A program made the position numbers and the translations under genes. This document shows positions 1 to 64,000 of a DNA stretch of 64,000 nucleotides, piece after piece. Under the pieces are notes generated by a model that searched no databases, was not told the DNA's origin, and saw only the letters and a list, made by a program, of their open reading frames with translations. Position 1 is the first letter of the stretch, and every line of letters begins with the position of its first letter. Location of the stretch: assembly GCA_943355005.1 (NCBI GenBank), contig CALRDV010000004.1, positions 7,898 to 71,897 of the forward strand. The letters are read 5' to 3'. This DNA comes from Patescibacteria group bacterium (GTDB taxonomy: Bacteria; Patescibacteriota; Microgenomatia; UBA1400; MFAQ01).

Positions 1-665
1 CAGAAAAAGTTATTGCGTCCGGAGAGGTTAATCTTCCCTGTATTATTCATGCAGGAGGTGAAGTGTGGAATTTAGGTGGAGAAATGATTAAATCGTTTCC
101 CATTAATATTGAGACAAGAAAACTTCTTGCAAAACTCATACTGGAGAATAAGGACTCTATTGACCTGGCTAGATTTTATCCGGAAGGAGACAGAAAAGTT
201 TGGATTTATGTCGCTAACGATGAACTTGAAGAAAAGTTTAGCAAGCTATATCTGCCAACAAACTCTTTTGGAAAACTAACCAGATCAATAGACGAGTACC
301 TAGAGTGGTTTGTAAACACAAGCACCACCAACACTACCATTCGAACAAAAGAAAAGACAATACTACCTATTTCAAGTGAATTAGCAGATGCCGTGGAATT
401 CGACAACTCGGCAAAAAATGACTACTTTATCACCGCAAAGGGAGTCAAAAAGGTTACAACCTTACTATGGCTATGTGAATATTTAGGCTTGGATCCTAAG
501 GATGTGCTTACAGCCGGAGATAGCTTAGCAACCGACTCAGAAGTGTTTAAGCACACAATTGGTATCTCTGTCGGTCCGGAATTACTTCCACACGCTAAGA
601 TGAGTGCTCAGTCAATAGATGAGTTAGTAGTTTTGTTAGATAATATTTATAATGCTAATGACTAA
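1..665 (+). CDS. HAD-IIB (Cof-type) phosphatase, 5'-truncated by window edge
   Basis: The reading frame is open from nt 3 to the stop at 663-665. The C-terminal GDSLATD motif is a GDxxND-like HAD motif IV, and the sequence resembles Cof/sucrose-phosphatase-like hydrolases. The ORF-track Met at nt 63 is probably internal. Confidence 0.5.
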   Translation, partial: EKVIASGEVNLPCIIHAGGEVWNLGGEMIKSFPINIETRKLLAKLILENKDSIDLARFYPEGDRKVWIYVANDELEEKFSKLYLPTNSFGKLTRSIDEYLEWFVNTSTTNTTIRTKEKTILPISSELADAVEFDNSAKNDYFITAKGVKKVTTLLWLCEYLGLDPKDVLTAGDSLATDSEVFKHTIGISVGPELLPHAKMSAQSIDELVVLLDNIYNAND

Positions 666-1581
666 AGGATTTGGTGTCTCATCTGTCCACACACTCTCTG
701 TAAATAAGGATGGTGATTATATTGACTTATACACAGGGGAGAATATGAATATTATTGCAAAGAAGTACAGCCTGATGAAATTTGGCAGTGTTGCTGAAAT
801 TAACGAGGCATCTGATGAGATTTATCGTCAATTCGTTAAAAACATTGAAGAGTACCTTCCTTTTTTAGAAGAAGTCAAAAAAAAAGGTGAGTATATCGCT
901 ATAGCCGCTCCTGGCTACAGAAATGTAGAGTCAGCCTCTAATGCCATTATAGATAAGGCAATTAAGAGAATTAACATAGTTCTTTCGATGAGAGAATTAC
1001 CTACCATAATAGTCGTAAAGCTTCCGAGACTTGAATCAAATAAGGCTAATTACGCTACTCTATCTTCAGATGAAAGACACTCTTTACCTCCATCAACAGA
1101 TCAAATCATGCCCGGTAGGGAGTTTTTTCAGTTCCCGATTCACTTTATTTTTGGGGATGATATTAAAATTACTGGTGCTACAGCGAATGGGGCCAAAAAA
1201 GCTACCGAGCATTTTGGAGGAAAATCTTTTTCTGAGATGTACTGGGTTGCTTTAGATCCCATGCTTACCTCGAAGTATCCAGGCATTGAGGATAAAATTA
1301 ACCAAGCCCATATAAAAGATGAATTAAATGAGGATATAAAATATATCCTTGATCAAAATGACTTCCAGCCCGTACAAAGACTTATTCGACTCATATTAAA
1401 CGAGAAGAATCGTCCCAGACTTGCCAGCTTCCTAGAGAAAGTGCCAGATAGTAGCCTTTCTAAGCTTTTCATTTCTGCTCATAACAACGACTATCCAAAG
1501 AATATACTTTATTCTGAGTCCGTTTCTATTCTCAATGGAGAGATGAAGGTCCGTGGTTTAATGTCTGAAGAAGTGATCTAG
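652..1581 (+). CDS. Hypothetical protein with type-I phosphoribosyltransferase-like PRPP-binding motif
   Basis: 309-aa ORF. The motif IHFIFGDDIKITGATANGA matches the hydrophobic-DD-small-residue PRTase signature. The N-terminal roughly 150 aa are unrecognised. Confidence 0.4.
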   Translation: MLMTKGFGVSSVHTLSVNKDGDYIDLYTGENMNIIAKKYSLMKFGSVAEINEASDEIYRQFVKNIEEYLPFLEEVKKKGEYIAIAAPGYRNVESASNAIIDKAIKRINIVLSMRELPTIIVVKLPRLESNKANYATLSSDERHSLPPSTDQIMPGREFFQFPIHFIFGDDIKITGATANGAKKATEHFGGKSFSEMYWVALDPMLTSKYPGIEDKINQAHIKDELNEDIKYILDQNDFQPVQRLIRLILNEKNRPRLASFLEKVPDSSLSKLFISAHNNDYPKNILYSESVSILNGEMKVRGLMSEEVI

Positions 1582-1592
1582 AATCACTCAAA

Positions 1593-2351
1593 TTACCTTA
1601 CTAAATCTCTTATTAGTCCAATTCTTTCGGCTTCAATACCTTCCTTGGATGTAAGCTGAACTGCCTTTAAACCGGCAGACTTAGCTCCTAGATAATCGGC
1701 CTTGTAATTATCCCCTACATGTAAGATCATCGAACCATCTATGCCACTTTTCTCTACTAATGCCACAAAAATTAGTTTATTTGGTTTTGATACTCCAATT
1801 TCGTTGGAAAACAATTGAATACTGATAAATGGAAGAATACCAAGCTGTTCGAGAACTAGCCTCATTTGTCTACCACTGATAAAGCCTGTATTACTCATCA
1901 CAGCCATTTTTACACCCTTACTCTCAATGGCTGACAATGTTTTTAGAATGTCAGTTTCCAATATTGAAGGCAAATTTTGGACAATTAATAAATCTGCTAT
2001 TTCCTCAAATGCATTTACGTGTTCTTGTGTTAACTCAGGGAGTCTATGATCAATCGGTAAAGCCTCATAAACCTTTCGAACTCTTTCGGGGAGGCCAAAC
2101 TGTTCACCAGTAACATCCGATAATGCGTCAATCTCCTCATCTACCTTTTTCATCAGATCAGCAAAACCTTCCAAATTAACCGCCTCTGATCCTAAATGTT
2201 TACGCAGAGCTTCAGCTCTTGCTGTCTTATATGCAGGATTGCTAAGGAGTAATGTCTGCCAGATGTCAAAACTGACCAGTTTTATACCTTCTAGGTGGTT
2301 GACTTCTTTTTCCATGAGCTCAAGTATACTACGAAAGAAGCGATTAGTCAA
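1593..2351 (-). CDS. HAD-superfamily hydrolase, subfamily IA-like
   Basis: Motif I is VSFDIWQTL, a DxDxT variant. Ser/Asn, Lys and GDNYKAD (GDxxxD, motif IV) follow in the canonical order. 252 aa. Confidence 0.6.
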   Translation of the reverse strand: MTNRFFRSILELMEKEVNHLEGIKLVSFDIWQTLLLSNPAYKTARAEALRKHLGSEAVNLEGFADLMKKVDEEIDALSDVTGEQFGLPERVRKVYEALPIDHRLPELTQEHVNAFEEIADLLIVQNLPSILETDILKTLSAIESKGVKMAVMSNTGFISGRQMRLVLEQLGILPFISIQLFSNEIGVSKPNKLIFVALVEKSGIDGSMILHVGDNYKADYLGAKSAGLKAVQLTSKEGIEAERIGLIRDLVR

Positions 2352-2385
2352 GTGTTATGGGTTATTTCGTGCCTGACTTATAGTG

Positions 2386-2414
2386 TTGACACAGGCATAA
2401 AACAGCCTTATAAT
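2386..2414 (+). promoter_or_regulatory. Consensus sigma-70 promoter for the P-type ATPase
   Basis: TTGACA (2386-2391), an exact 17-nt spacer, then TATAAT (2409-2414). This leaves a leader of about 130 nt before the ATG at 2552. Confidence 0.55.
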
Positions 2415-2451
2415 ATCGAATGAGTTAAATCTCGTGTCCTTTGACAAGCCT

Positions 2452-2498
2452 GACCTAAGCACAAAGCCGATCTTTTTGGCCGGTTTTGTGCTTAGGTC
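2452..2498 (+). promoter_or_regulatory. Long perfect stem-loop in the ATPase 5' leader
   Basis: GACCTAAGCACAAA at 2452-2465 is the exact reverse complement of TTTGTGCTTAGGTC at 2485-2498. That gives a 14-bp stem with a 19-nt loop. No U-tract follows it. Confidence 0.45.
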
Positions 2499-2551
2499 GG
2501 AAATGATCCTAAATTGACCACAGCAAAATCTGACTGATAGGAGTGTGAAAC

Positions 2552-5311
2552 ATGGCAGACTTGCCAAAAGGGCCAAATCAGCCCTCAATTAAACAGCCTT
2601 GGGCTCAAACCCCACACAGTGTTTTTAAACAACTGGATTCGAATCCAGCAGGTTTAAGCACTAAAGAGGCTGAACTTCGTCTGACCCAGTATGGGCAAAA
2701 CGCCTTACCTGAGAATGACGAAAAGACTACCTGGTGGGGTACCGTGAAAGAGACATTCGCTGAGAAGCTTCCGTTGATGCTTTTGGTATCGGCGATCATT
2801 TCAGCGATCCTCGGATTGTTAATGAAAGAACCTGATCGATTCAAGGACTTCATGTCTCTGTCCGTAATTCTCCTGTCTATGGCTATTGCCAACTACTTAA
2901 TGGGCAAAAACACAGACAAAGGCCTGGCTTCGCTCAAAAAGACATTGCAGAAAGCTATCAGGGTATATCGTGACGGCATAATCATCAAGTTACCTGTAAC
3001 ACAACTTGTTGTTGGTGACGTCATCTTTCTTTCTGAAGGTGATCTGATTCCTGCAGATGGCCGCATTATCGAAGCCACAAACGCGTCTGTAAATGAAGCC
3101 GTTTTGACTGGTGAGTCCGATGCTGTTGACAAAAGCGTTGTCCAGATCTCACACGAAGCCGAGCTTGCACGCAGATCGAATATGATCTTCATGAATACGT
3201 TTGTGAGTTCAGGAACGATCGTGGCTGTATTAACTGCCACAGCTCTTCAAACGGAAATGGGCAAAATCGCGACTGAAATCGAGAAAGCTGAAGAAACCAA
3301 GACTCCGCTGCAAAAACAGTTGGACGTACTTGGAATTGTTCTGTTGAATGCCACGCTCGTTGTCTGTGCTCTCGTTGCCGCGTTTTTCTTGTGGCGGGCT
3401 TACCCAATCTTTGTGGCAACCTACCAATACATCCAGGCCCATGGTCTGGCTGCATCAGGTGCCCAGATTGCTGAAAGCCTCACTGTTATTGCCGACATCT
3501 TCACTGTATCGGTTTCACTTGCCATTGCCTTCATCCCCGAAGCTTTGAGCGCAGTAATCATTCTTGCTCTGGCTATCGGCGTTGCTGAAATGGTAAAAGA
3601 AGGTGCAATTGTCAAAAACCCGAAAGGTGCCGAAGCGCTTGGTTCCGTCACGATTTTCAACTCTGACAAAACCGGTACTTTAACCAAGGGTGAAATGGCC
3701 ATCGTGTCTTTCTGGACTCCTAAAAATGGTGACGTAAGTGCCGAGACTGTCCTAAACGGTAACGGCCAGTTTGCTGCCATGAAAGAAGTCATGGCATTCT
3801 GTAACGATTTACACGATGCGACTGAACGTGCTCTGGCAGAATTTGTGGCTAGTGCTGGTTTCATAATCGGTGAAGCCACAATTAAAGATCGCAAACTGAC
3901 AATTCCTTTTACTTCTACTCGTAAACGCATGTCAGTAATCTTCGGAAACGGAACCCTGAAAATGTTAACCAAGGGTGCTCCTGAAGTTGTCTTGGAACTG
4001 TGTAGCGATCTACAGGGTGAAAGCCTTGAATCCATACAATTCATTGTAGACAGTCTGTCAGACGAGGGATATCGTGTATTGGCTTTGGCGGAACGAAATG
4101 CCGAAAGCGTGTCAGATGTCAGCGAAAGCGGTTTGACATTCCTTGGCTTGGTTGCCTTGATGGACCCACCTCGCCCTGAAGTGGTTGAAACCATTGCAAC
4201 GATCAAGATTGCCGGGGTTACCCCAGTGATGATCACAGGTGACAATGGAAGAACCGCTCAAACGATCGCCCGTCAGGTCGGTATACTTGACTCCGACAGC
4301 AAGGAAGATCAATTGATGTCTGGTCAGCAGCTAAACTCTGCGATCGGAAATCGTGCTTTTGAAAAAGTCGAAGATATCAAGAAAATGGTCAGCGCGAAAG
4401 TGCTCGAGCAAATCGCCAATGTCAGAGTTTTCTATCGCGTCTCACCGACCGACAAGAAAATTATCGTCATGTGCCAGCAAGCGCTCGGCAACATTGTCGC
4501 CATGACTGGTGATGGTGTCAATGACGCTCCTGCTTTAAAACAGGCGGATATCGGCGTTGCCATGGGCGACCGCGCTACTGAAGTCACAAAAGATGTCTCA
4601 GACATGATCCTGACCAAGGGTTATGCTGCCATCGCTCCTGCTATTCGCGTCGGCCGGACAATATTGATGCGAACCCGCCTCTACACTCACGCTCTTTTGA
4701 GCACAAATATGAGTGAGGTTGGTATTTTCATCTACGCCGCAGTCGTTGGTTGGTTGCCACCTTTGACATCTGTAATGCTTCTGGTAATCAACTTCCTTGG
4801 TGATGGTTGGCTCTCAATTGCTCTAGCCACAGAACCCTCGGAAAAAGACGTGATGACCCAAAAGCCTCGCCCCAGCACCGAAGCCGTAATTACGCCTTAC
4901 ATGTGGACCAGTATCGCCCTTCAAGGCGTTTTGGTTACCATTATCTTGGCGTACGTATTCAATTTTGCTGGAGTCTATGCCAACAACTTAGGCTTGGAAG
5001 GTACTAACGCGCTCAAGTTCCAACAGAGTCTGACCTTTGCCGCTTTCTTGGTCCAGAAAGTCGCCCGCTCAAGCTTTACCGCCCGTTCCCTCAAGTACAA
5101 TATTTGGGAATTTGGCTTCTTCACGAACAAATGGACACTGTTGGCAGGATTTACGACCGCCGTGATGGGTATCAGTTTCTTGGAAATCGGACCTTTGTCC
5201 AACTTCCTTGGAATGGTTTCTATTCCTGCAGGATTATGGCCGATGATATTAGGTCTCGGCATGATTCCGCCAGTCCTCGAAGAGGTGGTCAAGTTCGTTC
5301 GCCGGAAATAG
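2552..5311 (+). CDS. Cation-transporting P-type ATPase (type II, Ca2+/Mg2+-ATPase-like)
   Basis: 919 aa. It has the DKTGTLT phosphorylation motif, the MITGDN and GDGVNDAPALKQADIGVAMG hinge motifs, an N-terminal cation-ATPase domain and about 10 TM segments. GC content is clearly higher than in flanking genes. Confidence 0.9.
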   Translation: MADLPKGPNQPSIKQPWAQTPHSVFKQLDSNPAGLSTKEAELRLTQYGQNALPENDEKTTWWGTVKETFAEKLPLMLLVSAIISAILGLLMKEPDRFKDFMSLSVILLSMAIANYLMGKNTDKGLASLKKTLQKAIRVYRDGIIIKLPVTQLVVGDVIFLSEGDLIPADGRIIEATNASVNEAVLTGESDAVDKSVVQISHEAELARRSNMIFMNTFVSSGTIVAVLTATALQTEMGKIATEIEKAEETKTPLQKQLDVLGIVLLNATLVVCALVAAFFLWRAYPIFVATYQYIQAHGLAASGAQIAESLTVIADIFTVSVSLAIAFIPEALSAVIILALAIGVAEMVKEGAIVKNPKGAEALGSVTIFNSDKTGTLTKGEMAIVSFWTPKNGDVSAETVLNGNGQFAAMKEVMAFCNDLHDATERALAEFVASAGFIIGEATIKDRKLTIPFTSTRKRMSVIFGNGTLKMLTKGAPEVVLELCSDLQGESLESIQFIVDSLSDEGYRVLALAERNAESVSDVSESGLTFLGLVALMDPPRPEVVETIATIKIAGVTPVMITGDNGRTAQTIARQVGILDSDSKEDQLMSGQQLNSAIGNRAFEKVEDIKKMVSAKVLEQIANVRVFYRVSPTDKKIIVMCQQALGNIVAMTGDGVNDAPALKQADIGVAMGDRATEVTKDVSDMILTKGYAAIAPAIRVGRTILMRTRLYTHALLSTNMSEVGIFIYAAVVGWLPPLTSVMLLVINFLGDGWLSIALATEPSEKDVMTQKPRPSTEAVITPYMWTSIALQGVLVTIILAYVFNFAGVYANNLGLEGTNALKFQQSLTFAAFLVQKVARSSFTARSLKYNIWEFGFFTNKWTLLAGFTTAVMGISFLEIGPLSNFLGMVSIPAGLWPMILGLGMIPPVLEEVVKFVRRK

Positions 5312-5320
5312 TTTCACTTA

Positions 5321-5351
5321 GCCCTGTGTGTTTATCACACAGGGCTTTTTT
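5321..5351 (+). terminator. Rho-independent terminator (usable on both strands)
   Basis: GCCCTGTGTG pairs with CACACAGGGC across a short loop and is followed by TTTTTTGT. It lies between the convergent ATPase and ruvC genes. Confidence 0.6.
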
Positions 5352-5356
5352 GTGGC

Positions 5357-5827
5357 TTAACGGACCTTGAAGGCGTGGGTGAGAGCGATAGCAACTGCGT
5401 CGGCGGCGTCGTCCGGCTTAATTTTCTCTTTGAGATGAAGAATTTTTCCGACCATGAACTCGACTTGAGTTTTGTCCGCCTTACCATAACCGGTCAAAGA
5501 CGATTTGACCTGTAAAGGAGTGTACTGAAAAGTCGGAATTTTGGCTTGAGCACCTTCCAAGAGGATGACACCTCTGGCCGCAGCAACATCAATGGCTGTT
5601 TTAGCGTTTTTTTCAAAAAAAAGTGTCTCTACACTTAACACGTCAGGTTTGTGCATCTTTATCAATTCTTTGAGAAAATCGCTGATTTTCAGCAATCTAT
5701 CCGGTAAATCTGAGTTTGCCCTGGTTTCGAAACAACCACAGTCCACAAAAGTATCAATTCCCTTCTCGTGGCTAACAATCCCCCATCCTAATCTGCCAGT
5801 TCCTGGATCTATGCCTAATATCTTCAT
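5357..5827 (-). CDS. ruvC: Crossover junction endodeoxyribonuclease RuvC
   Basis: The N-terminus MKILGIDPGTGRLGWGIV is the RuvC signature. 156 aa. Confidence 0.85.
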   Translation of the reverse strand: MKILGIDPGTGRLGWGIVSHEKGIDTFVDCGCFETRANSDLPDRLLKISDFLKELIKMHKPDVLSVETLFFEKNAKTAIDVAAARGVILLEGAQAKIPTFQYTPLQVKSSLTGYGKADKTQVEFMVGKILHLKEKIKPDDAADAVAIALTHAFKVR

Positions 5828-5909
5828 AACACCATTCTACACAAACAAAATTGATTTAGAGTTTTATTTTGAACCTATTAAATGATAAAATAAGCGTGTT
5901 GGTTTTTTT

Positions 5910-5983
5910 GGGTCAGTAGCTCAGTCGGTTAGAGCACCTGCCTTTTAAGCAGGGTGTCGTGGGTTCGAGTCCCACCTGACCCA
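5910..5983 (+). tRNA. tRNA-Lys (anticodon TTT)
   Basis: 74-nt cloverleaf. Acceptor GGGTCAG pairs with CTGACCC, the anticodon loop is CTTTTAA, and the T-loop is TTCGAGT. No CCA is encoded. Confidence 0.85.
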
Positions 5984-6138
5984 CTATTCCATGTACTATG
6001 GCCTTGTGCCAAAGTACATGAAATAATAGTAAGTGAGGACTCGAACGGGCACAGTCACGACGGTGACGAGCCAGGTCCGAACAAAACTTGACCAGATGTT
6101 TATGTGAGGCGAGTCCCAAGTTTTTAAATTAACATGTT

Positions 6139-6211
6139 GGCCCCGTCGTCTAGTGGTTAGGACGTCAGGTTTTCATCCTGAATATCGCGGGTTCGAGTCC
6201 CGCCGGGGTCA
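6139..6211 (+). tRNA. tRNA-Glu (anticodon TTC)
   Basis: 73-nt cloverleaf. Acceptor GGCCCCG pairs with CGGGGTC, the anticodon stem is TCAGG/CCTGA with loop TTTTCAT, and the T-loop is TTCGAGT. Confidence 0.85.
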
Positions 6212-6221
6212 CAATAAAAAG

Positions 6222-6246
6222 AAGCTGGCTAGTCCAGCTTTTTTTA
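6222..6246 (+). terminator. Rho-independent terminator after the tRNA pair
   Basis: AAGCTGG pairs with CCAGCTT and is followed by a T5 run. Confidence 0.55.
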
Positions 6247-6354
6247 TTGTAAATTTGCGGAAGTCGAACAAGGCGTAGCTGATCTTGTAACAAGCTCAGC
6301 GAGCCCGGTCCTGAGGCGAATGAAATTCGACCGAAGGCGACTCCCGCCGCTATA

Positions 6355-6370
6355 TCCCGCCGGGGTCACA
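6355..6370 (+). repeat. 16-nt exact direct repeat of the tRNA-Glu 3' end (att-like remnant)
   Basis: TCCCGCCGGGGTCACA at 6198-6213 spans the tRNA 3' end and two nucleotides beyond it. It recurs at 6355-6370. A further partial copy, GACTCCCGCC, lies at 6339-6348. Confidence 0.6.
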
Positions 6371-6372
6371 AA

Positions 6373-7041
6373 TTGAAAAGATCGGCATTGAATACCGAGT
6401 GTTACAATACTCAAATGACCGAAATTGATAATAAATTTTCTTCGTTTAGAGAAAGATGGAATGGTAGAGCATCCACATGGGACACAGAGATATTAATGCC
6501 TGAACATTACGCCAATTTTGAGGAAGGATATCGGAAATTCCTTGATTTTGAAATAGTTGTTTTAGATGCTTTTCCAAAAGCACTGGTAGGAATTGATCTT
6601 GGTTGTGGTACAGGAATAGCAGCAGAACCTTTGTCAAAAAAGGTCGAGCAATTATTTCTATTGGATGTTGCTGAACAAATGCTTAAAGAGGCAAAGAAAA
6701 AATATCCTAACGCTGATATTTTCCATGAATCAGCGACGGCGATTCCGCTTGATGATAATTCGGTTGATGTGGCCGTTAGCCGTGGGGTGTTGATTTCGCA
6801 CTTACCTCAAGGAGAGTACAAAAACTTTTTAAGTGAAGTTCATCGAATTCTTAGGCCTGGAGGATTGTTTGTTTTTGATTTCCTTAATAATCTTGAAACT
6901 GCCGATTTTCACCTATCATCTGAAAAAACAGTATTTACCAGACAAGGTATCTCTGAAGAACTTAAGGAACATGGTTTTGGTGACTTGGTGTTTGATGGCC
7001 TAGATACAAATAGAGTATTGAGGGTGGCAACTGTTAAATAA
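6373..7041 (+). CDS. Class I SAM-dependent methyltransferase
   Basis: Motif I is VGIDLGCGTG. Post-I acidic residues, LRPGGLFVF and the DVAVS motifs follow. 222 aa. Confidence 0.6.
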   Translation: MKRSALNTECYNTQMTEIDNKFSSFRERWNGRASTWDTEILMPEHYANFEEGYRKFLDFEIVVLDAFPKALVGIDLGCGTGIAAEPLSKKVEQLFLLDVAEQMLKEAKKKYPNADIFHESATAIPLDDNSVDVAVSRGVLISHLPQGEYKNFLSEVHRILRPGGLFVFDFLNNLETADFHLSSEKTVFTRQGISEELKEHGFGDLVFDGLDTNRVLRVATVK

Positions 7042-7174
7042 CTCCGAACATTTTTTATATATCGCAGATAAAATAGTCACGGATTGGTTCAGGTTTTGTA
7101 TACTTGGGGTCACAGTGAAAAATCCTTCGCTTGTCGAGGGATTTTTTATTGTCATGAGAGGATGGTAGTTCTGG

Positions 7175-8437
7175 TTAGGGTACTCTTTCTACTTTAAATT
7201 GATTTAGAGTCGCTGTGAGAATTCCTTGTCTCTCGAGAAGCAACTTTCTGAGATCTGCTTCGGTGGCTTTCTCGTCGACTTCTTTTAGCTTTACAAATTC
7301 GTATTTTGTTTCTGGGTTTTTCAAGGCATCCTCAGCAGCGGCAAGTGCCTCCTTCAGAACCTGTTCTATCGCCCCTTGAACTTTTTTAATTAAGTCCGGA
7401 TGAACTTTAATCCCCCACCCGGACTGGAGTTCGGTGAAGGTCTGTACTAGCCCAGCTACTCCATTTAGACCCCATTCAGGACGTAGGACCTTACCCCGAG
7501 ACCAGTTATCCTTTTTGTCTCCTCCGATTATTTGGATGGGTAGCTGGATATGTCTGCGGAAGAGGTCTACAAATCTATCTTGAAAGGCTTTATCGCTTTT
7601 TTCATCGTCCTTTATGCAAAGCTCCCCTTGCTCGTTGAAGCCAATGGAGTTTCCAAAAATATCTTCAAAATGAAAGATCATCCTGGCTCTTTCTACCGCT
7701 TTGTTTAAATTTTCTGGTTTGTCAGGTTCAAATTTTTCTTTAAGAGAATTGTGCTGTTCGGAAAAGGCTTTTTCACGCCAGATATCTTCGTGAAAGCCGG
7801 AAAGGCCGATAATGAACCGAACATCCTCTGCACTAAAAATTACTGTTTCTTTGTTTGAGGCAACGAAGCTTTTGCCTAAGAGGTGTTTGCCAATTATTTT
7901 TCTATAAATCACTTCATGATCAGAATCGATTTGGGCGTTCATGCTTCCCAAGAGTTTGGGAAGGTCGTGTGTGCTTCCGCTAAACTCCATTAACAATAAT
8001 TGCCTCTCGGTAAGAAGCTGGCCACGCTCGTGACTATTGAGATACTTAGATAGTCCGGAGGAAATAGATGTCACCGTCTGATTTACCTCGTCGAGGTGCT
8101 GGAATAGTTCGCCGGGCTTATATAGACCTTTCAAAAAAACTAAGTTAGCATTTTTAGATTCTAGGGCAATACCTAGAAAAAGAGCTTTAAGTCTCAAATC
8201 GTAACGATCAAATGATTCTTCTTTATCCAAAACCTCTAGCCCCCTCTCAAGGAGTCCAATATTAATTGCCATTTGCTCCCTGGCTTCGAAATTTTCTTTT
8301 ATGGAAATTAGCTTATCTATTCTCGTGGTAGGAGAATCTTCTGGGGAGTAGAAAATGCCATTTAAATAATCTGACTCTTTGAAGCCCAGAAATCTCGTTT
8401 CGTTCGGAATTAATTTTTCTCCATATTCAAAAGTCAT
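7175..8437 (-). CDS. Hypothetical protein (420 aa)
   Basis: Long uninterrupted ORF with coding-like composition. I recognise no motif. Confidence 0.45.
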   Translation of the reverse strand: MTFEYGEKLIPNETRFLGFKESDYLNGIFYSPEDSPTTRIDKLISIKENFEAREQMAINIGLLERGLEVLDKEESFDRYDLRLKALFLGIALESKNANLVFLKGLYKPGELFQHLDEVNQTVTSISSGLSKYLNSHERGQLLTERQLLLMEFSGSTHDLPKLLGSMNAQIDSDHEVIYRKIIGKHLLGKSFVASNKETVIFSAEDVRFIIGLSGFHEDIWREKAFSEQHNSLKEKFEPDKPENLNKAVERARMIFHFEDIFGNSIGFNEQGELCIKDDEKSDKAFQDRFVDLFRRHIQLPIQIIGGDKKDNWSRGKVLRPEWGLNGVAGLVQTFTELQSGWGIKVHPDLIKKVQGAIEQVLKEALAAAEDALKNPETKYEFVKLKEVDEKATEADLRKLLLERQGILTATLNQFKVERVP

Positions 8438-8485
8438 ATATCAAAGGAAATTTTATCACCTACAGACCCAAGCTCCACTTACAAA

Positions 8486-8510
8486 AACCTCCCCGAAAGG
8501 GGAGGTTTTG
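8486..8510. terminator. Bidirectional hairpin terminator
   Basis: AACCTCCCC pairs with GGGGAGGTT across a GAAA loop, with A/T runs on both sides. Confidence 0.5.
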
Positions 8511-8547
8511 AGAGCTTAAAACTTGAATATTATTCTTGATCGATAAG

Positions 8548-9255
8548 TTACTTAAAATTCTCCCGATATATTTGATCAGAAACATATGACATACAGCACC
8601 TAACACGTATCTTTTCTAAGTGTATCCAATCAAATCCTCCAGTTTTGACTAAACCGTAATCAGCTGGAAAATTATTAGGACAGCCATCTTTTTTGTTTAT
8701 GGCCTTAACCGAGTACCCATCTTCTATTTTCAAACCAAGTGCATTTAGGCATGCCGTATGAGGAGGAATTGCTTTCTTGTTAATTGTTTTAACCGGGGCG
8801 GCTGAAGGATTTCCCCCACCAAAATTAGCTTGAGTGGTTGGAGTGGGGGTGGAGTTATTTGTGGGAATAGAGGTGGGAACCGCCAATTGAGTGTTCGAGG
8901 TGGGTCTTGCTGTGGGAGCAGTGGAAACTACAGAAGCAGGATTGTAAGTAGTTCCTGTTGGGTTGGCTGCGGGCTTGGATGTGACGTTTGTTTTTGGTGC
9001 TGGTGCTGCAGTTGGTTTATATGGAGTTGGTGACTTCGTGGGGGCAGGTGTTGTTCTGGTGGTATATGGATCTGATTGAACCATTGCATATCTGTTGGTT
9101 CCGAGAACATTGCCACGGGCTTTAGCGGAGTAGCTAAGTCCGGAGCCGACGACTGCCATCAGGAGGGCGAACATTCCCAGCTGTCTAGCGAGAGGTGAGA
9201 AAGGTGAACCTTTAGTAAATCTCTTGTTTGAGCGGGCAGCCGTGGGTTTCTTCAT
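8548..9255 (-). CDS. Secreted/membrane-anchored Pro-Thr-rich protein with C-terminal Cys-containing domain
   Basis: The likely start is MKKPTAARS... at 9255, followed by a hydrophobic anchor. The protein has a long PT/PA-rich low-complexity linker and a C-terminal domain with 4 Cys. Confidence 0.5.
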   Translation of the reverse strand: MKKPTAARSNKRFTKGSPFSPLARQLGMFALLMAVVGSGLSYSAKARGNVLGTNRYAMVQSDPYTTRTTPAPTKSPTPYKPTAAPAPKTNVTSKPAANPTGTTYNPASVVSTAPTARPTSNTQLAVPTSIPTNNSTPTPTTQANFGGGNPSAAPVKTINKKAIPPHTACLNALGLKIEDGYSVKAINKKDGCPNNFPADYGLVKTGGFDWIHLEKIRVRCCMSYVSDQIYRENFK

Positions 9256-9380
9256 ATTTTTTGGTTGTAATTTAATAATATGAAATATCAAGCGTACTGT
9301 CAAATTGTATTTATCACGACCTCACCATCCTAATATTTAGAAAAATTTTTACAACTACTCGATATTTTTATGAAAAGTGT

Positions 9381-9932
9381 TTAGTTGTCCTCTGCAGGAA
9401 TGGATGGCATTGCCGGAATGGATGGCAAGCCCTTCATCATTTCACCAAGATCGGTGAATTTGACATCAGCAGGTGGAACAAATTCGGAGTCTTGAATAAT
9501 CCTAGTAGAACAGTCGACTTTGTATTTGGTTTCATCTTCAAAACCAGTGGCTTGGTCAGCGGGATTAACCGACTCAGGAATATTTCCGGTCACGGAAGGA
9601 GTTGGTGTTTCGGCGGCAACTTTTGTTTTTATACCGGTTTTGGTTCCTTCGTCCCACATATATGTATAGATATTGTCGTTAATGACTGTGCCCTTTTTGC
9701 CTTCACCCAAGTCAGAGCCGACAATCTTCATCTTTTTTCCTGAAATGGTCATCTGAGTACTGGTACTGTCTGCCAAATTAGTAATTTTACAATCCGCTTG
9801 ACCACCCCGACTAATTATTTGGCCTAGCTTTTCTGCTTTTTGAGTATTGGTGCCTGTAATAGGTGCTGAAGGTGAAAGAGAGCATCCGGAAAGAACTAAT
9901 GCGATGGGAAGAATAAATACCAACTTGTTCAT
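9381..9932 (-). CDS. Putative lipoprotein
   Basis: N-terminal signal with lipobox LSGC (MNKLVFILPIALVLSGCS). 183 aa. Confidence 0.55.
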   Translation of the reverse strand: MNKLVFILPIALVLSGCSLSPSAPITGTNTQKAEKLGQIISRGGQADCKITNLADSTSTQMTISGKKMKIVGSDLGEGKKGTVINDNIYTYMWDEGTKTGIKTKVAAETPTPSVTGNIPESVNPADQATGFEDETKYKVDCSTRIIQDSEFVPPADVKFTDLGEMMKGLPSIPAMPSIPAEDN

Positions 9933-10068
9933 ACTTTTGTAAAAATTAATATAATTTCATTATAATCACGATGGACATTTTTCGCATCAACTGATACTAG
10001 CCCAAAGTAGTAGCACGCGGTTCTACTTTAGACTATAGTTAAATCAGTTAACAAACAAACGGTTAAAT

Positions 10069-11292
10069 ATGGCTAGTAAATCATCTAAGAGTTCAAGGTT
10101 ACGCATAATTGCCGACTTTAAGTTTGTTTCCGGATTGATAGTAGTTTTCTTTCTAATGATTGGAATTTTTACGGCACTTAGAATAAACTCAGGATCTCTT
10201 GATGTTTCAACTATGGCTGCCACAAAGGGGGCTCAATGTTCGTCTGGACAAAAAACTTGTCAGACGGATGCTAATGGTGTAAATACCGGGTATCAATGTG
10301 TATGTAATTCTCTTGGGTCCTGGACTTGTACAACCAAAACTAGTTCATGTGCGCCTTCGTCCGGTGGTACTACCTCCACGGTAACCTGTACCGCCATAAA
10401 TGGAACAAAATACTCAAGTGGACAGGGGGTATGTACAACTTTGAACGGTCAAAGAAATGGAAATTATTGTACATGCATAGATGCTGGTGGTGTGGGGGCA
10501 ACCTGCACAGCTGGAAAAACTTGTGATACCGGTACTTGGAGATGTGTGGTTAATGGGACGAGATGCCCAATCGAAGTTTCAGACGTTAGAGTTATTGCTT
10601 CCGGCTCATCCACTAATTGTTCAGGAGCTAATTCGGTAAACCCAAATACAGGGTCACTTACTGCTCCCATAGGGGCATCTATATATCAATATTTCTGTCC
10701 CACAAAAACTCTGGCAGAAGCTACCAGTGGAGGATGCCAAGAAAATGGTGTAAAGGTGGCTGGAAATACTGCGACCTTTACCTCAAGATGCGGTGCCCAA
10801 CAAATAGACGTGGTTTCTAGTGCAGGTACTTGTTTTTACAGTACCTATATTCCTTGTACAACAACAGTTCCAACAAGGCCGCCTATCACAATTACACCAA
10901 CACGAATTATTCCTTCTTTTACACCCACAGTAACTTCCACATATACCCCATCGCCAACTAGGACACCGACACCTACTCCTACGACACCTACGCGGACACC
11001 TACACCGACTCCGATGCTGGTCTGCGAAGCAATGAGAGCTTACAGAGACGGAGAAGACATTACAAATAAATTAAACTTGATAAAAATGGGCAATAAGGTT
11101 GTTTTTAAGGGTTTTGCATCAAACACCCAAACTGTTAAGTCTATGACATTTCAAGTCACTGTTGACGGGGCAATTAAGGCTAAGGAAATTGCTCCTGTAG
11201 TTCTAGCGAGAAATATCTGGGTAGCTTCATTCAACTACCACTTCAATAGTTACGGTAACCACGTTGTCAAAATTATTTCCATAAATAAATAA
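10069..11292 (+). CDS. Cys-rich secreted protein with PT-repeat linker
   Basis: N-terminal TM anchor, more than 25 Cys in the ectodomain, and a TPTRTPTPTPTTPTRTPTPTP linker. 407 aa. Confidence 0.5.
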   Translation: MASKSSKSSRLRIIADFKFVSGLIVVFFLMIGIFTALRINSGSLDVSTMAATKGAQCSSGQKTCQTDANGVNTGYQCVCNSLGSWTCTTKTSSCAPSSGGTTSTVTCTAINGTKYSSGQGVCTTLNGQRNGNYCTCIDAGGVGATCTAGKTCDTGTWRCVVNGTRCPIEVSDVRVIASGSSTNCSGANSVNPNTGSLTAPIGASIYQYFCPTKTLAEATSGGCQENGVKVAGNTATFTSRCGAQQIDVVSSAGTCFYSTYIPCTTTVPTRPPITITPTRIIPSFTPTVTSTYTPSPTRTPTPTPTTPTRTPTPTPMLVCEAMRAYRDGEDITNKLNLIKMGNKVVFKGFASNTQTVKSMTFQVTVDGAIKAKEIAPVVLARNIWVASFNYHFNSYGNHVVKIISINK

Positions 11293-11294
11293 CT

Positions 11295-12629
11295 ATGAAG
11301 AATAAAGCCATATTTTCAATAATTGGGATAGTTGTAGTCGTTGGCCTATTAGCAGCCGTAGGACTGGCATTGGGAAAGAAAGACAATACCGAATCAAGAG
11401 TAAAGGCATCTCCGGTTTGCGAGTTGGCAATTAATTTAACTCCCAAAACTACTCTCACCCCTTCAAAAACTCCAACTCCTACAAAGACTCCGACACCCAC
11501 ACCTGGTAAATGTGCTGTATCCTTTGATCTGCCAGACACTGCCATCTGTGTGAAAGACCCGGTGACTGGAATGCCTGCCACATTTACTGTTCACTCACTT
11601 CCTTCTACCGGAGGACCTTTCTTCGTCCAGACTGATTGGTATATCGTGCTACCAAAACTTGGGCCTCATCATTATGTGTGGACAGAACCAGCAATCGTTG
11701 GTAAAACCTACACCATATACGGTGATTGGCCAGGAATTCCAAACTTTCCAAATTACAATGGCACAGTTGAAAACCACTATGGTGTGAATATAGTCGACAA
11801 TAATGGTACGCCTGTATCGCCAAATTGTACTGGAGGCTTGGACTTCTATTGGACACCATACGTCAACTGTCCGGAACAAACTCCTACACCAAGTACTACC
11901 AGCTGCACAAACTGGGGCATAGACGAGAAGAGTGGTACAGGATCTAAAGTTGTTAAAATTAGCCAGGACTTATCCACAGTTACATTGGCAAAAAATTATC
12001 TATGTAGTTCAGGCTTCTGTGAAATTGAAAGTATGGATTACGACCCAAGCAGAAAAACTTTATTTGTAGTCCCGAATGTGGCCCCCACCAGAGGACTTTA
12101 TTCCGTAAATACCAGTAAAAATGATAATATCGCCGATGGGACTCTTACACTTTTTAAAGCATTTAATCCGGCTTTTCAGGTTAACGGACTCTCATTTAAG
12201 AAAAGTGATTCGTCTAAGGTGTGGCTGTGGAGAAACGGTCACGGTCTTTACACAATGGACCTAAGTACCGGTGCAACAACCTTGGATTACGCCTCAGAAA
12301 ATAATGTCGAGAGCATCGAGTGGGACAATCAGAGCCGATATCTGTATATTTCTGGCTCGTCCAAAACAAATGACTATAAAGTATCCGAATTTTGGAAATA
12401 TGATCCAATGTCCAATACCAATAAAATAACGTCATTACCCAACTTGCCAGGGGTGACACATTCGATGGACTTTGCCCCCGCCGACTACTTAAATGGGAGT
12501 CTAATTGGCTATAATGAGAGCCCCGGTAAGAACTTTTACACCTACGACTTGATAAACAATAAAGTCATTATGAACTATCCAAATGTAGGAATTAATGGTG
12601 ATGCTTTTGCAGCTTGCATCCCTGACTAA
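11295..12629 (+). CDS. Secreted protein with PT linker (hypothetical)
   Basis: TM anchor, a TPSKTPTPTKTPTPTPG linker and a large extracytoplasmic domain. It starts 2 nt after the previous gene. Confidence 0.5.
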   Translation: MKNKAIFSIIGIVVVVGLLAAVGLALGKKDNTESRVKASPVCELAINLTPKTTLTPSKTPTPTKTPTPTPGKCAVSFDLPDTAICVKDPVTGMPATFTVHSLPSTGGPFFVQTDWYIVLPKLGPHHYVWTEPAIVGKTYTIYGDWPGIPNFPNYNGTVENHYGVNIVDNNGTPVSPNCTGGLDFYWTPYVNCPEQTPTPSTTSCTNWGIDEKSGTGSKVVKISQDLSTVTLAKNYLCSSGFCEIESMDYDPSRKTLFVVPNVAPTRGLYSVNTSKNDNIADGTLTLFKAFNPAFQVNGLSFKKSDSSKVWLWRNGHGLYTMDLSTGATTLDYASENNVESIEWDNQSRYLYISGSSKTNDYKVSEFWKYDPMSNTNKITSLPNLPGVTHSMDFAPADYLNGSLIGYNESPGKNFYTYDLINNKVIMNYPNVGINGDAFAACIPD

Positions 12630-12663
12630 CTAAGACACAAACAGGATCATAGTTTGATTAATA

Positions 12664-12688
12664 AAACCCTCCATTCCGGAGGGTTTTA
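12664..12688. terminator. Bidirectional hairpin terminator
   Basis: AAACCCTCC pairs with GGAGGGTTT across an ATTC loop. It sits between convergent genes. Confidence 0.5.
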
Positions 12689-12698
12689 TATATTGAAT

Positions 12699-14423
12699 TT
12701 ACTCCCCAAAGGTAAAGGCAAAAACCTGGATTCCTTTGTCATTGAACTGCAGTCTTAAGGTATGCCTCCCTGGACTACCTTGCAAATCAACTATTTCGTA
12801 CAGCCTCGCCTCATCAAGTATCAATTTACCATTATTGACATCTTTTCCTTGATTAGTTTTATCTACAGGTGCGCCATCGAGAAAGACATTTATAAGGTCA
12901 GCTTTCCCTTGTGGAGTGATTACCAGAAATACTTTTCCTGCATAAAAATTTAGATTTAACGCAGACTCTTTATCTGCCTCTCCATATTCTCCGGTAAGTA
13001 TCCAGCTTCCTTCGTAAGCAAATTGATTCTCGTTTATAATAGCCGGGATAGTGAAGATGTTCTCCCCTCTTTTAGGTCTTTCATTGGAGTCTAATGCTTG
13101 CAACCTATTTAGACCCAAATACAGCTCCGGTGTAAACCTAACTGTGGGTGTAGATTCAGGCATGCTGAGTACTTCCGTTGTCACCGGAGTACCATCTTCT
13201 GCAAGCAAGGATTGAATAGCTTTTTCGGTTTCCTCATACTTTCCTTCACCGTTATGCTGCATCCTAAGATGACCGTTTCTATCTATCAGGTATTTCGCAG
13301 GCCAATATACATTATTGAAACTATTCCATGTAGTAAATGAGTTGTCTTGAGCTACCGGATAATTGATACTAAACATTTTTATCGCTTTTTCGACATTTCC
13401 GGTCTTTTTTTCGAATTCGAATTCAGGAGTGTGAATACCAAGAACAACAAATCCTTGGTCTTTGTACTTTTCGTACCAACCGGTAACAAACGGAAGTGTC
13501 CTAATACAATTAATACAGGAGTAGGTCCAGAAATCGACGAGAATCACCTTTCCCTTTAGTGAAGAAATTGTTTGAGGTGAGCTGTTTAGCCAATTGGTAA
13601 TGCCCTTGATTTCAGGAGACTTTCCCATATCAGGCAGGAAGGACTTAGGTGTAGGTGGAGTAACTCCATCTCTGCCGCTTAGGCGATTTAATTCTTTTTG
13701 GACTTGATCAGATTGTTCGATTTTGTAAATAATATCCGTATAACCCGGGAACAAATTTAGTAATTTTACTTGAACTATGCGGTCATATCCTGACCATATT
13801 AGAAGTGCTGTAAAAATCATGATGGCTCCAAAAATTTGCTGAATAATCCCAGTGTAGGGCGACAAGCGACGGCTTTTGGCAAGTAAATTATTACCAAAGG
13901 TAGCAAATAAAAATAATGGGATACCCGTGCCAATCATGTAGACGATGGTTATGAGTATAACTTGCGAATTGACAGCTCTAGTGGCCGATAAGGCAGCTAT
14001 AGTAGCCAGAATTGGACCAGCACATGGAGCCCATACAACTCCGAGAGAGACACCTGTAAACAATCCACCCCAAAAACCGTTACCGGAATTTATCCGTCCA
14101 CCAAAAATATTATTTAGTCTTGAAGTGGCACCTTCTACAATGGCAGAAAGTTTGGGAACAATTAACACCATACCGAGAAAGGCAATAATGAGGACTGCAA
14201 CCAAACGAAGACTGTCCGGATCGAAATTAAATATTCTAACTAAATAAGAGAGACTTAAGGTAAGGAAGGAAAAACTTATTAGAATGCCCAGAGTTACCCC
14301 AAGTGGTTTACGATGACCACCACCAGATGAGGAAGACAGTACTATGGGAAGAATTGGCCAGATACAAGGAGCAAATATGGTGAATAGTCCGGAGAGAAAG
14401 GCTATGAGCAATAAAAGTAACAT
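12699..14423 (-). CDS. Thiol:disulfide interchange protein: CcdA/DsbD-type TM domain fused to TlpA-like thioredoxin domain plus C-terminal domain
   Basis: N-terminal membrane domain with an intramembrane Cys (FAPCIWPI). The periplasmic thioredoxin fold carries WTYSCINC (CxxC). A C-terminal domain of about 200 aa is unrecognised. Confidence 0.7.
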   Translation of the reverse strand: MLLLLLIAFLSGLFTIFAPCIWPILPIVLSSSSGGGHRKPLGVTLGILISFSFLTLSLSYLVRIFNFDPDSLRLVAVLIIAFLGMVLIVPKLSAIVEGATSRLNNIFGGRINSGNGFWGGLFTGVSLGVVWAPCAGPILATIAALSATRAVNSQVILITIVYMIGTGIPLFLFATFGNNLLAKSRRLSPYTGIIQQIFGAIMIFTALLIWSGYDRIVQVKLLNLFPGYTDIIYKIEQSDQVQKELNRLSGRDGVTPPTPKSFLPDMGKSPEIKGITNWLNSSPQTISSLKGKVILVDFWTYSCINCIRTLPFVTGWYEKYKDQGFVVLGIHTPEFEFEKKTGNVEKAIKMFSINYPVAQDNSFTTWNSFNNVYWPAKYLIDRNGHLRMQHNGEGKYEETEKAIQSLLAEDGTPVTTEVLSMPESTPTVRFTPELYLGLNRLQALDSNERPKRGENIFTIPAIINENQFAYEGSWILTGEYGEADKESALNLNFYAGKVFLVITPQGKADLINVFLDGAPVDKTNQGKDVNNGKLILDEARLYEIVDLQGSPGRHTLRLQFNDKGIQVFAFTFGE

Positions 14424-14468
14424 GTTTTCAGTATAGATTATCGCTACTTTTATTGTGACTTAGTGTAA

Positions 14469-15158
14469 GTGTATAATGAACACATGAGCAATAAATATGA
14501 CGTTACACAATACGACAGACCCTCTGTTTCCGTAGACGTACTCCTTTTCACCATCGAAGAGGGTGAGCTAAAGATACTTCTCATCAAGAGAAACGAGGAG
14601 CCGTTTTTGGGAACGTGGGCCTTGCCGGGTGGCTTTGTAAGGATAGAAGAATCTTTGGATGACGCCGCAAAAAGGGAACTTTTTGAGGAGAGCGGAGTCA
14701 AGAATATTTATTTGGAACAGCTATTTACTTTTGGCGCACCCAAGAGGGACCCGCGTACAAGGGTAATTACAGTTACTTACATGGCACTGGCAGGAAAGTC
14801 CGAGTGGAAGTTATCCTCCTCTGGTGACGCCCAAGATGCGGCTTTCTTCAAAGTTGATGGCCTGCCAAAACTAGCCTTTGACCATGCCGAGATTGTTAAA
14901 TATGGATTGGAACGATTAAGAAATAAACTCGGCTATACCAACATAGTTCTTGGTCTACTCCCCGGAGCATTCACTCTGACTGAGCTTCAGAAAGTCTACG
15001 AGATAATTTTGAAAACTAAAATCGATAAACGAAATTTCCGCAAAAAGATTTTATCTACCGGCTTAATATCTGCCTCAGGAAAGAAACTTGAAGGTATCGC
15101 TCATCGCCCGGCCATGCTTTACACTTTTAAGAACAAGAAGATTGTGATAACAGATTAG
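14469..15158 (+). CDS. NUDIX hydrolase (ADP-ribose pyrophosphatase-like), possibly NrtR-like with C-terminal extension
   Basis: Nudix box GTWALPGGFVRIEESLDDAAKRELFEESGV. About 90 additional C-terminal residues follow. Confidence 0.7.
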   Translation: MYNEHMSNKYDVTQYDRPSVSVDVLLFTIEEGELKILLIKRNEEPFLGTWALPGGFVRIEESLDDAAKRELFEESGVKNIYLEQLFTFGAPKRDPRTRVITVTYMALAGKSEWKLSSSGDAQDAAFFKVDGLPKLAFDHAEIVKYGLERLRNKLGYTNIVLGLLPGAFTLTELQKVYEIILKTKIDKRNFRKKILSTGLISASGKKLEGIAHRPAMLYTFKNKKIVITD

Positions 15159-15167
15159 GTGTAGTAT

Positions 15168-15698
15168 TTAGCGGGTGAACTGTCTCTCTTTTCGAAGAAT
15201 CTTCTTGGGTCCTTTTTTGACCTTTTTGACCTTGACTGCTTCGACTTTAGGGGCGTTCTTGACTTTGGTAGGAGCTTCCGGTCTAACTTTTTCTTCTTTG
15301 ACTGCCGGGGTAGCGCCCTCCTCGAGCTCTTCGACAGGAACTTCAATCATGGCTTTTAGACCCTTTTTGACGAAGACATCCTTAATCTTGGTAGCTTTTT
15401 TGCCCAGAAGATCTCTGAGGTAGTAAAGTTTGGCTCGACGAACCTTGCCTTTTTTCACTATTTCGATGCCTGTGATGGTAGGAGTGTTGATAGGAAGAAT
15501 CTTTTCTACACCAACGCCTCCGGTGGCAATTTTACGAACGATGAAGTTTTTACCTTCACCATCGCCACGAATTGCGATTACAATGCCTTGGAAGATTTGA
15601 TTTCTGGACTTTTCGCCTTCTTTGACGGCCAAAGACACCTTTATTGTGTCGCCGACGCCGAATTCGATTTTATCCGCCCATTTGATTTGATTTGCCAT
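15168..15698 (-). CDS. rplS: 50S ribosomal protein L19 with Lys-rich C-terminal extension
   Basis: MANQIKWADKIEFGVGDTIKV...RAKLYYLRDL is the L19 core. The start ATG at 15698 is 10 nt after the dnaE stop. The upstream part of the ORF-track frame is not coding. Confidence 0.8.
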   Translation of the reverse strand: MANQIKWADKIEFGVGDTIKVSLAVKEGEKSRNQIFQGIVIAIRGDGEGKNFIVRKIATGGVGVEKILPINTPTITGIEIVKKGKVRRAKLYYLRDLLGKKATKIKDVFVKKGLKAMIEVPVEELEEGATPAVKEEKVRPEAPTKVKNAPKVEAVKVKKVKKGPKKILRKERQFTR

Positions 15699-15708
15699 GA
15701 CCTTGATT

Positions 15709-18700
15709 TTACCAGGCGTGAAGGGTTTTTTCCACCTGCTTCTCGAGCTCAGAAGTGAAATCCACCTTATAAGGTAGGGTAATTTTCTTGAGATTGTTGC
15801 CGGATTCGATGGCCACCACGATTTCGTGATCACCCGGACGGGATTTGAGCAGGTCGCTGACCTGCTGCATTACTTCCTTGGGTGTTCCGGACTTGATGAA
15901 GATCTCGTGGACCATGTCCCGAGGCGTCTTCTTGGTATCTATCAGTATGCCTGAATCCACGACAATTTGAAGCTTATCCTCCCGGTTATCCACCTTTCCC
16001 TTAACAATTAGAGGAGAGTCTTCCTTCCACAAATCAGGATTTTCAGCGTAGAGCTTGGGGAAAACAATACAGTCTATGGAGCCGGTGTCGTCTGAGAGAG
16101 TTACAAAAGCCATCTTGGAATTGTTTTTCTTGGTAAAAACGAGCTTTTCTCTGGTAATTATACCTCCAAGAGTGACCGCTTGATTTAAATGTAAAGATGC
16201 TTCTAGGTTGTAAATTTTATGGGATACTAAATCGGATACAATACGGACAATTTTCTTAACCGGATTATCAGATAGGTAAAAGCCCAGCAAATCTTTCTCA
16301 AGTTTCAGTTTGTCTTCCAATATCATTTCAGGAATATTCGGTAAATTATCAGTAATATCATTACTATCCTCGGCGGCGAACAAGCCCACTTGATTTTGGC
16401 CTTTGCCTTTCTGGATTTTCACAAAATTATCTCGAATGACTGGTAGGGCCGCCAAAAGCTGAGCACGGTTGCCAAAGCGATCGAGGGCACCAACTTTAAT
16501 AAGCGATTCAGCAACTCTTTTATTTACCTTGGATAAATCTACCCTGTGCATAAAATCGGTAAAACTGGCGAATAGTTTTCCGGATTCACGGGCTGCCAAT
16601 ATGGCGGTAATTGCAGAGCCTCCAACATTCTTGATGGCGGATAACCCAAAGCGAATTGCTTTGCCTGTCCCCCTAGCTCGCCCTTCCGGTAGCCAATCGG
16701 TTTCCGGCAAATCCACTACAGTAAAATCTGTCAGAGATTCGTTTACATCCGGTGCCAGAACTTTTATACCAAGTTTTTCACATTCGGTAATAGCCATTAC
16801 TACTTTATCCGTATCTAACGCTTCGACTGACATTAGCGCAGTCATATATTCCACTGGATAGTGCGCTTTGACATAGGCAGTCCAGTAAGCCACAATTCCG
16901 TACGAAGCGGCGTGAGCTTTATTAAAGCCGTAGGCAGCGAAGGTTTGAATTTGAGAAAATAATTCTTCGGCTTTCTCTCTTGGTATATCCGATTTACTAA
17001 TGCAGCCTTCTACAAATTTAGAATGCTGGGCCTCCATCTCGGCGACAATTTTTTTACCAATGGCTTTTCTAAATTTGTCTGCCTCTTCCCAGTTGTACCC
17101 CGCCAGCTGGATGGCCATAAACAGAACATCGTCCTGATAAGTGATGATGCCATACGATTGATCGAGAATTTTTTCCAATCCGGGTACAAAATAGGAAATT
17201 TTTTCCGGATCTCTTTTCCTAGCAATGTATTCCGGAATACTACCCATAGGACCGGGGCGGTAAAGTGCCACCATTGCCATGACATCTTCGATTCTTTCCG
17301 GTTTTAGATCCATCAAGTACTTGGTCATACCTCCTCCGGCTAGTTGAAATACACCAAATGTTTCTCCGCGAGCCAGCATCTCAAAAGTTTCTTTATCGTC
17401 CAAGGGTAATTTTTTGATGTTTATTTTTATGTCCGGATGGAGAAGTTCGACTAGTTTTACGGCGTTGGCCAAAATAGTGAGATTTGCGATGCCAAGAATA
17501 TCCAGCTTGATCATTCCTACATCTTCAGCGGCGTGCATTTCATACTGAGTGATTACTCGGTCTCCCCCACCTGTTTCGTTTTGGAGAGGAGTGAATTTGA
17601 CAAGATCATCAGGACCTACAATGACAGCGGCGGCGTGGACAGAAATATGACGGGCGTTTCCTTCAACTTTTTGAGCTAGGTTTAATAGTTTTTTTACTTC
17701 CGGGTCCTCATCCCTCATCTTTACAAGTTCCGGTGTACTTTCAAGAGCTTTTTTCAAAGTCATGGGGAAACCTTGACTACCCTCCGGTATTGTTTTGGAA
17801 ATCTTATCTACTTTGGAATATGCCATACCCATCACCCTTCCGATATCACGAACAGCAGCTCTAGCCTTCATGGTACCAAAAGTACAAATCTGACCAACTT
17901 TTTCGTGACCATATGTATCCGCCAAATATTTGATTAAGGCGTCTCGATGAATGTCGGCCACATCCAAATCGATATCGGGGGGTGAAGGTCGGAATGGATT
18001 TAAAAATCGCTCAAAAGGTAGACGAAAATACAAAGGATCAACAGTGGTTATACCCATACAATAAGAAACAAAGGAACCGGCTGCCGAACCTCTAGTATTA
18101 GTATAGATTCCAACTTCGTTGGCATAGTTTACAATTCCTGACTCGAGTAAAAAGTACGGCGAATAACCTTTCTTTTCGATAATGTCGAGCTCGTAGAGAA
18201 GTCTTTCTTCTTGCTCTGGAGTGACACTGCCAAAAATATCGCGACAGCCTTGAAATGATCTCTCTTTGAGGACTTCCCCTGCTGTCTTACCTGCAGGCAA
18301 ATCTAATTTTGGGAAATACCATTCACCCAGCTTGATATTGACATCGCAGCGGTCTGCAATGGTTTGAGTATTATCTATTGCTTCCGGTAAATCAGAAAAC
18401 TCGGCAGCCATTTCATCCGGGCTTTTGAGATAAAAATCCGGAGTGTCAATGTAACGCATTCTATTGATATCCTCTATGGTTTTGCCTGTTTGGACACAGA
18501 CCAGGGCATCCTGAGCGGCGGCATCTTCTTGATTTATATAGTGGGAATCGTTGGTGGCGATTAGGGGTAGGCCCAGTTCTCTAGAAAGCTTGATGAGACC
18601 TTCTTCTGCTTTTACCTCGTTCTGGTGAAAGTCTAAAAGCTTCGGTTTAATTTCTGAAGGAACATTGGGGTTTAAGGCATATTTATCATAGTGGTGTCGC

Positions 18701-19218
18701 TGAAGTTCGATAAAAATGTTTTTGGAGCCAAAGATTTGCTCGTACTCGACCAATTCTTTCTTGGCGGCATCGTAACCTTCCTCAATTAAAAGTTTTTGAA
18801 TTCTACCGGCTGGACAGCCTGTGGTAGCGATGAGCCCTTTGGAATATTTGGCCAGAATCTCTTTGTCGACACGAGGTTTGTAATAAAATCCCTCCGTCTG
18901 ACCGAGAGTGACGATTTTTAGTAAATTTTGATAGCCCTCGTAATCCTCAGCCAAAAGAACCATGTGGTTCGCGTCGGACTTATTTTTATCCAGATGGGAA
19001 CCCTTGGCTAAATAAATCTCACAGCCAATAATAGGCTTAATTTCGTCCTTAAGAGCTTTCTTGTAAAATTCAATGGCACCATACATGGAGCCGTGATCGG
19101 TAATGGCGACGTGGGTCTGGCCAAATTCTTTGGTCTTGGCGACGAGTTTGCTAATTTTGCTTAGCCCATCCAATAGAGAGAATTCGGTGTGAACATGGAG
19201 GTGGGTAAACTTTGGCAT
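15709..19218 (-). CDS. dnaE: DNA polymerase III alpha subunit
   Basis: 1169 aa. N-terminal PHP domain HLHVHTEFSLLDG, followed by the polymerase core and an OB-fold C-terminus. Confidence 0.95.
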   Translation of the reverse strand: MPKFTHLHVHTEFSLLDGLSKISKLVAKTKEFGQTHVAITDHGSMYGAIEFYKKALKDEIKPIIGCEIYLAKGSHLDKNKSDANHMVLLAEDYEGYQNLLKIVTLGQTEGFYYKPRVDKEILAKYSKGLIATTGCPAGRIQKLLIEEGYDAAKKELVEYEQIFGSKNIFIELQRHHYDKYALNPNVPSEIKPKLLDFHQNEVKAEEGLIKLSRELGLPLIATNDSHYINQEDAAAQDALVCVQTGKTIEDINRMRYIDTPDFYLKSPDEMAAEFSDLPEAIDNTQTIADRCDVNIKLGEWYFPKLDLPAGKTAGEVLKERSFQGCRDIFGSVTPEQEERLLYELDIIEKKGYSPYFLLESGIVNYANEVGIYTNTRGSAAGSFVSYCMGITTVDPLYFRLPFERFLNPFRPSPPDIDLDVADIHRDALIKYLADTYGHEKVGQICTFGTMKARAAVRDIGRVMGMAYSKVDKISKTIPEGSQGFPMTLKKALESTPELVKMRDEDPEVKKLLNLAQKVEGNARHISVHAAAVIVGPDDLVKFTPLQNETGGGDRVITQYEMHAAEDVGMIKLDILGIANLTILANAVKLVELLHPDIKINIKKLPLDDKETFEMLARGETFGVFQLAGGGMTKYLMDLKPERIEDVMAMVALYRPGPMGSIPEYIARKRDPEKISYFVPGLEKILDQSYGIITYQDDVLFMAIQLAGYNWEEADKFRKAIGKKIVAEMEAQHSKFVEGCISKSDIPREKAEELFSQIQTFAAYGFNKAHAASYGIVAYWTAYVKAHYPVEYMTALMSVEALDTDKVVMAITECEKLGIKVLAPDVNESLTDFTVVDLPETDWLPEGRARGTGKAIRFGLSAIKNVGGSAITAILAARESGKLFASFTDFMHRVDLSKVNKRVAESLIKVGALDRFGNRAQLLAALPVIRDNFVKIQKGKGQNQVGLFAAEDSNDITDNLPNIPEMILEDKLKLEKDLLGFYLSDNPVKKIVRIVSDLVSHKIYNLEASLHLNQAVTLGGIITREKLVFTKKNNSKMAFVTLSDDTGSIDCIVFPKLYAENPDLWKEDSPLIVKGKVDNREDKLQIVVDSGILIDTKKTPRDMVHEIFIKSGTPKEVMQQVSDLLKSRPGDHEIVVAIESGNNLKKITLPYKVDFTSELEKQVEKTLHAW

Positions 19219-19262
19219 AACTGTTTTATCTTAGAGTAGAACTGTCATTATGTCATTACTAA

Positions 19263-19287
19263 AATGTCCCGGGTTAACCGGGACATT
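19263..19287. promoter_or_regulatory. Perfect 10-bp stem hairpin
   Basis: AATGTCCCGG pairs with CCGGGACATT across a 5-nt loop. It lies between the 132-aa gene and the dnaE start, and is a likely terminator or operator. Confidence 0.4.
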
Positions 19288-19290
19288 ATT

Positions 19291-19689
19291 CTAAAGAGGA
19301 ATTGAGGTGATATCAGGCCCCTGAAAACGTTGGATTTGTTGGGTCACTGCTTCAATGGTTCGAAGCCATCCTTCAAAAATTTCTATAACTAATCTATCCA
19401 GATCGTTTTTAGAAACTAAATACGGCCACCAAGCGACTGGAAAGATGAAGTGAGTACAGTCAAAGAATCCTTCCAGCTTTAGAGCAAAGCCAACTTCGTC
19501 TTTTTTCATAATCATCAGAAACCTTGCGGGCATTGATTGATCACCAGTTTCATCCTCTGCCAGATAAACGATGGGAATCGTTTGGCCTAGCGCGGTGTGG
19601 GTAAAGCTCAAGACAAATCGGCTATCTACTGCTACCATCGGGATCAAAGATTTGAATCTTTCCATCATTTCTTCGGTTTGAGAATTCAT
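19291..19689 (-). CDS. Hypothetical protein (132 aa)
   Basis: ORF with coding-like composition and no recognisable motif. Confidence 0.4.
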   Translation of the reverse strand: MNSQTEEMMERFKSLIPMVAVDSRFVLSFTHTALGQTIPIVYLAEDETGDQSMPARFLMIMKKDEVGFALKLEGFFDCTHFIFPVAWWPYLVSKNDLDRLVIEIFEGWLRTIEAVTQQIQRFQGPDITSIPL

Positions 19690-19719
19690 GACTACCTCCT
19701 TAATTAATGTTCTGGGACA

Positions 19720-20367
19720 TTATACCATTTGTCCTCGTAGCTTTCGAATTCCCCAGTATTTTATATAAGGATAATCCAGAAAAACTTGACTTAGGGTGGT
19801 AACTTTATATGGTTCTTTAATTCTCGTTTTCCCCCAAACAACTGTGTCACTCCGGTGATCTTTTCCCAAAACAAGAAAGGAATGAGCTTTTGTCGTCTCT
19901 CCGTACTCGTTTCCGTTTTCTGTCGAGGCGTGAACGACACAAGGAAAACCGAAGAACTCAAGCGCTTTTTTTAGCTCAAACTCATGGGTAAACATGAAAT
20001 AAGCAGCGTCGAAGAACTCCTTAGGGCAGTGTCGAGGCGCTTCTCCGGAGATACTTTCGTTCTCTAGAGCGTAAATAGCGGTATGACAATATAAATTTTT
20101 AATGTGTTCCAAACTTTTCTGATATTGTGGTCGAAACTCAGTCTTCTTGAACCAATCGAAATAATAAGGGTCGTTTTTGTGATTTGGATCCATATCTCTC
20201 TCTGCCCTAGGCTGTAGCAGCTGACACGCCCGAATTATTTTTTGTTGCCTGGGAGTTAACAAATACCAACCATTTGTTTCTTGCAATTTAGCCAGATCTT
20301 CTCTGTATTTATTGTTCTCAAGCTCAATATTGATTTGTGGACGAACAAGTCTCTCCATTTTCCCCAT
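19720..20367 (-). CDS. Hypothetical protein (215 aa)
   Basis: ORF with spaced Cys/His/Asp residues and no confident family assignment. Confidence 0.45.
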   Translation of the reverse strand: MGKMERLVRPQINIELENNKYREDLAKLQETNGWYLLTPRQQKIIRACQLLQPRAERDMDPNHKNDPYYFDWFKKTEFRPQYQKSLEHIKNLYCHTAIYALENESISGEAPRHCPKEFFDAAYFMFTHEFELKKALEFFGFPCVVHASTENGNEYGETTKAHSFLVLGKDHRSDTVVWGKTRIKEPYKVTTLSQVFLDYPYIKYWGIRKLRGQMV

Positions 20368-20381
20368 AGTATACTAGATTA

Positions 20382-20687
20382 ATGACTTTTGAGGAGAAAA
20401 TTTATGAAGTACTTAGGAAAGTGCCTAGGGGAAAAGTGACTACTTACAAGAATTTGGCCGAAAAAATTGGTTCAAAAGCTTACAGAGCAGTCGGACAAGC
20501 CATGAGAAACAATCCTTTTGCGCCGGAAGTCCCCTGCCACAGAGTGGTGAGGAGTGACGGAAGAGTTGGTGGTTTTATGGGAAAAACTACAGGGAAGGAA
20601 ATTCAGAAGAAAATAGAAATGCTTACTTCAGAAGGTGTCGAGATTATAGATGGAAAGGTGGCTGATTTTTCATTAAGATGTTTTTAA
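20382..20687 (+). CDS. MGMT-family protein (methylated-DNA-protein-cysteine methyltransferase DNA-binding domain only)
   Basis: The active-site motif PCHRVV is retained. The protein is 101 aa and lacks the N-terminal Ada/Ogt domain. Confidence 0.7.
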   Translation: MTFEEKIYEVLRKVPRGKVTTYKNLAEKIGSKAYRAVGQAMRNNPFAPEVPCHRVVRSDGRVGGFMGKTTGKEIQKKIEMLTSEGVEIIDGKVADFSLRCF

Positions 20688-20707
20688 TAGTCTTTTATAT
20701 AAAAAAA

Positions 20708-20729
20708 TACCTCCCTTTTGAAGGAGGTA
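20708..20729. terminator. Bidirectional hairpin terminator
   Basis: TACCTCC pairs with GGAGGTA across an 8-nt loop, preceded by an A7 run. Confidence 0.5.
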
Positions 20730-20735
20730 ATTAAG

Positions 20736-21077
20736 TTAGGAGAGCCTTAAGACATCTTTGCGATTAATGCGGATCCATGGGGAACCACCATCTCCCAAAT
20801 TGAATCTGAAGGTAAACTCATCCTCCAGCTGACGACGAATCCTCTCAACACTGACACCTCCAAGGTGCGTCGACTGTCCCCTTTCTAGACCCAGAAGCTG
20901 TTCTACATTAATTCTGGTGGGGACTTCGATAAACTTAAGGTCCTGTTCGTCGAAGATAACTATAACGGCTTCTCCTGACCAGGTGAACTTCACATAGTCT
21001 CTTCCTGAGCCAAGATTGGTTTCTTTGGCAACGAGCCAGCCAAGCGATCTAAAAATACGTACAAATAGTTTTTTCAA
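20736..21077 (-). CDS. Hypothetical protein (113 aa)
   Basis: ORF only; no motif. Confidence 0.4.
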   Translation of the reverse strand: MKKLFVRIFRSLGWLVAKETNLGSGRDYVKFTWSGEAVIVIFDEQDLKFIEVPTRINVEQLLGLERGQSTHLGGVSVERIRRQLEDEFTFRFNLGDGGSPWIRINRKDVLRLS

Positions 21078-21276
21078 AGCAACCTCCTACTAGTTAGACT
21101 GTACTAATTATATACTCAAAAAGGCCAAATTACAAGGTTTATAGGGTATTTGCCTTTAGATGGGATGTTTTATCTAAATCTAAGATATTCACTGACAAAT
21201 GGTTTGAGAATTTCTTTTGCCTTGGAATATTTTTCTTTTCGCCCGGTGAGCATTTTCTACAGTAATTTCATTCATT

Positions 21277-22596
21277 CTAACTATCTAATTTTTCTTTTAA
21301 TATTTTTGTTAAAGCTTGTGGCGAGGCGGAGCCGTGGGTTTCTTTCATGGCTTGACCAACGAAAAAGCCAAGAACGTTAGTCTTACCTTTTTTGTACTCT
21401 GCAACTATTCCAGGATTATTGTCAATTATTTTTTGAACTATTTTGGAAAGTTCGGCAGTGTCGGTGTTCCCGACCTTGGTTAATTTTTCATATTGGACCA
21501 GGACGTGTTCAGCCGGATCTAGTTTGCCATTGACGATTAAGCTGGCAAGCTTATTTACCTCCACTCTGTTATCATCTGAATAATCGTGAATAATTTGAAT
21601 GGCGACTCTATTTTGCAAACTAACTAAAATTTTTGCGTCTTTTGCGTCGACACCAATCTTTTCCAAGGAAGAAATTTCCTGATGGGGAAGAAGTGGGAGC
21701 TCTCGACGTAATTTTTCTACAACTTCATCTTCAATAATAAAGGGTGGAATATCGGGCTCCGGGAAATAACGATAATCCTTAGCTTCTTCCTTAGTTCTCT
21801 GTAAGAACGTAACTTTCTTAATGGCGTCGTATCCTCGAGTAGTCTTATTTGTTGGTGTTTTTTCAATGCCGGTTTTCTCGAATTCCTCCACTTGTCTTTT
21901 GATTTCAAAATCGATAGCTTGAGAAGCAAAGTTGAAGGAGTTGATATTTTTGACTTCGACCAGTGGAGTGTAATGTGTACCTGATTCGTTTTCGATGCAG
22001 ACATTTATTGTTGGTTCCAGGCGCATTTGACCTTTTTCCATATCAGCATTGGAGACGCCGATAGCCCGAATAATTTCATGAATTTTTTTGAGATATTCTT
22101 TGGCTTCTGTACTACTAGCCATGTCCGGCTTAGAAACTATTTCCACCAAAGGAACTCCGCTGCGATTGAAGTCGACAAGGGTTACTTTTTCACCGTTTAG
22201 ATTGGTGTGCTGAAGTTTCCCAGTATCCTCTTCTTGATGAACTCTTTCGACACCGATTTTCTTACCTGAATCTAAGGTGATAAAACCTTCGGAGCAAAAA
22301 GGTTCATCGTACTGACTGATTTGATAACCTTTGGAGAGGTCAGGATAAAAATACTGTTTGCGATCGAATTTGGAAAGTCTATTGATAGAACAGTTGACCG
22401 CTAAACCAATTTTGATACAAGATTCGATGGCTTTTTTGTTTGGTACCGGAAGTGCTCCGGGTAACCCGAGACACACAGGACAAGTTTGAGTATTTGGAGC
22501 CTTGCTAAAATGGTCGGCAGGACAACCACAAAACATTTTTGATTTAGTTTCCAACTCGACGTGGACTTCAAGACCGATTAGGGGTGTAATTTTCAT
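21277..22596 (-). CDS. gatB: Asp/Glu-tRNA amidotransferase subunit B
   Basis: MKITPLIGLEVHVEL...CGCP is the GatB N-terminus, and a YqeY-like tail is present. It overlaps gatA by 4 nt. Confidence 0.9.
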   Translation of the reverse strand: MKITPLIGLEVHVELETKSKMFCGCPADHFSKAPNTQTCPVCLGLPGALPVPNKKAIESCIKIGLAVNCSINRLSKFDRKQYFYPDLSKGYQISQYDEPFCSEGFITLDSGKKIGVERVHQEEDTGKLQHTNLNGEKVTLVDFNRSGVPLVEIVSKPDMASSTEAKEYLKKIHEIIRAIGVSNADMEKGQMRLEPTINVCIENESGTHYTPLVEVKNINSFNFASQAIDFEIKRQVEEFEKTGIEKTPTNKTTRGYDAIKKVTFLQRTKEEAKDYRYFPEPDIPPFIIEDEVVEKLRRELPLLPHQEISSLEKIGVDAKDAKILVSLQNRVAIQIIHDYSDDNRVEVNKLASLIVNGKLDPAEHVLVQYEKLTKVGNTDTAELSKIVQKIIDNNPGIVAEYKKGKTNVLGFFVGQAMKETHGSASPQALTKILKEKLDS

Positions 22597-24017
22597 AAAG
22601 TTTTATCTAAATCGGGAAATTTTTGAAAATCAGTGTTCCTCTGAAAACAATCAGCTATGGCTATAGCCTTTGACTCTTGGAATTGAGCGCAAGTAATTTG
22701 AAGTCCGATAGGTAAGTCATCTACAAAACCACAAGGAAGTCCAACACTGGTAAGCCCGGCGACGGAACTTGGCTCCACCAGAACATCCTCCATCTCCCCA
22801 AACATAGGCTGGTCCTTGGTAGCTCCGACTGAAAGTGCGGGGGTGGGTGACACTGCACCAATGACGGCATCGAAAGTTTTGAATACTTCAGCAAATTCGT
22901 CAATCATTTTTGTCCTGACAGCCTCGGCCTTTTTGTAAAAAGCATCATAGTAGCCTGCAGATAAAGTGTAAGTACCCAGCATGATTCTTCGTTTTGATTC
23001 CTGACAAAAAGTATCACGGGAGTTACCAAAGCGAATTCCATCAAATCTAGCGAGGTTTGAGCTGACTTCGGAACGCTGAACAACAGTGTAAACGCCAATG
23101 CCATATTTGGGATCCATCAAAGAAACTTCTTCGACCGTGGCACCAAGCTCTCTAAATTTATCAGCGGCGTCTAAAATTAATTTTTTAACATCTTCACTCA
23201 TGGAGGACATCAAGTATTCTTTGACCAGACCAATTTTAATTCCTTTTAAATCTTTTCTATTTAAAAAGGAAGGATAGTCTTCGACCGGAGTGGGGCTCGT
23301 GGTCGCATCATAAGGATCCTCACCGGAAATCACTCTGGTAATGAGAGCGGCGTCTGCAACTGATCTAGTAAGGGGACCAGGGGAATCAGTGGAACTGGCC
23401 ATAGCGATACAACCGTAGCGCCCTGCCCGTCCATAGGTAGGTTTCAGACCGGTAACACCCACCCACGCAGCTGGCTGACGGATGGAGCCTGCAGTCTCAC
23501 TACCCAGAGCGGCCGTAGCAAGCTGAGCAGAAATTGCTGCGGCGGAACCACCGGAAGAACCACCCGGAAGTTTTTCCGGATTCCAAGGATTTAGTGTCGG
23601 ACCAAAGTCTGATGTCTCGGTACTACTACCATGGGCAAAGGAATCCATATTTGTTTTACCAAGAAAGATGGCACCCGCAGCTAAAAGTTTACCTGTGACA
23701 CTCGATTCGTACTGGGGCATAAAACCTTTAAGAATGTTAGAACTGGCAGTCGTGGAAATGCCAACGGTTAAAAAGTTATCTTTAATCGCCATTGGAATGC
23801 CGAGCAATTCCCTATCAATCCCCTTTTCGGCAATTTCTATGTCGACTTCTGCCGCCTGCTTAAGTGCATTTTCATTCAGATCCAAGAAAATATTTAATTT
23901 GGGATTATATTTATCGATACGTTTAAGAAAATGTTTGACCAGTTCGACACAGGTAAAATCTTTGTTTAGATATCCGGCGTGGACTTCGGAGATTGAGAGT
24001 GCGTGTAGAGGTTTCAT
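22593..24017 (-). CDS. gatA: Glu-tRNA(Gln) amidotransferase subunit A (amidase signature family)
   Basis: GGSSGGSAAAI amidase signature with the Ser-cisSer-Lys triad context. 474 aa. The arrangement is TAATG with the gatC stop. Confidence 0.9.
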   Translation of the reverse strand: MKPLHALSISEVHAGYLNKDFTCVELVKHFLKRIDKYNPKLNIFLDLNENALKQAAEVDIEIAEKGIDRELLGIPMAIKDNFLTVGISTTASSNILKGFMPQYESSVTGKLLAAGAIFLGKTNMDSFAHGSSTETSDFGPTLNPWNPEKLPGGSSGGSAAAISAQLATAALGSETAGSIRQPAAWVGVTGLKPTYGRAGRYGCIAMASSTDSPGPLTRSVADAALITRVISGEDPYDATTSPTPVEDYPSFLNRKDLKGIKIGLVKEYLMSSMSEDVKKLILDAADKFRELGATVEEVSLMDPKYGIGVYTVVQRSEVSSNLARFDGIRFGNSRDTFCQESKRRIMLGTYTLSAGYYDAFYKKAEAVRTKMIDEFAEVFKTFDAVIGAVSPTPALSVGATKDQPMFGEMEDVLVEPSSVAGLTSVGLPCGFVDDLPIGLQITCAQFQESKAIAIADCFQRNTDFQKFPDLDKTL

Positions 24018-24403
24018 TAGATTACGGTTTCGGTTTCGTCGGTATCTATTATGCGGGGTACTACAAAAAAGCCATTACTGGTGAGCTTGGCTTCGCGGAG
24101 GGCAACGGACTGTGGAAGAATTCGAGATGTGTCTACAAAGTCTTCACGGGCAATATTGGATAACCCTGTAACTTGGTAGGTGGCGGAAACTGTGGAGGTA
24201 TCGATTTCGTTTAGCTGATTGATGACGTCGACGGTTTCGGTAAACTGACCGGCAAAAAGATTCACTTCGTTGGGCTGTAGCCTAAGGCTCGCAAGCTTGG
24301 CGATTTTTTTGACCTCATCGGCAGTGACGGTTACTTTGTGCACAAACACAATTTTAGCAGGATTTCCCGTGGCTGGATAGACAACCCATAGACTGGGAGA
24401 CAC
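24017..24403 (-). CDS. gatC: Glu-tRNA(Gln) amidotransferase subunit C (start uncertain, possibly GTG internal)
   Basis: TVTADEVKKIAKLASLRL is a GatC-type helix. It sits immediately upstream of gatA in the same operon. The ORF is longer than typical GatC, which is about 95 aa. Confidence 0.65.
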   Translation of the reverse strand: MSPSLWVVYPATGNPAKIVFVHKVTVTADEVKKIAKLASLRLQPNEVNLFAGQFTETVDVINQLNEIDTSTVSATYQVTGLSNIAREDFVDTSRILPQSVALREAKLTSNGFFVVPRIIDTDETETVI

Positions 24404-24415
24404 TAGTTGGGGTAA

Positions 24416-25777
24416 TTAGTCGTTTAGAAAGTTCTGTGAAAGTTTGATCTTTTGATTTTTGATCTCGTAGGCGATATCACAAACATTATTAAGCAGCTCA
24501 TGATCGTGAGAAATAAGCAGAACTGTGCCTTCGTAATCGACCAAAAATTCTTCCATAGCAGCAACAGATTTTAGATCTAAATGATTGGTGGGCTCGTCCA
24601 AAATTAAAATATCCGGATTGGTGTATAAGAAGAGTGCAAGCTGCAAGCGGGCTTTCTGTCCACCCGAAAGAGTCCAAACCTTTGACTTCATGGTGTTCTT
24701 ACTGAAATAAAATCTCTTGAGAACTGCGGCGGCTTCATAATCGGCTATAGGAAAACGCTTAGTAAAGCAATCAATGGGCGAAGCTTCTTTTTCCAATGTT
24801 TCCAAATGTTCTTGGGAATAATAGCCTACTTTGAGACCATCACCCGATTTAGCTACTCCGACTGACGGTTCCAGCTGTCCAAGAATTAATTTGATAAGGG
24901 TGGACTTGCCAGTACCGTTGGCAGAGATAAGAGCTACCTTCTCCCCTACCTCTAAGTATAGTTCAGCTTTTTCGAAGACTGCTGTTTCCGGATAAGCGAA
25001 GGAAAGATCCCGCACCATGACTGCCAGCTTGTGTTTGATTTGCTTGCCGGAAACTGATGTGTTTAGCTCGATATGGGCATCTCGATTCTTGGGATTTTTT
25101 ACCATTTCGTTTTCGAAACGCGCTAAACGTTTTTCCAGGGCATGGTAATAGCGGGCCGTCTTCAGACTACTGGCTGCTTTCTGTCTAAACCTTTCCACAA
25201 GATCTTTTAGACGCTTATGTTCTTTGTCTTGGACATGGAATAAGTGTTCGAGATCCTCCCTCTCTCTCTGATACTCGACGGTGAATTTTTCGTAACCGAA
25301 AGGATAAGTTCTAATTTCTCTGTCTTCGACCAGCCAGGTATGCGTCGTAATCTCACGAAGAAGATGCCTATCGTGCGAAATCGTGATGACCAGACCATCG
25401 AAGGACTTTAGAGCGCTTGCCAACCATTGTTTGTTTTCGATGTCTAAGTGATTATCCGGCTCGTCTAGCAGTAGTACGTCGTAAAGACTGGAATAAATAA
25501 GATCTGCGAGTAGAGCAATCTTCTTTTGGCCTCCTGAAAGAGTGGGCAAAGAATCGATTTCTTGCTGAAGATATCCTATTCGAGGATCTCCACCCCATTC
25601 GATCCGACCACCATCTTGTTCTTCCAAGCCAGCCATTATCTTCAGTAAGGTAGATTTACCTGAACCGTTATCCCCAATTAAAGCCACAATCCCATTACCT
25701 GTGTGAGACAGAGTAACATCATCGAGTAAGGGCTGGTTGTAGCTCTTTTCGAGTTTGGTAATTTTGAGATTGATCAT
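24416..25777 (-). CDS. ABC-F family ATPase (two tandem ABC domains, no TM domain)
   Basis: Two Walker A motifs, GDNGSGKSTLLK and ANGTGKSTLIK. Two ABC signatures, LSGGQKKIALL and LSGGQKARLQL. The likely start is MINLKITK at 25777. Confidence 0.8.
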   Translation of the reverse strand: MINLKITKLEKSYNQPLLDDVTLSHTGNGIVALIGDNGSGKSTLLKIMAGLEEQDGGRIEWGGDPRIGYLQQEIDSLPTLSGGQKKIALLADLIYSSLYDVLLLDEPDNHLDIENKQWLASALKSFDGLVITISHDRHLLREITTHTWLVEDREIRTYPFGYEKFTVEYQREREDLEHLFHVQDKEHKRLKDLVERFRQKAASSLKTARYYHALEKRLARFENEMVKNPKNRDAHIELNTSVSGKQIKHKLAVMVRDLSFAYPETAVFEKAELYLEVGEKVALISANGTGKSTLIKLILGQLEPSVGVAKSGDGLKVGYYSQEHLETLEKEASPIDCFTKRFPIADYEAAAVLKRFYFSKNTMKSKVWTLSGGQKARLQLALFLYTNPDILILDEPTNHLDLKSVAAMEEFLVDYEGTVLLISHDHELLNNVCDIAYEIKNQKIKLSQNFLND

Positions 25778-25874
25778 CTTACTTAGTTTTTTTGGCTGCA
25801 CACGAGCCTCGATAAGTATATCAAAATGTGGGATAATGTAACCTTCGCACATTCTACACATCTTTGGAGGCTCG

Positions 25875-26177
25875 ATGCCAGTTTTTACTATTTCTCCGGA
25901 ACCTCACGAATCAGAAGCGGTAATTAAGCAGTTACATCACATTGCTGTAAGAAAATTTCATATTCTTCAAGTACACGTACCTTATTCGGATAAAAATATA
26001 TTTGTAATTCATCATGAAGGTTGGAGATATGTGCTCGAACAACCACATATCGTTAAAGCTTCTAACAGAAAAACCGGGACCTGCATGGTAATTAACTTTG
26101 AAAGCGATAACACAACACAGTTGTCAAAAGTTATGCTGGAAATTGTGCACAAAATTCTTGCAAACCGTCCCACTTAG
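25875..26177 (+). CDS. Hypothetical small protein (100 aa)
   Basis: ORF between divergent ABC-F and clpB; no motif. Confidence 0.35.
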   Translation: MPVFTISPEPHESEAVIKQLHHIAVRKFHILQVHVPYSDKNIFVIHHEGWRYVLEQPHIVKASNRKTGTCMVINFESDNTTQLSKVMLEIVHKILANRPT

Positions 26178-26186
26178 GGGCGGTTT

Positions 26187-28316
26187 TTATTTGATGACAA
26201 GTCTGCCTTCGACAAAGGAAATCTTTATTGGCTTATCTTGATGAAGTTTACCTTCGATGATTTGAAGAGCGAGTTCGTCCTCAATTTTATTCTGGATTAC
26301 CCTCTTTACCGGCCTGGCGCCATAAATTTTGTCGAAGCCAAACAGCGCCACCGTTTGACCAACGGTTTTATCGAAGTCTATCTGATACCCCTTCCCGGCC
26401 AACCGGTACTTTAATTCATTTAACTGAATTTCGACAATTTCAGAGACTTGTTCCCTATTGAGTCTCTTAAATGTGATAATTTGATCGATGCGGTTGAGAA
26501 ATTCAGGACGAAAATACCCTCTGAGTATCTCAAAAGTCTTAGTCTCAATATCGGATTCGCTTAATTTATCATCTACGGCGAAGCTACTACCCAAATTACT
26601 GGTCATGATGATCACGGTATTCTTGAAGTTTACCGTGTGACCTTGACCATCAGTCAGTCGACCATCATCTAGGATTTGCAAAAAGGCACTAAAGATTTGG
26701 GGGTGGGCTTTTTCGATTTCGTCAAAGAGAATTACTGAGTAGGGTTTGCGTCGGACCGCTTCTGTCAGTTGACCTCCCTCTTCATATCCGACATATCCGG
26801 GAGGGGCACCTATGAGTCGAGCTACCGAATGGCTCTCTGTATATTCCGACATATCGATGCGGATGAGAGATTTTTCATCGTTAAAAAGTTCTTCGGCCAG
26901 AGCTTTAACTGTTTCTGTTTTGCCCACACCGGTAGGTCCAAGAAATAAGAACGAGGCGATGGGTCGATTCTCATCTGAGATGCCGGCTCTGGATCTTCTG
27001 ATAGCGTTACTGACGGCTTTGATGGCATCGCCTTGACCCATGACGCGCTTGGTCAATTCTGATTCTAGATTTATCAATTTGGCAGTTTCGGACCCAAGAA
27101 GTCTAGTAACAGGAATTCCTGCCCAACGAGAAATCACCTTGGCAATGTCTTCCGTGTCCACTTCCAACTGCAGAACCCTATCTTCAGGCTTAATCGCACT
27201 CCATTCTTTTTGCTTAACATCAAGCTGTTCCTGAAGTTTGGGTAAGGTACCGTATTTTAGCTGAGCTGCTTCTTCCAGGCGGACTTCTTTTTCGGCGGTG
27301 TCGAACTTTATTTTAGTTTGATCTATCTCAGCTTGAACTTTATTTATTTCTTCAATTAGACTTTTTTGCTTTTTCCATGCAACTTCGATTTTCAAAGCCG
27401 ACATTTTCTTCTCTTCGCGGTCATTTTCCAAATGCTCACGACGAGAGTTGGCTGAATCTGATTTTTCTTTTTTTATAGAGGCGAGCTCAATATCAATCTG
27501 AGTGATTTTTCTTTTTAAGATATCCAGCTCGGCCGGCATAGATTCAATTTCGATTTTCAGAGCCGACGCGGCTTCGTCGATTAAGTCTATGGCTTTATCC
27601 GGTAGAAAACGGTCAGGCAGATATCGGACAGAGAGATTCACAGCAGAAATTAGGGCGTCATCGCTAATTCTGAGCTTATGGTGGATTTCATATTTTTCTT
27701 TTATACCTCTAAGAATCGCAATTGTATCTTCTTGGCTGGGCTCCTCTACCAAAACAGGCTGGAAGCGTCTTTCCAAAGCAGCGTCCTTTTCGATGTATTT
27801 TCGATATTCATCTATAGTGGTAGCCCCGATTAAATGGAGCTCGCCTCTAGCCAAGGCTGGTTTGAGAATGTTGGCAGCATCAACAGCACCCTCCCCTGCC
27901 CCGGCGCCAACCAAAGTGTGAAGCTCATCTATAAATAAGATGTATTGACCTTCTCCTTTTTTCACCTCATCTACAATCCCTTTCATTCTTTTTTCAAATT
28001 CCCCCCTGTATGAAGCGCCGGCGAGAATACTGGCCATATCAAGAACGAGAATATCTTTATCTTTGATAGAGTCAGGGACATCTCCATCGGCAATGCGATT
28101 GGCAAGGCCTTCAACCAAGGCAGTCTTACCAACACCGGGGTCCCCGATTAATACGGGGTTATTTTTGGTACGGCGGGAAAGTACTTGCATCACTCGACGG
28201 ATTTCCATATCCCGCCCAATGACAGGGTCAAGCTTATGAGCCTTGGCTTTCGTTGTCAAATTAACTGTATATTTTTCCAGGAGCTTTCCCTCCTGTTGTT
28301 CAAAAGGATTTTCCAT
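26187..28316 (-). CDS. clpB: ClpB-type AAA+ disaggregase lacking the N-terminal domain
   Basis: Two AAA modules, GDPGVGKTA and [10 protein letters not shown] long coiled-coil M-domain sits between them. The sensor 2 / GYEEGG region is present. 709 aa, which equals ClpB minus the roughly 150-aa N-domain. Confidence 0.85.
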
Positions 28317-28388
28317 AATTCTAGAATACTACGATTCTGGCACTCCGTCAAGTCAACTGCTAAGAATTTCTTTGGTAAACTAGGGGTA

Positions 28389-29180
28389 ATGGAAAAACTT
28401 GTTTTGATTAAACTCGGAGGAAGCCTTATTACTGATAAGAGTAAAGATAGATCCCCTAGACCGGACATGATTGCTAAGATGGCAGATGAAATTATTGGCA
28501 TCGCCGGTAAATTCGACGGAAAAATGATTGTGGCTCACGGAGCCGGCTCCTTTGCTCACAGACCGGCCGACCAGTACAAAGTGAAAGATGGAATTAAAGG
28601 ACCTCTACAAATTAAAGGATTTCCTATAGTGGCCGACAGAGCTATCGAGCTCAATCGTATCGTAATAAAGAATTTTCTTGAGATGGATATTCCTGCTGTT
28701 TCTTTTTCTCCGGAAAGCATCATCATGTCCTACGACAAAAAGCCGGAATCCGTCTTTACTGATTCTCTTGAACATGCATTGAATTTAGGATTTTTACCGG
28801 TGCTGTATGGCGACGTCGTTTTTGACAAGAAAATTGGTGCATGTATTTACTCTACAGAAATGGTGCTTGGTGCTTTGGCAGGGAAACTGAGCAAGAAATA
28901 TGAAATTAGCTTTGTATATTGCACCGATACGGATGGTGTCTATGACTTGCGCCGAAGAACTATTCCGGAAATTAATCCAAAAAACATTAAAGAAGTGGAG
29001 AAGTTTATCACCGGCTCAAAAAGTACCGACGTAACGGGAGGTATGGTTCACAAAGTCCACGAGAGCTTAGAAATGGCAAAATTGGACATGAAAACAATTA
29101 TTGTAAATGGAAACAGAGTGAGTGAATTAAGAAATGCCGTCCTCGGGAAAGAGCACCATGGCACGGTAATTTCTGATTAA
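28389..29180 (+). CDS. Isopentenyl phosphate kinase (amino-acid-kinase fold)
   Basis: LIKLGGSLITDK is the glycine-rich kinase motif. HGAGSFAHRPA, DIPAVS, CTDTDGVYD, DVTGGM and NGN...ALLGKE..GT.I follow the order of archaeal IPK. The ATG at 28389 is the likely start within the longer ORF-track frame. Confidence 0.65.
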   Translation: MEKLVLIKLGGSLITDKSKDRSPRPDMIAKMADEIIGIAGKFDGKMIVAHGAGSFAHRPADQYKVKDGIKGPLQIKGFPIVADRAIELNRIVIKNFLEMDIPAVSFSPESIIMSYDKKPESVFTDSLEHALNLGFLPVLYGDVVFDKKIGACIYSTEMVLGALAGKLSKKYEISFVYCTDTDGVYDLRRRTIPEINPKNIKEVEKFITGSKSTDVTGGMVHKVHESLEMAKLDMKTIIVNGNRVSELRNAVLGKEHHGTVISD

Positions 29181-29545
29181 AAGAGATAGGTACCGACGCA
29201 TATTATCCGATGCCACAAAAATTCTAATTTGTCTAACTCCTGATAGCCGTGGGCTTTTTCTATGAGCTTTCTTCTAAGTGTACTTACATATTCAGGAGGC
29301 TTCTGCCCAACTACAAATTCCCAACCAATACCATAAAGCAAGGCAAAGTCCCTTGAGTCCTTAATGTCTTCCTCCGGATTAATCATGTCCAATACTGTTT
29401 CTAACTTAAGTGGTTTACTTGATTCCCACAAAGTAGACACATCTTCACTTTCCATATGCCAAAAATCAAACTTGGGTCCCAGCTCCGCGACTTTACCTGA
29501 GACTACAGTATGGAGAAGCATTTCCTTGGCACTATTCGTAGACAT
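29177..29545 (-). CDS. Hypothetical protein (122 aa)
   Basis: ORF only. Confidence 0.4.
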   Translation of the reverse strand: MSTNSAKEMLLHTVVSGKVAELGPKFDFWHMESEDVSTLWESSKPLKLETVLDMINPEEDIKDSRDFALLYGIGWEFVVGQKPPEYVSTLRRKLIEKAHGYQELDKLEFLWHRIICVGTYLF

Positions 29546-29558
29546 GCCTGAGATTTTA

Positions 29559-30110
29559 TCAGCTTTTAGGAAGAGTGAAACCCTTGGAAAGACCGAACTG
29601 AATAAAACCTTCCAGATCTAAAATAGTTTGACTGATTTGGCAGTTTTGGAAAGCAACTCCGGTAGTGTTTGAGTCGGTGAAATCCGTGTTCTTGAGCTTG
29701 CAATAATCAAACACCGATTTTTCAAAATCAATTTTTGTAAGTTTTAAGCCGGAAAGATCGCAATTAGCAAAATAGACCGACTTTAGCTCGGAATCAGGGA
29801 AGATACAGCCGGGGAGTTTTTGCTTCTCAAATGAGCAACCTTCGAGGCGACAGTGCTGGAAAATACACGCTGAGAGGGAAGTATCTTTGAAATTAATCCA
29901 GTTCATTTTGCAATCTTCAAACCGGCACTTGGTGAAAGATACTGAATCCAAAAGTGAATTCGATAAATCACAGTTTACAAAAGTGCAGCTCTCGAATCCG
30001 GTGAATTTAAACTGGGATTTGGTGAACTTGCAGTCCACGAACTTCGTATCCTCAAAATCGACACCTTTCAACTCCTCATCGGTGAAATTTTTGTCTTTGA
30101 GGGAAATCAT
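29559..30110 (-). CDS. Pentapeptide-repeat protein
   Basis: Tandem A(D/N)LxF-type pentapeptides, for example NCDLSNSLLDSVSFTKCRFEDCKMNWINF, recur throughout the 183-aa protein. Confidence 0.7.
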   Translation of the reverse strand: MISLKDKNFTDEELKGVDFEDTKFVDCKFTKSQFKFTGFESCTFVNCDLSNSLLDSVSFTKCRFEDCKMNWINFKDTSLSACIFQHCRLEGCSFEKQKLPGCIFPDSELKSVYFANCDLSGLKLTKIDFEKSVFDYCKLKNTDFTDSNTTGVAFQNCQISQTILDLEGFIQFGLSKGFTLPKS

Positions 30111-30271
30111 ATGGTTAATTATAATTCTGTGTTCGGGATCAAAGACTTTGTCTTTGCCCTCACCCCCGCCTCGCTGGGCTTGTTACAAGACCAGCTCCGG
30201 CAATCTCTCATAAATTCTTAGTTTTTTGTTTATAACGATTTCCACAAGGAAAATGATTATAAACATAGAAT

Positions 30272-31174
30272 TTACTCGAGACCTCTTAGAGCTTTAATTC
30301 TTTCTTTGACGGGAGGGTGAGTGTTGAAAAGGCCCGAGAACCAGCCGATGGAGTCGGATCTGTTTTTAAGCGGATTTGAAATGTATAAGTGAGCAGTTGC
30401 TTTATTGGCTGCTTCGAGGGGTTCTTTGTCGGCCGAAATTTTCTCCAAGGCACTTGCCAGGCCTTCCGGATATTTGGTGAGGGCAGCACCTGACGCGTCG
30501 GCTAAAAATTCACGCCGACGGGAGATGGCAAGCTGAATTAATTGGGCGATGATAGGTGAAAGTAGGGCAAGAACAATTCCAACAATAAAAAGAATCGCTC
30601 CAAGATTGCCATCTTCATTGTCCCGGCTTCGCCCTCTAATGCGGCTTCGTAATAGAATGTCGGCCAGTAAGGTAATCATACCCACTAAGATTGTTACGAT
30701 GCCCATTAAGCGGATATCGTAGTTCCGGACATGACTTAGCTCATGTGCCACCACACCTTCGAGTTCTGTGCGGTTTAGACGAGCCAGAAGGCCAGTGGTG
30801 GCACAGACCACGGCATGCTCAGGATCTCGACCGGTAGCGAAGGCGTTCATAGCAGTATCCTCGATTACATAAAGCTTTGGCATGGGAATTTTGGCGACTC
30901 CCACTAAGTTTTCAGTAACGGTATAGAAATCGAAAAAATCTTTTTTGGTAGCCGGTATAGCGCCGGAGATTGAAAGGATGATACTGTCGGAAAAATAAAA
31001 GCTAGCAAAACTCATGATACCGGAGATGATAAGAGCTATGCCAATAAAACTGGAGTCGAAGCCCATGGAGTAAGTAATGGCATATGCTGAGGCAGTAATA
31101 AAAGCAACAAACAATGCAATTACTACAACGCTACGGAATTTATTTTCGTCGACTTGTTCGTAAAAATTTTTCAT
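30272..31174 (-). CDS. htpX: M48-family zinc metalloprotease HtpX
   Basis: HELSHV (HExxH) sits between TM helices. The protein has a four-TM topology. 300 aa. Confidence 0.8.
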   Translation of the reverse strand: MKNFYEQVDENKFRSVVVIALFVAFITASAYAITYSMGFDSSFIGIALIISGIMSFASFYFSDSIILSISGAIPATKKDFFDFYTVTENLVGVAKIPMPKLYVIEDTAMNAFATGRDPEHAVVCATTGLLARLNRTELEGVVAHELSHVRNYDIRLMGIVTILVGMITLLADILLRSRIRGRSRDNEDGNLGAILFIVGIVLALLSPIIAQLIQLAISRRREFLADASGAALTKYPEGLASALEKISADKEPLEAANKATAHLYISNPLKNRSDSIGWFSGLFNTHPPVKERIKALRGLE

Positions 31175-31223
31175 AAGTTTATCCGGATGGATTCCCGATC
31201 AGGTCGGGAATGACAGGATGGAT

Positions 31224-31811
31224 TTATAGAGAAACTTTGGGGTCACTCATTTCTTCATCCGAGACAGAAAGATGAGCGCCTTCAGAGGCAGTAGCTAGAC
31301 CTTTTTGAGCCTTGAAGCCAAAGGCATTAGCAACTAGATTGCTTGGGAAGGTAACAATTTTTATATTGAAGTCTGCAGTCAAATCAATAACAACTCTTCT
31401 GGCATACATAAGCTTATCGGCAGTATCGCGAAGCTCGTCCATGAGCTTGTTCACTACTTCTACACCCTTCATTTCCGGATTACTTTCGACCAATACTTGA
31501 AGTTTGGGAACCAGATTGCTGATAGCATCGGAAGCGGCTTCAATCTTAGCCATATCTTTACTGCCGGCAGCTTTATCGACCGCTTTTCTGGCGGAGGTGA
31601 TTGCCTCATAGATACCTTTTTCGTGCTTCAAGTAGCCTTTGACAGAATTTTCTAGATTGGGGATTAAGCTGGCTTGTCTTTTTAACTGATTGCCAATATC
31701 TTGAATCGAGGCTGTAATCCTGGTCAGAGCGGTCTGAAACCAGTTGTAGAGAGAGATGACATATAGTCCGATAGCGACGGCAACAACGACGATTAGAGGT
31801 AATAGGTTCAT
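31224..31811 (-). CDS. lemA: LemA-family protein
   Basis: N-terminal TM followed by a LemA-like helical domain. It forms the conserved lemA-htpX gene pair. Confidence 0.7.
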   Translation of the reverse strand: MNLLPLIVVVAVAIGLYVISLYNWFQTALTRITASIQDIGNQLKRQASLIPNLENSVKGYLKHEKGIYEAITSARKAVDKAAGSKDMAKIEAASDAISNLVPKLQVLVESNPEMKGVEVVNKLMDELRDTADKLMYARRVVIDLTADFNIKIVTFPSNLVANAFGFKAQKGLATASEGAHLSVSDEEMSDPKVSL

Positions 31812-31869
31812 TTTTTTTCAAATTAAATAACTGTAATTATTCTATCACTACACGCAAGCCTTGCTTTGA

Positions 31870-33030
31870 TTAGAGCGATAGCAGGCTGACGACTCTGGTA
31901 ATGAAAGGTTGGTTTCTGGAAACAACATCGCCAGTGCCGGCAGAGACTGAGATGCTGACTGGTACTGTTACTGGAATCTTTCCAAAAACTTTATATACCT
32001 TTGTAGCTTCAAATTTATAAATCACCTCGCCATCGGAATATTCTATTTTTGGCACGACTTTGGAATTTACATTGGCAATCATTTTGAGAGCAATTACATT
32101 TTTAAGTGCTTTGTCCGGTGTGAAATTCATGGGTACCAGACCATCACGGGTACTGACAACTAATGAATTTGTATCGACATCAATCAAGATGGGTAAGTCT
32201 GTAAGAGCCGTAACCTTGCCATCTATTACTGCCAGCTGATTGTCCGGAGTTAAGTTTAGAGAAAGTCCCTTCTTCTCAAGCCTACTTAGCATCGAGGATT
32301 CCAAATCTCTGAGCTTAGTTTCATCTACATTGATTGATTTTCCGGTTTTATCCTCGGCTGTTAAAGAGACCTGTCCACCACTAAATTGGTATTTCAGCTT
32401 CATTTGATCGGGTAATATTTGTTCTTTGTACTTTTCTGTCGGCTTAACGGTCGGAGTGGGTTTGGGAGTTGTTGTCGGTGTTGATATTCTACCCACCCCA
32501 ATGGACTCAAACCCTCTTTTAATGCTGTCAATAAATCCTCCACTAGATTTTGTTACCGGTTTCGCACCTTCTTGTTGATTTACTACAGATCTGCCGGATA
32601 CCGATACGGTCTTGATTTCCGGCTGATTTATGACAGGAAGGTATTCCCGAGCATTTTGGTTTGATTGGAGGGACGGAACTGAGTAAGTAGGATCTGAATA
32701 TGTTGGTGCGATTTTGCGCATTTCGACCGGAGGTTCGGTTGGGTTGTTAAAAGGAGTCGCTGTAGGCTGTATTACAGGTTCATAAGTCGGCATTACAGAA
32801 TTAACTACAGTTGGTATCACGTTCTGTATCGTCGTTTGTGTTTCGTTCAGTGTTTTATTGCTGTGATTCTCAGAATTTCCCTTTTCATCGTCATTATTTT
32901 GATTTTCGTAATCTCCTAAAGCACTCTGAGATACGACAAGCACCGTTGCCCCAAAAACAAAAAGGACTATACCTAAAACTATCAAGAATTCGCGACGAAC
33001 CCCATACTTACTATGTTTTCTTTTTCCCAT
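31870..33030 (-). CDS. Membrane-anchored hypothetical protein with Pro/Thr-rich segment
   Basis: N-terminal TM (LIVLGIVLFVFGATVLVV) and a PTP-rich low-complexity stretch. 386 aa. Confidence 0.45.
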   Translation of the reverse strand: MGKRKHSKYGVRREFLIVLGIVLFVFGATVLVVSQSALGDYENQNNDDEKGNSENHSNKTLNETQTTIQNVIPTVVNSVMPTYEPVIQPTATPFNNPTEPPVEMRKIAPTYSDPTYSVPSLQSNQNAREYLPVINQPEIKTVSVSGRSVVNQQEGAKPVTKSSGGFIDSIKRGFESIGVGRISTPTTTPKPTPTVKPTEKYKEQILPDQMKLKYQFSGGQVSLTAEDKTGKSINVDETKLRDLESSMLSRLEKKGLSLNLTPDNQLAVIDGKVTALTDLPILIDVDTNSLVVSTRDGLVPMNFTPDKALKNVIALKMIANVNSKVVPKIEYSDGEVIYKFEATKVYKVFGKIPVTVPVSISVSAGTGDVVSRNQPFITRVVSLLSL

Positions 33031-33114
33031 CTACTCTTATTAAGACTTATTTAATTACAAGTGTCAAGTTGAGCTTACAATTTTATATTTTGTCGGTGTT
33101 TTATCTTAGTCTAT

Positions 33115-33531
33115 TTACAAATAACCCATTCTTTCCTTAACATAACTTGGAATATCCTTCATTGTAAAAATCTCATCTTTAGTCAGCCAGACAACCTCTT
33201 CTTGGTCTTCAAGTGGTCTTGCTTCTCCAGACTTCCAATCACACAGGAAGGTAAGCATGATTACATGGTCTCCACTGGAACGAATAAAAGAGTCGTTATA
33301 AATCAGCTTGATTTCGTCCTTTATCTCTACTCCCACTTCCTCCATAACTTCTTTTTTTAAAGTCTCTTCCAAAGGCCTTAGCTTAATACCTTTCTCCACT
33401 TTTCCACCAGGAATACTCCATTCCCCCGGTGACTGATCATCATTTTTACTTCTTCTTGCTAAAAGATACTTGTTTTCTTTTCTAATAATTGCCGTAACAG
33501 CGACTACATGAAGAGGAATTTTATTTGACAT
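33115..33531 (-). CDS. NUDIX hydrolase (MutT-like)
   Basis: Nudix box GEWSIPGGKVEKGIKLRPLEETLKKEVMEEVGVEI. 138 aa. Confidence 0.7.
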   Translation of the reverse strand: MSNKIPLHVVAVTAIIRKENKYLLARRSKNDDQSPGEWSIPGGKVEKGIKLRPLEETLKKEVMEEVGVEIKDEIKLIYNDSFIRSSGDHVIMLTFLCDWKSGEARPLEDQEEVVWLTKDEIFTMKDIPSYVKERMGYL

Positions 33532-33655
33532 AAGATGGAGTATAGCAAAAGTAAGTTATAGACTAATTATATCCACCCTATTGGTATGTGCAAATTATTT
33601 GTTCATATTTTTCACAATGAGAATTTGAGCTTAAATCACTCTTCTTTCCACGAAA

Positions 33656-33685
33656 AACCACCCTTGCGGGTGGCTTTTCGGTTCA
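33656..33685 (-). terminator. Rho-independent terminator of the RRM gene
   Basis: On the minus strand, GCCACCCGCAAGGGTGG is followed by TTTTTCG. Confidence 0.55.
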
Positions 33686-33718
33686 TGGTCTTGCGACCAC
33701 TATTCTTGAAGAGCTAAT

Positions 33719-34000
33719 TTAGCGTCCTCCGAAAGATCGCGCTGGGCGATCTTCTTTTGGTCGAGCTTCGTTAACAATTATGTTGCGACCATCGAGGTCA
33801 GCACCATTCATTTTTTCGATAGCGTTCTTAGCAGCCTCAGCGTCCTCGAATTCAACGAATCCGAATCCCTTACTCCTGCCGGAGAACTTATCTGATATAA
33901 CAGTTATCTCGCCTAGGGCTCCGAAAGGAGAGAAGATCTCCTGGAGTCTTGATTGAGTAACATTGTAGGGTAGATTCCCTACGTACAAACGAACAGCCAT
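33719..34000 (-). CDS. RNA-recognition-motif (RRM) RNA-binding protein
   Basis: RNP-2 is LYVGNL and RNP-1 is KGFGFVEF, with a Gly/Arg tail. ATG at 34000 with an AAAGGAG SD. 93 aa. Confidence 0.75.
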   Translation of the reverse strand: MAVRLYVGNLPYNVTQSRLQEIFSPFGALGEITVISDKFSGRSKGFGFVEFEDAEAAKNAIEKMNGADLDGRNIIVNEARPKEDRPARSFGGR

Positions 34001-34176
34001 TTCTGGCTCCTTTCTACTTTCCCTGTGGTAATCATCACCACAAGACAATCTGTAAAGGTTAAGATGATTTAACTAGCATATTATACCGCACTTTGTTAAA
34101 ATACACTTTGATACTCTCGATTTGAGGGTAATTTAGCTTCCGGAAGCTTATTTTGGGGTTTCCAGAACTTTAATCT

Positions 34177-34253
34177 GGGGTTGTAGCTCAGTTGGTTAGA
34201 GCGCCCGCCTGTCACGCGGGAGGTCAAGGGTTCGAGTCCCTCCAGCCCCGCCA
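34177..34253 (+). tRNA. tRNA-Asp (anticodon GTC), CCA encoded
   Basis: Acceptor GGGGTTG pairs with CAGCCCC, the anticodon loop is CTGTCAC, the T-loop is TTCGAGT, and the 3' terminus is GCCA. Confidence 0.85.
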
Positions 34254-34256
34254 AAG

Positions 34257-34285
34257 AAAATCTCTCCCTAGTGGAGAGATTTTTT
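34257..34285 (+). terminator. Rho-independent terminator after tRNA-Asp
   Basis: TCTCTCC pairs with GGAGAGA across a CTAGT loop, followed by a T6 run. Confidence 0.6.
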
Positions 34286-34375
34286 ATGCCTAATTCTTGA
34301 CACTATAGGTTTTTTCTGGTATAATAATTTTCACTAGGTCTTTAAATCAACCAGACAATTTTCGGAGGCAATAGT

Positions 34376-34831
34376 ATGGATATTTTTTCAGCACCCACAA
34401 CCGTCTATCGAGTCGATGGGCCGCCCAATAGGGGCTTATGGTATAACCCCGATGGAAAGTTCGTCGGAGAAATTCACAACAACCTATCATTTTGCCACGC
34501 AAGTGCATTGGAAATGCCTTACGACAAAACCTTAGTGGGTTGGCGTTCTTGCACAGAGACGCTAGAAGATCTCCTGCTCTGGATTTCGTTAGAAGAGTTT
34601 GTCCAGCTTGAGAGTAGGGGTTTTAAGGCATCGGTTTACGAAGCTCATCAAACGAAAACCTATATTCACATAGACCATGCGACGGGGCTTCAAATGCCTC
34701 ACCTGGTCTTCAAGAAAGACGCAGCACGATTGATCCGTCTTCTCTCGGTTAGGGAACTTGGTCTTCAACTCGAGGAAGACAAGCTGATTTCTTCAATCAA
34801 CTTAAGCCAGCAACAAATAGTCCCTCGCTAG
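34376..34831 (+). CDS. Hypothetical protein (151 aa), GC-elevated
   Basis: ORF of about 46% GC against a local background of about 38%. No motif. A terminator hairpin at 34821-34845 overlaps the stop codon. Confidence 0.45.
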   Translation: MDIFSAPTTVYRVDGPPNRGLWYNPDGKFVGEIHNNLSFCHASALEMPYDKTLVGWRSCTETLEDLLLWISLEEFVQLESRGFKASVYEAHQTKTYIHIDHATGLQMPHLVFKKDAARLIRLLSVRELGLQLEEDKLISSINLSQQQIVPR

Positions 34832-34854
34832 TCGAGGGATTTTTATTGCATAGA

Positions 34855-34941
34855 GGGACTCGAAATGCCGGAGTCGAACCCGTAACTGTTTCGGCGAGGT
34901 GGGTCCGAGAGAATTCCGAAGGGATTACTCGAGGGAGTCTC
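34855..34941 (+). ncRNA. Candidate structured RNA element, copy A (unclassified)
   Basis: It shares the core ATGCCGGAG(T/C)CGAACCCGTAAC(T/G)GTTTCGGCGAGG and GGTC(C/T)CGA...GAGGG(G)AGTC with copy B at 41753-41831. The closing stem GGGACTC/GAGTCTC covaries with B's GTGGGAC/GTCCCAC. An internal hairpin carries a GTAAC loop. Confidence 0.3.
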
Positions 34942-34967
34942 GTTCCCCCCAGCCCTGAACTTTTTTA

Positions 34968-34998
34968 CAAAAAAATCCTCTCAAGAATGAGAGGATTT
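34968..34998 (-). terminator. Rho-independent terminator of the 498-aa minus-strand gene
   Basis: On the minus strand, ATCCTCTC pairs with GAGAGGAT and is followed by T7. Confidence 0.55.
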
Positions 34999-35014
34999 AT
35001 ACAAATTTGGAGAG

Positions 35015-36511
35015 TTAGGTTATGTCTATACGACCACTTTGATTCGCATCGCCGTAGACTGACCGTTTTTTGGCGTTAATTGGAGTGCGGTTTTGAGGCT
35101 GGACAGACCAACCATCCTCGTTTACCTTGGTTTCGAGTTCGTCACCCCGGATTACGGAATAACTCAAGACTGGGGTGGCAAAGCCATCCACGTCATCTAC
35201 GCCCAAAAAGCCACCCACGAGCCGGCAATCGAAGTTTGCACCATTTCCACCGTTGTCTGCTTTAAAATTGCGGCCTGCAAATTCGCCAGTTGACTGATGA
35301 CCATGATTCTTGCCATAGTTCAAGACAAAGGGGACGCTGCTCAGGTGAGCAGGAATATCCTCACGATGAATCCCCTCACCATATTGGCGCTTGAGATTGA
35401 CCTTCCAATCATAAAGATTTTCAGGTTTGGGGTATGGTGTCCCTGTGTGGAATTTGTAGTTGACAAACGAAGTGATCCAACCGTCCATGTCATCTACGCC
35501 CGAGCCAGAATAATGATTGTAAATGCTGGCCCAGAAAAAGTTATCAACTTCTTTGCGTCCGGCAACCGTATCGGCAATTTCCTGCAGTACGGGCAAAAGG
35601 TTCTTGAAGTAAAGCCCGAGATGCTCGGAGAAATAGCCGGATAATTTTGTGCAGGCGGACAGAATGTTGTCGTAGTCTTCCGGGGTACCGAACAAACGAA
35701 TGCTGGGAATACCACAACAAACTCGCATCAGCATATCGTAGAACGGACTCGCGGCATCCAACACTGCTACGATAGAGGCTGTCTGACTGGCAAGATCATG
35801 TGTGGAAATTTCGGGGAGCATGAACTTTAACAGATCCGAGGGCATCTGCGATTCCAAACCCTTGTGAAGCAGACCAATACCCGTTGCCCATGCTTCAGCC
35901 TGATCAAACTGAGCGATATCGATATCGTTCACTTGTACATCGATCAACTTCTTCTCAGCTGAATCGGTGAATAGGTACCGGTATGTTTCAGGATTCTGAC
36001 GGACACAGATGCCGATTTCGTGCAGCACCATCCACATAAGAGCTTCCGGACGTATACCTAGTGGATGATGGTTTGTGAAGCAATAGTGAACGGTGTTTAA
36101 AAACAAACTTGAAGCGGCTCCGATGGGCTTGTGTTCACTCTCGGGCAAGTCTTCACTGTGCCCGGCCGAAATGCATTCTTTACCTTGCCAGACTGGATTG
36201 ACCCAGCGGGAGGTTCGATACCCACGCATATCAAGTGAATCATTTTTTTCAATCAGCTGAATAACAGGTTTTGATGCTTCAGGAAAAAGAAGTTTCATCT
36301 TTTCCGTTATCGCCTCGTGAGCCAAATTACCGTGACGCTTAGGCAGAGGTTCTGCCACCACACCGGGATAGCCAGGACCCGGTTCCCAGTTAGGATCGAC
36401 CTCTCTTCGGTATTGCCATATCGGTAACTCTGAGCCTGGTACTTGATACTTTCCCAGATTGGGAATATAAACTTGTACTTCTTTTGCAACTTGAAGTTTC
36501 TTCATACACAC
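35015..36511 (-). CDS. Hypothetical protein (498 aa), GC-elevated
   Basis: Long ORF at roughly 48% GC; no recognisable catalytic motif. Confidence 0.5.
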   Translation of the reverse strand: MCMKKLQVAKEVQVYIPNLGKYQVPGSELPIWQYRREVDPNWEPGPGYPGVVAEPLPKRHGNLAHEAITEKMKLLFPEASKPVIQLIEKNDSLDMRGYRTSRWVNPVWQGKECISAGHSEDLPESEHKPIGAASSLFLNTVHYCFTNHHPLGIRPEALMWMVLHEIGICVRQNPETYRYLFTDSAEKKLIDVQVNDIDIAQFDQAEAWATGIGLLHKGLESQMPSDLLKFMLPEISTHDLASQTASIVAVLDAASPFYDMLMRVCCGIPSIRLFGTPEDYDNILSACTKLSGYFSEHLGLYFKNLLPVLQEIADTVAGRKEVDNFFWASIYNHYSGSGVDDMDGWITSFVNYKFHTGTPYPKPENLYDWKVNLKRQYGEGIHREDIPAHLSSVPFVLNYGKNHGHQSTGEFAGRNFKADNGGNGANFDCRLVGGFLGVDDVDGFATPVLSYSVIRGDELETKVNEDGWSVQPQNRTPINAKKRSVYGDANQSGRIDIT

Positions 36512-36757
36512 ATCTCCTTGTTCAACTGGATTGAATTGACTTAGCTAATTCAAAGAACTTGCCAATGAATGGCAGGCACATTTTACCCAATTTAAGTATT
36601 AAAATCAAGTTATGGGATTCTTACTTGTAATCATTACAATAAATTCAAGATTCGATTCAAACCTATAACTATCAGGTGTCCTATCTCCTCTTGCCCTGCT
36701 GAATATATGATCGTGCCTTTGTGTTTGGTATATTTAGAGCCGTGAGATAATTGTGGG

Positions 36758-37450
36758 ATGGATGAAGCTATAAAAAGATCTGAAAATATAGGTAAACGGT
36801 TAAAAACGGCTGCGCATGATTATGACCATTTTAATCGAGTTAGAAACTGGGTTGTTTTAATAGCTAAGGATGAAGGTCTGAATGAGAGAGGGAAGTTTCT
36901 ATTGGAAATATCAGCACTCTGGCATGATATGGCACTGGATAAGGTTACCGACCGATCAAAACATGGAGAAGTAGCCGGAGAAATGTTTTTGCATGAGTTT
37001 AAAGGTTACGATGTTTTTACCGAAAACGAGAAAGAAACTATCTTCTTTATGCTCAAATACCACGATAAAGCCAGATTGGTTAGAAATTCAAAAACGGATA
37101 AAAAACTTTTACAGATGCTAAATATCCTAACCGATGCCGACACTTTGGAGCTGCTTGGGGAACGAGGATACGAAAGAGCTCTTGAAACTGCAAGGGCAAA
37201 TAATTGGCCTAACTTTGATACTAATAATCCAAAAGGTGAAACCTATGGCTTTTCGGCCAAACAGTTTGATGAAAGATTCGAATTGACTAAAACAGGAAAG
37301 ATCAAACATGTAAAGGAACCGACTCTGGTTGGCTTGCTAAACTTTCTGATTAGCTGTGCCGATAATTTGTATTCCTCCAAGGCTAAAACGGTGGGGAAAG
37401 CCGGTGCAGATTATTTAAAAAGTAAAATTGACTACATTATTGGACAATAA
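36758..37450 (+). CDS. HD-domain phosphohydrolase
   Basis: The H..HD metal-binding motif (HDYDHFNRV ... LWHDMALD ... DADTLE) is present. 230 aa. It is a paralogue of the gene at 41876. Confidence 0.7.
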   Translation: MDEAIKRSENIGKRLKTAAHDYDHFNRVRNWVVLIAKDEGLNERGKFLLEISALWHDMALDKVTDRSKHGEVAGEMFLHEFKGYDVFTENEKETIFFMLKYHDKARLVRNSKTDKKLLQMLNILTDADTLELLGERGYERALETARANNWPNFDTNNPKGETYGFSAKQFDERFELTKTGKIKHVKEPTLVGLLNFLISCADNLYSSKAKTVGKAGADYLKSKIDYIIGQ

Positions 37451-37461
37451 ACGCGATATAT

Positions 37462-37866
37462 TTGACTATGGAAACTATAATCCCCACCATCAGACTGCAA
37501 CAATTTAGAAGTACTCCGAGATGGAGAAGGTCGCTCAGTGGACCTTTTATCTGGGCACCTTTTTTACCTATGCTTCTGTTGGATTTTTTTATGGAAATTT
37601 ATCACCATATTTGTTTTCCATTGTATGGTCTTAAGCTAATACCAAGAAAAAACTACTTTTTCTTTGATAGAACTGAACTTAATCTAAGCTGGTCGGAAAA
37701 GATTAGCTGTCATTATTGTGGCTATGCCAATGGACTGGCTGCATACATGGTAGCGATTGCAGGAGAGACCGAAGCTTACTGGTGTGCCATCAAACACAAG
37801 GAAAGATTAAGTTTGGAGACTCAGCCGCACACAAAGGACTTCATAGCTCAGGAAAAATTCAAGTAG
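37462..37866 (+). CDS. Hypothetical protein (134 aa)
   Basis: ORF with a central hydrophobic segment and a Cys/His pair (CHYCGY). Confidence 0.35.
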   Translation: MTMETIIPTIRLQQFRSTPRWRRSLSGPFIWAPFLPMLLLDFFMEIYHHICFPLYGLKLIPRKNYFFFDRTELNLSWSEKISCHYCGYANGLAAYMVAIAGETEAYWCAIKHKERLSLETQPHTKDFIAQEKFK

Positions 37867-37872
37867 ATAGTG

Positions 37873-38475
37873 TTATCTAAAAATTAGATATCCCATGACT
37901 GAACCGAGGAAAGTCAGAAGCAAATCCCAATTGGTATCGTGTACTCCTGGACCGATCATATAATTTCTTCTCATAGCAATATCCACCAATAATTCTCCCA
38001 TCTCGATTCCCACAGAAACCAAGTTGACAGTTAATAAAATGAAAAAGGCAACGGCAGAAGGATGCTGAAAAATAATCGGGAAAATAGTTACAAACCCTGT
38101 TAGTTCCAAGCCATAAAATAATAAAAAACCGGTAGCGAAGTGCTCAAATCTGTTATAAAGTGCTTTTTCTTTTTTTTGAACGAAGCCAAGGGTAAATTTA
38201 ATTAAGTTGCACCAAAATGCAATCAATAGAAGATAGAGATATGTCGATTTATCTAGGGAAGAGGAATTTGACAAAGTGCCCATTAGAATTAGCATTACCA
38301 CAAAGATACCTGCTCCAATAAGCCAACCTAAGCTCATTTGACTATTTTTGAAATTTATAACGCCCACGACTTGCAGTATCCCAAACAAGAAACCACATAT
38401 TATCAGAAAGATTGGGATGGATAACATAACTAATCCTAACATGGAATGCAGAAGCAAAGACATAGCTATTGACAT
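37873..38475 (-). CDS. Integral membrane protein (hypothetical, ~6 TM)
   Basis: Highly hydrophobic 200-aa ORF. Confidence 0.45.
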   Translation of the reverse strand: MSIAMSLLLHSMLGLVMLSIPIFLIICGFLFGILQVVGVINFKNSQMSLGWLIGAGIFVVMLILMGTLSNSSSLDKSTYLYLLLIAFWCNLIKFTLGFVQKKEKALYNRFEHFATGFLLFYGLELTGFVTIFPIIFQHPSAVAFFILLTVNLVSVGIEMGELLVDIAMRRNYMIGPGVHDTNWDLLLTFLGSVMGYLIFR

Positions 38476-38502
38476 TGATAAAAGTTTATATAAGATTGGA
38501 TT

Positions 38503-39168
38503 ATGAAAACAGGACAGAGTACAGAAAAACGTATTAAAAATATCCTAAAATTCTTCAAAATGAACGAGAATACTATCAGCACCCTAATGGGTGGAGTGGT
38601 GATTGTGGTGATTGCCGGACTGATTTTTAACTACTTTAGGACCGCAAACCTCAAAACATGGCAAGGAACATTACTTAATGATCAGGAAACGGCCCAGACA
38701 GAAAACAAGGATATATCCGCCAATGATAAGCTGGTTACCACCCATAAAGTTGTCAAAGGAGATGACCTCTGGCACATCGCAGAAAAATACTACAAGTCTG
38801 GCTATAACTATGTGGATATCATGAAAGAAAATAAAATTACCGGAAAGGGAATTATCACAGCAGGCATGGAGCTTAGAATTCCTAACGTTGAAGCTAAGAA
38901 ACTCACAGTTGTAGAAGTCAAAAAAGAAATAGCCATTTCAAAAACAGGTGATGTAGTAAAACAAGACGTAAAAGTGGCCGACTCTAAATCTATTGAAGTT
39001 GGTGAATACACGACTCAAAAAGGTGATTCTTACTGGAAGCTGGCAGTCCGAGCATATGGAGACGGATACAAATGGACAAAGATTTACTGGGCAAACAGAA
39101 AGTTGTTCGCAAAACCTGACATGATTCACGCGAACGTCAAAATCAACATCCCGGCTCTGGAAAAGTAA
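38503..39168 (+). CDS. LysM-domain peptidoglycan-binding protein (2 LysM repeats, N-terminal TM)
   Basis: Two LysM-like repeats: HKVVKGDDLWHIAEKYY...VDIMKENKI and YTTQKGDSYWKLAVRAYGDGYKWTKIYWANR. Confidence 0.7.
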   Translation: MKTGQSTEKRIKNILKFFKMNENTISTLMGGVVIVVIAGLIFNYFRTANLKTWQGTLLNDQETAQTENKDISANDKLVTTHKVVKGDDLWHIAEKYYKSGYNYVDIMKENKITGKGIITAGMELRIPNVEAKKLTVVEVKKEIAISKTGDVVKQDVKVADSKSIEVGEYTTQKGDSYWKLAVRAYGDGYKWTKIYWANRKLFAKPDMIHANVKINIPALEK

Positions 39169-39207
39169 ATACAAAAAAAGAGCGCCTAATAAAGACGCCC
39201 TTCAGAC

Positions 39208-39498
39208 CTACTCGCTCATGCCACCAGATTCCATCGAATATTCTATTGAGCCCGCAAAATAATTATAACCAACGTTGCTCAATATCACATTCGCCTGATA
39301 AGGTCCAACTCCATTTCTAAACATGGTGGCGCTGAATGTATGACTAGCGGTACTTGAAACCGAATGTTTTGTTAAGACAGAAAGAAATACAAGCTCTGAG
39401 TCGTTGAGGGTCGCTTGAACCTGCTTCCCATGAAAGACCAGCTTAAGAAGTTCTACAGAACGAATGTTGATAATACCGTTTCCGGATAAGATTCCCAT
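39208..39498 (-). CDS. Hypothetical small protein (96 aa)
   Basis: ATG at 39498 is preceded by GGAGGT 4 nt upstream. The ORF track's TTG start at 39510 is unlikely. Confidence 0.4.
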   Translation of the reverse strand: MGILSGNGIINIRSVELLKLVFHGKQVQATLNDSELVFLSVLTKHSVSSTASHTFSATMFRNGVGPYQANVILSNVGYNYFAGSIEYSMESGGMSE

Positions 39499-39516
39499 GT
39501 GGACCTCCAATGAATT

Positions 39517-39843
39517 TTAATGTTCACTATCCCAATCGCTTCGATCATATTTATAGGTGATGGAACCTTGATACGTTGCACCATTATCTTGAGAATTTAG
39601 CGTTACAAATGCGTCTATGACATGTGAGTCATGAACGACTTGAGTTCTAAATTGGTGATTATTGCCGTCTTCGATACCTGAAATGCCAAATTTTCGATGA
39701 TCGGAAACTCCGTGAATCACTACACTGGATAGTCCGGACTGTAATGAGTCTCTAGCTTTTAGTTCAAGCGCGCCCAGTAACAGTAAAAATTCAGTAAATT
39801 GCTTTTTGGATATAGAAAAAGACAAGATGTATTTTTGCTCCAT
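39517..39843 (-). CDS. Hypothetical small protein (108 aa), first gene of a two-gene operon
   Basis: ORF ends with TAA at 39517-39519. The next gene has a GGAGGT SD. Confidence 0.4.
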   Translation of the reverse strand: MEQKYILSFSISKKQFTEFLLLLGALELKARDSLQSGLSSVVIHGVSDHRKFGISGIEDGNNHQFRTQVVHDSHVIDAFVTLNSQDNGATYQGSITYKYDRSDWDSEH

Positions 39844-39923
39844 TATTTTCTCCTTTATGTCAAAGAATGGCTTATTTTACATCACAGTAGTCTGATTTGA
39901 CTTTGCTCAAATGTTTCTATATT

Positions 39924-39939
39924 GTTAGACATGTCTAAC
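39924..39939. promoter_or_regulatory. Perfect 16-bp palindrome GTTAGACATGTCTAAC centred on the mntH ATG (candidate MntR/DtxR-type operator)
   Basis: The sequence is its own reverse complement. Its GTTAG/CTAAC half-sites resemble DtxR/IdeR iron-box half-sites. mntR is encoded directly downstream of mntH. Confidence 0.45.
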
Positions 39940-41220
39940 TTTATTAGAGATATCAATAATTCAGAAAAAATTAACAGCAAATGGTCCTGGTTCAGAAAGC
40001 TTCTAGCTTTCTCCGGACCGGGATATCTAGTGGCTGTGGGCTACATGGATCCCGGCAATTGGGCTACAGATTTGGCTGGTGGGTCGATGTTCGGCTACAA
40101 ACTTCTTAGTGTGATTTTGATTTCCAATATGATTGCCATACTTTTACAGCATTTGGCAGCCAAGCTGGGTATCGTGACAAAAAAAGATTTGGCTCAGGCA
40201 TGTAAGGACTTTTATCCCAAAAAATATCATCGTTTTCTGTGGATCTTGGCAGAAGTAGCAATAATAGCTTGTGACTTGGCCGAAGTTATCGGATCGGCCA
40301 TAGCCCTTAACTTATTATTCAAAATTCCAATCTTGTTCGGAGTACTTATTACTTCCATGGATGCGTTCCTACTTCTTTTTTTACAAAACAAGGGAATTAG
40401 ATATCTAGAGGCTCTAATTATTTCTTTAATTGCATTGATCGTCGGATGCTTTGCTGTCGAAATGATTCTTTCCCAGCCGTCTATTCATGCTATTCTTGGG
40501 GGATTAATACCAAGCTCGGATATTATTAAGGATTCATCGATGCTTTATATTGCCATAGGTATTCTTGGCGCTACCGTAATGCCTCACAACCTGTATTTAC
40601 ACTCATCTCTAGTACAAAGCAGAAAAATTGGAGGATCTCAAAAAGCAAAAACAGAAGCCGTGAAATTTGCTACTATAGACTCCACCTTGGCATTAATAAT
40701 TGCCTCCTTTGTAAATGGGGCGATACTCGTTCTCTCGGCGTCTGTATTTCACAAAAACGGTATGAACGAAGTGGCAGAAATTCAAGAGGCGTACAAACTA
40801 CTCTCCCCTATTCTGGGAACATCTTTAGCAGGAACACTTTTTGCCGTTGCACTTTTAGCTTCGGGACACAACTCTACTGTGACCGGTACGATGGCGGGCC
40901 AGATAGTGATGGAAGGCTTTATGAACTTTAAATTAAAACCCTGGCAAAGGCGCTTGCTTACCAGGTCACTTGCCATTCTCCCGGCCATACTAGTGATATT
41001 AATCATGGGAGAACAATATCTAGGGAAATTGCTTGTTTTAAGTCAAGTAATTTTGAGCTTGCAGTTACCATTTGCTGTAATTCCGCTGGTTCAGTTTACT
41101 TCGAACAAAAAAATTATGAAGGGCTTCGTAAATTCCAATGTCATCAAAGCATTAGCCGGATTCGCTGCAATTACAATTACCGGGCTGAATATATGGATGC
41201 TTTACTCGATCGTGGCATGA
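39931..41220 (+). CDS. mntH: NRAMP-family divalent metal (Mn2+/Fe2+) transporter
   Basis: NRAMP signature GPGYLVAVGYMDPGNWATDLAGGS with about 11 TM segments. The ATG at 39931 is preferred over the ORF-track TTG at 39922. It ends with TGA. Confidence 0.85.
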   Translation: MSNFIRDINNSEKINSKWSWFRKLLAFSGPGYLVAVGYMDPGNWATDLAGGSMFGYKLLSVILISNMIAILLQHLAAKLGIVTKKDLAQACKDFYPKKYHRFLWILAEVAIIACDLAEVIGSAIALNLLFKIPILFGVLITSMDAFLLLFLQNKGIRYLEALIISLIALIVGCFAVEMILSQPSIHAILGGLIPSSDIIKDSSMLYIAIGILGATVMPHNLYLHSSLVQSRKIGGSQKAKTEAVKFATIDSTLALIIASFVNGAILVLSASVFHKNGMNEVAEIQEAYKLLSPILGTSLAGTLFAVALLASGHNSTVTGTMAGQIVMEGFMNFKLKPWQRRLLTRSLAILPAILVILIMGEQYLGKLLVLSQVILSLQLPFAVIPLVQFTSNKKIMKGFVNSNVIKALAGFAAITITGLNIWMLYSIVA

Positions 41221-41236
41221 CATATAATGCTAACAA

Positions 41237-41611
41237 ATGAAGAAGTCACTCTCAGAACCAAATGAGGATTATCTGGAAAGAATTTGTGAACTTTTGGATA
41301 CAAAAAGCTATGCAAGAGTGTCCGATATCGCGGAAGAGCTAAAGGTAAAGCCGGCTTCGGTCACCTCTATGCTTCAAAAACTGGAAAACGATGGATATGT
41401 CATCCGGGAAGCTTACCGAGGTTTCTCAATGACCACTAAAGGTATCGAGATTGGTAAGAAAATCCAAAAAAGGCATGAGGTCCTAAATCGATTCTTAAGA
41501 TTTTTGAAAGTTGATGAATCTGTAATTGCCGGAGACATCGATGGTCTGGAGCATCACTTAAGTGACCAAACTCTGAAAAAGCTAGAAGAGTTCCTAGAAC
41601 AAAGCAAATAA
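41237..41611 (+). CDS. mntR: DtxR/MntR-family metal-dependent transcriptional repressor
   Basis: N-terminal wHTH (EDYLERICELL...RVSDIAEELKVKPASVTSMLQKLENDGYV) followed by a dimerisation/metal domain. 124 aa. Confidence 0.75.
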   Translation: MKKSLSEPNEDYLERICELLDTKSYARVSDIAEELKVKPASVTSMLQKLENDGYVIREAYRGFSMTTKGIEIGKKIQKRHEVLNRFLRFLKVDESVIAGDIDGLEHHLSDQTLKKLEEFLEQSK

Positions 41612-41629
41612 GGGTAAAATAGAGGTATT

Positions 41630-41702
41630 GCCGGGGTAGCTCAGCTGGTAGAGCGGCGGTATCGTAAACCGCAGGTAGTGGGTCCGAGTCCCACCCCCGG
41701 CT
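41630..41702 (+). tRNA. tRNA-Thr (anticodon CGT)
   Basis: Acceptor GCCGGGG pairs with CCCCGGC, the anticodon loop is ATCGTAA, the T-loop is TCCGAGT, and the discriminator is T. Confidence 0.8.
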
Positions 41703-41705
41703 CTA

Positions 41706-41735
41706 AAATATTATTTTTCCCTTGCGGAAAAATAA
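41706..41735 (+). terminator. Rho-independent terminator after tRNA-Thr
   Basis: ATTATTTTTCC pairs with GGAAAAATAAT across a CTTGC loop, followed by T-rich sequence. Confidence 0.55.
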
Positions 41736-41752
41736 TAATTTTGACAATTTGG

Positions 41753-41831
41753 GTGGGACGAGGAATGCCGGAGCCGAACCCGTAACGGTTTCGGCGAGGC
41801 CGGTCTCGAACAAAAGTGAGGGGAGTCCCAC
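41753..41831 (+). ncRNA. Candidate structured RNA element, copy B (possible cis-regulatory leader of HD gene)
   Basis: Closing stem GTGGGAC/GTCCCAC. The core ATGCCGGAGCCGAACCCGTAACGGTTTCGGCGAGG forms a 9-bp hairpin with loop GTAAC. The element ends 45 nt before the HD-gene ATG. Confidence 0.3.
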
Positions 41832-41875
41832 AAATTAAGGGTAGGGTCCCAAAAATAGTTAGAGTAAAATTAACC

Positions 41876-42538
41876 ATGGATGATTTGAATAAGACACAAA
41901 TAATTGCAAATACAGAGGAGTTTGTTAAGGGAAAGTTACTTGGTGAAGGGTCTGGCCATGATTGGTGGCATATTAAGAGAGTCTGGGATTTGGCAAAAAA
42001 TATATCTAAAAATGAAAATACTGATATATTTGTAGTGGAATTAGGCGCGTTACTTCATGACATAGCCGATTGGAAATTTAACGATGGTGATGAATCAATT
42101 GGTCCCAGATTGGCAGAAGAATGGCTTATAAGTCAAGGAGTTGATGGGAGAATTATTCAAACTGTCAAAGAGGCTATTGAGGACGTGTCGTTTAAAGGTG
42201 CTGGTGTTACAAAGAAGAATAGATCAAAAGAGGGTGAAGTTATACAAGACGCAGACAGACTAGATGCGATAGGGGCAATTGGAATTGCAAGATGTTTTGC
42301 GTATGGTGGTTTTAAGGGTAGAGAAATATACAACCCTGATATTAAACCTGTGTTAGATCAAACCTCGGAAGAATATAAGAAAAACTCTGCACCATCGCTT
42401 AATCACTTTTATGAAAAATTACTTTTACTAAAGAATCTGATGAATACGGAAACCGGTAAACGGATTGCCAATGATCGACATAAGTTTATGGAAATTTATC
42501 TTCAAGAATTTTTTTCTGAATGGGACGGAAAAAGGTAA
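41876..42538 (+). CDS. HD-domain phosphohydrolase (YfbR/YedJ-like)
   Basis: GHDWWHIKRV ... LLHDIAD ... DADRLDAIG carries the HD motif. Start at the ATG at 41876 (MDDLNKTQ). Confidence 0.7.
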   Translation: MDDLNKTQIIANTEEFVKGKLLGEGSGHDWWHIKRVWDLAKNISKNENTDIFVVELGALLHDIADWKFNDGDESIGPRLAEEWLISQGVDGRIIQTVKEAIEDVSFKGAGVTKKNRSKEGEVIQDADRLDAIGAIGIARCFAYGGFKGREIYNPDIKPVLDQTSEEYKKNSAPSLNHFYEKLLLLKNLMNTETGKRIANDRHKFMEIYLQEFFSEWDGKR

Positions 42539-42575
42539 TTTAAGTGCAATTAAAGCCCAAGGAGTAAAATTAACC

Positions 42576-42992
42576 ATGATTGATTTAAAGAAGAAAATTG
42601 AAAAAGACATGAGGTCTGTAGAAAAGCAGATCAAACAGGCGGCGACCGAACGTGATGAAAGTGCTACACCAACTGAATCTACTCATGATCAAACCCGCCA
42701 GATTGCGAATCAGCTTTATAATTCCTTACTGGAGGAGAGGAAAAAACTGGGAGAAATTTTGGGCCTGGCCGGTAATTACAACACCGTAGTAAGAATCGGA
42801 AATCTAACCACCGGAACTACTCAAAAATATTTCGTTGTACCGAATGGTCTGGGAGGGACATCCGAAGGAGATATTATTCTACTGAGTGAGAAGACACCTT
42901 TAGCCAAAACGATCTCGGGCAGGAAGCCTGGGTCAGAGTTTGAACTGAATGGGCAAAAACTAAGGATAGAGAAGATTGAGGAGAATAAATAA
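42576..42992 (+). CDS. GreA/GreB-family transcription elongation factor-like protein
   Basis: N-terminal coiled-coil, then a C-terminal FKBP-like segment VVRIGNLTTGTTQKYFVVPNGLGGTSEGDIILLSEKTPLAKTISGRKPGSEFELNG. 138 aa. Confidence 0.55.
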   Translation: MIDLKKKIEKDMRSVEKQIKQAATERDESATPTESTHDQTRQIANQLYNSLLEERKKLGEILGLAGNYNTVVRIGNLTTGTTQKYFVVPNGLGGTSEGDIILLSEKTPLAKTISGRKPGSEFELNGQKLRIEKIEENK

Positions 42993-43028
42993 TTTCCGGA
43001 TGGATTCCGGGTCAAGTCCAGAATACGA

Positions 43029-43796
43029 TTACTTTTTTAGACTTAGCGCTTTTGCCAGTTGGACAGATCTCTGTTTGTAAGCACAGTATTCACACTCGTG
43101 TGCCGGTGCAGGGATAGTGTCTGAATTTAAGAGCTCTCTTATTTCCAATAAAGTCAGCTCTATCCAATCAGGATTACCTTCATAAGGAAGAATAGACATC
43201 TCGAATTCTAGTTTTCCGTCGAACTTAGGTAAATTTTTCTTGGCGTTGGCAAAAACAAAATAACCTGTTTTAGAAACCGCAAAGCCAAGTTTGCGGAAAA
43301 TCCATTGGTAAATCTCTATTTGGCGTTTATAAGACTGCTTCCACTCATCGTCCAATGAAGGTGTTTTTGCCGAAGCAGTGGATTTGTAATCAACCATCAC
43401 CAGATTTTCTTTACTGTCTTGCCAAATATCATCCACCAAACCATTGATCATTAGATTTGATTTTTCATCCAAAACTAAAGCTCCAACGTAGGCTGTCACT
43501 TCTCCGCGCCACTTTGGCAAATCCGGGTGACTAAAAGGAATCGCGTCAATGGCATACTTTTCTATTAGCTCGTGCTTCTCGCCATTTTTACGCAATAAAT
43601 CGAATTCATTTTTAAGAAGATTATCGACCGCGGAATTTAGTGTGTAGGGCGGTGTAGAGGGCCTGGAAAGACCAAGGCGAACATCCATGTAGAAACATCG
43701 AGGACACTGCGTATAAAGCTCGATTTTGGAGCGACTGATTTGAAAAGGCTCTTTGGATTTGGGGTCGAACTTACCTCTAGTTTTCTGATAGTACAT
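43029..43796 (-). CDS. PD-(D/E)xK nuclease, Cas4/RecB-like with Fe-S Cys cluster
   Basis: N-terminal CPRC. The core motif is ...VMVDYKS (D-x-K). C-terminal CEYCAY gives the 4-Cys arrangement of Cas4/AddB nucleases. Confidence 0.65.
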   Translation of the reverse strand: MYYQKTRGKFDPKSKEPFQISRSKIELYTQCPRCFYMDVRLGLSRPSTPPYTLNSAVDNLLKNEFDLLRKNGEKHELIEKYAIDAIPFSHPDLPKWRGEVTAYVGALVLDEKSNLMINGLVDDIWQDSKENLVMVDYKSTASAKTPSLDDEWKQSYKRQIEIYQWIFRKLGFAVSKTGYFVFANAKKNLPKFDGKLEFEMSILPYEGNPDWIELTLLEIRELLNSDTIPAPAHECEYCAYKQRSVQLAKALSLKK

Positions 43797-43863
43797 GGTG
43801 CCATGTTAGCACATTGATGGAGGGGGATCCCTCGACTTCGCTCAGATAGACCGCTATAATCAT

Positions 43864-45291
43864 ATGTTGATAAATCAAGAAAAATATATGAATAAACTTA
43901 CTAAAATCGTCGCAACCTTGGGCCCCACCAGCGATTCGGAGGAAAAAATTGAAAAATTAATCGAAGCAGGAGTAAATGTTTTCCGATTTAATACTAAGCA
44001 CGGTACTTCGCAATGGCACCAGGAGAGAATCTCCAGAGTCCAGAAAATTGCCGACAAAATGAAGGTGAATGTGGGAGTTCTTCTTGATTTACAAGGACCC
44101 GAAATCAGACTGGAAACTTTTGACAAGCTACCATTTGCGATTAAGAAAGATCAGATTGTTAGATTTACACCTTCCTTTACCGATGGTGGAAATAGTATTT
44201 GTATTCCCCATGAACTGGTTTTCGAATCTCTCTCGCCAAATGACCAAATACTTATTGATGATGGAGCCGTAGAACTTATCGTAGAGAAAGCCAGTAATGA
44301 TTTGATAGAAGCCAGAGTTCTGGAAGATGGTGAGATTGGTCATCGTAAAGGAGTAAACCTTCCCGGAGTAGAGATACCACTCCCCTCTTTGATTCAGGAA
44401 GATTTGATGAAGCTAGACATGGCGGCAAATAATAAAGTGGATTTTGTGGCTTTGTCATTTAGTAGGACCAGAAAAGATATCGATATTCTCAGACTGGAGA
44501 TGACCAAGAGGAATTTTAATGCCATGATTGTAGCCAAAATAGAAAGCCAGCAAGCGCTGACTAATATCGACGAGCTGATTGCAGCTGCCGATGTAATTAT
44601 GGTGGCCAGAGGAGACCTGGGAACCGAAGTGCCAATTGAGCAGCTTGCTTACTGGCAAAAAATAATTATTTCCAAATGTCGTGCAGCCAACAAGCCTGTA
44701 ATTACAGCGACTCAAATGCTCCAGTCTATGACAACCAATCCGAGACCAACGAGAGCCGAAGCGACCGATGTAGCGAATGCGGTACTAGATGGAACAGATG
44801 CCGTAATGCTATCGGGTGAAACCGCCAGCGGTAAATATCCGGTAAAAGCTGTTCAAGCCATGGCAAGAATTGCAGTTTTCAACGAAAAGACTAATACTTT
44901 TCCTGATTTTAAGGTAGAGCCTTCCAGCCAAACAGATATTATTGTGAATGCCACCAAGGAGCTTTTAAGTCAGAAATTTGTAGAAATTAAACTTATCTTG
45001 GTGTTTACCAGTACAGGAAGGACCGCCAGATCCATATCTAGATTAAGACCCAACGTGCCAATTATTTCGGTAACGGCTGACCAAAAGGTGGTGGAAGAGC
45101 TTACAATCTCCTACGGAATTGAAGGATTTAAGTCGCTACTTAGAGAGGGAGACTTTACCCTGCCAAACAAAACGACTGATGATTTGGTCGCCTCCGGCAG
45201 GATTAAGGTAGGTGACACCATCATTGTGGTCCACGGTCAAAACTTCTACAAAGAAGGTTCGACAAACGCCGTGGCTCTGCTCAAGATTTAG
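43864..45291 (+). CDS. pyk: Pyruvate kinase
   Basis: KIVATLGPTSDS N-terminus with the K+/Mg2+ site motifs. -10 TATAAT at 43853-43858. The alternative ATG at 43888 (MNKLTKIV) is perhaps the true start. Confidence 0.85.
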   Translation: MLINQEKYMNKLTKIVATLGPTSDSEEKIEKLIEAGVNVFRFNTKHGTSQWHQERISRVQKIADKMKVNVGVLLDLQGPEIRLETFDKLPFAIKKDQIVRFTPSFTDGGNSICIPHELVFESLSPNDQILIDDGAVELIVEKASNDLIEARVLEDGEIGHRKGVNLPGVEIPLPSLIQEDLMKLDMAANNKVDFVALSFSRTRKDIDILRLEMTKRNFNAMIVAKIESQQALTNIDELIAAADVIMVARGDLGTEVPIEQLAYWQKIIISKCRAANKPVITATQMLQSMTTNPRPTRAEATDVANAVLDGTDAVMLSGETASGKYPVKAVQAMARIAVFNEKTNTFPDFKVEPSSQTDIIVNATKELLSQKFVEIKLILVFTSTGRTARSISRLRPNVPIISVTADQKVVEELTISYGIEGFKSLLREGDFTLPNKTTDDLVASGRIKVGDTIIVVHGQNFYKEGSTNAVALLKI

Positions 45292-45385
45292 CCATTTGCC
45301 ATATTTCATACAGATTGGTTGACAGTATAGCCTCAAAGATGTAGTATATGGGTTATCTGATTTCAGTTCTTTGAGAGGAGCAATA

Positions 45386-45763
45386 ATGATGAATCTTTCA
45401 TCTTCCAGTTTGATGGTCAACAGCGAATTAACGCTGGAGACTATCCGAAAATTTGAGTTGGAATGGGGTGAACTAAGAAAGTATTTTTATCGGGGTTTGT
45501 ATTGCAATTCGTTTCTTCCTCTTAACTATTTGAAGGAAATGGTGAACCTTGGACTTCCGGTAGCAAAAGATTGTTATAAATATTACGTATTGGTGTCCTT
45601 GTCCGGCGCACTCTATGATTCGAATACAGACGCGCCTAATAATGTATTCTTTAAGTTAACAATTTTCAAGATTTTGCACCACATTTATCCAGGTATCTCC
45701 AAAGAAGAAAGAAATGCAAAGTTTATCAACCTTTTAAGCTTAATTATGATGCTGAAAGTTTAA
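45386..45763 (+). CDS. Hypothetical protein (~126 aa)
   Basis: GAGAGGAG SD precedes the ATG. A terminator hairpin (GCTCCC..GGGAGC plus T6) lies at 45768-45795. Confidence 0.35.
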   Translation: MMNLSSSSLMVNSELTLETIRKFELEWGELRKYFYRGLYCNSFLPLNYLKEMVNLGLPVAKDCYKYYVLVSLSGALYDSNTDAPNNVFFKLTIFKILHHIYPGISKEERNAKFINLLSLIMMLKV

Positions 45764-45794
45764 AATGACGTCAGGCTCCCTATCGGGAGCTTTT

Positions 45795-46904
45795 TTATGG
45801 CTCGAGGAGGTCTAGGCCTTTGACGGAAGGGAGTGACTGGCCGGCGACACCCTGAATACTGCCATAGATACCGGCGGTACTCATGATGATTCGCTCTGCT
45901 TGAGCTTCTCTCTCTTTCCAAATCTTTTCGAAGGCAGCTCGCTCTTTGGAAATCTGGAGTTGCATATTTTGATGCACCTCGATAATACTTTGGATTTGCT
46001 GAACAAAGGCGTCACTTGTGAGATAGGTATAAATCATATCGGCTTTGGTTCCCCTATCCTGGCCATTATGCTTTTCTCTGGCAATATCAATCAAATTCTT
46101 TCGAAGAATTTCAGCCAAGGGCTGAACATACTTTGGCTCGGCTACCCAGACTCCTTGGAAAAAACCAAAGCCGGATTTCACTTCTTTGGGCAAGACAGTC
46201 GTGATGATGACCGGGATGTTCGCTTTGGAAGCACGCAAATCATCTTTTAGTTTGACTGCCCAATCATCTACCCAGGCTTTGGTACGTTTTGATTCCCACA
46301 AAATTACACCACAGGTAGTGCCAAGATTGGTACGGACCACTTGGCTGATATCTGCACCCCTCACACCTTTACCCACGGGATTAATTTCGTCATGAGGAAA
46401 GGCGGTGTGTAGATATTCTTCCAGATCCAGCTCTTGTACCTCTCCTTGGAGCTGTTGGGAACCTTGATTGGCTTTTAACTGGGCATCTTCTAGAGATTTT
46501 TTGAGATCGTTAATCATTTTCTCTTTCTCCAAATCTTTCAGCCGGTGAGCATCACTGGCTTCCAATAAAGTTTGTTGACGGATTTTGTCCCTCTCCTGAT
46601 CAAGTTGCTTTTGCTTTTCCAGCTCAAAATTTTTCTTTTCATCTTCCAGTTTCAGTTTCTCCTGATGCATTTTTAATGCTTCGGCTCTAGCTTCAGATAA
46701 TTTTTGGTCTTTAAATTTTAGTTCTTCTTCTATTAATTTAGTTTTATCCGCCAATTGAACTCGAACTTTTTCTTCAGATTCTTTTTCGAATTTTATCTTT
46801 AATTCTTCTCTATCTTTCTCGAGCTGCTCCTTATTAGACTGGCTCATGGCATCCGAGATTTCGAACTCTTCTCCGCATTTGGGGCATTTTATTTGATTGG
46901 GCAT
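45795..46904 (-). CDS. DUF2130-like protein: N-terminal Zn-ribbon, long coiled-coil, C-terminal restriction-endonuclease-like domain
   Basis: MPNQIKCPKCGEEF (CxxC). About 150 aa of E/K-rich heptads. The C-terminal domain contains GADISQVV ... ILWESKR. True start at 46904. Confidence 0.5.
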   Translation of the reverse strand: MPNQIKCPKCGEEFEISDAMSQSNKEQLEKDREELKIKFEKESEEKVRVQLADKTKLIEEELKFKDQKLSEARAEALKMHQEKLKLEDEKKNFELEKQKQLDQERDKIRQQTLLEASDAHRLKDLEKEKMINDLKKSLEDAQLKANQGSQQLQGEVQELDLEEYLHTAFPHDEINPVGKGVRGADISQVVRTNLGTTCGVILWESKRTKAWVDDWAVKLKDDLRASKANIPVIITTVLPKEVKSGFGFFQGVWVAEPKYVQPLAEILRKNLIDIAREKHNGQDRGTKADMIYTYLTSDAFVQQIQSIIEVHQNMQLQISKERAAFEKIWKEREAQAERIIMSTAGIYGSIQGVAGQSLPSVKGLDLLEP

Positions 46905-46961
46905 TTTATTATTATATTCGGTATTTGTTAGGGTTTGCAAGAGCAGTGTTAGAATACGAGC

Positions 46962-47429
46962 ATGACAAGCTTTAGTGAAAGAGCAGCAAGAGTATATGGG
47001 ACGGGAGAGAAAAAACCGGAGCAAAATGTGTCCTGGATTCCAAAAAAGGCAACTGGGGGTCCTCTAGCTCAGTTTAAGAAAGAGCATCTGGACGAAAACT
47101 ACCTAAGCCAAGTCCGAGCAGAGGAAATCCTAACTAGCCAACACAAGCCTGGAGAAATCTTTGAGATGGTGAAGGAAATGCTGGAAATTATTTGTCACAC
47201 AGATGAGATAGATACCCAGCTAGCCAACTTTCACGAATCCTATGGAAAGTTTTATGAAAAATATGAAGGTTTACTTGTCCAAGCGATAGAAGAGTTTATT
47301 GAGGATAAAATCAACTTCCTGGTCTATTCGGGCCATATCGATAAAGAAATCCTAAAAGGAAAGATAAAGGAAATTGAGCAAAGGAAGAGACGGGAAAAAA
47401 GAGAGCATAGAGAAGCGGCAAATCAATAG
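46962..47429 (+). CDS. Hypothetical protein (155 aa)
   Basis: ORF divergent from the DUF2130 gene; no motif. Confidence 0.35.
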   Translation: MTSFSERAARVYGTGEKKPEQNVSWIPKKATGGPLAQFKKEHLDENYLSQVRAEEILTSQHKPGEIFEMVKEMLEIICHTDEIDTQLANFHESYGKFYEKYEGLLVQAIEEFIEDKINFLVYSGHIDKEILKGKIKEIEQRKRREKREHREAANQ

Positions 47430-47728
47430 CCTCGCATCTTCTCGATGTATTTTTTGACTTGTCTTTTGGCTTGATTCCTGACACGAACAACACCGTCCAT
47501 GAGAACCTTGTGGGTATCTTTGATGTTTATGGGAGAACCTGGTAAATTCATGTCGAACTTAATCTCGTAGCCGGAGCGGGTAACCTTTTCAATAGAGAGC
47601 GAGGCAATCTTTAGATCTTCTTGGTAGTTTTTTAAGAGCTTGCCTAACCCTTGGTCGAATTTTGTTTTTATCCTTTGTCGAAATCTTTCGCTGAGTGATA
47701 ACTTTTGGGGATTGAAAACTATGTTCAT
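47423..47728 (-). CDS. Ribosome hibernation factor (HPF/RaiA short form)-like protein
   Basis: The 101-aa protein MNIVFNPQKLSLSERFRQRIKTKFDQGLGKL... follows the HPF beta-alpha-beta pattern. The upstream part of the ORF-track frame is repeat-derived. Confidence 0.4.
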   Translation of the reverse strand: MNIVFNPQKLSLSERFRQRIKTKFDQGLGKLLKNYQEDLKIASLSIEKVTRSGYEIKFDMNLPGSPINIKDTHKVLMDGVVRVRNQAKRQVKKYIEKMRGY

Positions 47729-47844
47729 AGTATTGATTGTAATACAACAGATGAATCCCCGCTTTCGCAAGGAAGACGGTGGAGTGAGATTGCCGCGGAG
47801 TACCTCGCAATGACGAAGAGTGAAATATATTTTATAATGAAATA

Positions 47845-48768
47845 GTGAAAACATTTTTGAGGCTCTTGTTATTTTTTGTTTGTGCGGGAATCGTGGTTTA
47901 TGGTGCTCAAAATATACCTTTAGGTGATTTTGGCAAACAATTGATAAGCCCAAAAATCTATCTCCAGAGAAACAGTTCTAAATTTCTTCAAGATTGGACT
48001 AGGGAAGATATACTGTCGAAAATCAACACAGCAAGAGAAAAGGAAGGCTTTTCCAGAGTAACAATAAACGATAAACTGAACAAGGCAGCTCTCAACAGAA
48101 TGTCTGTAATATTGTCAGAAAATGATTATGATGGTACTCTAACCGGTGTGACAAGAGAGGCATCGATAAAAAGTGCGGGGTATGATGCGAATCTTATTGG
48201 AGATGTTGTGTTAATGGACTTTTTCAAAACCAACGATCCGATCTTGGAATGGGAATCAGACAGTGTCACTAGAGGTACCTTGATGCATCCTGATTTTAAA
48301 AATGTAGGTATCGCGATAAAAAATGATCAAGATACCGTAAGTGTGTATGTAATTTTTGTATCCCCACAAAAAGTAATTCCGGCGCCGGTTGTAAAGAAGA
48401 TTACTTGGGGTGGACCCGATTTGTGGTCATCTGTCAACAAGAGAAGAGTTGAGCTTGGGGTAAACCCCTTAAACAAGAAAGACGAACTCTGCACTATCGC
48501 CTCCATAAGACTAAACCAGCTACTGGAATTAAAAAAGCTGGACGGTCATGCAGGCTTTGTACCAACCCTAGACAGAGAAGATTTGAAATGGATTTCTCAA
48601 AAATATAATATTAGTGAATTCCTTGCCCAAGGTTACGATACTCCAACAGATACAGTGGCTGCCTGGGAAAACACACTTGGTCACAAGGCGTTACTTTCCG
48701 GAGGTGAATATGTCTGGGGTTGTGTGTACGCTCAAAATACTTTCGCAGTCGCCATCGCAGCGTATTAG
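47845..48768 (+). CDS. Secreted hypothetical protein (signal anchor), possibly CAP/SCP-like C-terminus
   Basis: N-terminal hydrophobic signal. The C-terminal ...GHKALLSGGEYVWGCVYAQN weakly resembles the CAP-domain GH..W..C signature. Confidence 0.35.
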   Translation: MKTFLRLLLFFVCAGIVVYGAQNIPLGDFGKQLISPKIYLQRNSSKFLQDWTREDILSKINTAREKEGFSRVTINDKLNKAALNRMSVILSENDYDGTLTGVTREASIKSAGYDANLIGDVVLMDFFKTNDPILEWESDSVTRGTLMHPDFKNVGIAIKNDQDTVSVYVIFVSPQKVIPAPVVKKITWGGPDLWSSVNKRRVELGVNPLNKKDELCTIASIRLNQLLELKKLDGHAGFVPTLDREDLKWISQKYNISEFLAQGYDTPTDTVAAWENTLGHKALLSGGEYVWGCVYAQNTFAVAIAAY

Positions 48769-49643
48769 ACAATGAAGCTGTCTTCCGTATCCTCTACTTC
48801 GGGAATTACTTCTCTATCGAGAATATAAGTATCCCGATGACCCATCTCCCCCACACGCTCCCCTTCTCCTCTGATAATGGCTTCGATAGGGCGACACTGG
48901 TAGCAGCCATCTCTGCCATTTGGGCACTCGAATTTTTCCAACTTGCGGGCTAACTTAATCTTCCGACCAATATCAAGAACCTGAGTATTGGCCTCTTCCA
49001 TATCAGGTAGTTCTTTTTCTTTGGGTAGGTCGGAAAAGTCCAAATACCAATAGCTGGCTCCGGAGATTTTTCTTTTCTGACAATTGCTGACCAACAGGAG
49101 ATAAATGGGTAGCTGAAGTGAGGAAGAGGTTTCTTCCTTTTTACTGGTTTTGAAGTCCAATATATGAACACTGTCTGTGTCTTTAAAATACTCGAGCCAG
49201 TCGACTTTGCCACAAAGGATAATATTCTCATCTTCGGACAGCCAATAGTAAGGTAAACTTTCTTTAATTTTTACGGCAAAATTTAGTAAGGGACCCGGAT
49301 GGTCCATAACTCTTCTGAGCATGGCTTTACCTCTTTCTTTGTATTTATGCTCTTCATCTAAATCTTTGAAGCCACCTTTCTTGCCCGAGTACTTATCCCA
49401 GAGCGCGTCAAATTTAAGGACCAAAGATTCTTTGAAGCGAACATCGGTAGGAATAATAGAAAGAGATTCGATAACTTCGTGGACAGCAGAACCCAGCGCT
49501 AGGGCTGGAGAAACAATTTGAACTTTGTTTCCGGTAGCTCTATCCTTGTAAATATTTTTTAGATAGTATGCCCTGGGGCATTGGAGGTAATCACTAATTG
49601 AAGTATGAGAAACCCAAACAGCAGAGTATTTATCTTTTGGCAT
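48765..49643 (-). CDS. PD-(D/E)xK nuclease, Cas4/RecB-like (paralogue of 43029-43796)
   Basis: N-terminal QCPRAYY. The core motif is ILDFKTSK (D-x-K). C-terminal CPNGRDGCYQC forms the Cys cluster. Confidence 0.65.
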   Translation of the reverse strand: MPKDKYSAVWVSHTSISDYLQCPRAYYLKNIYKDRATGNKVQIVSPALALGSAVHEVIESLSIIPTDVRFKESLVLKFDALWDKYSGKKGGFKDLDEEHKYKERGKAMLRRVMDHPGPLLNFAVKIKESLPYYWLSEDENIILCGKVDWLEYFKDTDSVHILDFKTSKKEETSSSLQLPIYLLLVSNCQKRKISGASYWYLDFSDLPKEKELPDMEEANTQVLDIGRKIKLARKLEKFECPNGRDGCYQCRPIEAIIRGEGERVGEMGHRDTYILDREVIPEVEDTEDSFIV

Positions 49644-50286
49644 TTTTATCGTTTCTTTTGTTTAGCCCGATTGTAAATAGAAGAATCAGAGCACCCAGAA
49701 CATACCCACCGACAGTATCACTAGCCCAATGAGCACCGAGATAGATTCTAGAGAGTCCGATGGTGAGAATCAAGAAGGAAGAGCTGAGAATAATAATATT
49801 TTTTAACCAATAGTTTTTTATATTGTGGAATGCCAGGTAAATTATGTAACCAAAAATAACAGTAAAAAGGATAACATGTAGACTAGGAAAACTTTTGTCT
49901 TTAAGAAGTTCCTGAATGGTTACCAGGTCGGAACCGGGGCGGGGTCTGCCAATAATTTTCTTCATATAACTTCCCACAAAGGCGGCAATCAAAGGTGAGG
50001 CTGTAATACTAAAAGCACCAATCGTGTTACCCGTATAGAACAAAATTAGAGCAAGAGAACCTACAATTAGCTCTAGTTTGAAACCATCACCAATTTCACT
50101 GACAAAATTCATAACAAATGAGAATGTAGGGTTTTGAAAGCTTTGAAGATAACGACTGAACCTCAGATCTAAGTCAAAGAATGCATTGCTATATGCGCTA
50201 ATTGCCAATATAAGGAAAATTAAGATAAGCCCAAAAGTGGCAAAAAATAAATTATGGTTATGCTTGGTAATATTTGGGTTTTTCAT
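49630..50286 (-). CDS. PAP2-family phosphatase (undecaprenyl-PP/phosphatidic acid phosphatase-like)
   Basis: KKIIGRPRPG is KX6RP, SFPSLH is the PSGH-like motif, and SRIYLGAHWASD is SRX5HX3D. 6 TM. Confidence 0.7.
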   Translation of the reverse strand: MKNPNITKHNHNLFFATFGLILIFLILAISAYSNAFFDLDLRFSRYLQSFQNPTFSFVMNFVSEIGDGFKLELIVGSLALILFYTGNTIGAFSITASPLIAAFVGSYMKKIIGRPRPGSDLVTIQELLKDKSFPSLHVILFTVIFGYIIYLAFHNIKNYWLKNIIILSSSFLILTIGLSRIYLGAHWASDTVGGYVLGALILLFTIGLNKRNDKNAKR

Positions 50287-50307
50287 GCCTTACTATTATC
50301 ATAATCG

Positions 50308-51507
50308 ATGTTAAACTGTTTAAGCATGAAGAATTCAGGAATCTCTTTTAAAGTTGTCATTTTGGGGATTGTAAGCCTTCTAAACGATATTTCTTCGGAG
50401 ATGGTTTTTCCCGTTGTACCCATTTTTCTAATTTCGGTCCTTGGGGCTCCTGCACTGGTCGTCGGCTTTATAGAGGGATTGGCTGATGCCATTTCAAGAT
50501 TTTTGATGGCCTTTAGCGGTGTTTTGTCCGACAGGTCGCAGAAGAGAAAACCGTATGTCGTCTGGGGGTATAGCTTTGCCACGGTATCTCATCTAATGAT
50601 GTCGCTAGCCTATACGTGGCCACTTGTCTTGTTTGCCAGGGTAATTCACAGAACCGGAAAAGGAATTAGGACTTCTGCTCGTGATGCTTTGATTACAGAG
50701 ATTGCTGAAAAAGAACAGCGTGGACGAAACTTTGGATTTCACCGAACCATGGACTCACTCGGAGCCGTAATTGGACCTCTACTTTCAATAGCCCTCTTGA
50801 AGCTTCTACATGATAATTATCGTCAATTATTTTTGATTGCGTTCATTCCTTCCCTCATTGGAGTTTTACTAATTATATTTTTTATCAATGAAAAGAAAAA
50901 AACTCCGCTTGGTGTCGATGGTTTAAAATTTGAATGGGCAAAAACTAACGCTTCGTACAAAATTTTCTTATTTATAAGTTTTGTATTCGCTGTTGGAAAC
51001 AGTTCAAATGCGTTTATGATTCTTCGAGCGCAAGACCTAGGACTTTCGATAGGGCTCACATTGATTACCTATGTTTTATATAACATTGCCATGTCCATTT
51101 TTTCACTTCCTGCCGGCATTTTGGCAGATAAAATCGGGGCAAGAAAAATTTTGTTTATTGGTTTTCTAATTTTCTCCCTTGTTTACTTCGTTTTTGGATT
51201 CATTGACTCACCAGTGTGGATTTGGGTTCTGTTTCCGATTTACGGCATCTACATGGCCCTAACTGATGGTGTTAGCAACGCTTACATCTCCAAACTTGTT
51301 CCCCATGAAATTTCTGCTTCGGCTTTTGGAATTTATCACACGTTAATGGGGATAGCTACATTCTTGGCTTCTACCATCGCAGGAGCCTTGTGGACAATGG
51401 TAGGCGCTAGAAGCCCATTCTATTTTGGAGGAGCAATGGCTCTGATAGCTGCTTTACTTTTCCTTGTATTAACCAAAAGAATTAAAGAGGTTCAACCTGT
51501 TGCCTGA
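50308..51507 (+). CDS. MFS transporter
   Basis: 12-TM hydrophobicity pattern with MFS-type loop motifs. 399 aa. Confidence 0.7.
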   Translation: MLNCLSMKNSGISFKVVILGIVSLLNDISSEMVFPVVPIFLISVLGAPALVVGFIEGLADAISRFLMAFSGVLSDRSQKRKPYVVWGYSFATVSHLMMSLAYTWPLVLFARVIHRTGKGIRTSARDALITEIAEKEQRGRNFGFHRTMDSLGAVIGPLLSIALLKLLHDNYRQLFLIAFIPSLIGVLLIIFFINEKKKTPLGVDGLKFEWAKTNASYKIFLFISFVFAVGNSSNAFMILRAQDLGLSIGLTLITYVLYNIAMSIFSLPAGILADKIGARKILFIGFLIFSLVYFVFGFIDSPVWIWVLFPIYGIYMALTDGVSNAYISKLVPHEISASAFGIYHTLMGIATFLASTIAGALWTMVGARSPFYFGGAMALIAALLFLVLTKRIKEVQPVA

Positions 51508-51562
51508 GGGTTACAGGAATGTATGACTATTAATTATAATTTATTGTAGATACTATTAACTT

Positions 51563-52714
51563 ATGGACGTATCACCCACAACAGAACCTATTAATCCGGT
51601 ACCGCAATTTGAAGTGACTCCCCAACCAGTTCAAATTATTCCGACTCAAAACATCCAGCCTCTTAATTCTCCTTCAGAATTCCATACAAAATTAAGAAGT
51701 TATTCTCTGATAATTAGTGTTATTGGAGTTTTTATAATCATCTTCATCGCGGTTATTTACTTAATCTCTCCCAAGAAATTAGCGGAGACCACTGTAGCTT
51801 CACTACCTTCACCCACTCCACTTATTACTACACCTATTACAAACACCCCCACCATTCAAATTACCAACTTTTTATCACCTACCCCCACATCTACGCCAAC
51901 AGAGTGCAACTCGCCTTTGGCACCGCTAAATGTCAGACCTTATGTAAGGTGTTACTATCGACAAATTAAAATTGACCAACTTGAAGCTCAGGCGGTAGAA
52001 AATAGAATTAGTCAAACGGTTGGTAGCCTGACCATTCCCATAAGTTTGGTTTTTGAACACTCTGAAGTTTATAAGGGAATCCCCATAAAATGGACAAAAA
52101 ATCAGCCGTTAACCCCAGACGTCTTAACTTGGCTCAAGGCTGGCATCGACATCTTACCTAACTATTTTAATATTGACCATCCCGTTGCAGCGATAATTTC
52201 AGCTACTGATGAGGAATTGGAGTCGAAGTCAATAATCAAACCAGGACCAGACACTATGGCATATGCAAGTGGTTTAAATATATTTATTACCGCAACAACT
52301 GCAAAAGGTGGATCAACGTATTACCCCGTAGACAAGACATCTATTATAAATATCCTATTTCATGAATGGGTGCATGTAGTCCAGTACTACGAAGCACTTG
52401 AGACTTTTACCGAAGAATATTTAGCTAAAGGTAGGTTGGTCGAAGCAATGGCCACAGGTCCTCTGGAGAAAGGTTTTGCAAAAGAAGTTGGGTGGGTATA
52501 CAACAGTGATGAGTTCGGCGACGGAATAATAGCAAAACTTAAAGCTGATAGCGAATCCCAAAAAACGACTGATTATGGAAAAACCAAGGTTAGAGAAGAT
52601 ATGGCGGAATCAGGAGCACTGTTTATGGTTTGTAAATCAAATCTAATATCTGAAGCTCGGATTCTGTGGTGGGAAAAGACTACCGGTGAAAGTCGTACTA
52701 AATTTTGTCACTAG
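51563..52714 (+). CDS. Membrane-anchored hypothetical protein with PT linker and HExxH motif
   Basis: TM anchor, a PSPTPLITTPITNTPT linker, and FHEWVHVVQYYE, which suggests a zincin-like metalloprotease fold. Confidence 0.45.
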   Translation: MDVSPTTEPINPVPQFEVTPQPVQIIPTQNIQPLNSPSEFHTKLRSYSLIISVIGVFIIIFIAVIYLISPKKLAETTVASLPSPTPLITTPITNTPTIQITNFLSPTPTSTPTECNSPLAPLNVRPYVRCYYRQIKIDQLEAQAVENRISQTVGSLTIPISLVFEHSEVYKGIPIKWTKNQPLTPDVLTWLKAGIDILPNYFNIDHPVAAIISATDEELESKSIIKPGPDTMAYASGLNIFITATTAKGGSTYYPVDKTSIINILFHEWVHVVQYYEALETFTEEYLAKGRLVEAMATGPLEKGFAKEVGWVYNSDEFGDGIIAKLKADSESQKTTDYGKTKVREDMAESGALFMVCKSNLISEARILWWEKTTGESRTKFCH

Positions 52715-52734
52715 TCTCTATGGGGTCGAGAAAA

Positions 52735-54042
52735 TTAAAGAGAATCAACCTGTTGCCTAAGTCGCCTCAAAAAATCAATAACTCTGGCGTCCATAATAAT
52801 GCTTTCTTCGCTGATGGGTCTAATAAGCTTTAAACCCGATAAAGTAGTGCATCTACTGAGAGCGACGTAAGTTTGCCCGTGGGCAAAGGCTCCCCTGCCG
52901 AGATCGATGGCGACTTTTTCAAAGGTTTTTCCTTGGCTCTTGTGGATGGTGATGGCCCAGGCCAAGCGGATGGGCATTTGGTTGTAGCTTCCCACCTCAT
53001 TTGTTTCGAGGGCTGCTTTCTCAGGATTAAATACAGTTTTGAAAGATTTCCAGGTCACTGGTTCGATTCTCTCAAGCTCTCCCCCATCAATTTTGACGAA
53101 AACTACATCTGACTGAGCTCTAAATAAGGTGCCAACCGTGCCATTGATCCAGCGACCTTGTGGATCATTGTTTAAGAGCATGACTCTGGCGCCTGTCTTA
53201 AGAACGATAAGTTCGGCAGCGGGAGCTTGACCCTCGGAAAAATCACCGGACCTGATAGCTCGGAAAGAAAAGGTAGGTCCTTCGATTTGATCTAGCCTCG
53301 TCTGATTTATTTTGTCGGCTTGGTCGTTTATCGCCGTGAGGATAATATAGTCTTCGATAAAATCCCCTTCTCCCACAACTTGATTATTTAGCTTTTCGAT
53401 ATCTTTTACCGTGGTTTCTTTGTTTCTAATTTTGTTCAAAAGTTCAACAAAATTCTTTTCTTTTTGGCGGTAAATCTTATCCAACTCGATAAACTTCAAC
53501 TGAGAATATAGCCCTCCAAAGAGGTCATTAAAAACTCTGGAGGAAAAAAAGTATGGCGTTTCGTACATAGCCGCCAAAGCGTCCTTTTCTACGTAGGTTA
53601 CCACAGGGGGAAGCTGATGAAGATCACCAACCATGATAATCCTTACACCTCCAAAAGGAATATCTCTCTTCCTTGCAGACCGCAAAAATGCGTCAATACT
53701 GTCAAACAAGTCTGCTCGAACCATAGAGATTTCGTCGATAACCAAGATATCTAAGGTGTTGTAAATTTTTGATTTTTTCGTCCGTTTGGCATCCAGTGTT
53801 GCTTTGTCCGGAGTAATGTTTGGTGCAAAACCAAAAAATGAATGAATCGTTTCACCTCTGACATTTACTGCTGCAACCCCTGTAGGTGCAATAACGGCGA
53901 TATTTTTCATCGTAGAGTTTCTAAAATGATCAAGCAGAGTGGACTTCCCCGTGCCGGCGTTGCCGGTCAAAAAAATGTGTTCTTGGCCATTCTCCATTAT
54001 TTCCAAAACGGCTTTGGATTTTTCATCAAAAGTTAATGACAT
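52735..54042 (-). CDS. PIF1-family SF1B DNA helicase
   Basis: Walker A GNAGTGKSTLL, Walker B DEISMV, the PIF1 signature VGDLHQLPPV, and the C-terminal TIHKSQGKTF (UvrD_C_2-like). 435 aa. Confidence 0.75.
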   Translation of the reverse strand: MSLTFDEKSKAVLEIMENGQEHIFLTGNAGTGKSTLLDHFRNSTMKNIAVIAPTGVAAVNVRGETIHSFFGFAPNITPDKATLDAKRTKKSKIYNTLDILVIDEISMVRADLFDSIDAFLRSARKRDIPFGGVRIIMVGDLHQLPPVVTYVEKDALAAMYETPYFFSSRVFNDLFGGLYSQLKFIELDKIYRQKEKNFVELLNKIRNKETTVKDIEKLNNQVVGEGDFIEDYIILTAINDQADKINQTRLDQIEGPTFSFRAIRSGDFSEGQAPAAELIVLKTGARVMLLNNDPQGRWINGTVGTLFRAQSDVVFVKIDGGELERIEPVTWKSFKTVFNPEKAALETNEVGSYNQMPIRLAWAITIHKSQGKTFEKVAIDLGRGAFAHGQTYVALSRCTTLSGLKLIRPISEESIIMDARVIDFLRRLRQQVDSL

Positions 54043-54044
54043 GT

Positions 54045-54746
54045 TTATATCGAAAGTAATAAATGATTCCGGTGTAGCCAGCGCCGGTGTTCTTTGTATC
54101 TGGGGTCAAACTTGGCTACCAAACCCCAAAAATGACTACTGTGATTCCGGTGAACCATGTGGCAAACCTCATGAATCACCACATAATTAACTATCTCATG
54201 TGGAGCCATAATTAGCTTGCGATTGAAGCACAGTTTATTATCCGGAGAACAACTTCCCCAGATGGAAGAAACTTTCTTTATATCTATGCGACTATAATCG
54301 ACACCGATTTGCTCACTATAATAATTTACTTTCTCGGTGATAACCAAAATTCCGGTTTCCAGATACCATCGTAGCATGCCATCTTTCAGCTCCGTAATTC
54401 TCTTTGGGCCCACATACCCCTTGTATACAGAAGCGGTAAGGATTTCTTCGTTGATTTCCACTCTAGTTCTACCGGGGGTATCTGACTCAATAATATTCAG
54501 GGGGTATTCCCGACCAAAGAAAAGGTGCTTTTCTCCATGCTCGTATTTTTTTTCTTCTGGTCTAGGTGACCTGACGGATAGATGCTTCATTATCCAATCT
54601 GATTTTTCCTCTACAAATTTTTTGATGGCAAAGGCTGGTAGCCAAAAAGGTGCTCTGACTGTGACTCCCCTTTCCGGGTGCACACTAATTGTGGCTCCGG
54701 AAGCAATCCGTTTCGATCTAATTACTTTATATTCAAATGGAGGCAC
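54045..54746 (-). CDS. YgjP/DUF45-family metal-dependent hydrolase (M48 superfamily)
   Basis: The N-terminus ...YKVIRSKRIASGATISV..GVTVRAP is DUF45-like. HEVCHMVHRNHS..FW is the HExxH motif. It lies 2 nt upstream of the helicase in the same orientation. Confidence 0.65.
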   Translation of the reverse strand: MPPFEYKVIRSKRIASGATISVHPERGVTVRAPFWLPAFAIKKFVEEKSDWIMKHLSVRSPRPEEKKYEHGEKHLFFGREYPLNIIESDTPGRTRVEINEEILTASVYKGYVGPKRITELKDGMLRWYLETGILVITEKVNYYSEQIGVDYSRIDIKKVSSIWGSCSPDNKLCFNRKLIMAPHEIVNYVVIHEVCHMVHRNHSSHFWGLVAKFDPRYKEHRRWLHRNHLLLSI

Positions 54747-54773
54747 GCCGACTATTGTAAACTAAATTCAACT

Positions 54774-55397
54774 TCAGAGTATTTCCAAGGAGTAAATAAT
54801 GGAGTCGGAAAGGGCAACCAGACTCTTGTCGGTGGAATCTTTGATAATGAGGTAACTTTTTTCTCTGGGGACGTAATAATAGGTTATTTCCTGACCGTCC
54901 TCTATGGTCGTAAAGGTAACTCCTGTGATTTCGCCTATGGAAATGGGTGAAATTGAATCAATCAGCTTAAAGCTGTCCCCCATTTTGGTAATTTTGGAAT
55001 TAATGTTTGACTCCGCTAGAGTATTCACTGTATCCTTGTCGTTTAAATTTTCAAGAGAAATATTAATTTTCAATAGATCTCCAAAAAGAGTTAAGGATCG
55101 ATTAATTTCTTTTTTTGGATTGATGCCACTAGGAAACTTAATCCTAATTTCCAGAGTTGAATCCTCATAAGATTTCCATGCCGAGGTGTCTGAAAGAAGT
55201 GTGGTTGAGGCTCCTAGAGTTTCCGGAGTTGACGCTGATTCTGTAGCGGAGTTTAATGAAATTTCGTTTTTTGGAGGAACTACGGGGATTTTATTCCAAT
55301 AAGTACTTAGTCCGTATATGGATATGACCACTAAAAGCAAAATTGCTTTGAGCATATGATAACAATATCTTATCCTACTTAGGATATTTTTTCTCAA
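54774..55397 (-). CDS. Secreted hypothetical protein (207 aa)
   Basis: N-terminal hydrophobic signal. It is the first gene of the putative operon that continues with DUF45 and PIF1. Confidence 0.4.
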   Translation of the reverse strand: MRKNILSRIRYCYHMLKAILLLVVISIYGLSTYWNKIPVVPPKNEISLNSATESASTPETLGASTTLLSDTSAWKSYEDSTLEIRIKFPSGINPKKEINRSLTLFGDLLKINISLENLNDKDTVNTLAESNINSKITKMGDSFKLIDSISPISIGEITGVTFTTIEDGQEITYYYVPREKSYLIIKDSTDKSLVALSDSIIYSLEIL

Positions 55398-55523
55398 ATT
55401 CGTTATTTTACAGGGCAGCGGAGTGTAAATGGAGCGGGATAGGGGAATCGGACCCCCTTCTCATCCTTGGGAAGGATGCATTCTACCGGTGAACTAATCC
55501 CGCGATGGCTTATTTTATGCTAG

Positions 55524-55663
55524 GTGGAGTGAGATTGCCACAGCTCGAGTACGAGATTCGCAATGACGGTCTTTGTCATTCCTGCGCAGGCAGGAATCCA
55601 TTCAATTATTCCGAATTCTGTATTTATTTGATGGATTCCGGGTCAAGCCCGGAATGACAAGGT
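55524..55663. repeat. Cluster of dispersed palindromic (MITE/REP-like) repeat units
   Basis: Three units: GGTGGAGTGAGATTGCCACAGCTCGAGTACGAGATTCGCAATGACGG; GTCATTCCTGCGCAGGCAGGAATCC; and GATGGATTCCGGGTCAAGCCCGGAATGAC. Related copies lie at 31183-31225, 42996-43030, 47752-47825, 58761-58898 and 59521-59690. Confidence 0.65.
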
Positions 55664-55700
55664 TGATGAATGAGTGGTTAAGATGTATTAGAATAGAGGC

Positions 55701-56390
55701 ATGGCAGGCAGATACCGAAATAACCAAGAAAGTAGCAGATCAAGATTTTATATCCTTCTTTCCGTAGTTTTTGTATTTGTGGTGATTAAATGGGGAATCC
55801 CCTTTTTTGTAAATGTATTAGCCGGAGACGGTTCTCCCAGAATCAGTCAAGAAAAAGATGTAATCCCTCCTCAAGTCCCTATCTTGTCGGCATTACCGGA
55901 AGCTACCAACAGTGCTTCTCTACAGATAGAAGGCTATACCGAGCCGGGGGCGGCCTTGGACTTTCTCATAAACGACAAAATTTCTATTACAGACAAAGCA
56001 AATTCAGACGGTTCTTTCTCTAAAATTGCTACTCTAGACACAGGCTCTAATAGAGTTCAAGTGAGAGCGGCCGACGAAGCAGGCAATATCAACATTTCCG
56101 AAGTTAAGCTGGTAATTTTCGACAATAAACCACTTGATCTGACAATCACTTCACCAAAAGATGGCACAGAATTGTTTGGAAAAAACAATCAGGTCGTGGA
56201 TATCCAAGGAGAAACAAGTAAACCGGAAAGCCAAGTAATCATCAATAGTTCTTTCGTAATTGTAGGAAAAGATGGTAGTTTCGTTCACAGACTACAGCTT
56301 CAGAATGGCAGTAATGAAATAAAAGTAGTCGCTTCAGATAAAGCGGGAAATTCCGCAGAGACGAAGCTTACTCTTGTGTATACCCCTTAA
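55701..56390 (+). CDS. Secreted protein with bacterial Ig-like domains (start uncertain)
   Basis: TM anchor followed by beta-rich repeats (…QVRAADEAGNIN…, …KVVASDKAGNSAET…) typical of Big/Ig-like folds. The 5' part of the ORF overlaps the repeat cluster. Confidence 0.4.
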   Translation: MAGRYRNNQESSRSRFYILLSVVFVFVVIKWGIPFFVNVLAGDGSPRISQEKDVIPPQVPILSALPEATNSASLQIEGYTEPGAALDFLINDKISITDKANSDGSFSKIATLDTGSNRVQVRAADEAGNINISEVKLVIFDNKPLDLTITSPKDGTELFGKNNQVVDIQGETSKPESQVIINSSFVIVGKDGSFVHRLQLQNGSNEIKVVASDKAGNSAETKLTLVYTP

Positions 56391-57450
56391 CAGGAAGGGC
56401 CAGAACTAGCCAGAAAGTAAAATTGAGCCAGATGTAGAAGAAGCTGTTGTTGAAGAAACTGTGAAAAAGTATCGTGAACATAAATATCTTGATGGGCAAA
56501 GAGATCTCAGCCAGAGCCTTCTTTATCAATACGAAGAAAGTGATTAATCCTGCCAACCCCGTAGTGGCAGCAATAGCAATATAACTATTGTCTATCTGGA
56601 ATCTATCTCCGGTAATGTTCCTTAAGGTGTTATAACCCCAGCCGAACAGTGGCCTTTGGATAAATAATTCGAGCCCTGTTCTCCAGCTGTCAAAACGGGA
56701 AAAAATTGAAAAAGTTCTTAGTAAATTAACCCCTTCTCCAAAAGGCTTAGGAATAATCCAAATAAGTAAACCTAAACCTAAGAGAAATAAGGTTAGAGAG
56801 TATTTTTTATTTACGATTAACAAATAAACAATACCCAAAAGGAAACAGAGGTAGGATGCTCGAGAAAAGGTCAGAGCCAAAAGAATTATTAACGGCAAAC
56901 TAGCCAACCAACTCCCCAAAGAAATAAATGACAGAGCGCTTGCCGCCAGAATTGCCCCGGTGAAGTTTGGATCGTAAAGAGAGCCAATCAAACGAAAATA
57001 GTGATCATCAAAGCCGATCAGTTTCAAATATCTCATGTCCGGGAATAATAAATATTGAAGAGCACCAAGGAGACAAAAAATTGCCAAGGAAATTAGAGCC
57101 GGTTTTAATATATTTTTTTTGGAGTTTAATTTGGCGGCGAAGTAAACTGATGGGTAGGCAAACAATCTACCCAAATAGAGGAGGGGATAGATAATTCCCC
57201 CGCTTTGAAGATTTTTCAGATTAAACACCAAAGAAAGCAGAGCAACTCCTAGAAACCAAGCCAAGGGCATAAATAACTTATCAGTATAGATTTTGGCGTG
57301 GTTCTTTCTTCCTACAATAAGTGAAACGGTAAGCAGACCAAGGACGATATCCAAGAGGTAAACATTGCCAATGGAGCCGGGAATTGAAAAAGCAAGTAGT
57401 TGCCCAAATGGCCAGACAAAAATGGAAAGAATTAATAATAAATAAGTCAT
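56368..57450 (-). CDS. Polytopic membrane protein, O-antigen ligase/polymerase (Wzy_C)-like
   Basis: About 10 TM segments with a large periplasmic loop. The annotation follows the glycosylation-cluster context. 360 aa. Confidence 0.45.
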   Translation of the reverse strand: MTYLLLILSIFVWPFGQLLAFSIPGSIGNVYLLDIVLGLLTVSLIVGRKNHAKIYTDKLFMPLAWFLGVALLSLVFNLKNLQSGGIIYPLLYLGRLFAYPSVYFAAKLNSKKNILKPALISLAIFCLLGALQYLLFPDMRYLKLIGFDDHYFRLIGSLYDPNFTGAILAASALSFISLGSWLASLPLIILLALTFSRASYLCFLLGIVYLLIVNKKYSLTLFLLGLGLLIWIIPKPFGEGVNLLRTFSIFSRFDSWRTGLELFIQRPLFGWGYNTLRNITGDRFQIDNSYIAIAATTGLAGLITFFVLIKKALAEISLPIKIFMFTILFHSFFNNSFFYIWLNFTFWLVLALPVKGYTQE

Positions 57451-58937
57451 TTTGTCAGTTTAAATATTTGAATTCCCAATTTATTTGTATTTACCAAAAC
57501 CCCCTTGATATTTCCCGAGTCCTCCCCTATCGTTACCAAATAATCATACCCCGAAAAGTTTGTGACCCATGAAGTATGATCAAAATCACGAGGGAAATAA
57601 TATAGATTGTGCAGCTTATCTACGATTATTTTACTGTCTTTTGGAAGACTTGCGACAAAGCCATCCGCATCAATAAAGATTCCAGGCAGGCGAAAATATT
57701 GAGAGGTTAAAAGAGTGTTTGTGTCTACCCTACCCAACAAGAACGGAATGTATTTTTGCATAGCCAGCAAGCGAAGCCCTAAGATTAAAAAGCCCGATAA
57801 AATAACTGCCCAAAATGTGATTTTTTGATAGATTGCATTTTTTATAGTGCTTAGGTAGACAATAACCGAAACAATTAGAGCCGGAAAGTAAGGCAAGAAA
57901 TACCTGGTGGAAGGTGGGACCAGAATCATGGTGAGAATACTGCCGAGTATGCCTACTACGGCAATTTTTCCAGCAATATTGTTTTTTTGCTTCAGAGAAA
58001 TTATGGCTAAGATAAAAACCAATCCCACTAGTGGAGAAACAAAATCATCAAAAGGTTTTGTGAGATACCATGGCGTAAGCAAAACGTGCTGAAAAGCACT
58101 TCCAATACCCGAAAATGAGTTGTCTGTAAGACCACTAAACAACGGATAAATTGGATTTCCGGTAAACCTGTATGCCAAATAGAACCAAGGAGAAGCCACC
58201 AAGATTGCAGGAAAAATGATTTGAGGACCAAACACAATACTATAAATCGCCAAAGTACCGAGCGCGAGCCATTTAGTGCCTATTGCCAGCCCCAAAAAAA
58301 TGCCTCCTATTTTCCAAGAACCTTTAATACAAAAATATAAAGCCAAAGCTTCCAAAAAAGTTCTAATGAGATCTATGTAGGCACTTCCAGACTGCCAGCT
58401 CACTAGCCAGGTGCAGTAAAAAAGAGAAACGCCAATCAATTTCCACAATGTGGTTTGTTTAAAATTCTCCAGAATTTTCCAGATGACATATCCCGTTCCT
58501 ATTCCGGCTAAGTATTGGACCAATTTGGGTCCAACGGTGCCGGTGAAGTGGATGAGAGGGGTGAAAATGGTTTCGGCTAGTCTTGGCATGACCGAGTAAT
58601 AAAGTAGCCCACCCGGGAAATACCATTGGTGCTTTAAAAGCCACAATTTTGGGATGGTCAGGTGGTACCAGAGCGCGTCGAAGCCGAGCTCGGGGGTGAA
58701 GACGAGGAGAAAATTGAGGAGGGCTAGTAAAATGATGGGGACTAAAAGAAGCACTACTAACCTGGATTGCCACAGCTCGAGTACGAGATTCGCAATGACG
58801 TGGGTGGAGGGAGATCGATTAACAGCTATTTTGTCATGCCGGACTTGATCCGGCATCCAGGCTTTTCTGGATTCCGGGTCGGAGTCCGGAATGACGTCAA
58901 TTATTTTTGAGTTAAGAGTTAGTTTTGGTTTTCCCAT
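57447..58937 (-). CDS. GT-C fold membrane glycosyltransferase-like protein (ArnT/PMT-like); N-terminal ~55 codons are repeat-derived and probably not coding
   Basis: Many TM helices followed by a C-terminal soluble domain. The 5' end of the ORF (58761-58937) coincides with dispersed repeat units. Confidence 0.45.
   Translation of the reverse strand: MGKPKLTLNSKIIDVIPDSDPESRKAWMPDQVRHDKIAVNRSPSTHVIANLVLELWQSRLVVLLLVPIILLALLNFLLVFTPELGFDALWYHLTIPKLWLLKHQWYFPGGLLYYSVMPRLAETIFTPLIHFTGTVGPKLVQYLAGIGTGYVIWKILENFKQTTLWKLIGVSLFYCTWLVSWQSGSAYIDLIRTFLEALALYFCIKGSWKIGGIFLGLAIGTKWLALGTLAIYSIVFGPQIIFPAILVASPWFYLAYRFTGNPIYPLFSGLTDNSFSGIGSAFQHVLLTPWYLTKPFDDFVSPLVGLVFILAIISLKQKNNIAGKIAVVGILGSILTMILVPPSTRYFLPYFPALIVSVIVYLSTIKNAIYQKITFWAVILSGFLILGLRLLAMQKYIPFLLGRVDTNTLLTSQYFRLPGIFIDADGFVASLPKDSKIIVDKLHNLYYFPRDFDHTSWVTNFSGYDYLVTIGEDSGNIKGVLVNTNKLGIQIFKLTK
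58761..58898. repeat. Dispersed palindromic repeat units
   Basis: CCTGGATTGCCACAGCTCGAGTACGAGATTCGCAATGACG is a near-exact copy of 55527-55566. TGCCGGACTTGATCCGGCA and TTCCGGGTCGGAGTCCGGAATGACG palindromes follow. Confidence 0.6.
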
Positions 58938-59773
58938 TGGAAGGTGCGGACGGTTAGTGATTGGACTGCCATCAAGTAAGCCAAAAATAATCCCGCCGTG
59001 CCGTCCAGGATTCCAGCTTTAAAGAAATAATTGACTTTAAATTTGAGCAGGGGATAGAAAATTAGACGAAACCAGGAAAATGGTTTGTTTTCTAAATTTA
59101 AATATTTCGCATCAATGGGACTGTACTTTCCCATTCTGTTCGAAAATGCAGACACAAAATGATCTTTCCGGTGATAGAGAGGTGATGCCAGCTCCCCTAC
59201 CCTACCTTTGATTTTCCAAACTTCATGGACAGTTCTAAAAAAATTTCCGGCGCTCCGCTTGGCCAACCTGAGAATTTTTATGTTTCCAGTTTCACCATGG
59301 CTTAAGGGCTGATGAAAAATGACATCTTTGCGACGTATACAGTAACCTGAGCACTTTGGATCTTTGAGGGTTTCAATTATTTCTCTTTGAAGCTCACTTC
59401 CCACATATTCATCATCATCCACAAATAGTACCCAGTCGGCCTTGGTCTGCTCTAAAGCGAAGTTTCTTTGGGCTGAGAAGTCGGAGTTGAGTGGGTGAGA
59501 GATGTATTTTATTTTTGATTTTTTGTTTTGGTCCAGATGGATCCCCGCCTTCGCGAGGATGACATTTGCGGAATTTCTGGATTCCGGGTCAAGCCCGGAA
59601 TGACGGGTGACGGTACCTGGATTCCAGGTCAAGCCCGGAATGACTGAAGTTGAGTCGAGGATGACAGAAATTGAATCCTGGATTACGATGATTTCGTCGG
59701 CGAAAGAAATTGACTTTAATAACTGTGAACTAAGAATCGAATTATTTGTAATGATGGCGACAGCTAGTTTCAT
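58919..59773 (-). CDS. GT2-family glycosyltransferase carrying an in-frame repeat insertion
   Basis: MKLAVAIITNN...ADEIIV and DDDE are GT2 motifs. Residues about 34-83 (DSISVILDSTSVIPGLTWNPGTVTRHSGLDPESRNSANVILAKAGIHLDQ) are encoded by repeat units at 59521-59690. Confidence 0.55.
   Translation of the reverse strand: MKLAVAIITNNSILSSQLLKSISFADEIIVIQDSISVILDSTSVIPGLTWNPGTVTRHSGLDPESRNSANVILAKAGIHLDQNKKSKIKYISHPLNSDFSAQRNFALEQTKADWVLFVDDDEYVGSELQREIIETLKDPKCSGYCIRRKDVIFHQPLSHGETGNIKILRLAKRSAGNFFRTVHEVWKIKGRVGELASPLYHRKDHFVSAFSNRMGKYSPIDAKYLNLENKPFSWFRLIFYPLLKFKVNYFFKAGILDGTAGLFLAYLMAVQSLTVRTFQWENQN
59521..59690. repeat. Tandem/dispersed palindromic repeat units inside the GT2 ORF
   Basis: CTGGATTCCGGGTCAAGCCCGGAATGACG at 59576-59604 and CTGGATTCCAGGTCAAGCCCGGAATGACT at 59617-59645 are 41 nt apart. 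GAGGATGACA occurs twice. Confidence 0.6.
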
Positions 59774-60915
59774 TGGCCTAAAATCTTCTTACTAACTCTA
59801 TTTGACAAACTTAAAGATGGAATTTCGACATATTTATAAACCAGGAGAGAAACTCCTGTGGCAATCAGGGTAGACAGAATCAGTAAGACGAAATGGATGG
59901 TTAAATAATAATCTGCATAGGGAAGGTTGGGAAGATAAAGAAACATGAACCTAGCCAAGATATAGAGGATAGAAAAATGGATGAGATAAAGACTGTATGA
60001 TATTTTGCCAAAAAATTGAAGTGTCTTGTTGTCCAGAAAATCAAATAATTTGGTTTTGTCGCTATAGATGATGAGTCCTATCAATTTCCAAGAGACAATG
60101 GCTTCAAAAACACCACCAACATACTCATCTGTCATATATCTGGTAACGAGCAAAATCACTAGTGTCACCGGTAAAGTAAGAGCGATGTACCAGTTCGGAA
60201 AATGGGAGAAGAATTGTTTAAATTTGGGCAACATCAGTCCAAGAAAAAACATATATAAATACCTTAAATCGCGAAAATCAGGAATATTAAAAATGGTAAA
60301 GTCTGCATAAATTAGTGCGACCGCAATTAAAAGATCAACAAACCAAGAGGTCTTTCTGGTGAAATGATAAAAAATTGGAATAATAAAGGAAGCAATGACA
60401 ATTACCCGTAAAGTCCAAGTAACTCCCCCCAAATAGGTGTGAATAAAAAATAAATTGTAGAAAAACTCTTTGAAAGTCATCTCAAAGTTCATCCACCAGA
60501 TGTACCAAAGCGAGGCTTGAGGAAAGGTCTGATAGACGAAGCCCAGCCGCATGTATAGAGCAATAAGTAAGATTACAAAGATGTAGACAGGATAAAGTCT
60601 AATCAATCTTTTGGTAATAAATGCAAACAAACTTCTTGGTGAAAATTCGACACGGCTGAGTGACTGTCCCAAGACCAATCCTGAGAGAATAAAAAATAAA
60701 GTGACAGCTGCTCCCCCATTCCCCAGAATCATCAACAACTGCTGAATCTTGCTCTGTAAATCGTGAAACTCGAAATAGTTCTGACCCCAGACATTGGCAA
60801 AAGCCGGAATGGCTACCACCAGAAATGAATGATTCAAAGCAACTATCAAAGATAAGATACCGCGTAAACCGTCAAGTTTGGTGATGCGTTCGGGTTTTTT
60901 TGACTCCATCATCAT
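59770..60915 (-). CDS. Acyltransferase family 3 (OafA-like O-acyltransferase) membrane protein
   Basis: The N-terminal ITKLDGLRGILSLIVALNHS is the AT3 motif. About 10 TM. Confidence 0.7.
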   Translation of the reverse strand: MMMESKKPERITKLDGLRGILSLIVALNHSFLVVAIPAFANVWGQNYFEFHDLQSKIQQLLMILGNGGAAVTLFFILSGLVLGQSLSRVEFSPRSLFAFITKRLIRLYPVYIFVILLIALYMRLGFVYQTFPQASLWYIWWMNFEMTFKEFFYNLFFIHTYLGGVTWTLRVIVIASFIIPIFYHFTRKTSWFVDLLIAVALIYADFTIFNIPDFRDLRYLYMFFLGLMLPKFKQFFSHFPNWYIALTLPVTLVILLVTRYMTDEYVGGVFEAIVSWKLIGLIIYSDKTKLFDFLDNKTLQFFGKISYSLYLIHFSILYILARFMFLYLPNLPYADYYLTIHFVLLILSTLIATGVSLLVYKYVEIPSLSLSNRVSKKILGQ

Positions 60916-60929
60916 GTATTATAGTGACT

Positions 60930-61802
60930 ATGAGAGATTTTAGATTACAGACTTTGGTAGACTGCATAAAAATATTGCAGAAAAGACAGATGAGTCTGTC
61001 GGACCTCCTGGCTTACGGATGGTTATGGGTCAAACCCTCTGAAGACAGGAAGGTAATGCCAAATAAAATGTATGATCGAATTGATTTGGTACAACTCAGA
61101 AAAATATCTTTCAAACTGGCACAAAGAGATCCGGCTTGGTTCCCTCGTTTATTCGAACCAACAACTCTTGGAATTAGAACTTGGGAGTATGGAGTGATGC
61201 TAAAACATGTTTCTTTTAGGGGAAAAACAGTTTTGGATGTCGGTCCGGGCAATAGCCGATTACCAAAGAATTTATCCAAAATGGGTGCCAAAGTAACAAT
61301 GCTAGACATGGATGAGCCGCTTGAAAAAACAGAAATCAAGAAAGACAAGAATCTTCGCTTTGTATTGGGAGACATGACAAAAATTAGTTTTAAAGATAAT
61401 CTTTTTGATCGAGTAATTTGTATCTCGGCAATTGAGCACGTAGATATGAAATCCGGAGGTAAGTTTTTTGATCTATCGGAGTACCTAAATAGAGCACTTC
61501 AAGCTATCAGAGAAATGGCTAGAGTCACAAAAAAAGGAGGCGTTTTTTACCTGACAACTGATTTTTATCTGCCCGAACAAAAAACCGATAAGTGGTCCGA
61601 GTCAACTGATAAAATTCATGGGGCATTCCCGTGGACCTATATCGACAAATTTGCCGAAGAAATTGAGAAGTCAGGAATTAAACTAAACTCGAAGGTAGAA
61701 TCGGATGAAGAAATTCTGAGAGGCAATACAAATAAAGCTATTTACCGGGGTAGGTATTTCACGACCGTCGCTTTTATGGGAAGTAAAACCGACAAACAAT
61801 GA
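60930..61802 (+). CDS. Class I SAM-dependent methyltransferase
   Basis: Motif I VLDVGPGNSRL, an acidic post-I residue, and FDRVICISAIEHV. Start at ATG 60930 (MRDFR) rather than the overlapping 60900. Confidence 0.6.
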   Translation: MRDFRLQTLVDCIKILQKRQMSLSDLLAYGWLWVKPSEDRKVMPNKMYDRIDLVQLRKISFKLAQRDPAWFPRLFEPTTLGIRTWEYGVMLKHVSFRGKTVLDVGPGNSRLPKNLSKMGAKVTMLDMDEPLEKTEIKKDKNLRFVLGDMTKISFKDNLFDRVICISAIEHVDMKSGGKFFDLSEYLNRALQAIREMARVTKKGGVFYLTTDFYLPEQKTDKWSESTDKIHGAFPWTYIDKFAEEIEKSGIKLNSKVESDEEILRGNTNKAIYRGRYFTTVAFMGSKTDKQ

Positions 61803-61819
61803 TATAAGTTCACACAAAA

Positions 61820-62605
61820 TTGGGATCTTTTGATTTTTGGTACAAAAAAGGCGACTTGGTAATTGGAAGACGAATCTCCCTTAACAAATATGAGAAATTT
61901 GAGTCCTTTTTGATGAAAAAATTATCTTTAGACGACGGAATTGCATTTGATGTTGGTGCCAATATCGGTTTTTATTCTCTTATTCTTTCTAAGCTTGTAA
62001 AAAAAGTGGTTGCCTTTGAGCCGGAACCTATGAACTTAAAGTTGTTAAATAAGAATATTCATGAGAATAAGATTCGAAATATTGAGGTGATTGGGATGGC
62101 AGTCTCAGATAATACCTCTAAACTGCACCTTGGTTTGTCTACTGATAATTTTGGAGATCATCAGATAAATTCTATTGACGAAGACCGCAAAAATATTACA
62201 GTCGAATCTACAAACCTAGATTCTCACATGTCACAAAAGGTGGCATTGTTAAAAATCGATACTCAAGGCTGGGAACCGAAAGTTATCGACGGAGCAAAGA
62301 AATTGATTATTAGAGATAAACCGACAATTTTTATGGAATTTTGGCCTGAGGGATATAAAAGATCTGGCTTGGACTTCACAAAAATGATGAATTTTTTGGA
62401 AGAAGTGTACGGGAAAATATATCTAATTGATGATCGATTAAACTTAGTCTATCCAATCAATAAAGATTCACTACAAAAAAGATGCAAGTCTAAAAAAGGA
62501 TATCTAGATCTTCTGTTTAAATCTAATATGACTACAACGGATGTCTGGATTTGCCTTTGTAAATTTAGGATTAAAAAGATATTTTCTTTATTCAGACTAG
62601 CCTAG
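61820..62605 (+). CDS. FkbM-family methyltransferase
   Basis: FDVGANIGFYSL is the FkbM signature, followed by the ...IDTQGWE motif. 261 aa. Confidence 0.65.
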   Translation: MGSFDFWYKKGDLVIGRRISLNKYEKFESFLMKKLSLDDGIAFDVGANIGFYSLILSKLVKKVVAFEPEPMNLKLLNKNIHENKIRNIEVIGMAVSDNTSKLHLGLSTDNFGDHQINSIDEDRKNITVESTNLDSHMSQKVALLKIDTQGWEPKVIDGAKKLIIRDKPTIFMEFWPEGYKRSGLDFTKMMNFLEEVYGKIYLIDDRLNLVYPINKDSLQKRCKSKKGYLDLLFKSNMTTTDVWICLCKFRIKKIFSLFRLA

Positions 62606-63382
62606 AAAAAACTTTACTCTTAAAAAGAGATTGAAGATTAGATATAGTGGGCTGGCCATCACAGAAAGGTGTTTGCGGCAGAACAATAAATGGCTTTGAG
62701 CCAGTATCCAAAGTTTTCCTTTTCCCAGTTTTGACGTAGTTGTGGAAAGATGGTGAAAGAGAATTGCCTTTATAGCAATTTTTTGAGTGAAGCCTGCCTT
62801 TACAGCCCGTAGACAAAAATCGGCATCTTCATAATATAAGAAGTAGCTGTCGTCCAAATAGCCTATTCTCTTAAAAACTTTAGCCTTGATCAAAAGACAG
62901 GCTCCGGTAAAGTAATCCGGAAGCTGAGATGGCAATTTTAGTTTACGACTAGTGAGATGAGTATTTCTTCCGAATTTATGATCAACAACTCCTCCAAAAT
63001 CATAGGTGTTTTGTCCATCCTTATTGTATTTAATTACGGGGGCAGCTATATCAGAGTTTTCTTTGAGGAGTTCGGAGACAAAATCTTTCGAATCAATTAA
63101 GCTATCCGGATTTATAAGTAAGACATAATCGGCTCCGTCTTTGAGCGCCTGTTTAATTCCTAGATTGTTTCCGCCCGCAAAACCGAGATTTGTAGTGGAA
63201 CGAATTATTTTGACTCCCGCTAGATTTTTGGTGAGATGAGCAAAGGAATTACTTGTACTCCCGTTATCTACGACATAAAAATATAGATTTGATTCCCCAC
63301 TTTTTGATTTGGAAAAGGATTTGATACAGGCAACTGTCTCTTCTTGATTATGATAGTTTACGGTGATGACGGCGATTTTCAT
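62597..63382 (-). CDS. GT2-family glycosyltransferase (rhamnosyl/GalNAc-transferase-like)
   Basis: MKIAVITVNYHN...VVDNGSTSNS, DGADYVLLINPD and YYEDADFCLR are GT2-A motifs. Confidence 0.75.
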   Translation of the reverse strand: MKIAVITVNYHNQEETVACIKSFSKSKSGESNLYFYVVDNGSTSNSFAHLTKNLAGVKIIRSTTNLGFAGGNNLGIKQALKDGADYVLLINPDSLIDSKDFVSELLKENSDIAAPVIKYNKDGQNTYDFGGVVDHKFGRNTHLTSRKLKLPSQLPDYFTGACLLIKAKVFKRIGYLDDSYFLYYEDADFCLRAVKAGFTQKIAIKAILFHHLSTTTSKLGKGKLWILAQSHLLFCRKHLSVMASPLYLIFNLFLRVKFFLG

Positions 63383-64000
63383 AAAATATTATTTCTAATT
63401 CTGAGACGTTTTTTTGCCAGGTAAAATTGCTGACTGATTCCTTCACCCCATTCTCCCCCATTTTTAATAATTTTTCTTTGTCTCTTAGAAGTTTACCAAG
63501 AGCGTCGGCAATAATTGTGGAATCCCTTTCGATTAGTAAACCTGTTACACCGTGAATTACAGTTTCTTTAAAACCGCCTTCGTTTACAGCCACTACAGGA
63601 GTTCCGCATGCCATGGATTCAACCACTGAGAGTCCGAATGGTTCTAGGTGTGCTACAGCTAAAGTTAATTTGGACTGGCAGTAGATTTTTCTAAGCTTTG
63701 CTTGGTCCAGACCAATAATTATATCCAGATCTATATGAAGCTTCTTAGCCATTTTCGTTAGACCGGAAATATCCCAATTTCTGGGAGACGCGATTACAAG
63801 TTTTGGCCTAGTCTTTTTATCGATTTTTGAGATGATTTCGATTGCGAAAGGCAGCGCCTTCTGTGGTTCGTGATTGCCTACAACCAAAAATTGATTTTTC
63901 CTAACAACTCTTTCAGGGAAATATTCTTTGGTATCAATTCCTAGATGTATAGGCTTGCTCAAAAGACCATAAGCTCTAAAAATAGATTCTGAGGAATAAA
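63348..64000 (-). CDS. GT4-family (GT-B) glycosyltransferase, truncated at window end
   Basis: EPFGLSVVESMACGTPVVAVNEGGFKETV is the GT1/GT4 C-terminal motif. The frame stays open upstream of the ORF-track start through nt 64000. Confidence 0.7.
   Translation of the reverse strand, partial: YSSESIFRAYGLLSKPIHLGIDTKEYFPERVVRKNQFLVVGNHEPQKALPFAIEIISKIDKKTRPKLVIASPRNWDISGLTKMAKKLHIDLDIIIGLDQAKLRKIYCQSKLTLAVAHLEPFGLSVVESMACGTPVVAVNEGGFKETVIHGVTGLLIERDSTIIADALGKLLRDKEKLLKMGENGVKESVSNFTWQKNVSELEIIFYENRRHHRKLS

What the first reader, a model, noticed from the sequence alone, without database searches (positions are those of the whole stretch)
34254..36511. GC-elevated islet adjacent to tRNA-Asp encoding two unrecognisable proteins
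The 151-aa and 498-aa ORFs at 34376-34831 and 35015-36511 are about 46-48% GC against a local background of about 36-40%. They lie immediately 3' of tRNA-Asp, a classic integration hotspot. They are convergent and terminator-bounded, and they flank structured element A. Neither protein shows any motif I can place. The pattern suggests horizontally acquired cargo of unknown function.
Basis: partly seen in the sequence, partly recalled or inferred. Interest (0 to 1): 0.5.

Follow-up and report, generated by a model that had tools for sequence, protein, structure and literature searches.

The report
Variable gene slot beside tRNA-Asp
Two separately transcribed genes from virus-associated families of unknown function sit in a fast-changing slot next to the tRNA-Asp gene of a Collierbacteria (candidate phyla radiation) genome, which is an ordinary accessory-gene hotspot, although it also holds a copy of an undescribed structured RNA that normally follows tRNA genes in this lineage.

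Summary
The features exist as described: tRNA-Asp, two convergent ORFs with their own terminators, and a structured element between them. The GC rise is real but modest: 46.7-47.8% against a window mean of 41.4%, about 2 sd. GC-normalised tetranucleotide and codon usage are not outliers.

Both proteins can be placed. The 496-aa one is Pfam DUF4419. The 151-aa one is PHROG 23161, a small phage protein family with a weak ADP-ribosyltransferase-like fold.

The host is a Candidatus Collierbacteria. Across Microgenomates the order HtpX-LemA-tRNA-Asp-LysM is conserved, and tRNA-Asp and LysM are often only 59-190 nt apart. Here 4.25 kb lie between them.

None of 80 related loci has DUF4419 there, and one has the 151-aa gene. 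A further metagenome contig has an 83% identical DUF4419 in the same slot. One relative carries an intact tyrosine-integrase island at this tRNA-Asp.

The window itself has no integrase and no att repeat, and the two genes occur independently elsewhere. Verdict: a decayed, mosaic accessory slot, not one islet, with biochemical function unresolved.

Element A belongs to a covarying RNA family, absent from Rfam, that normally lies 40-49 nt after tRNA genes.

The parts
34177..34253 (+). tRNA-Asp (GTC). It is the conserved left border of the variable slot.
   Evidence: ARAGORN. Rfam tRNA, 67.4 bits. Conserved next to RRM/LemA/HtpX in relatives.
34252..34288 (+). Terminator hairpin T1 directly after tRNA-Asp (TCTCTCC-CTAGT-GGAGAGA followed by a T run).
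   Evidence: Inverted repeat I3. Terminator scan. Orthologous hairpins follow tRNA-Asp in relatives.
34297..34325 (+). Consensus sigma-70-type promoter (TTGACA-17-TATAAT with TG) for the 151-aa gene.
   Evidence: 12 of 12 match. The homologues in L003 and L004 carry the same kind of promoter.
34376..34831 (+). ORF151, a small phage-family protein (PHROG 23161 / 1106). It may have an ADP-ribosyltransferase-like fold.
34819..34841 (+). Terminator hairpin T2. It overlaps the ORF151 stop codon and resembles T1: same CTAGT loop, with two compensatory stem changes.
   Evidence: Terminator scan, both strands. The T1/T2 comparison was made by eye on the sequence.
34851..34947 (+). 'Element A', one copy of a Y-shaped structured RNA family that normally starts 40-49 nt after a tRNA gene. 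Here the ORF151 cassette has displaced it 598 nt from tRNA-Asp.
   Evidence: Model R1, 71.1 bits, E 5.9e-14. Covariation. Position statistics. No Rfam match.
34973..34998 (-). Terminator hairpin of the DUF4419 gene (11-bp stem plus T run).
   Evidence: Terminator scan. Inverted repeat I15.
35015..36505 (-). DUF4419 protein gene (496 aa).
36580..36608 (-). Promoter-like site upstream of the DUF4419 gene (TTGATT-17-TAAAAT, 9 of 12).
   Evidence: Promoter scan. 68 nt upstream of the start codon are conserved with L108.
36758..38475 (.). The rest of the inserted slot: HD-domain gene (36758-37450 +), 134-aa gene (37462-37866 +) and 200-aa membrane-like gene (37873-38475 -). All are of low GC (36-40%).
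   Evidence: Pfam HD at E 1.1e-4. Only the 134-aa gene has a homologue in relatives (L004, 78%). The HD and 200-aa genes are absent from the 80 related loci.
38503..39168 (+). LysM-domain gene. It is the conserved right border of the slot.
   Evidence: Pfam LysM. It lies 59-190 nt from tRNA-Asp in many Microgenomates.

Best explanation
The finding is the GC-richer part of a 4.25-kb hypervariable slot (34254-38502) between tRNA-Asp and the LysM gene of a Candidatus Collierbacteria genome.

The slot is a mosaic of single-gene cassettes. Each has its own promoter and terminator. They were gained and lost independently from a gene pool shared with phages and other integrated elements.

The likely route of entry is inferred, not shown for this window. 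It is site-specific integration at the 3' half of tRNA-Asp by tyrosine-integrase elements, as seen intact in a relative, followed by loss of the integrase and att repeats and by local reshuffling.

ORF151 is a member of a small phage protein family (PHROG 23161). Its best functional guess is an NAD-using or ADP-ribosyltransferase-like modifier acting in phage-host conflict (probability about 0.3).

The 496-aa protein is a DUF4419 member. This family is typical of huge phages, giant viruses, fungi and amoebae, and has no known fold relative. Its invariant His146, Cys264 (in a CGIP motif) and Asp277 suggest an enzyme, but this is a guess.

The two genes are not a functional pair.
For: Lineage and synteny:
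- HtpX is 81-88% identical to Collierbacteria MAGs.
- HtpX-LemA-(RRM)-tRNA-Asp-[slot]-LysM-tRNA-Thr is conserved in 80 loci. The slot is 59-190 nt in many Microgenomates and 0.2-6 kb with different contents in Collierbacteria.

Patchiness:
- DUF4419 is in none of the 80 loci, and ORF151 is only in L004 at 58% identity.
- L108 has an 83% identical DUF4419 in the same slot and orientation, but with other genes between it and LysM.

Independence of the two genes:
- ORF151 homologues occur without DUF4419 in L003 and L004.
- DUF4419 occurs without ORF151 in L001 and L084-L087.

Mobile and viral pool:
- phrog_23161.
- ORF151 relatives lie in arrays of small genes in Cellulophaga, Lactococcus and Rhizobium phages.
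- DUF4419 occurs in a 368-kb phage-like contig, in huge phages, and in IMG/VR contigs of 200-900 kb. It also lies next to a large serine recombinase in L085.
- The literature reports DUF4419 in amoebae, giant viruses and LbFV (PMC7125106, PMC5381508).

Integration at this tRNA:
- L010 has tRNA-Asp, then a PF00589 integrase, then 5.8 kb, then a 45-nt repeat of the tRNA 3' half.
- One L010 island gene is 89% identical to the gene next to DUF4419 in L001. An L026 slot gene is 53% identical to the neighbour of the ORF151 homologue in L003.

Insertion geometry:
- Element A lies 40-49 nt after its tRNA in 15 of 21 copies. It is displaced by the ORF151 cassette here and by the island in L010.

Separate promoters and terminators.
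Against: - The window has no integrase, recombinase or phage structural gene in the slot.
- There is no direct repeat of the tRNA-Asp 3' end with up to 3 mismatches.
- Composition is only mildly atypical. The GC excess is a family trait wherever these genes sit, so it does not date a transfer.
- DUF4419 (83%) and the flanking LysM (79%) have diverged to a similar extent between the window and L108. This fits long residence and vertical descent with losses as well as it fits repeated gain.
- The relatives are MAG contigs, so absence elsewhere in those genomes could not be tested.
Confidence: 0.65

Rival explanations
1. These are ancestral, vertically inherited Collierbacteria genes. The GC rise reflects protein composition and constraint, and the patchiness reflects loss in a decaying region of a reduced genome. 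No horizontal acquisition is needed.
For: - Tetranucleotide signature is ordinary and ORF151 codon usage is ordinary.
- DUF4419 is GC-richer than its surroundings in all 7 contexts. In L001 its GC3 (0.378) equals the background, so the excess there comes from codon positions 1 and 2.
- DUF4419 at 83% and LysM at 79% between the window and L108 suggest co-divergence.
- ORF151 is next to tRNA-Asp in L004.
Against: - The slot is only 59-190 nt in many Microgenomates and holds unrelated genes in the closest relatives.
- Homologues sit in unrelated contexts, next to recombinases, and in phage genomes.
- GC3 of both genes in the window is about 1.8-1.9 sd above the mean.
- ORF151 lies on opposite sides of element A in the window and in L004.
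Confidence: 0.2
2. The stretch is the remnant of a single prophage or integrative element that brought both genes in one event and has since lost its integrase and att sites.
For: - Both families are virus-associated.
- Both genes share a similar GC.
- An integrase island sits at the same tRNA in L010.
Against: - The two genes never co-occur in any other locus seen.
- Element A, which is ancestrally attached to the tRNA, lies between them. They were therefore inserted on different sides of an ancestral landmark.
- No close viral relative of either gene was found: at most 42% identity for DUF4419 and none for ORF151 in IMG/VR.
Confidence: 0.1
3. The two genes form a two-component conflict system, either toxin-antitoxin or anti-phage defence. 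ORF151 would be an ART-like toxin or effector and DUF4419 its partner.
Against: - The genes are convergent, with separate promoters and terminators.
- They occur independently elsewhere.
- Neither has a PADLOC hit.
- The structural signal is weak.
Confidence: 0.04

Closest known systems
tRNA-proximal flexible genomic islands built by successive site-specific integrations, such as Islander/TIGER-type islands and the tycheposon-fed islands of Prochlorococcus (bioRxiv 10.1101/2020.12.28.424599; PMC9580842)
   Same: - Location immediately 3' of a tRNA gene in a streamlined genome.
- Sporadic gene content among close relatives.
- Cargo shared between islands.
- An intact integrase element with a partial-tRNA repeat at the same tRNA in a relative (L010).
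- Degenerate remains in other genomes.
   Different: - The window has no integrase, no partial tRNA-Asp repeat and no replication or excision genes.
- The slot is very small (4.25 kb).
- It consists of single-gene units, each with its own promoter and terminator.
Pfam PF14388 (DUF4419)
   Same: Full-length domain match at 148.6 bits against a 25-bit cut-off. The family's invariant H, R, CGIP, D, FW and GW positions are present.
   Different: This subfamily has an N-terminal beta-rich extension of about 130 aa and a C-terminal extension of about 90 aa outside the Pfam model. The family has no known function or solved structure.
PHROG 23161 / PHROG 1106 (phage proteins of unknown function)
   Same: The HMM matches ORF151 and all 64 aligned relatives. 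Relatives lie in arrays of small genes of lytic phages.
   Different: Here the gene is chromosomal in a CPR bacterium, stands alone with a consensus promoter, and carries a 25-aa C-terminal helix or extension that runs into the terminator.
ADP-ribosyltransferase-fold superfamily (R-S-E toxins, RES/MbcT, DarT, AcrF11, Tpt1)
Cis-mobilizable elements and partial-tRNA att remnants (compared with element A)
   Same: Element A ends with a direct copy (up to 21 nt) of the 3' end of the tRNA upstream, as an attR remnant would.
   Different: - It has a conserved Y-shaped fold with many compensatory changes.
- Its 5' strand is complementary to the tRNA T-loop and T-stem.
- It occurs behind four different tRNAs with the same body.
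- It has no Rfam family.

Membership tests
Pfam DUF4419 (PF14388) | HMM score above the curated gathering threshold (25 bits) | tested here: met
   148.6 bits, E 3.6e-43, profile positions 3-271 of 303. All 28 homologues carry PF14388.
PHROG 23161 | Significant match to the family HMM over most of its length | tested here: met
   E 3.4e-21, profile positions 6-111 of 120. All 64 of 64 aligned relatives match.
tRNA-integrated genomic island (integrase-mediated) | Lies directly 3' of a tRNA gene | tested here: met
   The slot starts one terminator hairpin after tRNA-Asp 34177-34253.
tRNA-integrated genomic island (integrase-mediated) | Integrase or recombinase gene within the island | tested here: not met
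   Pfam on all slot ORFs finds no PF00589 or resolvase. By contrast, L010 has PF00589 next to its tRNA-Asp.
tRNA-integrated genomic island (integrase-mediated) | Direct repeat of the tRNA 3' part at the distal end (att) | tested here: not met
   No second match to GAGTCCCTCCAGCCCCGC with up to 3 mismatches in 64 kb. Only the degenerate tRNA-like end of element A exists. L010 has a clear 45-nt repeat.
tRNA-integrated genomic island (integrase-mediated) | Sporadic presence among close relatives | tested here: met
   DUF4419 in 0 of 80 and ORF151 in 1 of 80 syntenic loci. Slot contents differ in every Collierbacteria locus. L108 shares DUF4419.
tRNA-integrated genomic island (integrase-mediated) | Nucleotide composition atypical for the host | tested here: inconclusive
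   GC is about +2 sd. Tetranucleotide z is -0.65 and codon-usage ranks are 7 and 27 of 61. The GC excess is family-intrinsic.
ADP-ribosyltransferase-fold superfamily (ORF151) | Significant structural similarity to ART catalytic domains | tested here: inconclusive
ADP-ribosyltransferase-fold superfamily (ORF151) | Catalytic signature R-S-E or H-Y-E | tested here: inconclusive
   R12 is invariant and S58 is at least 90% conserved. No invariant Glu is present: position 89 or 92 is E/D in many members but Q92 here. No Pfam ART family matches even at E 10.
Known anti-phage defence or toxin-antitoxin systems (PADLOC) | Match of components to system HMMs | tested here: not met
   No PADLOC family for ORF151, DUF4419, the HD gene or the 134-aa gene.
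Any Rfam RNA family (element A) | Covariance-model match | tested here: not met
   Only tRNAs reach gathering scores in the window. Nothing at E <= 5 covers 34842-34972 except a chance terminator match.

The most novel reading that the evidence does not exclude
Element A, inside the finding's coordinates, would be a member of a new class of tRNA-linked structured RNA or miniature element in Collierbacteria.

It is a Y-shaped RNA of about 95 nt placed 40-49 nt after tRNA genes. Its outer stem is built from an inverted and a direct copy of the 3' end of whichever tRNA lies upstream.

It could be a tiny integrase-mobilised or retro-mobile element, or a processing or decoy RNA. It may define the boundary where cargo such as ORF151 and the L010 island is inserted.
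Probability: 0.3. Interest if true: 0.7.

Novelty: new member of a known kind. Interest (0 to 1): 0.35.

Why it matters
For the islet itself, it documents that even the very small genomes of CPR/Patescibacteria keep a tRNA-proximal accessory-gene hotspot. That hotspot exchanges single genes with phages and integrase elements. Two orphan-looking proteins are now assigned to families (DUF4419 and PHROG 23161). Those families span huge phages, giant viruses and eukaryotes, so they are reasonable targets for functional work on virus-host conflict.

The more interesting by-product is the tRNA-linked structured RNA family. If real, it is an undescribed RNA or mobile element. It is also a handy landmark for detecting insertions next to tRNA genes in this lineage.

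Tried and rejected
- Rfam, at gathering and at E <= 5, found nothing for element A.
- PADLOC gave no hit for the slot proteins.
- NCBIfam gave only a chance RoxB hit.
- HMM against PDB sequences found nothing for either family.
- Foldseek against PDB for ORF151 found nothing.
- The AFDB50 library was unavailable.
- Pfam at E 10 on 64 ORF151 relatives gave no ART family.
- att search found no tRNA-Asp 3' repeat. Short repeats are chance-level, apart from the inverted T-arm pieces that belong to element A.
- I first read the inverted T-arm-like pieces at 34853-34886 as a tRNA pseudogene on the minus strand. I rejected this after finding the covarying family in tRNA orientation.
- The exact-protein lookup of P0001 found no contig. 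The contigs carrying P0003 hold no DNA, so the convergent gene 127 nt downstream of that DUF4419 could not be identified.
- Scans of IMG/VR and the JGI metagenomes for close ORF151 relatives found none. The broad ORF151 alignment was too divergent to scan with.
- An 18-nt repeat flanking the DUF4419 block in L001 (D6) is of chance quality and was not used.
- A functional ORF151-DUF4419 pair was rejected for lack of co-occurrence.
Full report
**What is in the sequence**

tRNA-Asp(GTC) lies at 34177-34253 +. It is followed by a terminator hairpin, T1, at 34252-34288.

A perfect TTGACA-17-TATAAT promoter (34297-34325), a GGAGG ribosome-binding site and a 151-aa ORF (34376-34831 +) come next. They end in a second hairpin, T2, at 34819-34841.

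Then comes a structured element of about 97 nt (34851-34947). After it lies the terminator (34998-34973) of a gene on the minus strand. The ATG at 36505 gives 496 aa, identical to a database protein.

**Composition**

- The window is 41.4% GC. Called ORFs average 40.9% (sd 3.2) and GC3 averages 39.4% (sd 5.2).
- The two ORFs are 46.7% and 47.8% GC (z 1.8 and 2.1), with GC3 of 49.3% and 48.7% (z 1.9 and 1.8).
- As a 2.26-kb block the stretch is the second GC-richest of the window (z 2.3), after the region around a 919-aa ATPase gene at 2552-5311.
- After normalising for base composition, its tetranucleotide pattern correlates with the window as well as most windows do: r 0.685 against a mean of 0.743, z -0.65.
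- By a Karlin-type codon-bias measure, with an expectation matched for length and amino-acid composition, ORF151 ranks 27th of 61 and the long ORF 7th of 61, among housekeeping genes.

DUF4419 genes are GC-richer than their surroundings in all seven contexts I could measure, by 4.4 to 11.6 points. This includes a phage genome, and also a contig where GC3 equals the background. ORF151 homologues are 4-6 points richer. The GC rise is therefore real but modest, and it is largely a property of the gene families.

**The proteins**

*The 496-aa protein* is a clear DUF4419 member: PF14388, 148.6 bits, E 3.6e-43, residues 137-403.
- The word-indexed search found 28 homologues, the best at 71% identity.
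- Their alignment shows invariant H146, R176, T235, C264-G-I-P267, G273, D277, F324-W325, S335-G336 and G342-W343.
- The literature mentions the family only in passing: in an amoeba with suspected transfer to Catovirus and Tupanvirus (PMC7125106), and as ORF1 of the wasp virus LbFV (PMC5381508).

*The 151-aa protein* has no Pfam match.
- An exhaustive HMMER search found 124 relatives that share a core of about 95 aa.
- All 64 aligned relatives match phrog_23161, and the window protein does so at E 3.4e-21.
- tblastn finds it in Cellulophaga phages phi17:2 and phi4:1 (38% identity, 2e-18), in Lactococcus P087-like phages and in Rhizobium phage RHEph10. In those checked (Cellulophaga phi17:2_18, Lactococcus LW33) it lies within arrays of small hypothetical genes.
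- Foldseek, Pfam at E 10 and HMM against PDB give nothing. No invariant Glu accompanies the invariant R12 and the near-invariant S58.
- I treat the ART-like reading as a lead with a probability of about 0.3.

**Whose genome, and what relatives have at this place**

The flanking HtpX protein is 81-88% identical to proteins of Candidatus Collierbacteria MAGs (Microgenomates, Patescibacteria/CPR).

I mapped the window's proteins and tRNAs onto 80 related loci. This shows a deeply conserved order: HtpX-LemA-(RRM)-tRNA-Asp-[slot]-LysM-(tRNA-Gly)-tRNA-Thr.

In many Microgenomates, LysM lies only 59-190 nt from tRNA-Asp (for example L027, L030, L046, L052, L062, L070 and L080). In Collierbacteria the slot is 0.2-6 kb and holds different genes in every genome. 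In the window it is 4.25 kb (34254-38502) and holds ORF151, element A, DUF4419, an HD-domain gene, a 134-aa gene and a 200-aa gene.

- None of the 80 loci has DUF4419, the HD gene or the 200-aa gene.
- Only L004 has ORF151 (58% identity) and the 134-aa gene (78%). L004 is a close relative, with HtpX at 88% and RRM at 99%.
- L006 and L072 have the NRAMP gene next to tRNA-Asp.
- A later metagenome scan found L108. There an 83% identical DUF4419 (N-terminal 213 aa, at the contig end) lies in the same orientation relative to a 79% identical LysM. An epimerase-like gene and a 152-aa gene lie in between, instead of the HD, 134-aa and 200-aa genes.

So both genes are shared with a relative at this slot, yet both are absent from most relatives.

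**Evidence for a mobile gene pool and for integration at this tRNA**

L010 (Collierbacteria RIFOXYD2_FULL_45_13) has, directly after tRNA-Asp, a tyrosine integrase (PF00589, E 3.2e-17). It is followed by 5.8 kb of cargo and then a 45-nt direct repeat of the tRNA-Asp 3' half, followed by the usual terminator and element A. This is a textbook integrated island at the same site.

- One of its genes (257 aa) is 89% identical to the gene immediately downstream of the 71% DUF4419 homologue in L001.
- A slot gene of L026 is 53% identical to the neighbour of the ORF151 homologue in L003.

DUF4419 homologues sit in unrelated neighbourhoods:
- L001: 3' of a tRNA-Glu, with a truncated second tRNA-Glu copy nearby.
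- L084: two tandem paralogues.
- L085: beside a large serine recombinase, a methyltransferase and a T4SS pilin.
- L087: a 368-kb contig with RNR, dUTPase, Acb2/Tad1 and a T4-type prohead protease, which I read as a jumbo phage.
- Huge phages LR756501, LR756503 and LR756511.
- IMG/VR contigs of 200-900 kb, at 22-42% identity.

The ORF151 homologue in L003 stands alone with the same kind of consensus promoter, in another context and without a tRNA.

The two genes thus have independent histories. No PADLOC system matches them.

**What the window lacks**

There is no integrase or recombinase in the slot. There is no second copy of the tRNA-Asp 3' end. No close viral donor was found. How these particular cassettes entered is therefore inferred, not shown.

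T1 and T2 look like diverged duplicates: the same CTAGT loop, with two compensatory stem changes (by eye on the sequence). The ORF151 reading frame runs into T2. This hints that the cassette was inserted between the tRNA and its original terminator-element A unit, with duplication of the hairpin. That is a hint only.

**Element A**

It is not a tRNA remnant on the minus strand, as I first thought from the inverted T-arm-like 12-mer and 17-mer.

nhmmer, an alignment and a covariance model show a family with 21 copies in the held loci. All are in Collierbacteria-level sequences, and five are in the window: 6032-6123, 6255-6350, 30117-30213 (-), 34851-34947 and 41752-41835.

- Fifteen copies start 40-49 nt after a tRNA gene (Asp, Thr, Glu or Lys), on the same strand and just past its terminator. 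Two more are second tandem copies.
- The fold is Y-shaped: an outer stem plus two hairpin arms.
- On the model alignment, 95.6% of cells pair. There are 80 double-sided changes against 22.8 in shuffles, and at most 46% pairing when partners are slid. The alignment is fitted to the model, so these numbers lean towards the structure. However, RNAalifold on an independent MAFFT alignment already gave 12 of 15 covarying pairs.
- The sense strand folds better in 17 of 17 copies.
- The 5' strand of the outer stem is the reverse complement of the upstream tRNA's T-loop and T-stem (up to 13 nt).
- The 3' strand and tail are a direct copy of that tRNA's 3' end: up to 21 nt in L007-Thr, 18 nt in L011 and L017 Asp, and 15 nt for the window's tRNA-Glu copy.
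- Rfam has no such family.

Of the four copies not within 200 nt of a tRNA, three lie beyond an insertion: the window's Asp copy (598 nt away, behind the ORF151 cassette) and the two tandem copies in L010 (behind the integrase island). The fourth, 30117-30213, has no tRNA upstream. Within this finding I use the element as an ancestral landmark, and it shows that ORF151 is an insertion.

In L004 the ORF151 homologue lies on the other side of the element. So the two genomes acquired or rearranged it differently. What the element does is unresolved.

**Conclusion**

The finding is the GC-richer part of a mosaic, decayed accessory slot next to tRNA-Asp in a Collierbacteria genome.

- It is not a single islet. 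It has no integrase or att sites, and the two proteins are recognisable members of families of unknown function.
- As a kind of thing it is known: a tRNA-proximal flexible island, as described for other streamlined genomes (bioRxiv 10.1101/2020.12.28.424599).
- The most novel item is the tRNA-linked structured RNA family, of which element A is a displaced copy.

Noticed in passing
window 6032-6123 +, 6255-6350 +, 30117-30213 -, 34851-34947 +, 41752-41835 +; also L004-L007, L010, L011, L015-L017, L026, L053, L072: A family of about 95-nt Y-shaped structured elements that usually starts 40-49 nt after a tRNA gene (Lys, Glu, Asp, Thr), just past its terminator. The outer stem is made of an inverted and a direct copy of the 3' end of the tRNA upstream, while the body is shared. 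Covariation is strong and there is no Rfam family. The copy at 30117-30213 lies after htpX and has no tRNA upstream.
   Followed up: partly
L010 958-7114 (Candidatus Collierbacteria RIFOXYD2_FULL_45_13, MFAS01000001.1): An intact integrated island at tRNA-Asp. It holds a tyrosine integrase (5947-6948 -) and 5.8 kb of cargo. A 45-nt direct repeat of the tRNA-Asp 3' half lies at about 1265-1310, followed by two tandem copies of element A.
   Followed up: partly
L016 1594-1790: The element A copy after tRNA-Thr is flanked on both sides by a repeat of about 45 nt that contains the tRNA terminator hairpin (GAGAGTTTTGCCCTTGTGGCAAGACTCTTATTTTGTAACT). This looks like a target duplication or a tandem duplication.
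   Followed up: no
L001 13503-13730: Next to the 71% DUF4419 homologue, an intact tRNA-Glu(CTC) is preceded 148 nt upstream by a second tRNA-Glu copy truncated in the T-loop. A small GIY-YIG-like ORF lies between the tRNA and the DUF4419 block.
   Followed up: no
window 2552-5311 +: The GC-richest region of the window (47.9%) is a 919-aa ATPase gene (phrog_12316, E 3.8e-142). It has the most deviant codon usage (z 7.9) and tetranucleotide pattern in the window, more so than the finding itself.
   Followed up: no
L087 (GCA_040384165.1, JAWVHB010000045.1, 368 kb): A DUF4419 homologue (51% identity) lies in what looks like a jumbo phage genome, with RNR, dUTPase, an Acb2/Tad1-like gene and a T4-type prohead protease.
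   Followed up: no
L084 6033-9557: Two DUF4419 paralogues (387 and 518 aa, about 38% identical to each other's relatives) lie in tandem. Both are much GC-richer (56-58%) than their contig (47%).
   Followed up: no
window 34252-34288 and 34819-34848: The terminator after tRNA-Asp and the terminator of ORF151 share the loop CTAGT and the T-tail context. Their stems differ by compensatory changes, as if one were a diverged duplicate of the other.
   Followed up: partly

Follow-up and report, generated by a model that had tools for sequence, protein, structure and literature searches.

A Candidate Family of Small Structured Insertion Elements at the 3' Ends of tRNA Genes in Candidatus Collierbacteria and Their Relatives

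At least five copies of a short structured element are present in the window, by which we mean the whole stretch of 64,000 nucleotides of the Patescibacteria genome analysed here, and other members of the family were found in 14 metagenome contigs, one MAG, and several contigs of relatives belonging to Candidatus Collierbacteria of the CPR. The sequence-only reading of this DNA had described two of the copies, A and B, as a "two-copy" orphan structured RNA, a description that has to be given up. In our judgement the balance is about even that the copies represent a lineage-specific and previously undescribed family of small, non-autonomous structured insertion elements residing at tRNA 3' ends in Candidatus Collierbacteria and relatives; more rarely, members are tied to 5S or protein-coding genes. 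All five copies in the 64-kb window are intergenic. The element measures approximately 130–190 nt, and its full form consists, in this order, of a long hairpin that resembles a terminator and has CUWG as its apical loop, a joint rich in purines (GAA-RUG), an irregular hairpin, P2, and a variable hairpin, P3.

The genomes of CPR bacteria are very small and contain little non-coding DNA, and hardly anything is known of their non-coding RNAs and small mobile elements. The element is a new structured motif, well supported by strong covariation and lacking a match in Rfam, settled at tRNA genes of which a part is copied in both orientations; it is more interesting than a two-copy orphan, and its interpretation changes from that of the first reading. 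The covariance model of P2 can be used to annotate the CPR genomes that carry the family, and the copies explain assembly breaks as well as "orphan" GC-rich islets beside tRNA genes. They also offer a tractable case of the movement of mini-elements devoid of an integrase, and a route to testing functional RNA modules in the tRNA trailers of reduced genomes.

Copies A and B and Their Surroundings

The near-identical core claimed for the two copies was located in both. This 33-nt sequence, GCCGGAGYCGAACCCGTAACKGTTTCGGCGAGG, occupies positions 34867-34899 and 41767-41799 of the + strand, shows no mismatch to the degenerate pattern used in the search, and has no further match in the window; no match was expected by chance (100 shuffles). 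The P2 hairpins of A and B differ at two of 33 positions, which are the two degenerate positions of the pattern, and that of locus L004, from another genome, differs at three of 35. The T at 34874 is indeed replaced by a C in copy B, but this C lies at 41774, not at 41772. The parts of the two copies and the features around them are as follows (P1 denotes the outer helix, X' and X its 5' and 3' strands):

34177..34285, + strand: tRNA-Asp (34177-34253) and its CTAG-loop terminator hairpin (34255-34285), the source of X and X' of copy A
34376..34831, + strand: 151-aa ORF between tRNA-Asp and copy A, matching phage family PHROG 23161 of unknown function (E 3.4e-21)
34819..34841, + strand: terminator-like hairpin H upstream of copy A, AGTCCCTCG-CTAGT-CGAGGGATT, followed by a T-run
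34853..34864, + strand: X' of copy A (P1 5' strand), GAGGGACTCGAA, an exact 12-nt antisense of TTCGAGTCCCTC in tRNA-Asp
34867..34899, + strand: P2 of copy A, the family-defining irregular hairpin (P2 model, 62 bits, E 1.9e-14)
34906..34931, + strand: P3 of copy A, a variable hairpin with the inner part AATTCC-GAA-GGGATT, recognised by folding
34935..34957, + strand: X of copy A (P1 3' strand, GAGTCTC) and what is left of a decayed tRNA-Asp 3' end, recognised by direct comparison
41630..41737, + strand: tRNA-Thr (41630-41703) and its CTTG-loop hairpin (41709-41737), the source of X and X' of copy B
41751..41831, + strand: copy B, with X' GGGTGGGAC (41751-41759), P2 (41767-41799), P3 (41805-41820), and X GAGTCCCAC (41823-41831)

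Element A as first delimited could well be the 3' module of one copy of the family. It had been placed next to tRNA-Asp, and this gene is present, but 600 nt upstream and with the 151-aa ORF intervening. The ORF, which copy A encloses, has no Pfam match and is probably cargo or a later insertion; as its only homologue (L040) is not accompanied by the element, it was of no use as a cassette marker. The 5' strand of hairpin H is a copy of AGTCCCTC of tRNA-Asp, an 8-nt direct repeat at +566, and the tail of copy A, ending in CCCCAGCCCTG, is a decayed form of the tRNA-Asp 3' end, CCTCCAGCCCCG. The P3 of L017 is homologous to that of copy A and carries a compensatory change (AATTAC-GAA-GTAATT). The P2 of copy B scores 70 bits with the covariance model, and the MFE fold of this copy is a three-way junction.

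Single-sequence folding energies are ordinary for both copies (z = +0.63 for A and -1.77 for B), so the claim of a structure must rest on comparison between sequences and not on thermodynamics.

The P2 Hairpin

P2 is built of a 3-bp base, a bulged G, a tandem G.A/A.G, a stem of 5–6 bp, a 1x1 C.U mismatch, a stem of 3–4 bp, and a URA triloop. Invariant among its unpaired positions are the bulged G, in the internal loop the A of the GA on either strand, the first (U) and last (A) residues of the triloop, and the GG following the basal stem. When metagenomes were scanned with a pattern in which the loop and the flanking GGA/GAGG were fixed and six stem positions on each side were left free, 14 loci were obtained, and the stem is complementary in every one (14/14). 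The versions seen are G-CCGAA/UUCGG-C, C-CCGAA/UUCGG-G, G-CCAAA/UUUGG-C, and G-UCAAA/UUUGA-C. A scan of genome representatives returned five loci, only one of which, L004, is real, the other four being GC-rich chance matches in coding-like sequence, and two pattern scans of viral contigs gave no match.

The P2 covariance model found 18 matches, 14 of them distinct, including divergent ones such as that of L034 (GUCAAG-C-UCG-UGA-CGA-U-CUUGAC). Across the 14 distinct sequences, in an alignment fitted to the covariance model, 95.8% of cells are paired and nine of 12 pairs show double-sided change; none of 500 shuffles equalled this, and sliding the partner by 1–3 columns left 20–47% pairing. RNAalifold on collected homologues, a check suggested in the sequence-only reading, gave a concordant result when eleven full elements were aligned independently with MAFFT: the same 12 pairs were recovered, eight of them with double changes. 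The proposal of a conserved structure with the inner hairpin at its core is borne out by this covariation across homologues. Judged by comparison of sequences, P2 is a real, selected irregular hairpin and a nucleic-acid structure, whether of RNA or of single-stranded DNA. P3, which is variable in sequence and length, covaries as well (CAAAGAC/GTCTTTG, CAATGAC/GTCATTG, TAAAGTC/GACTTTA).

The Outer Helix

The outer complementary blocks of both copies are present where they had been reported: GGGACTC (34855-34861) pairs with GAGTCTC (34935-34941) in A, and GTGGGAC (41753-41759) with GTCCCAC (41825-41831) in B. The interpretation of this closing stem as compensatory covariation, in contrast, fails, as each stem is made of the T-loop/T-stem 3' sequence of the neighbouring tRNA, copied once directly and once inverted. 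The outer stem of A copies tRNA-Asp and that of B copies tRNA-Thr. The closing stems differ between A and B and yet remain self-complementary because different tRNAs were copied, not because of drift under compensatory selection; being tRNA-derived, the closing stem provides no independent evidence for an RNA. The segment TTCGAGTCCCTC of tRNA-Asp comprises the T-loop plus the 3' strand of the T-stem; likewise, X' of copy B (GGGTGGGAC) is the antisense of GTCCCACCC of tRNA-Thr, and its X (GAGTCCCAC) is identical to the T-loop/T-stem 3' strand of that adjacent gene.

An exact antisense of 9–12 nt of the neighbouring T-loop/T-stem is located at +48 to +54 in W4 (a further copy in the window, see below), B, L028, L031, and L035, and at +600 from tRNA-Asp in copy A; the remaining three of the nine tRNA-linked copies have a mismatch or a 1-nt insertion in X'. 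Among five element-free tRNA controls, four show an antisense of 5–6 nt, and the fifth, tRNA-Glu of L035, one of 9–10 nt at approximately +220, far outside the +48 to +54 range. The tRNA 3' end is moreover repeated directly at the distal end of the elements. Both elements of a tandem pair in L017 end in the last 20 nt of tRNA-Leu (TCGATCCCCTCTCTCGGCAC), and repeats of 17 nt in L034, 15–17 nt in W3 (17 when read directly), and 18 nt in L031 (read directly) were found. The repeats are decayed in A, B, and W4; in the older copies (A, B, W4, and L035) the distal repeat has lost its acceptor-strand part to decay but retains the portion pairing with X'. When the T-arm is included in MFE folding, X' has two possible partners: the distal copy, or the tRNA itself, in which case the upstream hairpin is lengthened into a long bipartite stem.

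Further Copies in the Window and Subtypes

Two further copies in the window were detected by the P2 covariance model, at 6267-6310 (+) and 30206-30163 (-), and the fifth member is a copy with a short P2 at 6035-6118. In full extent, and together with a solitary hairpin of the same kind, these are:

5990..6118, + strand: copy W4 in the tRNA-Lys/tRNA-Glu spacer, with a 10-nt inverted repeat at +53
6217..6371, + strand: copy W3, 3' of tRNA-Glu (P2 model, 56 bits, E 7e-13)
7112..7152, + strand: solo CTTG-loop terminator hairpin with an 18-bp stem, without P2 or P3
30128..30265, - strand: copy W5, of the subtype without tRNA or P1 (P2 model, 51 bits, E 1.5e-11)

W4 consists of a CTTG-loop hairpin without a T-run (5990-6020), X' GAGGACTCGAAC (6035-6046), the short P2 (6047-6072), P3, and X CGAGTCCCA (6110-6118). 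In W3, a CTAG-loop hairpin (6217-6245) is followed by X' (6257-6269), a variant P2 (6272-6305), P3, the P1 3' strand (6338-6347), and a terminal 17-nt direct repeat of the tRNA-Glu 3' end, TCCCGCCGGGGTCACAA (6355-6371). W5, with genes for an M48 peptidase and a pentapeptide-repeat protein on its two sides, comprises a long hairpin (30265-30227), P2 (30206-30163), and P3 (30159-30135).

Three settings can be distinguished. Elements of the tRNA-linked subtype are located at the 3' end of a tRNA gene, carry the segment from mid-T-loop to the tRNA 3' end on both sides, and have the inverted copy X' 48–54 nt past the tRNA. Copies away from tRNA genes (W5, L018, L020, and L021) show a long bipartite hairpin followed by P2 and P3, without the outer helix, and a clear target duplication was not found in W5, L018, L020, and L030. 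The third setting is beside 5S rRNA (L019, L021, L022, L026, and L029), where the 5S 3' end recurs as an inverted copy of 16 nt just past a shared terminator and P2 is on the strand opposite to the 5S gene. An upstream hairpin with the apex CC-CUUG/CUAG-YGG precedes nearly every copy, most often with an A-run before it and a T-run after it. That the CUWG hairpin is a module strictly specific to the element is a view weakened by the solo hairpin at 7112-7152.

Insertion Polymorphism and Possible Mobility

RuvC matches assign the window to Candidatus Collierbacteria. The RuvC/tRNA-Lys/tRNA-Glu locus, which is syntenic among relatives, was the basis for comparing sites. The tRNA-Lys and tRNA-Glu genes of L038 are 4 nt apart with no element between them, and tRNA-Glu is directly followed by its flank CCTCAAAGAAGTTTCGCCCAGATT. 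The Lys-Glu spacer measures 151–155 nt in the window, L031, and L035 and consists there of the hairpin, X', P2, P3, and the repeated 3' end of tRNA-Lys. The element stands next to tRNA-Glu in the window and in L034 (with the 17-nt repeat) and is absent from this position in L031, L035, and L038; in L035 and L038 the native flank is directly adjacent to the gene, and the same flank is found past the distal repeat of the element in L027 and L024. Empty sites in related genomes identify the copies as insertions. Truncation of a mobile element, which had been named as a finding that would speak against a structured RNA, comes near the picture obtained, with insertion-polymorphic copies flanked by tRNA 3'-end repeats.

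Two features of the Campbell model are thus present, the direct repeat of the tRNA 3' end and the occurrence of empty and occupied sites at one locus; the third, an integrase encoded by the element, was found neither within nor beside any copy. No integrase, transposase, or reverse transcriptase is located beside any copy or among the 46 ORFs of the window that were scanned. The islands with integrase and serine-recombinase genes at the same tRNAs in L034 and L035 are separate insertions; the integrase island of L034 sits in a tRNA-Glu fragment.

Several contigs start or stop inside a copy, which is typical of multi-copy repeats. L023 has a copy at each end, with a 114-nt terminal repeat, but it contains only housekeeping or accessory genes and no integrase; an assembly segment with a copy at either boundary is likelier than a circular plasmid or phage with an attP. 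L017 carries a tandem pair of elements. The P3 of the Lys-linked element of L035 is closer to those of the Glu-linked L034 and L024 than to those of the Lys-linked copies in the window and L031, and the T-arms of tRNA-Lys and tRNA-Glu are identical in these genomes. This suggests that the element has moved between tRNAs via shared T-arm sequence.

Insertion could have taken place by recombination within the conserved T-loop/T-stem sequence, either of the Campbell type or driven by homology. The tRNA gene would remain intact and gain a new terminator, and its old 3' end would be displaced. X' would then pair with the displaced copy of the tRNA 3' end to form a three-way junction, the outer helix of the first reading, and this pairing might prevent both sequences from disturbing the folding of the tRNA in read-through transcripts. 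P2 may be a sequence- and shape-specific site for a putative protein, a recombinase or an RNA-binding factor, and would be the part kept by selection. The copies linked to 5S, with P2 on the opposite strand, show that one insertion geometry does not cover all cases. Two further points stand against the reading as an insertion element: divergence that preserves structure at fixed sites suits an RNA useful to the host no less well, and a unit of 130–190 bp is very small for conventional site-specific recombination.

Selection, Strand, and Alternative Readings

Within the Lys-Glu spacer the copies keep P2 by compensatory changes (GGC/GCC to GUC/GAC; GUCAC/GUGAC to AGCAC/GUGCU). This change at fixed sites is one argument for the main rival, a structured RNA module serving the host at the 3' ends of transcription units, which we regard as possible, if rather doubtful. 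Transcribed from the + strand, the module would act as a tRNA trailer, a spacer, or an mRNA 3' UTR, or be released from such a transcript as a small RNA, with a role in 3'-end processing, stability, termination, or protein binding, and the tRNA-like repeats would be historical by-products. The + strand is the better-pairing one: G.U wobbles outnumber A.C mismatches there by four to two in P2 and, counted by eye, by at least five to none in the upstream hairpins. Its internal loop offers a bulged G and tandem G.A, a common RNA motif, where the minus strand would have U.C/C.U; the invariant triloop and the strong covariation also suit an RNA. At least 13 of 15 copies point in the same direction as the gene on their 5' side. 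The hairpin of W4 lacks a T-run, making read-through to tRNA-Glu possible; T-runs are present where a copy stands at the end of a transcription unit. Against this reading, the hairpin and T-run ahead of most copies should stop transcription before P2 is reached, a search of both strands revealed no convincing promoter, and the patchy presence of the element among equally related genomes argues against an essential function. By analogy with the history of the REP and BOX repeats, insertion element and host-serving RNA would not be mutually exclusive.

It is also conceivable, though unlikely, that the arms matching tRNA form a programmable recognition device. P2 and P3 would serve as a protein-binding handle, joined to 16–20 nt copied from the 3' end of a stable RNA gene, tRNA or 5S, and to the partial antisense of this copy. 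The device would steer insertion to the neighbourhood of that gene, as a guide RNA or a folded-DNA guide does, or, by strand exchange with the T-arm, control maturation of the adjacent tRNA. Were the arms to direct targeting, this would be a new principle of site selection; in either case the family would constitute a new type of guide-bearing mobile element or of tRNA-trailer riboregulator in a minimal-genome phylum.

Functionless debris, that is, scars of T-arm integration, excision, or duplication, or decayed tRNA fragments whose apparent structure stems from the self-complementarity of the T-arm, is an improbable source of the copies. The P1 strands, the hairpin stem of copy A, and the 5' strand of P2 (GGAGTCGAACCCG, a T-arm antisense) do resemble the T-arm, and the same tRNAs in relatives harbour the integrase and serine-recombinase islands described above. 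P2, however, is near-identical between copies whose upstream hairpin, P3, and other flanks are unalignable, a pattern not expected from uniform neutral decay of dead insertions. The compensatory double changes in nine of the 12 P2 pairs and the covariation of the P3 stems also speak against debris, as do the UCAAA/UUUGA variants, in which the likeness to the T-loop is lost and pairing is kept.

Quite improbable, too, is a small RNA read from the minus strand that would start with an antisense of the tRNA 3' end, continue with a scaffold, use the bidirectional hairpin as its terminator, and act as an antisense or guide against tRNA genes or their transcripts. The A-run before and the T-run after the hairpin would permit termination in both directions, and the element faces a tRNA-Arg or 5S gene in L020, L021, and L022. 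On that strand, however, the tandem G.A becomes U.C/C.U and the wobbles become A.C mismatches, the promoter of W4 would fall within the antisense of tRNA-Glu, and the tandem array of L017 leaves no room for a minus-strand promoter between its units.

A riboswitch or other cis-regulatory leader of the downstream gene for an HD-domain hydrolase, or a leader peptide MPE(S/P)NP-stop, is hardly credible. Copy B does lie 45 nt upstream of the HD gene, but the link suggested in the sequence-only reading does not hold: orthologues of 79–81% identity have tRNA-Gly and no element upstream (none of 11 loci contains a core match, and all six in which the upstream region was read show tRNA-Gly), so the element is very unlikely to be a riboswitch. 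Moreover, copy A faces a convergent gene and has no downstream gene on its own strand, and copies are positioned 3' of genes and not 5'. No terminator/antiterminator alternative is evident downstream of P3. As for the peptide, (A/G)TG CCG GAG YCR AAC CCG TAA, an NUG codon is in frame with the URA loop codon in 12 of the 14 distinct P2 sequences, but W3 and L035 have no start codon or have an in-frame stop, and every substitution is compensated on the 3' strand, which points to structure and not to coding.

Comparison with Known RNAs and Repeats

With Rfam 15, whose models include riboswitches, ribozymes, SRP, 6S, RNase P, tmRNA, YrlA, and HEARO, the window and 12 loci gave no relevant match at the gathering threshold and none on A or B. 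At E<=10, no family covers the element itself in A or B, and it is not a member of a known Rfam family; sub-threshold matches fall only in flanks or terminators, the best of those overlapping B being sR33 and sR60, with 10–11 bits against gathering scores of 37–50. A box C/D guide RNA was rejected, as the element has RUGCCGGA where box C would read RUGAUGA, its bulge is of 1 nt instead of 3 nt, and a CUGA box is lacking; the sR33/sR60 matches are at chance level. For the tandem G.A, hammerhead, K-turn, and C/D-box readings do not fit in spacing or boxes. ARAGORN and RF00005 find only the five true tRNAs of the window and none at A or B, which upholds the earlier statement that neither copy is a tRNA. 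A tmRNA and a minus-strand tRNA-like fold were likewise discarded, and so was a tRNA pseudogene, as only copies of the T-loop/T-stem 3' and acceptor 3' sequences are present. A literature search on the motif sequence and on intergenic repeats of CPR yielded no description of the family.

One close likeness is to integrative elements of tRNA genes, which tyrosine integrases insert in the Campbell manner, and to derived forms that lack the integrase, such as cis-mobilisable elements, satellites, and accretion arrays. They share with the present family a repeat of the tRNA 3' end starting from the T-loop, an intact tRNA, empty and occupied sites, tandem arrays, and occasional cargo. The unit described here differs in measuring only 130–190 nt, in having no integrase within or beside its copies, and in carrying the att core inverted 65–80 nt upstream of the repeat with two covarying hairpins between; a sister subtype moreover exists away from tRNAs.

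REP/BIME/REPIN of E. coli and Pseudomonas, BOX of pneumococcus, ERIC, and Correia repeats are similarly short, modular, hairpin-forming, and GC-richer than their surroundings; they too are intergenic at 3' ends, multi-copy, strain-variable, and capable of termination. Their sequences are unrelated to the present one, for which no RAYT-type transposase was seen (no Y1_Tnp among the scanned ORFs, no conserved GTAG at the hairpin foot). The element differs further in its modest copy number of about five per 64 kb, in a P2 that is near-invariant while the other modules diverge, and in an outer stem tailored to the neighbouring tRNA.

Integron attC sites and the folded CTX-phage attP, recombination sites that are recognised as folded single-stranded DNA, resemble the element in keeping structure over sequence, with conserved strand-specific mismatches and bulges, in a fold base that matches the target sequence, and in forming arrays of small cassettes. 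The P1 strands, however, are T-arm sequence and not R/L boxes (GTTRRRY), and neither intI nor a dif-like site was found. RNAs from tRNA trailers and spacers, such as the 3'ETS-leuZ sponge of E. coli, have the same location and are read from the tRNA strand; they are short unstructured pairing segments without tRNA repeats or insertion polymorphism. Finally, the group I introns described in tRNA genes of Patescibacteria are inserted in the anticodon loop and are unrelated to this family.

Mobile DNA at the tRNA pair next to RuvC

Several kinds of mobile DNA share one hotspot, the RuvC-proximal pair of tRNA-Lys and tRNA-Glu. At locus L034 the two tRNA genes are separated by a 4.8-kb island that carries a tyrosine integrase (3962-8951, minus strand). 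The island is bounded by 44 nt copied from the 5' part of tRNA-Glu, which indicates integration in the anticodon-arm region; this integrase island is separate from the small element. At two other loci, L035 (6875-8413) and L037 (3941-5479), the end of a gene for a large serine recombinase (Resolvase, Recombinase and Zn_ribbon domains) adjoins tRNA-Glu, its called 3' end overlapping the tRNA coordinates.

Surroundings of copies A and B

The 6.9-kb interval separating the two window copies of the element comprises NRAMP, DtxR/MntR-type, DUF4419 and HD genes, and could be an accessory segment with the element at each boundary. Genes next to the copies are as follows:

34376-34831, 151-aa ORF, between tRNA-Asp and copy A
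39922-41611, NRAMP transporter and DtxR/MntR-type repressor, directly preceding tRNA-Thr and copy B

The 151-aa ORF has its own promoter (TTGACA-17-TATAAT) and matches the phage family PHROG 23161, to which no function is assigned; among 5.8 billion database proteins it has a single homologue, of 62% identity.

Within the conserved P2 hairpin, a frame of six codons, NUG-CCG-GAG-YCR-AAC-CCG-UAA, is present in 12 of the 14 distinct sequences (34865-34885 in the window, with corresponding positions in other copies). Its product would be MPE(S/P)NP-stop, and the P2 triloop, UAA or UGA, is always a stop codon in this frame. The frame is probably a coincidence.

Element copies on other contigs

In L022 (4492-4712) and L021 (1402-1628) the element is linked to 5S rRNA, in the order 5S rRNA, bidirectional terminator, inverted copy and P2 hairpin. 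The inverted copy consists of 16 nt of the 3' end of the 5S rRNA itself, GAAGTAGATCATCGCC, and the P2 hairpin is located on the strand opposite the 5S rRNA. In L021 the terminator region also recurs as a 50-nt direct repeat that flanks an extra unit.

The 9.3-kb contig L023 has a 114-nt terminal direct repeat (1-114 = 9208-9321), with one element copy per contig end, and just inside it a 94-nt inverted repeat (274-367, inverted at 9082-9175). Its genes encode Ldh_2, two GNAT proteins, a Schlafen-AlbA_2 protein, Fic and DUF5677, with no integrase among them; L023 may be circular, an invertible segment or an artefact of assembly.

The element is also present on an AT-rich contig labelled as part of an uncultured Pseudomonadales MAG (L004, CAYSAM010000011.1), the tRNA-Thr of which is 84% identical to that of the window. 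By appearance this is a CPR contig that was binned into the MAG by mistake.

Other repeats and palindromes

The window contains a second repeat family, unrelated to the P2 element family:

55533-55568 and 58765-58800, 36-nt exact repeat GTCATTGCGAATCTCGTACTCGAGCTGTGGCAATC
ATTCCGGG-CTTGA-CCCGGAAT / GGAATGAC, a type of GC-rich palindrome that makes up the other part of the family
55635-55655, 58836-58900 and 59581-59641, further positions of the family

A related sequence, CTCGTCATTGCGAGGCTCTG.., immediately adjoins the P2 hairpin in L025 and L030. Upstream of tRNA-Glu(ctc) in L028 (13100-13183), a fragment of the 5' part of the tRNA is split by a GC-rich palindrome, CCCGCCTGC...GCGGGCAGG, and similar palindromes flank elements in L004, L022 and L023.

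Follow-up and report, generated by a model that had tools for sequence, protein, structure and literature searches.

Bacterial Pif1 helicases with solved structures include those of Deferribacter/Sulfurihydrogenibium (8bns, 8bnv), Bacteroides (BaPif1; 5ftb, 5fhd) and Thermus oshimai (6s3e). Members of the family carry a signature motif between motifs II and III (DKLeXvARaiRkqXkPFGGIQ), which is degenerate in distant members (PMC3113762). The physiological role of the bacterial enzymes is an open question, and the papers that address it mention no partner gene (PMC3113762, PMC9964779).

The YgjP-like (DUF45) proteins represent a widespread family without an established function, though they are common at type I restriction loci, where genes annotated as "M48 / SprT family metallopeptidase" form a regular appendage, for example in the EPEC RRDM island (PMC12255303). 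The full-text literature on DUF45, YgjP, PF01863 and COG1451 contains almost nothing else of relevance, and no biochemical study was found. The eukaryotic DNA-protein-crosslink proteases SPRTN and Wss1 are known to work with helicases or unfoldases. The minigluzincins (proabylysin, projannalysin and selecase) are single-domain archaeal proteins of ~105 aa, which have no DNA-related context.

Here, we analyzed a locus in a 64,000-nucleotide stretch of contig CALRDV010000004.1 from a Patescibacteria group bacterium (hereafter the window), in which genes for a Pif1-family helicase and a YgjP-like zincin lie side by side. In line with the initial annotation, which had called the pairing of PIF1 and DUF45 genes an undescribed system, no description of it was found in the full-text literature, and the pairing recurs in related genomes. 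Our preferred reading, to which we assign a probability of roughly 45%, is that the two genes encode a functional helicase-protease module for genome maintenance, which would be specific to the Microgenomates lineage of the CPR. The occurrence of the coupled pair across this lineage provides a candidate partner for each of the two proteins.

The helicase and the zincin

The helicase gene (52735..54042, minus strand) encodes a protein of 435 aa, which belongs to superfamily SF1B and matches the Pfam PIF1 profile (PF05970) with 110.3 bits (cut-off 25.9) and the phage family phrog_325 ("Dda-like helicase") with an E-value of 2.9e-87. It contains the sequences GNAGTGKS, DEISMV, GDLHQLPPV and ITIHKSQGKTF, and the SF1 motifs I, II, III, V and VI expected of the Pif1 family are all present. 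None of the 17 homologues compared deviates in the Walker A, DE, Q or arginine motifs. Residues 114-134 (DSIDAFLRSARKRDIPFGGVR) correspond to the Pif1 signature region and retain a degenerate form of the motif: of its 19 specified positions, 8 carry the same residue (D, R, R, K, PFGG) and another three a conservative replacement. Across the clade, D114, L120, R124, F130, G131 and G132 do not vary.

Solved Pif1 structures were matched with E-values from 7e-133 to 4e-47 (8bns, 7e-133; BaPif1 5ftb, 7.5e-80; human PIF1, 4e-52), whereas the RecD2 structure 3e1s gave only 5e-6. The scores against TIGR01448 (RecD2, 86.5 bits, cut-off 500) and TIGR01447 (RecD, 71.5 bits, cut-off 310) were far below the respective cut-offs. 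These E-values and scores rule out a RecD2 or RecD identity, and, judged by its sequence, the protein is a true Pif1 helicase. Like the solved bacterial Pif1 enzymes, with which its residues 3-432 align over their full length (E-values 7e-133 to 8e-76), it combines all SF1B motifs with the degenerate signature. It shares the minimal helicase-core architecture of BaPif1 and has no WYL or other accessory domain, in contrast to the two closest structures with their C-terminal WYL domain (PMC9964779). It also differs from all of these proteins in the coupling of its gene to that of a zincin.

The zincin gene (54045..54746, minus strand) encodes 233 aa from a GTG start, which is supported by the agreement in length and N-terminus with 47 homologues. 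The protein matches PF01863 with 189.4 bits (cut-off 26) over profile positions 4-206 of 207. It consists of an N-terminal β-rich domain and a C-terminal catalytic domain with an HExxHxxxxxH motif, in which HExxH reads HEVCH. The fold is that of a zincin, and a third ligand completes the metal site. The helicase motifs and the HExxH sequence quoted in the initial annotation are all present, and both Pfam assignments are above their cut-offs. The catalytic residues are invariant in the homologues of both proteins. The YgjP-like protein has no signal peptide, is predicted to be cytoplasmic and is basic (pI 9.5), as is the family throughout (pI 9.3-10.2).

A sequence search of the PDB with this protein gave no match, and no PF01863 member with a structure was detectable by sequence. 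Its structural neighbours include SPRTN and Wss1, but the nearest are proabylysin and selecase, which are minimal self-inhibited proteases that are not DNA-dependent. The resemblance to SPRTN and Wss1 is one of fold and idea only: the scores against the Pfam families SprT-like (PF10263) and WLM (PF08325) were below the gathering cut-offs, the N-terminal domain is different, and the ubiquitin, SUMO and p97 interaction modules are absent. From the minigluzincins, the protein is distinguished by the extra N-terminal domain of ~110 aa.

Conservation of the gene pair in Microgenomates and its occurrence in other phyla

The stop codon of the zincin gene and the start codon of the helicase gene are separated by 2 nt (TAA-AC-ATG), and the two genes are probably co-transcribed and translationally coupled. 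They are adjacent in 10 of the 10 syntenic Microgenomates lineages examined, with Pif1 identities of 72, 70, 68, 65, 57, 56, 55, 54 and 52% (loci compared: L081-L088, L090, L092, L093, L098, L099 and L124). The contig profile search returned relatives of up to 50% identity among the matches listed, and the close relatives came from a separate search of the encoding contigs. The spacer is 1-7 nt long in the syntenic lineages with the exception of L090, where the order is swapped to Pif1-YgjP with a 14-nt overlap and different flanking genes. In addition, ~35 further pairs of Pif1 and YgjP clusters are found on contigs of equal size, including contigs of 2.4-5.5 kb. Five lineages with 51-54% Pif1 identity have no YgjP gene near the helicase gene.

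The pair is located inside a stable block (GT2–Wzy_C–Ig-like protein–tRNA-Gly…MFS–PAP2–Cas4-like nuclease–DUF2130), which has been shown to be chromosomal and vertically inherited. Within the non-envelope part of this block, the YgjP/Pif1 junction is the sole one that is never broken, and both of its flanks vary: the upstream neighbour is a 193-aa protein, a 182-aa minus-strand ORF, a guanylate kinase or a HIT protein, and the downstream side has MFS, DUF192 or a 383-aa insertion. The conserved unit is therefore YgjP-Pif1 without the gene upstream.

Synteny in the clade extends over all 12 kb of the neighbourhood and takes in plainly unrelated genes for envelope and transport functions, so that adjacency by itself could be a matter of inherited gene order. 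According to this explanation, two unrelated housekeeping genes have remained neighbours in slowly rearranging CPR genomes and are co-transcribed for economy without any shared function. The GT2 gene, a gene for a 443-aa protein, Wzy_C, the Ig-like protein gene and tRNA-Gly are indeed kept on one side of the pair, and PAP2, PDDEXK_1, CAP and DUF2130 on the other. However, the junction has stayed intact between variable flanks, the pair has survived the order swap in L090, and the spacing is always ≤7 nt or overlapping.

The distribution of the two families in other phyla can be read both ways. In 96 Pif1 loci from outside the clade, a YgjP-like gene was adjacent to the helicase gene only once and within ~3 kb three times, and the remaining 93 had none within 5-8 kb; a general Pif1-YgjP linkage across bacteria is rejected on these counts. 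This near-absence agrees with inherited order, as does the lack of a fixed partner for most bacterial Pif1 genes (among the matches listed; PMC3113762). The closest YgjP from outside the CPR (Acetoanaerobium, 36% identity) likewise stands alone beside metabolic genes, on a replicon where no Pif1 was detected at E <1e-30. Conversely, three loci with YgjP within ~3 kb exceed the expected number of ~0.4 (Poisson p ~0.007), a rough estimate that presumes one YgjP gene per ~3 Mb. Moreover, two of these three, L017 and L043, carry a YgjP of the same subfamily as the Microgenomates protein at 1.6-3 kb from Pif1. Weighing both sides, we regard inherited order as possible but rather unlikely; if it were the whole explanation, the locus would be an ordinary one.

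Candidate roles of the pair

The initial annotation had placed the locus in an accessory or defence-island context, in which Pif1 and the DUF45 protease would constitute an undescribed anti-phage or anti-plasmid system. Type I restriction loci, like defence islands, regularly include YgjP-like genes (PMC12255303), and the earlier remark that DUF45 genes sit beside restriction genes was borne out by the annotated plasmid genes, of which 6 of 7 sampled adjoin hsdR. At one locus (L077), the order is hsdR-YgjP-Pif1-WYL with an adjoining integrase gene. Furthermore, among the matches listed, Pif1 homologues occur widely in phages as well as across phyla and domains, which suggests mobility.

The PADLOC search nevertheless identified no defence system: PADLOC-DB 2.0 has no model matching YgjP, and the Pif1 core aligned only in part with the candidate defence proteins PDC-S68 and PDC-M16A and with a RecD-like model, in each case within ATPase-core stretches of much longer models. 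Instead of an island, the pair has a conserved chromosomal block around it and occupies the same position there in all syntenic relatives examined; integrases, transposases and other defence genes are absent from the block, and the GC content of the locus is unremarkable (0.41-0.42 versus 0.37-0.47 across the window). The window also holds dnaE, a Clp ATPase gene, a pyruvate kinase gene and tRNA genes. The Microgenomates YgjP falls outside the hsdR-linked group in a rough NJ tree (23-30% identity), and no hsdR/M/S genes are present among the annotated neighbours of the pair within ~7 kb on either side. A prophage or plasmid origin is opposed by the distance of the phage Pif1-like proteins (≤45% identity among the matches listed), by the absence of phage records with both genes among the matches listed and by the rarity of Pif1 on plasmids (25 records).

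With a stable core block, housekeeping genes in the window and the negative PADLOC result, the defence-island reading is unsupported; the latter result and the conserved core block led us to reject a defence system as the main reading, and we consider it highly improbable. As the contrary outcome, the initial annotation had named a housekeeping RecD2-type helicase found in all relatives; the helicase is not of the RecD2 type, but its presence in every syntenic relative examined in effect amounts to that outcome, and the data suggest that nearly every genome of the clade has the pair at this locus. Because the pair holds the same core-chromosome place in the relatives, it looks like a genome-maintenance unit rather than an anti-phage island, and we infer that the two proteins act together on DNA in maintenance and not in defence.

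The plasmid loci provide a parallel to such a unit. There, YgjP usually follows the type I motor gene hsdR, with junctions of 1-4-nt overlaps or 2-nt spacers, which suggests that it is a protease partnering DNA motors. As in these loci, the PF01863 protease gene described here lies next to a gene for an ATP-driven DNA translocase, and the junction is a spacer or overlap of a few nucleotides. The two arrangements differ in the partner (an SF1B helicase instead of the SF2 protein HsdR), in the position of the protease gene (upstream instead of downstream of the motor gene) and in the genomic setting (core chromosome versus plasmid or island). They also involve different YgjP subfamilies, and with the Microgenomates protein lying apart from the hsdR-linked one, the "motor partner" generalization may not carry over to it.

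By analogy with these loci and with the eukaryotic proteases, the genome-maintenance module could act in the clearing of roadblocks or crosslinks, a specific mechanism that we put forward as speculative and doubtful. Pif1 would travel 5'-3' on single-stranded DNA until it meets a protein that is tightly bound or covalently trapped, whereupon a DNA-associated zincin would cut the obstacle, or the stalled motor itself, and allow replication or repair to go on. Such a pair would correspond, in minimal form, to a helicase teamed with an SPRTN/Wss1-type protease, and its coupling would parallel that of hsdR with YgjP. Extended to the family, YgjP-like zincins might be dedicated proteolytic partners of DNA motors (HsdR, and Pif1 in Microgenomates), forming a cassette that clears DNA-protein crosslinks or tightly bound proteins; this proposal we likewise hold to be a conjecture with the odds against it. 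If true, prokaryotes would have their own equivalent of SPRTN/Wss1 and the accessory helicases alongside which it acts, and a bacterial Pif1 would for the first time be assigned a physiological role and a partner. The hypothesis that protease and DNA motor work together can be approached with purified proteins, which suits unculturable organisms.

The zincin might instead act on the helicase, as a protease dedicated to the regulation or turnover of Pif1, or on nucleotides, as a metal-dependent hydrolase, and not on DNA-bound obstacles. The link between the two genes would in that case be regulatory or metabolic. The E. coli YgjP protein has a catalogue entry as a UTP pyrophosphatase of weak activity. 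The tight gene coupling implies co-production, and the closest structural neighbours of the protein are self-inhibited proteases and not DNA-dependent ones. However, no gene for a cleavage target or regulator is conserved beside the pair, the uniformly basic character of the family suits nucleic-acid binding better than a metabolite enzyme, and the present data fit the roadblock model equally well. We therefore consider action on the helicase or on nucleotides quite unlikely.

The gene upstream of the pair and the adjoining repeats

The third gene of the cluster (54774..55397, minus strand) encodes a predicted membrane-anchored or exported protein, of 207 aa if translated from the TTG codon. 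Its relatives are 193-199 aa long, which makes the ATG at codon 15 (position 55355; 193 aa) the likelier start. The protein has a single N-terminal hydrophobic segment (aa 12-30); profile searches assigned it to no family above threshold, and it had no PADLOC match. Homologues (55% and 31% identity) were found only in L081-L086, and in L087, L090, L092, L093 and L124 this position is occupied by other, unrelated genes.

The three genes are co-directional on the minus strand with spacers of 27 and 2 nt, exactly as the initial annotation had it, but its three-gene operon with a "secreted" protein as a member is rejected, since the upstream gene is not conserved across lineages. Promoter and terminator scans of the locus gave no signal above the shuffled background, and we therefore infer co-transcription of the cluster from its spacing.

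A co-directional tRNA-Gly(CCC) gene (55430..55503, minus strand; ARAGORN; Rfam 56.9 bits) lies directly upstream of the cluster, and the same tRNA gene precedes the pair in L081, L085, L087 and L090. The "repeat cluster" reported next to the operon does exist, but the tRNA gene separates the two. It consists of a few short palindromic units of 26-36 nt at ~55533..55658 (no strand assigned), with further units at 58765 and 59579-59644. These repeats are small dispersed elements beside a conserved tRNA gene and no island marker. The 36-nt unit has exact copies at 55533 and 58765, and the 26-nt unit at 55633, 59579 and 59619, with none expected by chance in either case. Elsewhere, a scan of viral contigs with the YgjP alignment returned one locus, which was uninformative.

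The YgjP–Pif1 gene cluster

On the minus strand, three ORFs follow one another in the same direction: a 207-aa ORF (55397..54774, TTG start), a 233-aa YgjP-like ORF (54746..54045, GTG start) and a 435-aa Pif1 helicase ORF (54042..52735). The spacers are 27 nt (first/YgjP-like) and 2 nt (YgjP-like/Pif1), in agreement with the initial annotation. Since promoter and terminator scans at the cluster gave nothing better than shuffled sequence, we infer co-transcription from the spacing only. The 207-aa protein has a hydrophobic segment at its N-terminus and no family match in Pfam, NCBIfam, PADLOC or PHROG. Because its homologues are 193–199 aa long, the ATG at codon 15 is a likelier start than the TTG.

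The last gene encodes a PIF1-family helicase, as had been proposed, with a Pfam PF05970 score of 110.3 bits (cut-off 25.9), the motifs GNAGTGKS, DEISMV, GDLHQLPPV and TIHKSQGKTF, and a degenerate Pif1 signature motif at residues 114–134 compared with the published consensus (PMC3113762). It aligns end-to-end with the bacterial Pif1 structures 8bns (E 7e-133) and BaPif1 5ftb (7.5e-80), and in the structure-sequence comparison human PIF1 matched at E 4e-52 vs merely 5e-6 for RecD2. The NCBIfam RecD2 and RecD models scored far under their cut-offs, and these identities were rejected. The nearest homologues that carry an organism name belong to Candidatus Collierbacteria (74%), a "Microgenomates group bacterium" (72%) and Woesebacteria (65%), which places the window on a Microgenomates (CPR/Patescibacteria) chromosome.

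The middle ORF was correctly assigned to DUF45 and encodes a full-length YgjP-like protein (PF01863, 1e-55), whose GTG-start version of 233 aa fits 47 homologues; its named relatives additionally include Beckwithbacteria. Residues H192, E193, H196 and H202 of the HExxHxxxxxH site are invariant. No hydrophobic segment was found in this protein, and every family member collected, including this one, is basic (pI 9.3–10.2). In the AlphaFold model (48 sequences, mean pLDDT 91), the N-terminal domain is beta-rich and spans ~110 residues, and the catalytic domain is helical. After the minigluzincins, its fold neighbours are SPRTN (8.9), Wss1 (8.5 and 8.1) and the M48/M56 enzymes BepA, BlaR1 and HtpX, followed by the remoter CapP (6.2), ArdC (5.1) and IrrE (4.9).

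Conservation of the pair in Microgenomates

Contigs were fetched for Pif1 homologues over a range of identities, and the pair was found to recur throughout the clade, so the refuting case named in the initial annotation, the two genes never co-occurring elsewhere, does not apply. The order YgjP→Pif1 is present in loci L081–L084 (Pif1 identity 72%, 1-nt spacer), L098 (70%, adjacent), L099 (68%, adjacent), L085 and L086 (65%, 2 nt), L087 and L088 (57%, 3 nt), L092 (56%, 1 nt), L124 (55%, 4 nt) and L093 (54%, 7 nt), and L090 (52%) has the reversed order Pif1→YgjP with a 14-nt overlap. For ~35 additional pairs of Pif1 and YgjP clusters, the longest contigs are equal in size (some just 2.4–5.5 kb), which points to shared contigs. 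Among the syntenic relatives, homologues of the 207-aa "secreted" protein are confined to L081–L086; therefore, of the three-gene operon originally described, the conserved unit is two genes.

The paired loci share a block with GT2, a 443-aa protein, Wzy_C, an Ig-like surface protein and tRNA-Gly on one side, and MFS, DUF192, PAP2, a Cas4-like PDDEXK_1 nuclease, a CAP protein and DUF2130 on the other; the gene order in the window is the same. The junctions flanking the pair vary on both sides, with a 193-aa membrane protein, a 182-aa minus-strand ORF, guanylate kinase or HIT protein upstream, and MFS, DUF192 or (in the window) a 383-aa insertion downstream. The recurrence could be inherited gene order only, a less probable reading with which the synteny of the entire block, the majority of Pif1 genes having no YgjP neighbour and the solitary YgjP of the nearest outgroup are consistent. 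However, the YgjP–Pif1 junction always stays intact, with variable genes on either side, the two remained neighbours through a gene-order swap, spacing is tight throughout, and two distant loci have the same YgjP subfamily loosely linked to a Pif1. We tentatively favour a functional genome-maintenance module (probability about 0.45).

The accessory or defence-island context suggested earlier was not borne out: PADLOC finds no system, the chromosomal position is fixed, mobility genes are absent, and gene content is like that of every syntenic relative. A defence role for the pair is accordingly very improbable. The alternative named at that time, a housekeeping RecD2-type helicase found in all relatives, in effect describes the gene, although the enzyme is Pif1.

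Pif1 and YgjP outside the clade

YgjP is missing beside Pif1 lineages at 51–54% identity in other contexts (L089, L091, L125 and one JGI contig). Among the matches listed, 96 Pif1 loci at 41–50% identity, drawn from a wide range of bacterial phyla as well as from five DPANN archaeal MAGs, were searched using a clade-specific YgjP HMM and tblastn, and only three contained a YgjP-like gene. It is adjacent to Pif1 in L077 (hsdR→YgjP→Pif1-WYL, next to an integrase). In L017 it is co-directional with Pif1 and 3 kb upstream of it, with trigger factor in between, and in L043 it is divergent at a distance of 1.6 kb. This count exceeds a rough expectation of ~0.4 (assuming one YgjP per ~3 Mb, our own estimate), but linkage beyond the clade is far from a general rule, and the case for coupling is built on a single lineage.

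In L077 (4044–9548, alphaproteobacterial MAG), hsdR (1071 aa) overlaps the YgjP-like gene, which overlaps a 531-aa Pif1-WYL fusion; the trio adjoins a tyrosine integrase and is close to a tRNA-Arg, and this Pif1 does have a defence-island-like setting. Many Pif1 relatives at 48–52% identity (L089–L091, L125 and others) are ~515–530 aa long and extend at the C-terminus into a WYL domain (PF13280); none of the Microgenomates enzymes does, all being core-only at ~430 aa. Among the matches listed, homologues with 44–46% identity occur on contigs assigned to DPANN (L024, L037, L051, L052, L053; Aenigmatarchaeota, Nanoarchaeia, Woesearchaeota, Micrarchaeota, Marsarchaeota), which points to cross-domain spread or binning errors.

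YgjP homologues were present in 552 plasmid records, where they go by the names "SprT family zinc-dependent metalloprotease" and "M48 family metallopeptidase". In seven annotated examples sampled, the expected proximity of DUF45 to restriction genes largely held: YgjP directly followed the gene for the type I restriction R subunit in five (overlaps of 1–4 nt or a 2-nt spacer) and was convergent with hsdR in one, the exception adjoining an unannotated gap and a DUF262 gene. The same hsdR-YgjP arrangement occurs in an EPEC defence island, where the peptidase was given no role (PMC12255303). The nearest non-CPR homologue (36% identity) is solitary among metabolic genes on a 2.6-Mb Acetoanaerobium replicon, in which a search found no Pif1. 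A rough NJ tree places the YgjP sequences of Microgenomates, L017 and L043, Acetoanaerobium and one viral contig apart from the hsdR-linked ones, including L077.

Taken singly, both genes belong to known families and are unexceptional; the coupling is that of a YgjP-like protease gene with a DNA-motor gene, as in the hsdR-YgjP loci, with Pif1 as the motor here. No description of this pairing or its CPR-lineage conservation was found in the searchable literature. Pif1-family helicases translocate 5'-3', and eukaryotic ones dislodge proteins and pass barriers (PMC3113762). In the proposed module, YgjP and Pif1 would be co-produced and act on DNA jointly, and a plausible role for the basic zincin would be cleavage of proteins by which the Pif1 motor is blocked or trapped. 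This specific mechanism is doubtful; it draws on the DNA-protein-crosslink proteases among the YgjP fold neighbours and on YgjP relatives coupled to another DNA motor. Regulation of Pif1 by YgjP, or nucleotide hydrolysis, is still less probable.

Surroundings of the locus

Directly upstream of the cluster is tRNA-Gly(CCC) (55430–55503, minus strand), so the repeat cluster reported as immediately adjacent is real but lies beyond this tRNA. It is a handful of palindromic units of 26–36 nt (55533–55658), which recur at 58765–58800 and 59579–59644; among them are a 36-nt exact pair and three GGATTCCGGGTCAAGCCCGGAATGAC copies. One site falls inside a long ORF (57447..58937; 496 aa vs 443 aa in relatives) and another inside the GT2 gene (58919..59773; 284 aa vs 241–264 aa), suggesting that MITE-like elements have inserted in frame or at the 5' ends of genes. 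Elsewhere in the window are dnaE, a Clp-type ATPase, pyruvate kinase, a P-type ATPase and four other tRNAs, and the GC content of the locus is unremarkable.

Convergent with Pif1 is a 383-aa ORF (51563–52714, plus strand) without a match in Pfam, NCBIfam, PADLOC or PHROG. It may encode an exported zincin, judging from a strong transmembrane helix (aa 50–68), a Pro/Thr-rich linker and a HEWVH motif. Every syntenic relative lacks it at the equivalent position, so it is an insertion between MFS and Pif1 that is specific to this lineage. A Cas4-like PD-(D/E)XK nuclease with a cysteine cluster (48765–49643, minus strand) and a DUF2130 protein (45795–47024, minus strand) are never more than a few kb from Pif1 in the syntenic relatives, even in L090 with its rearranged order. 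One idea, by analogy, is that Pif1 and a Cas4/AddB-type nuclease might act together, like a Dna2 split over two proteins.
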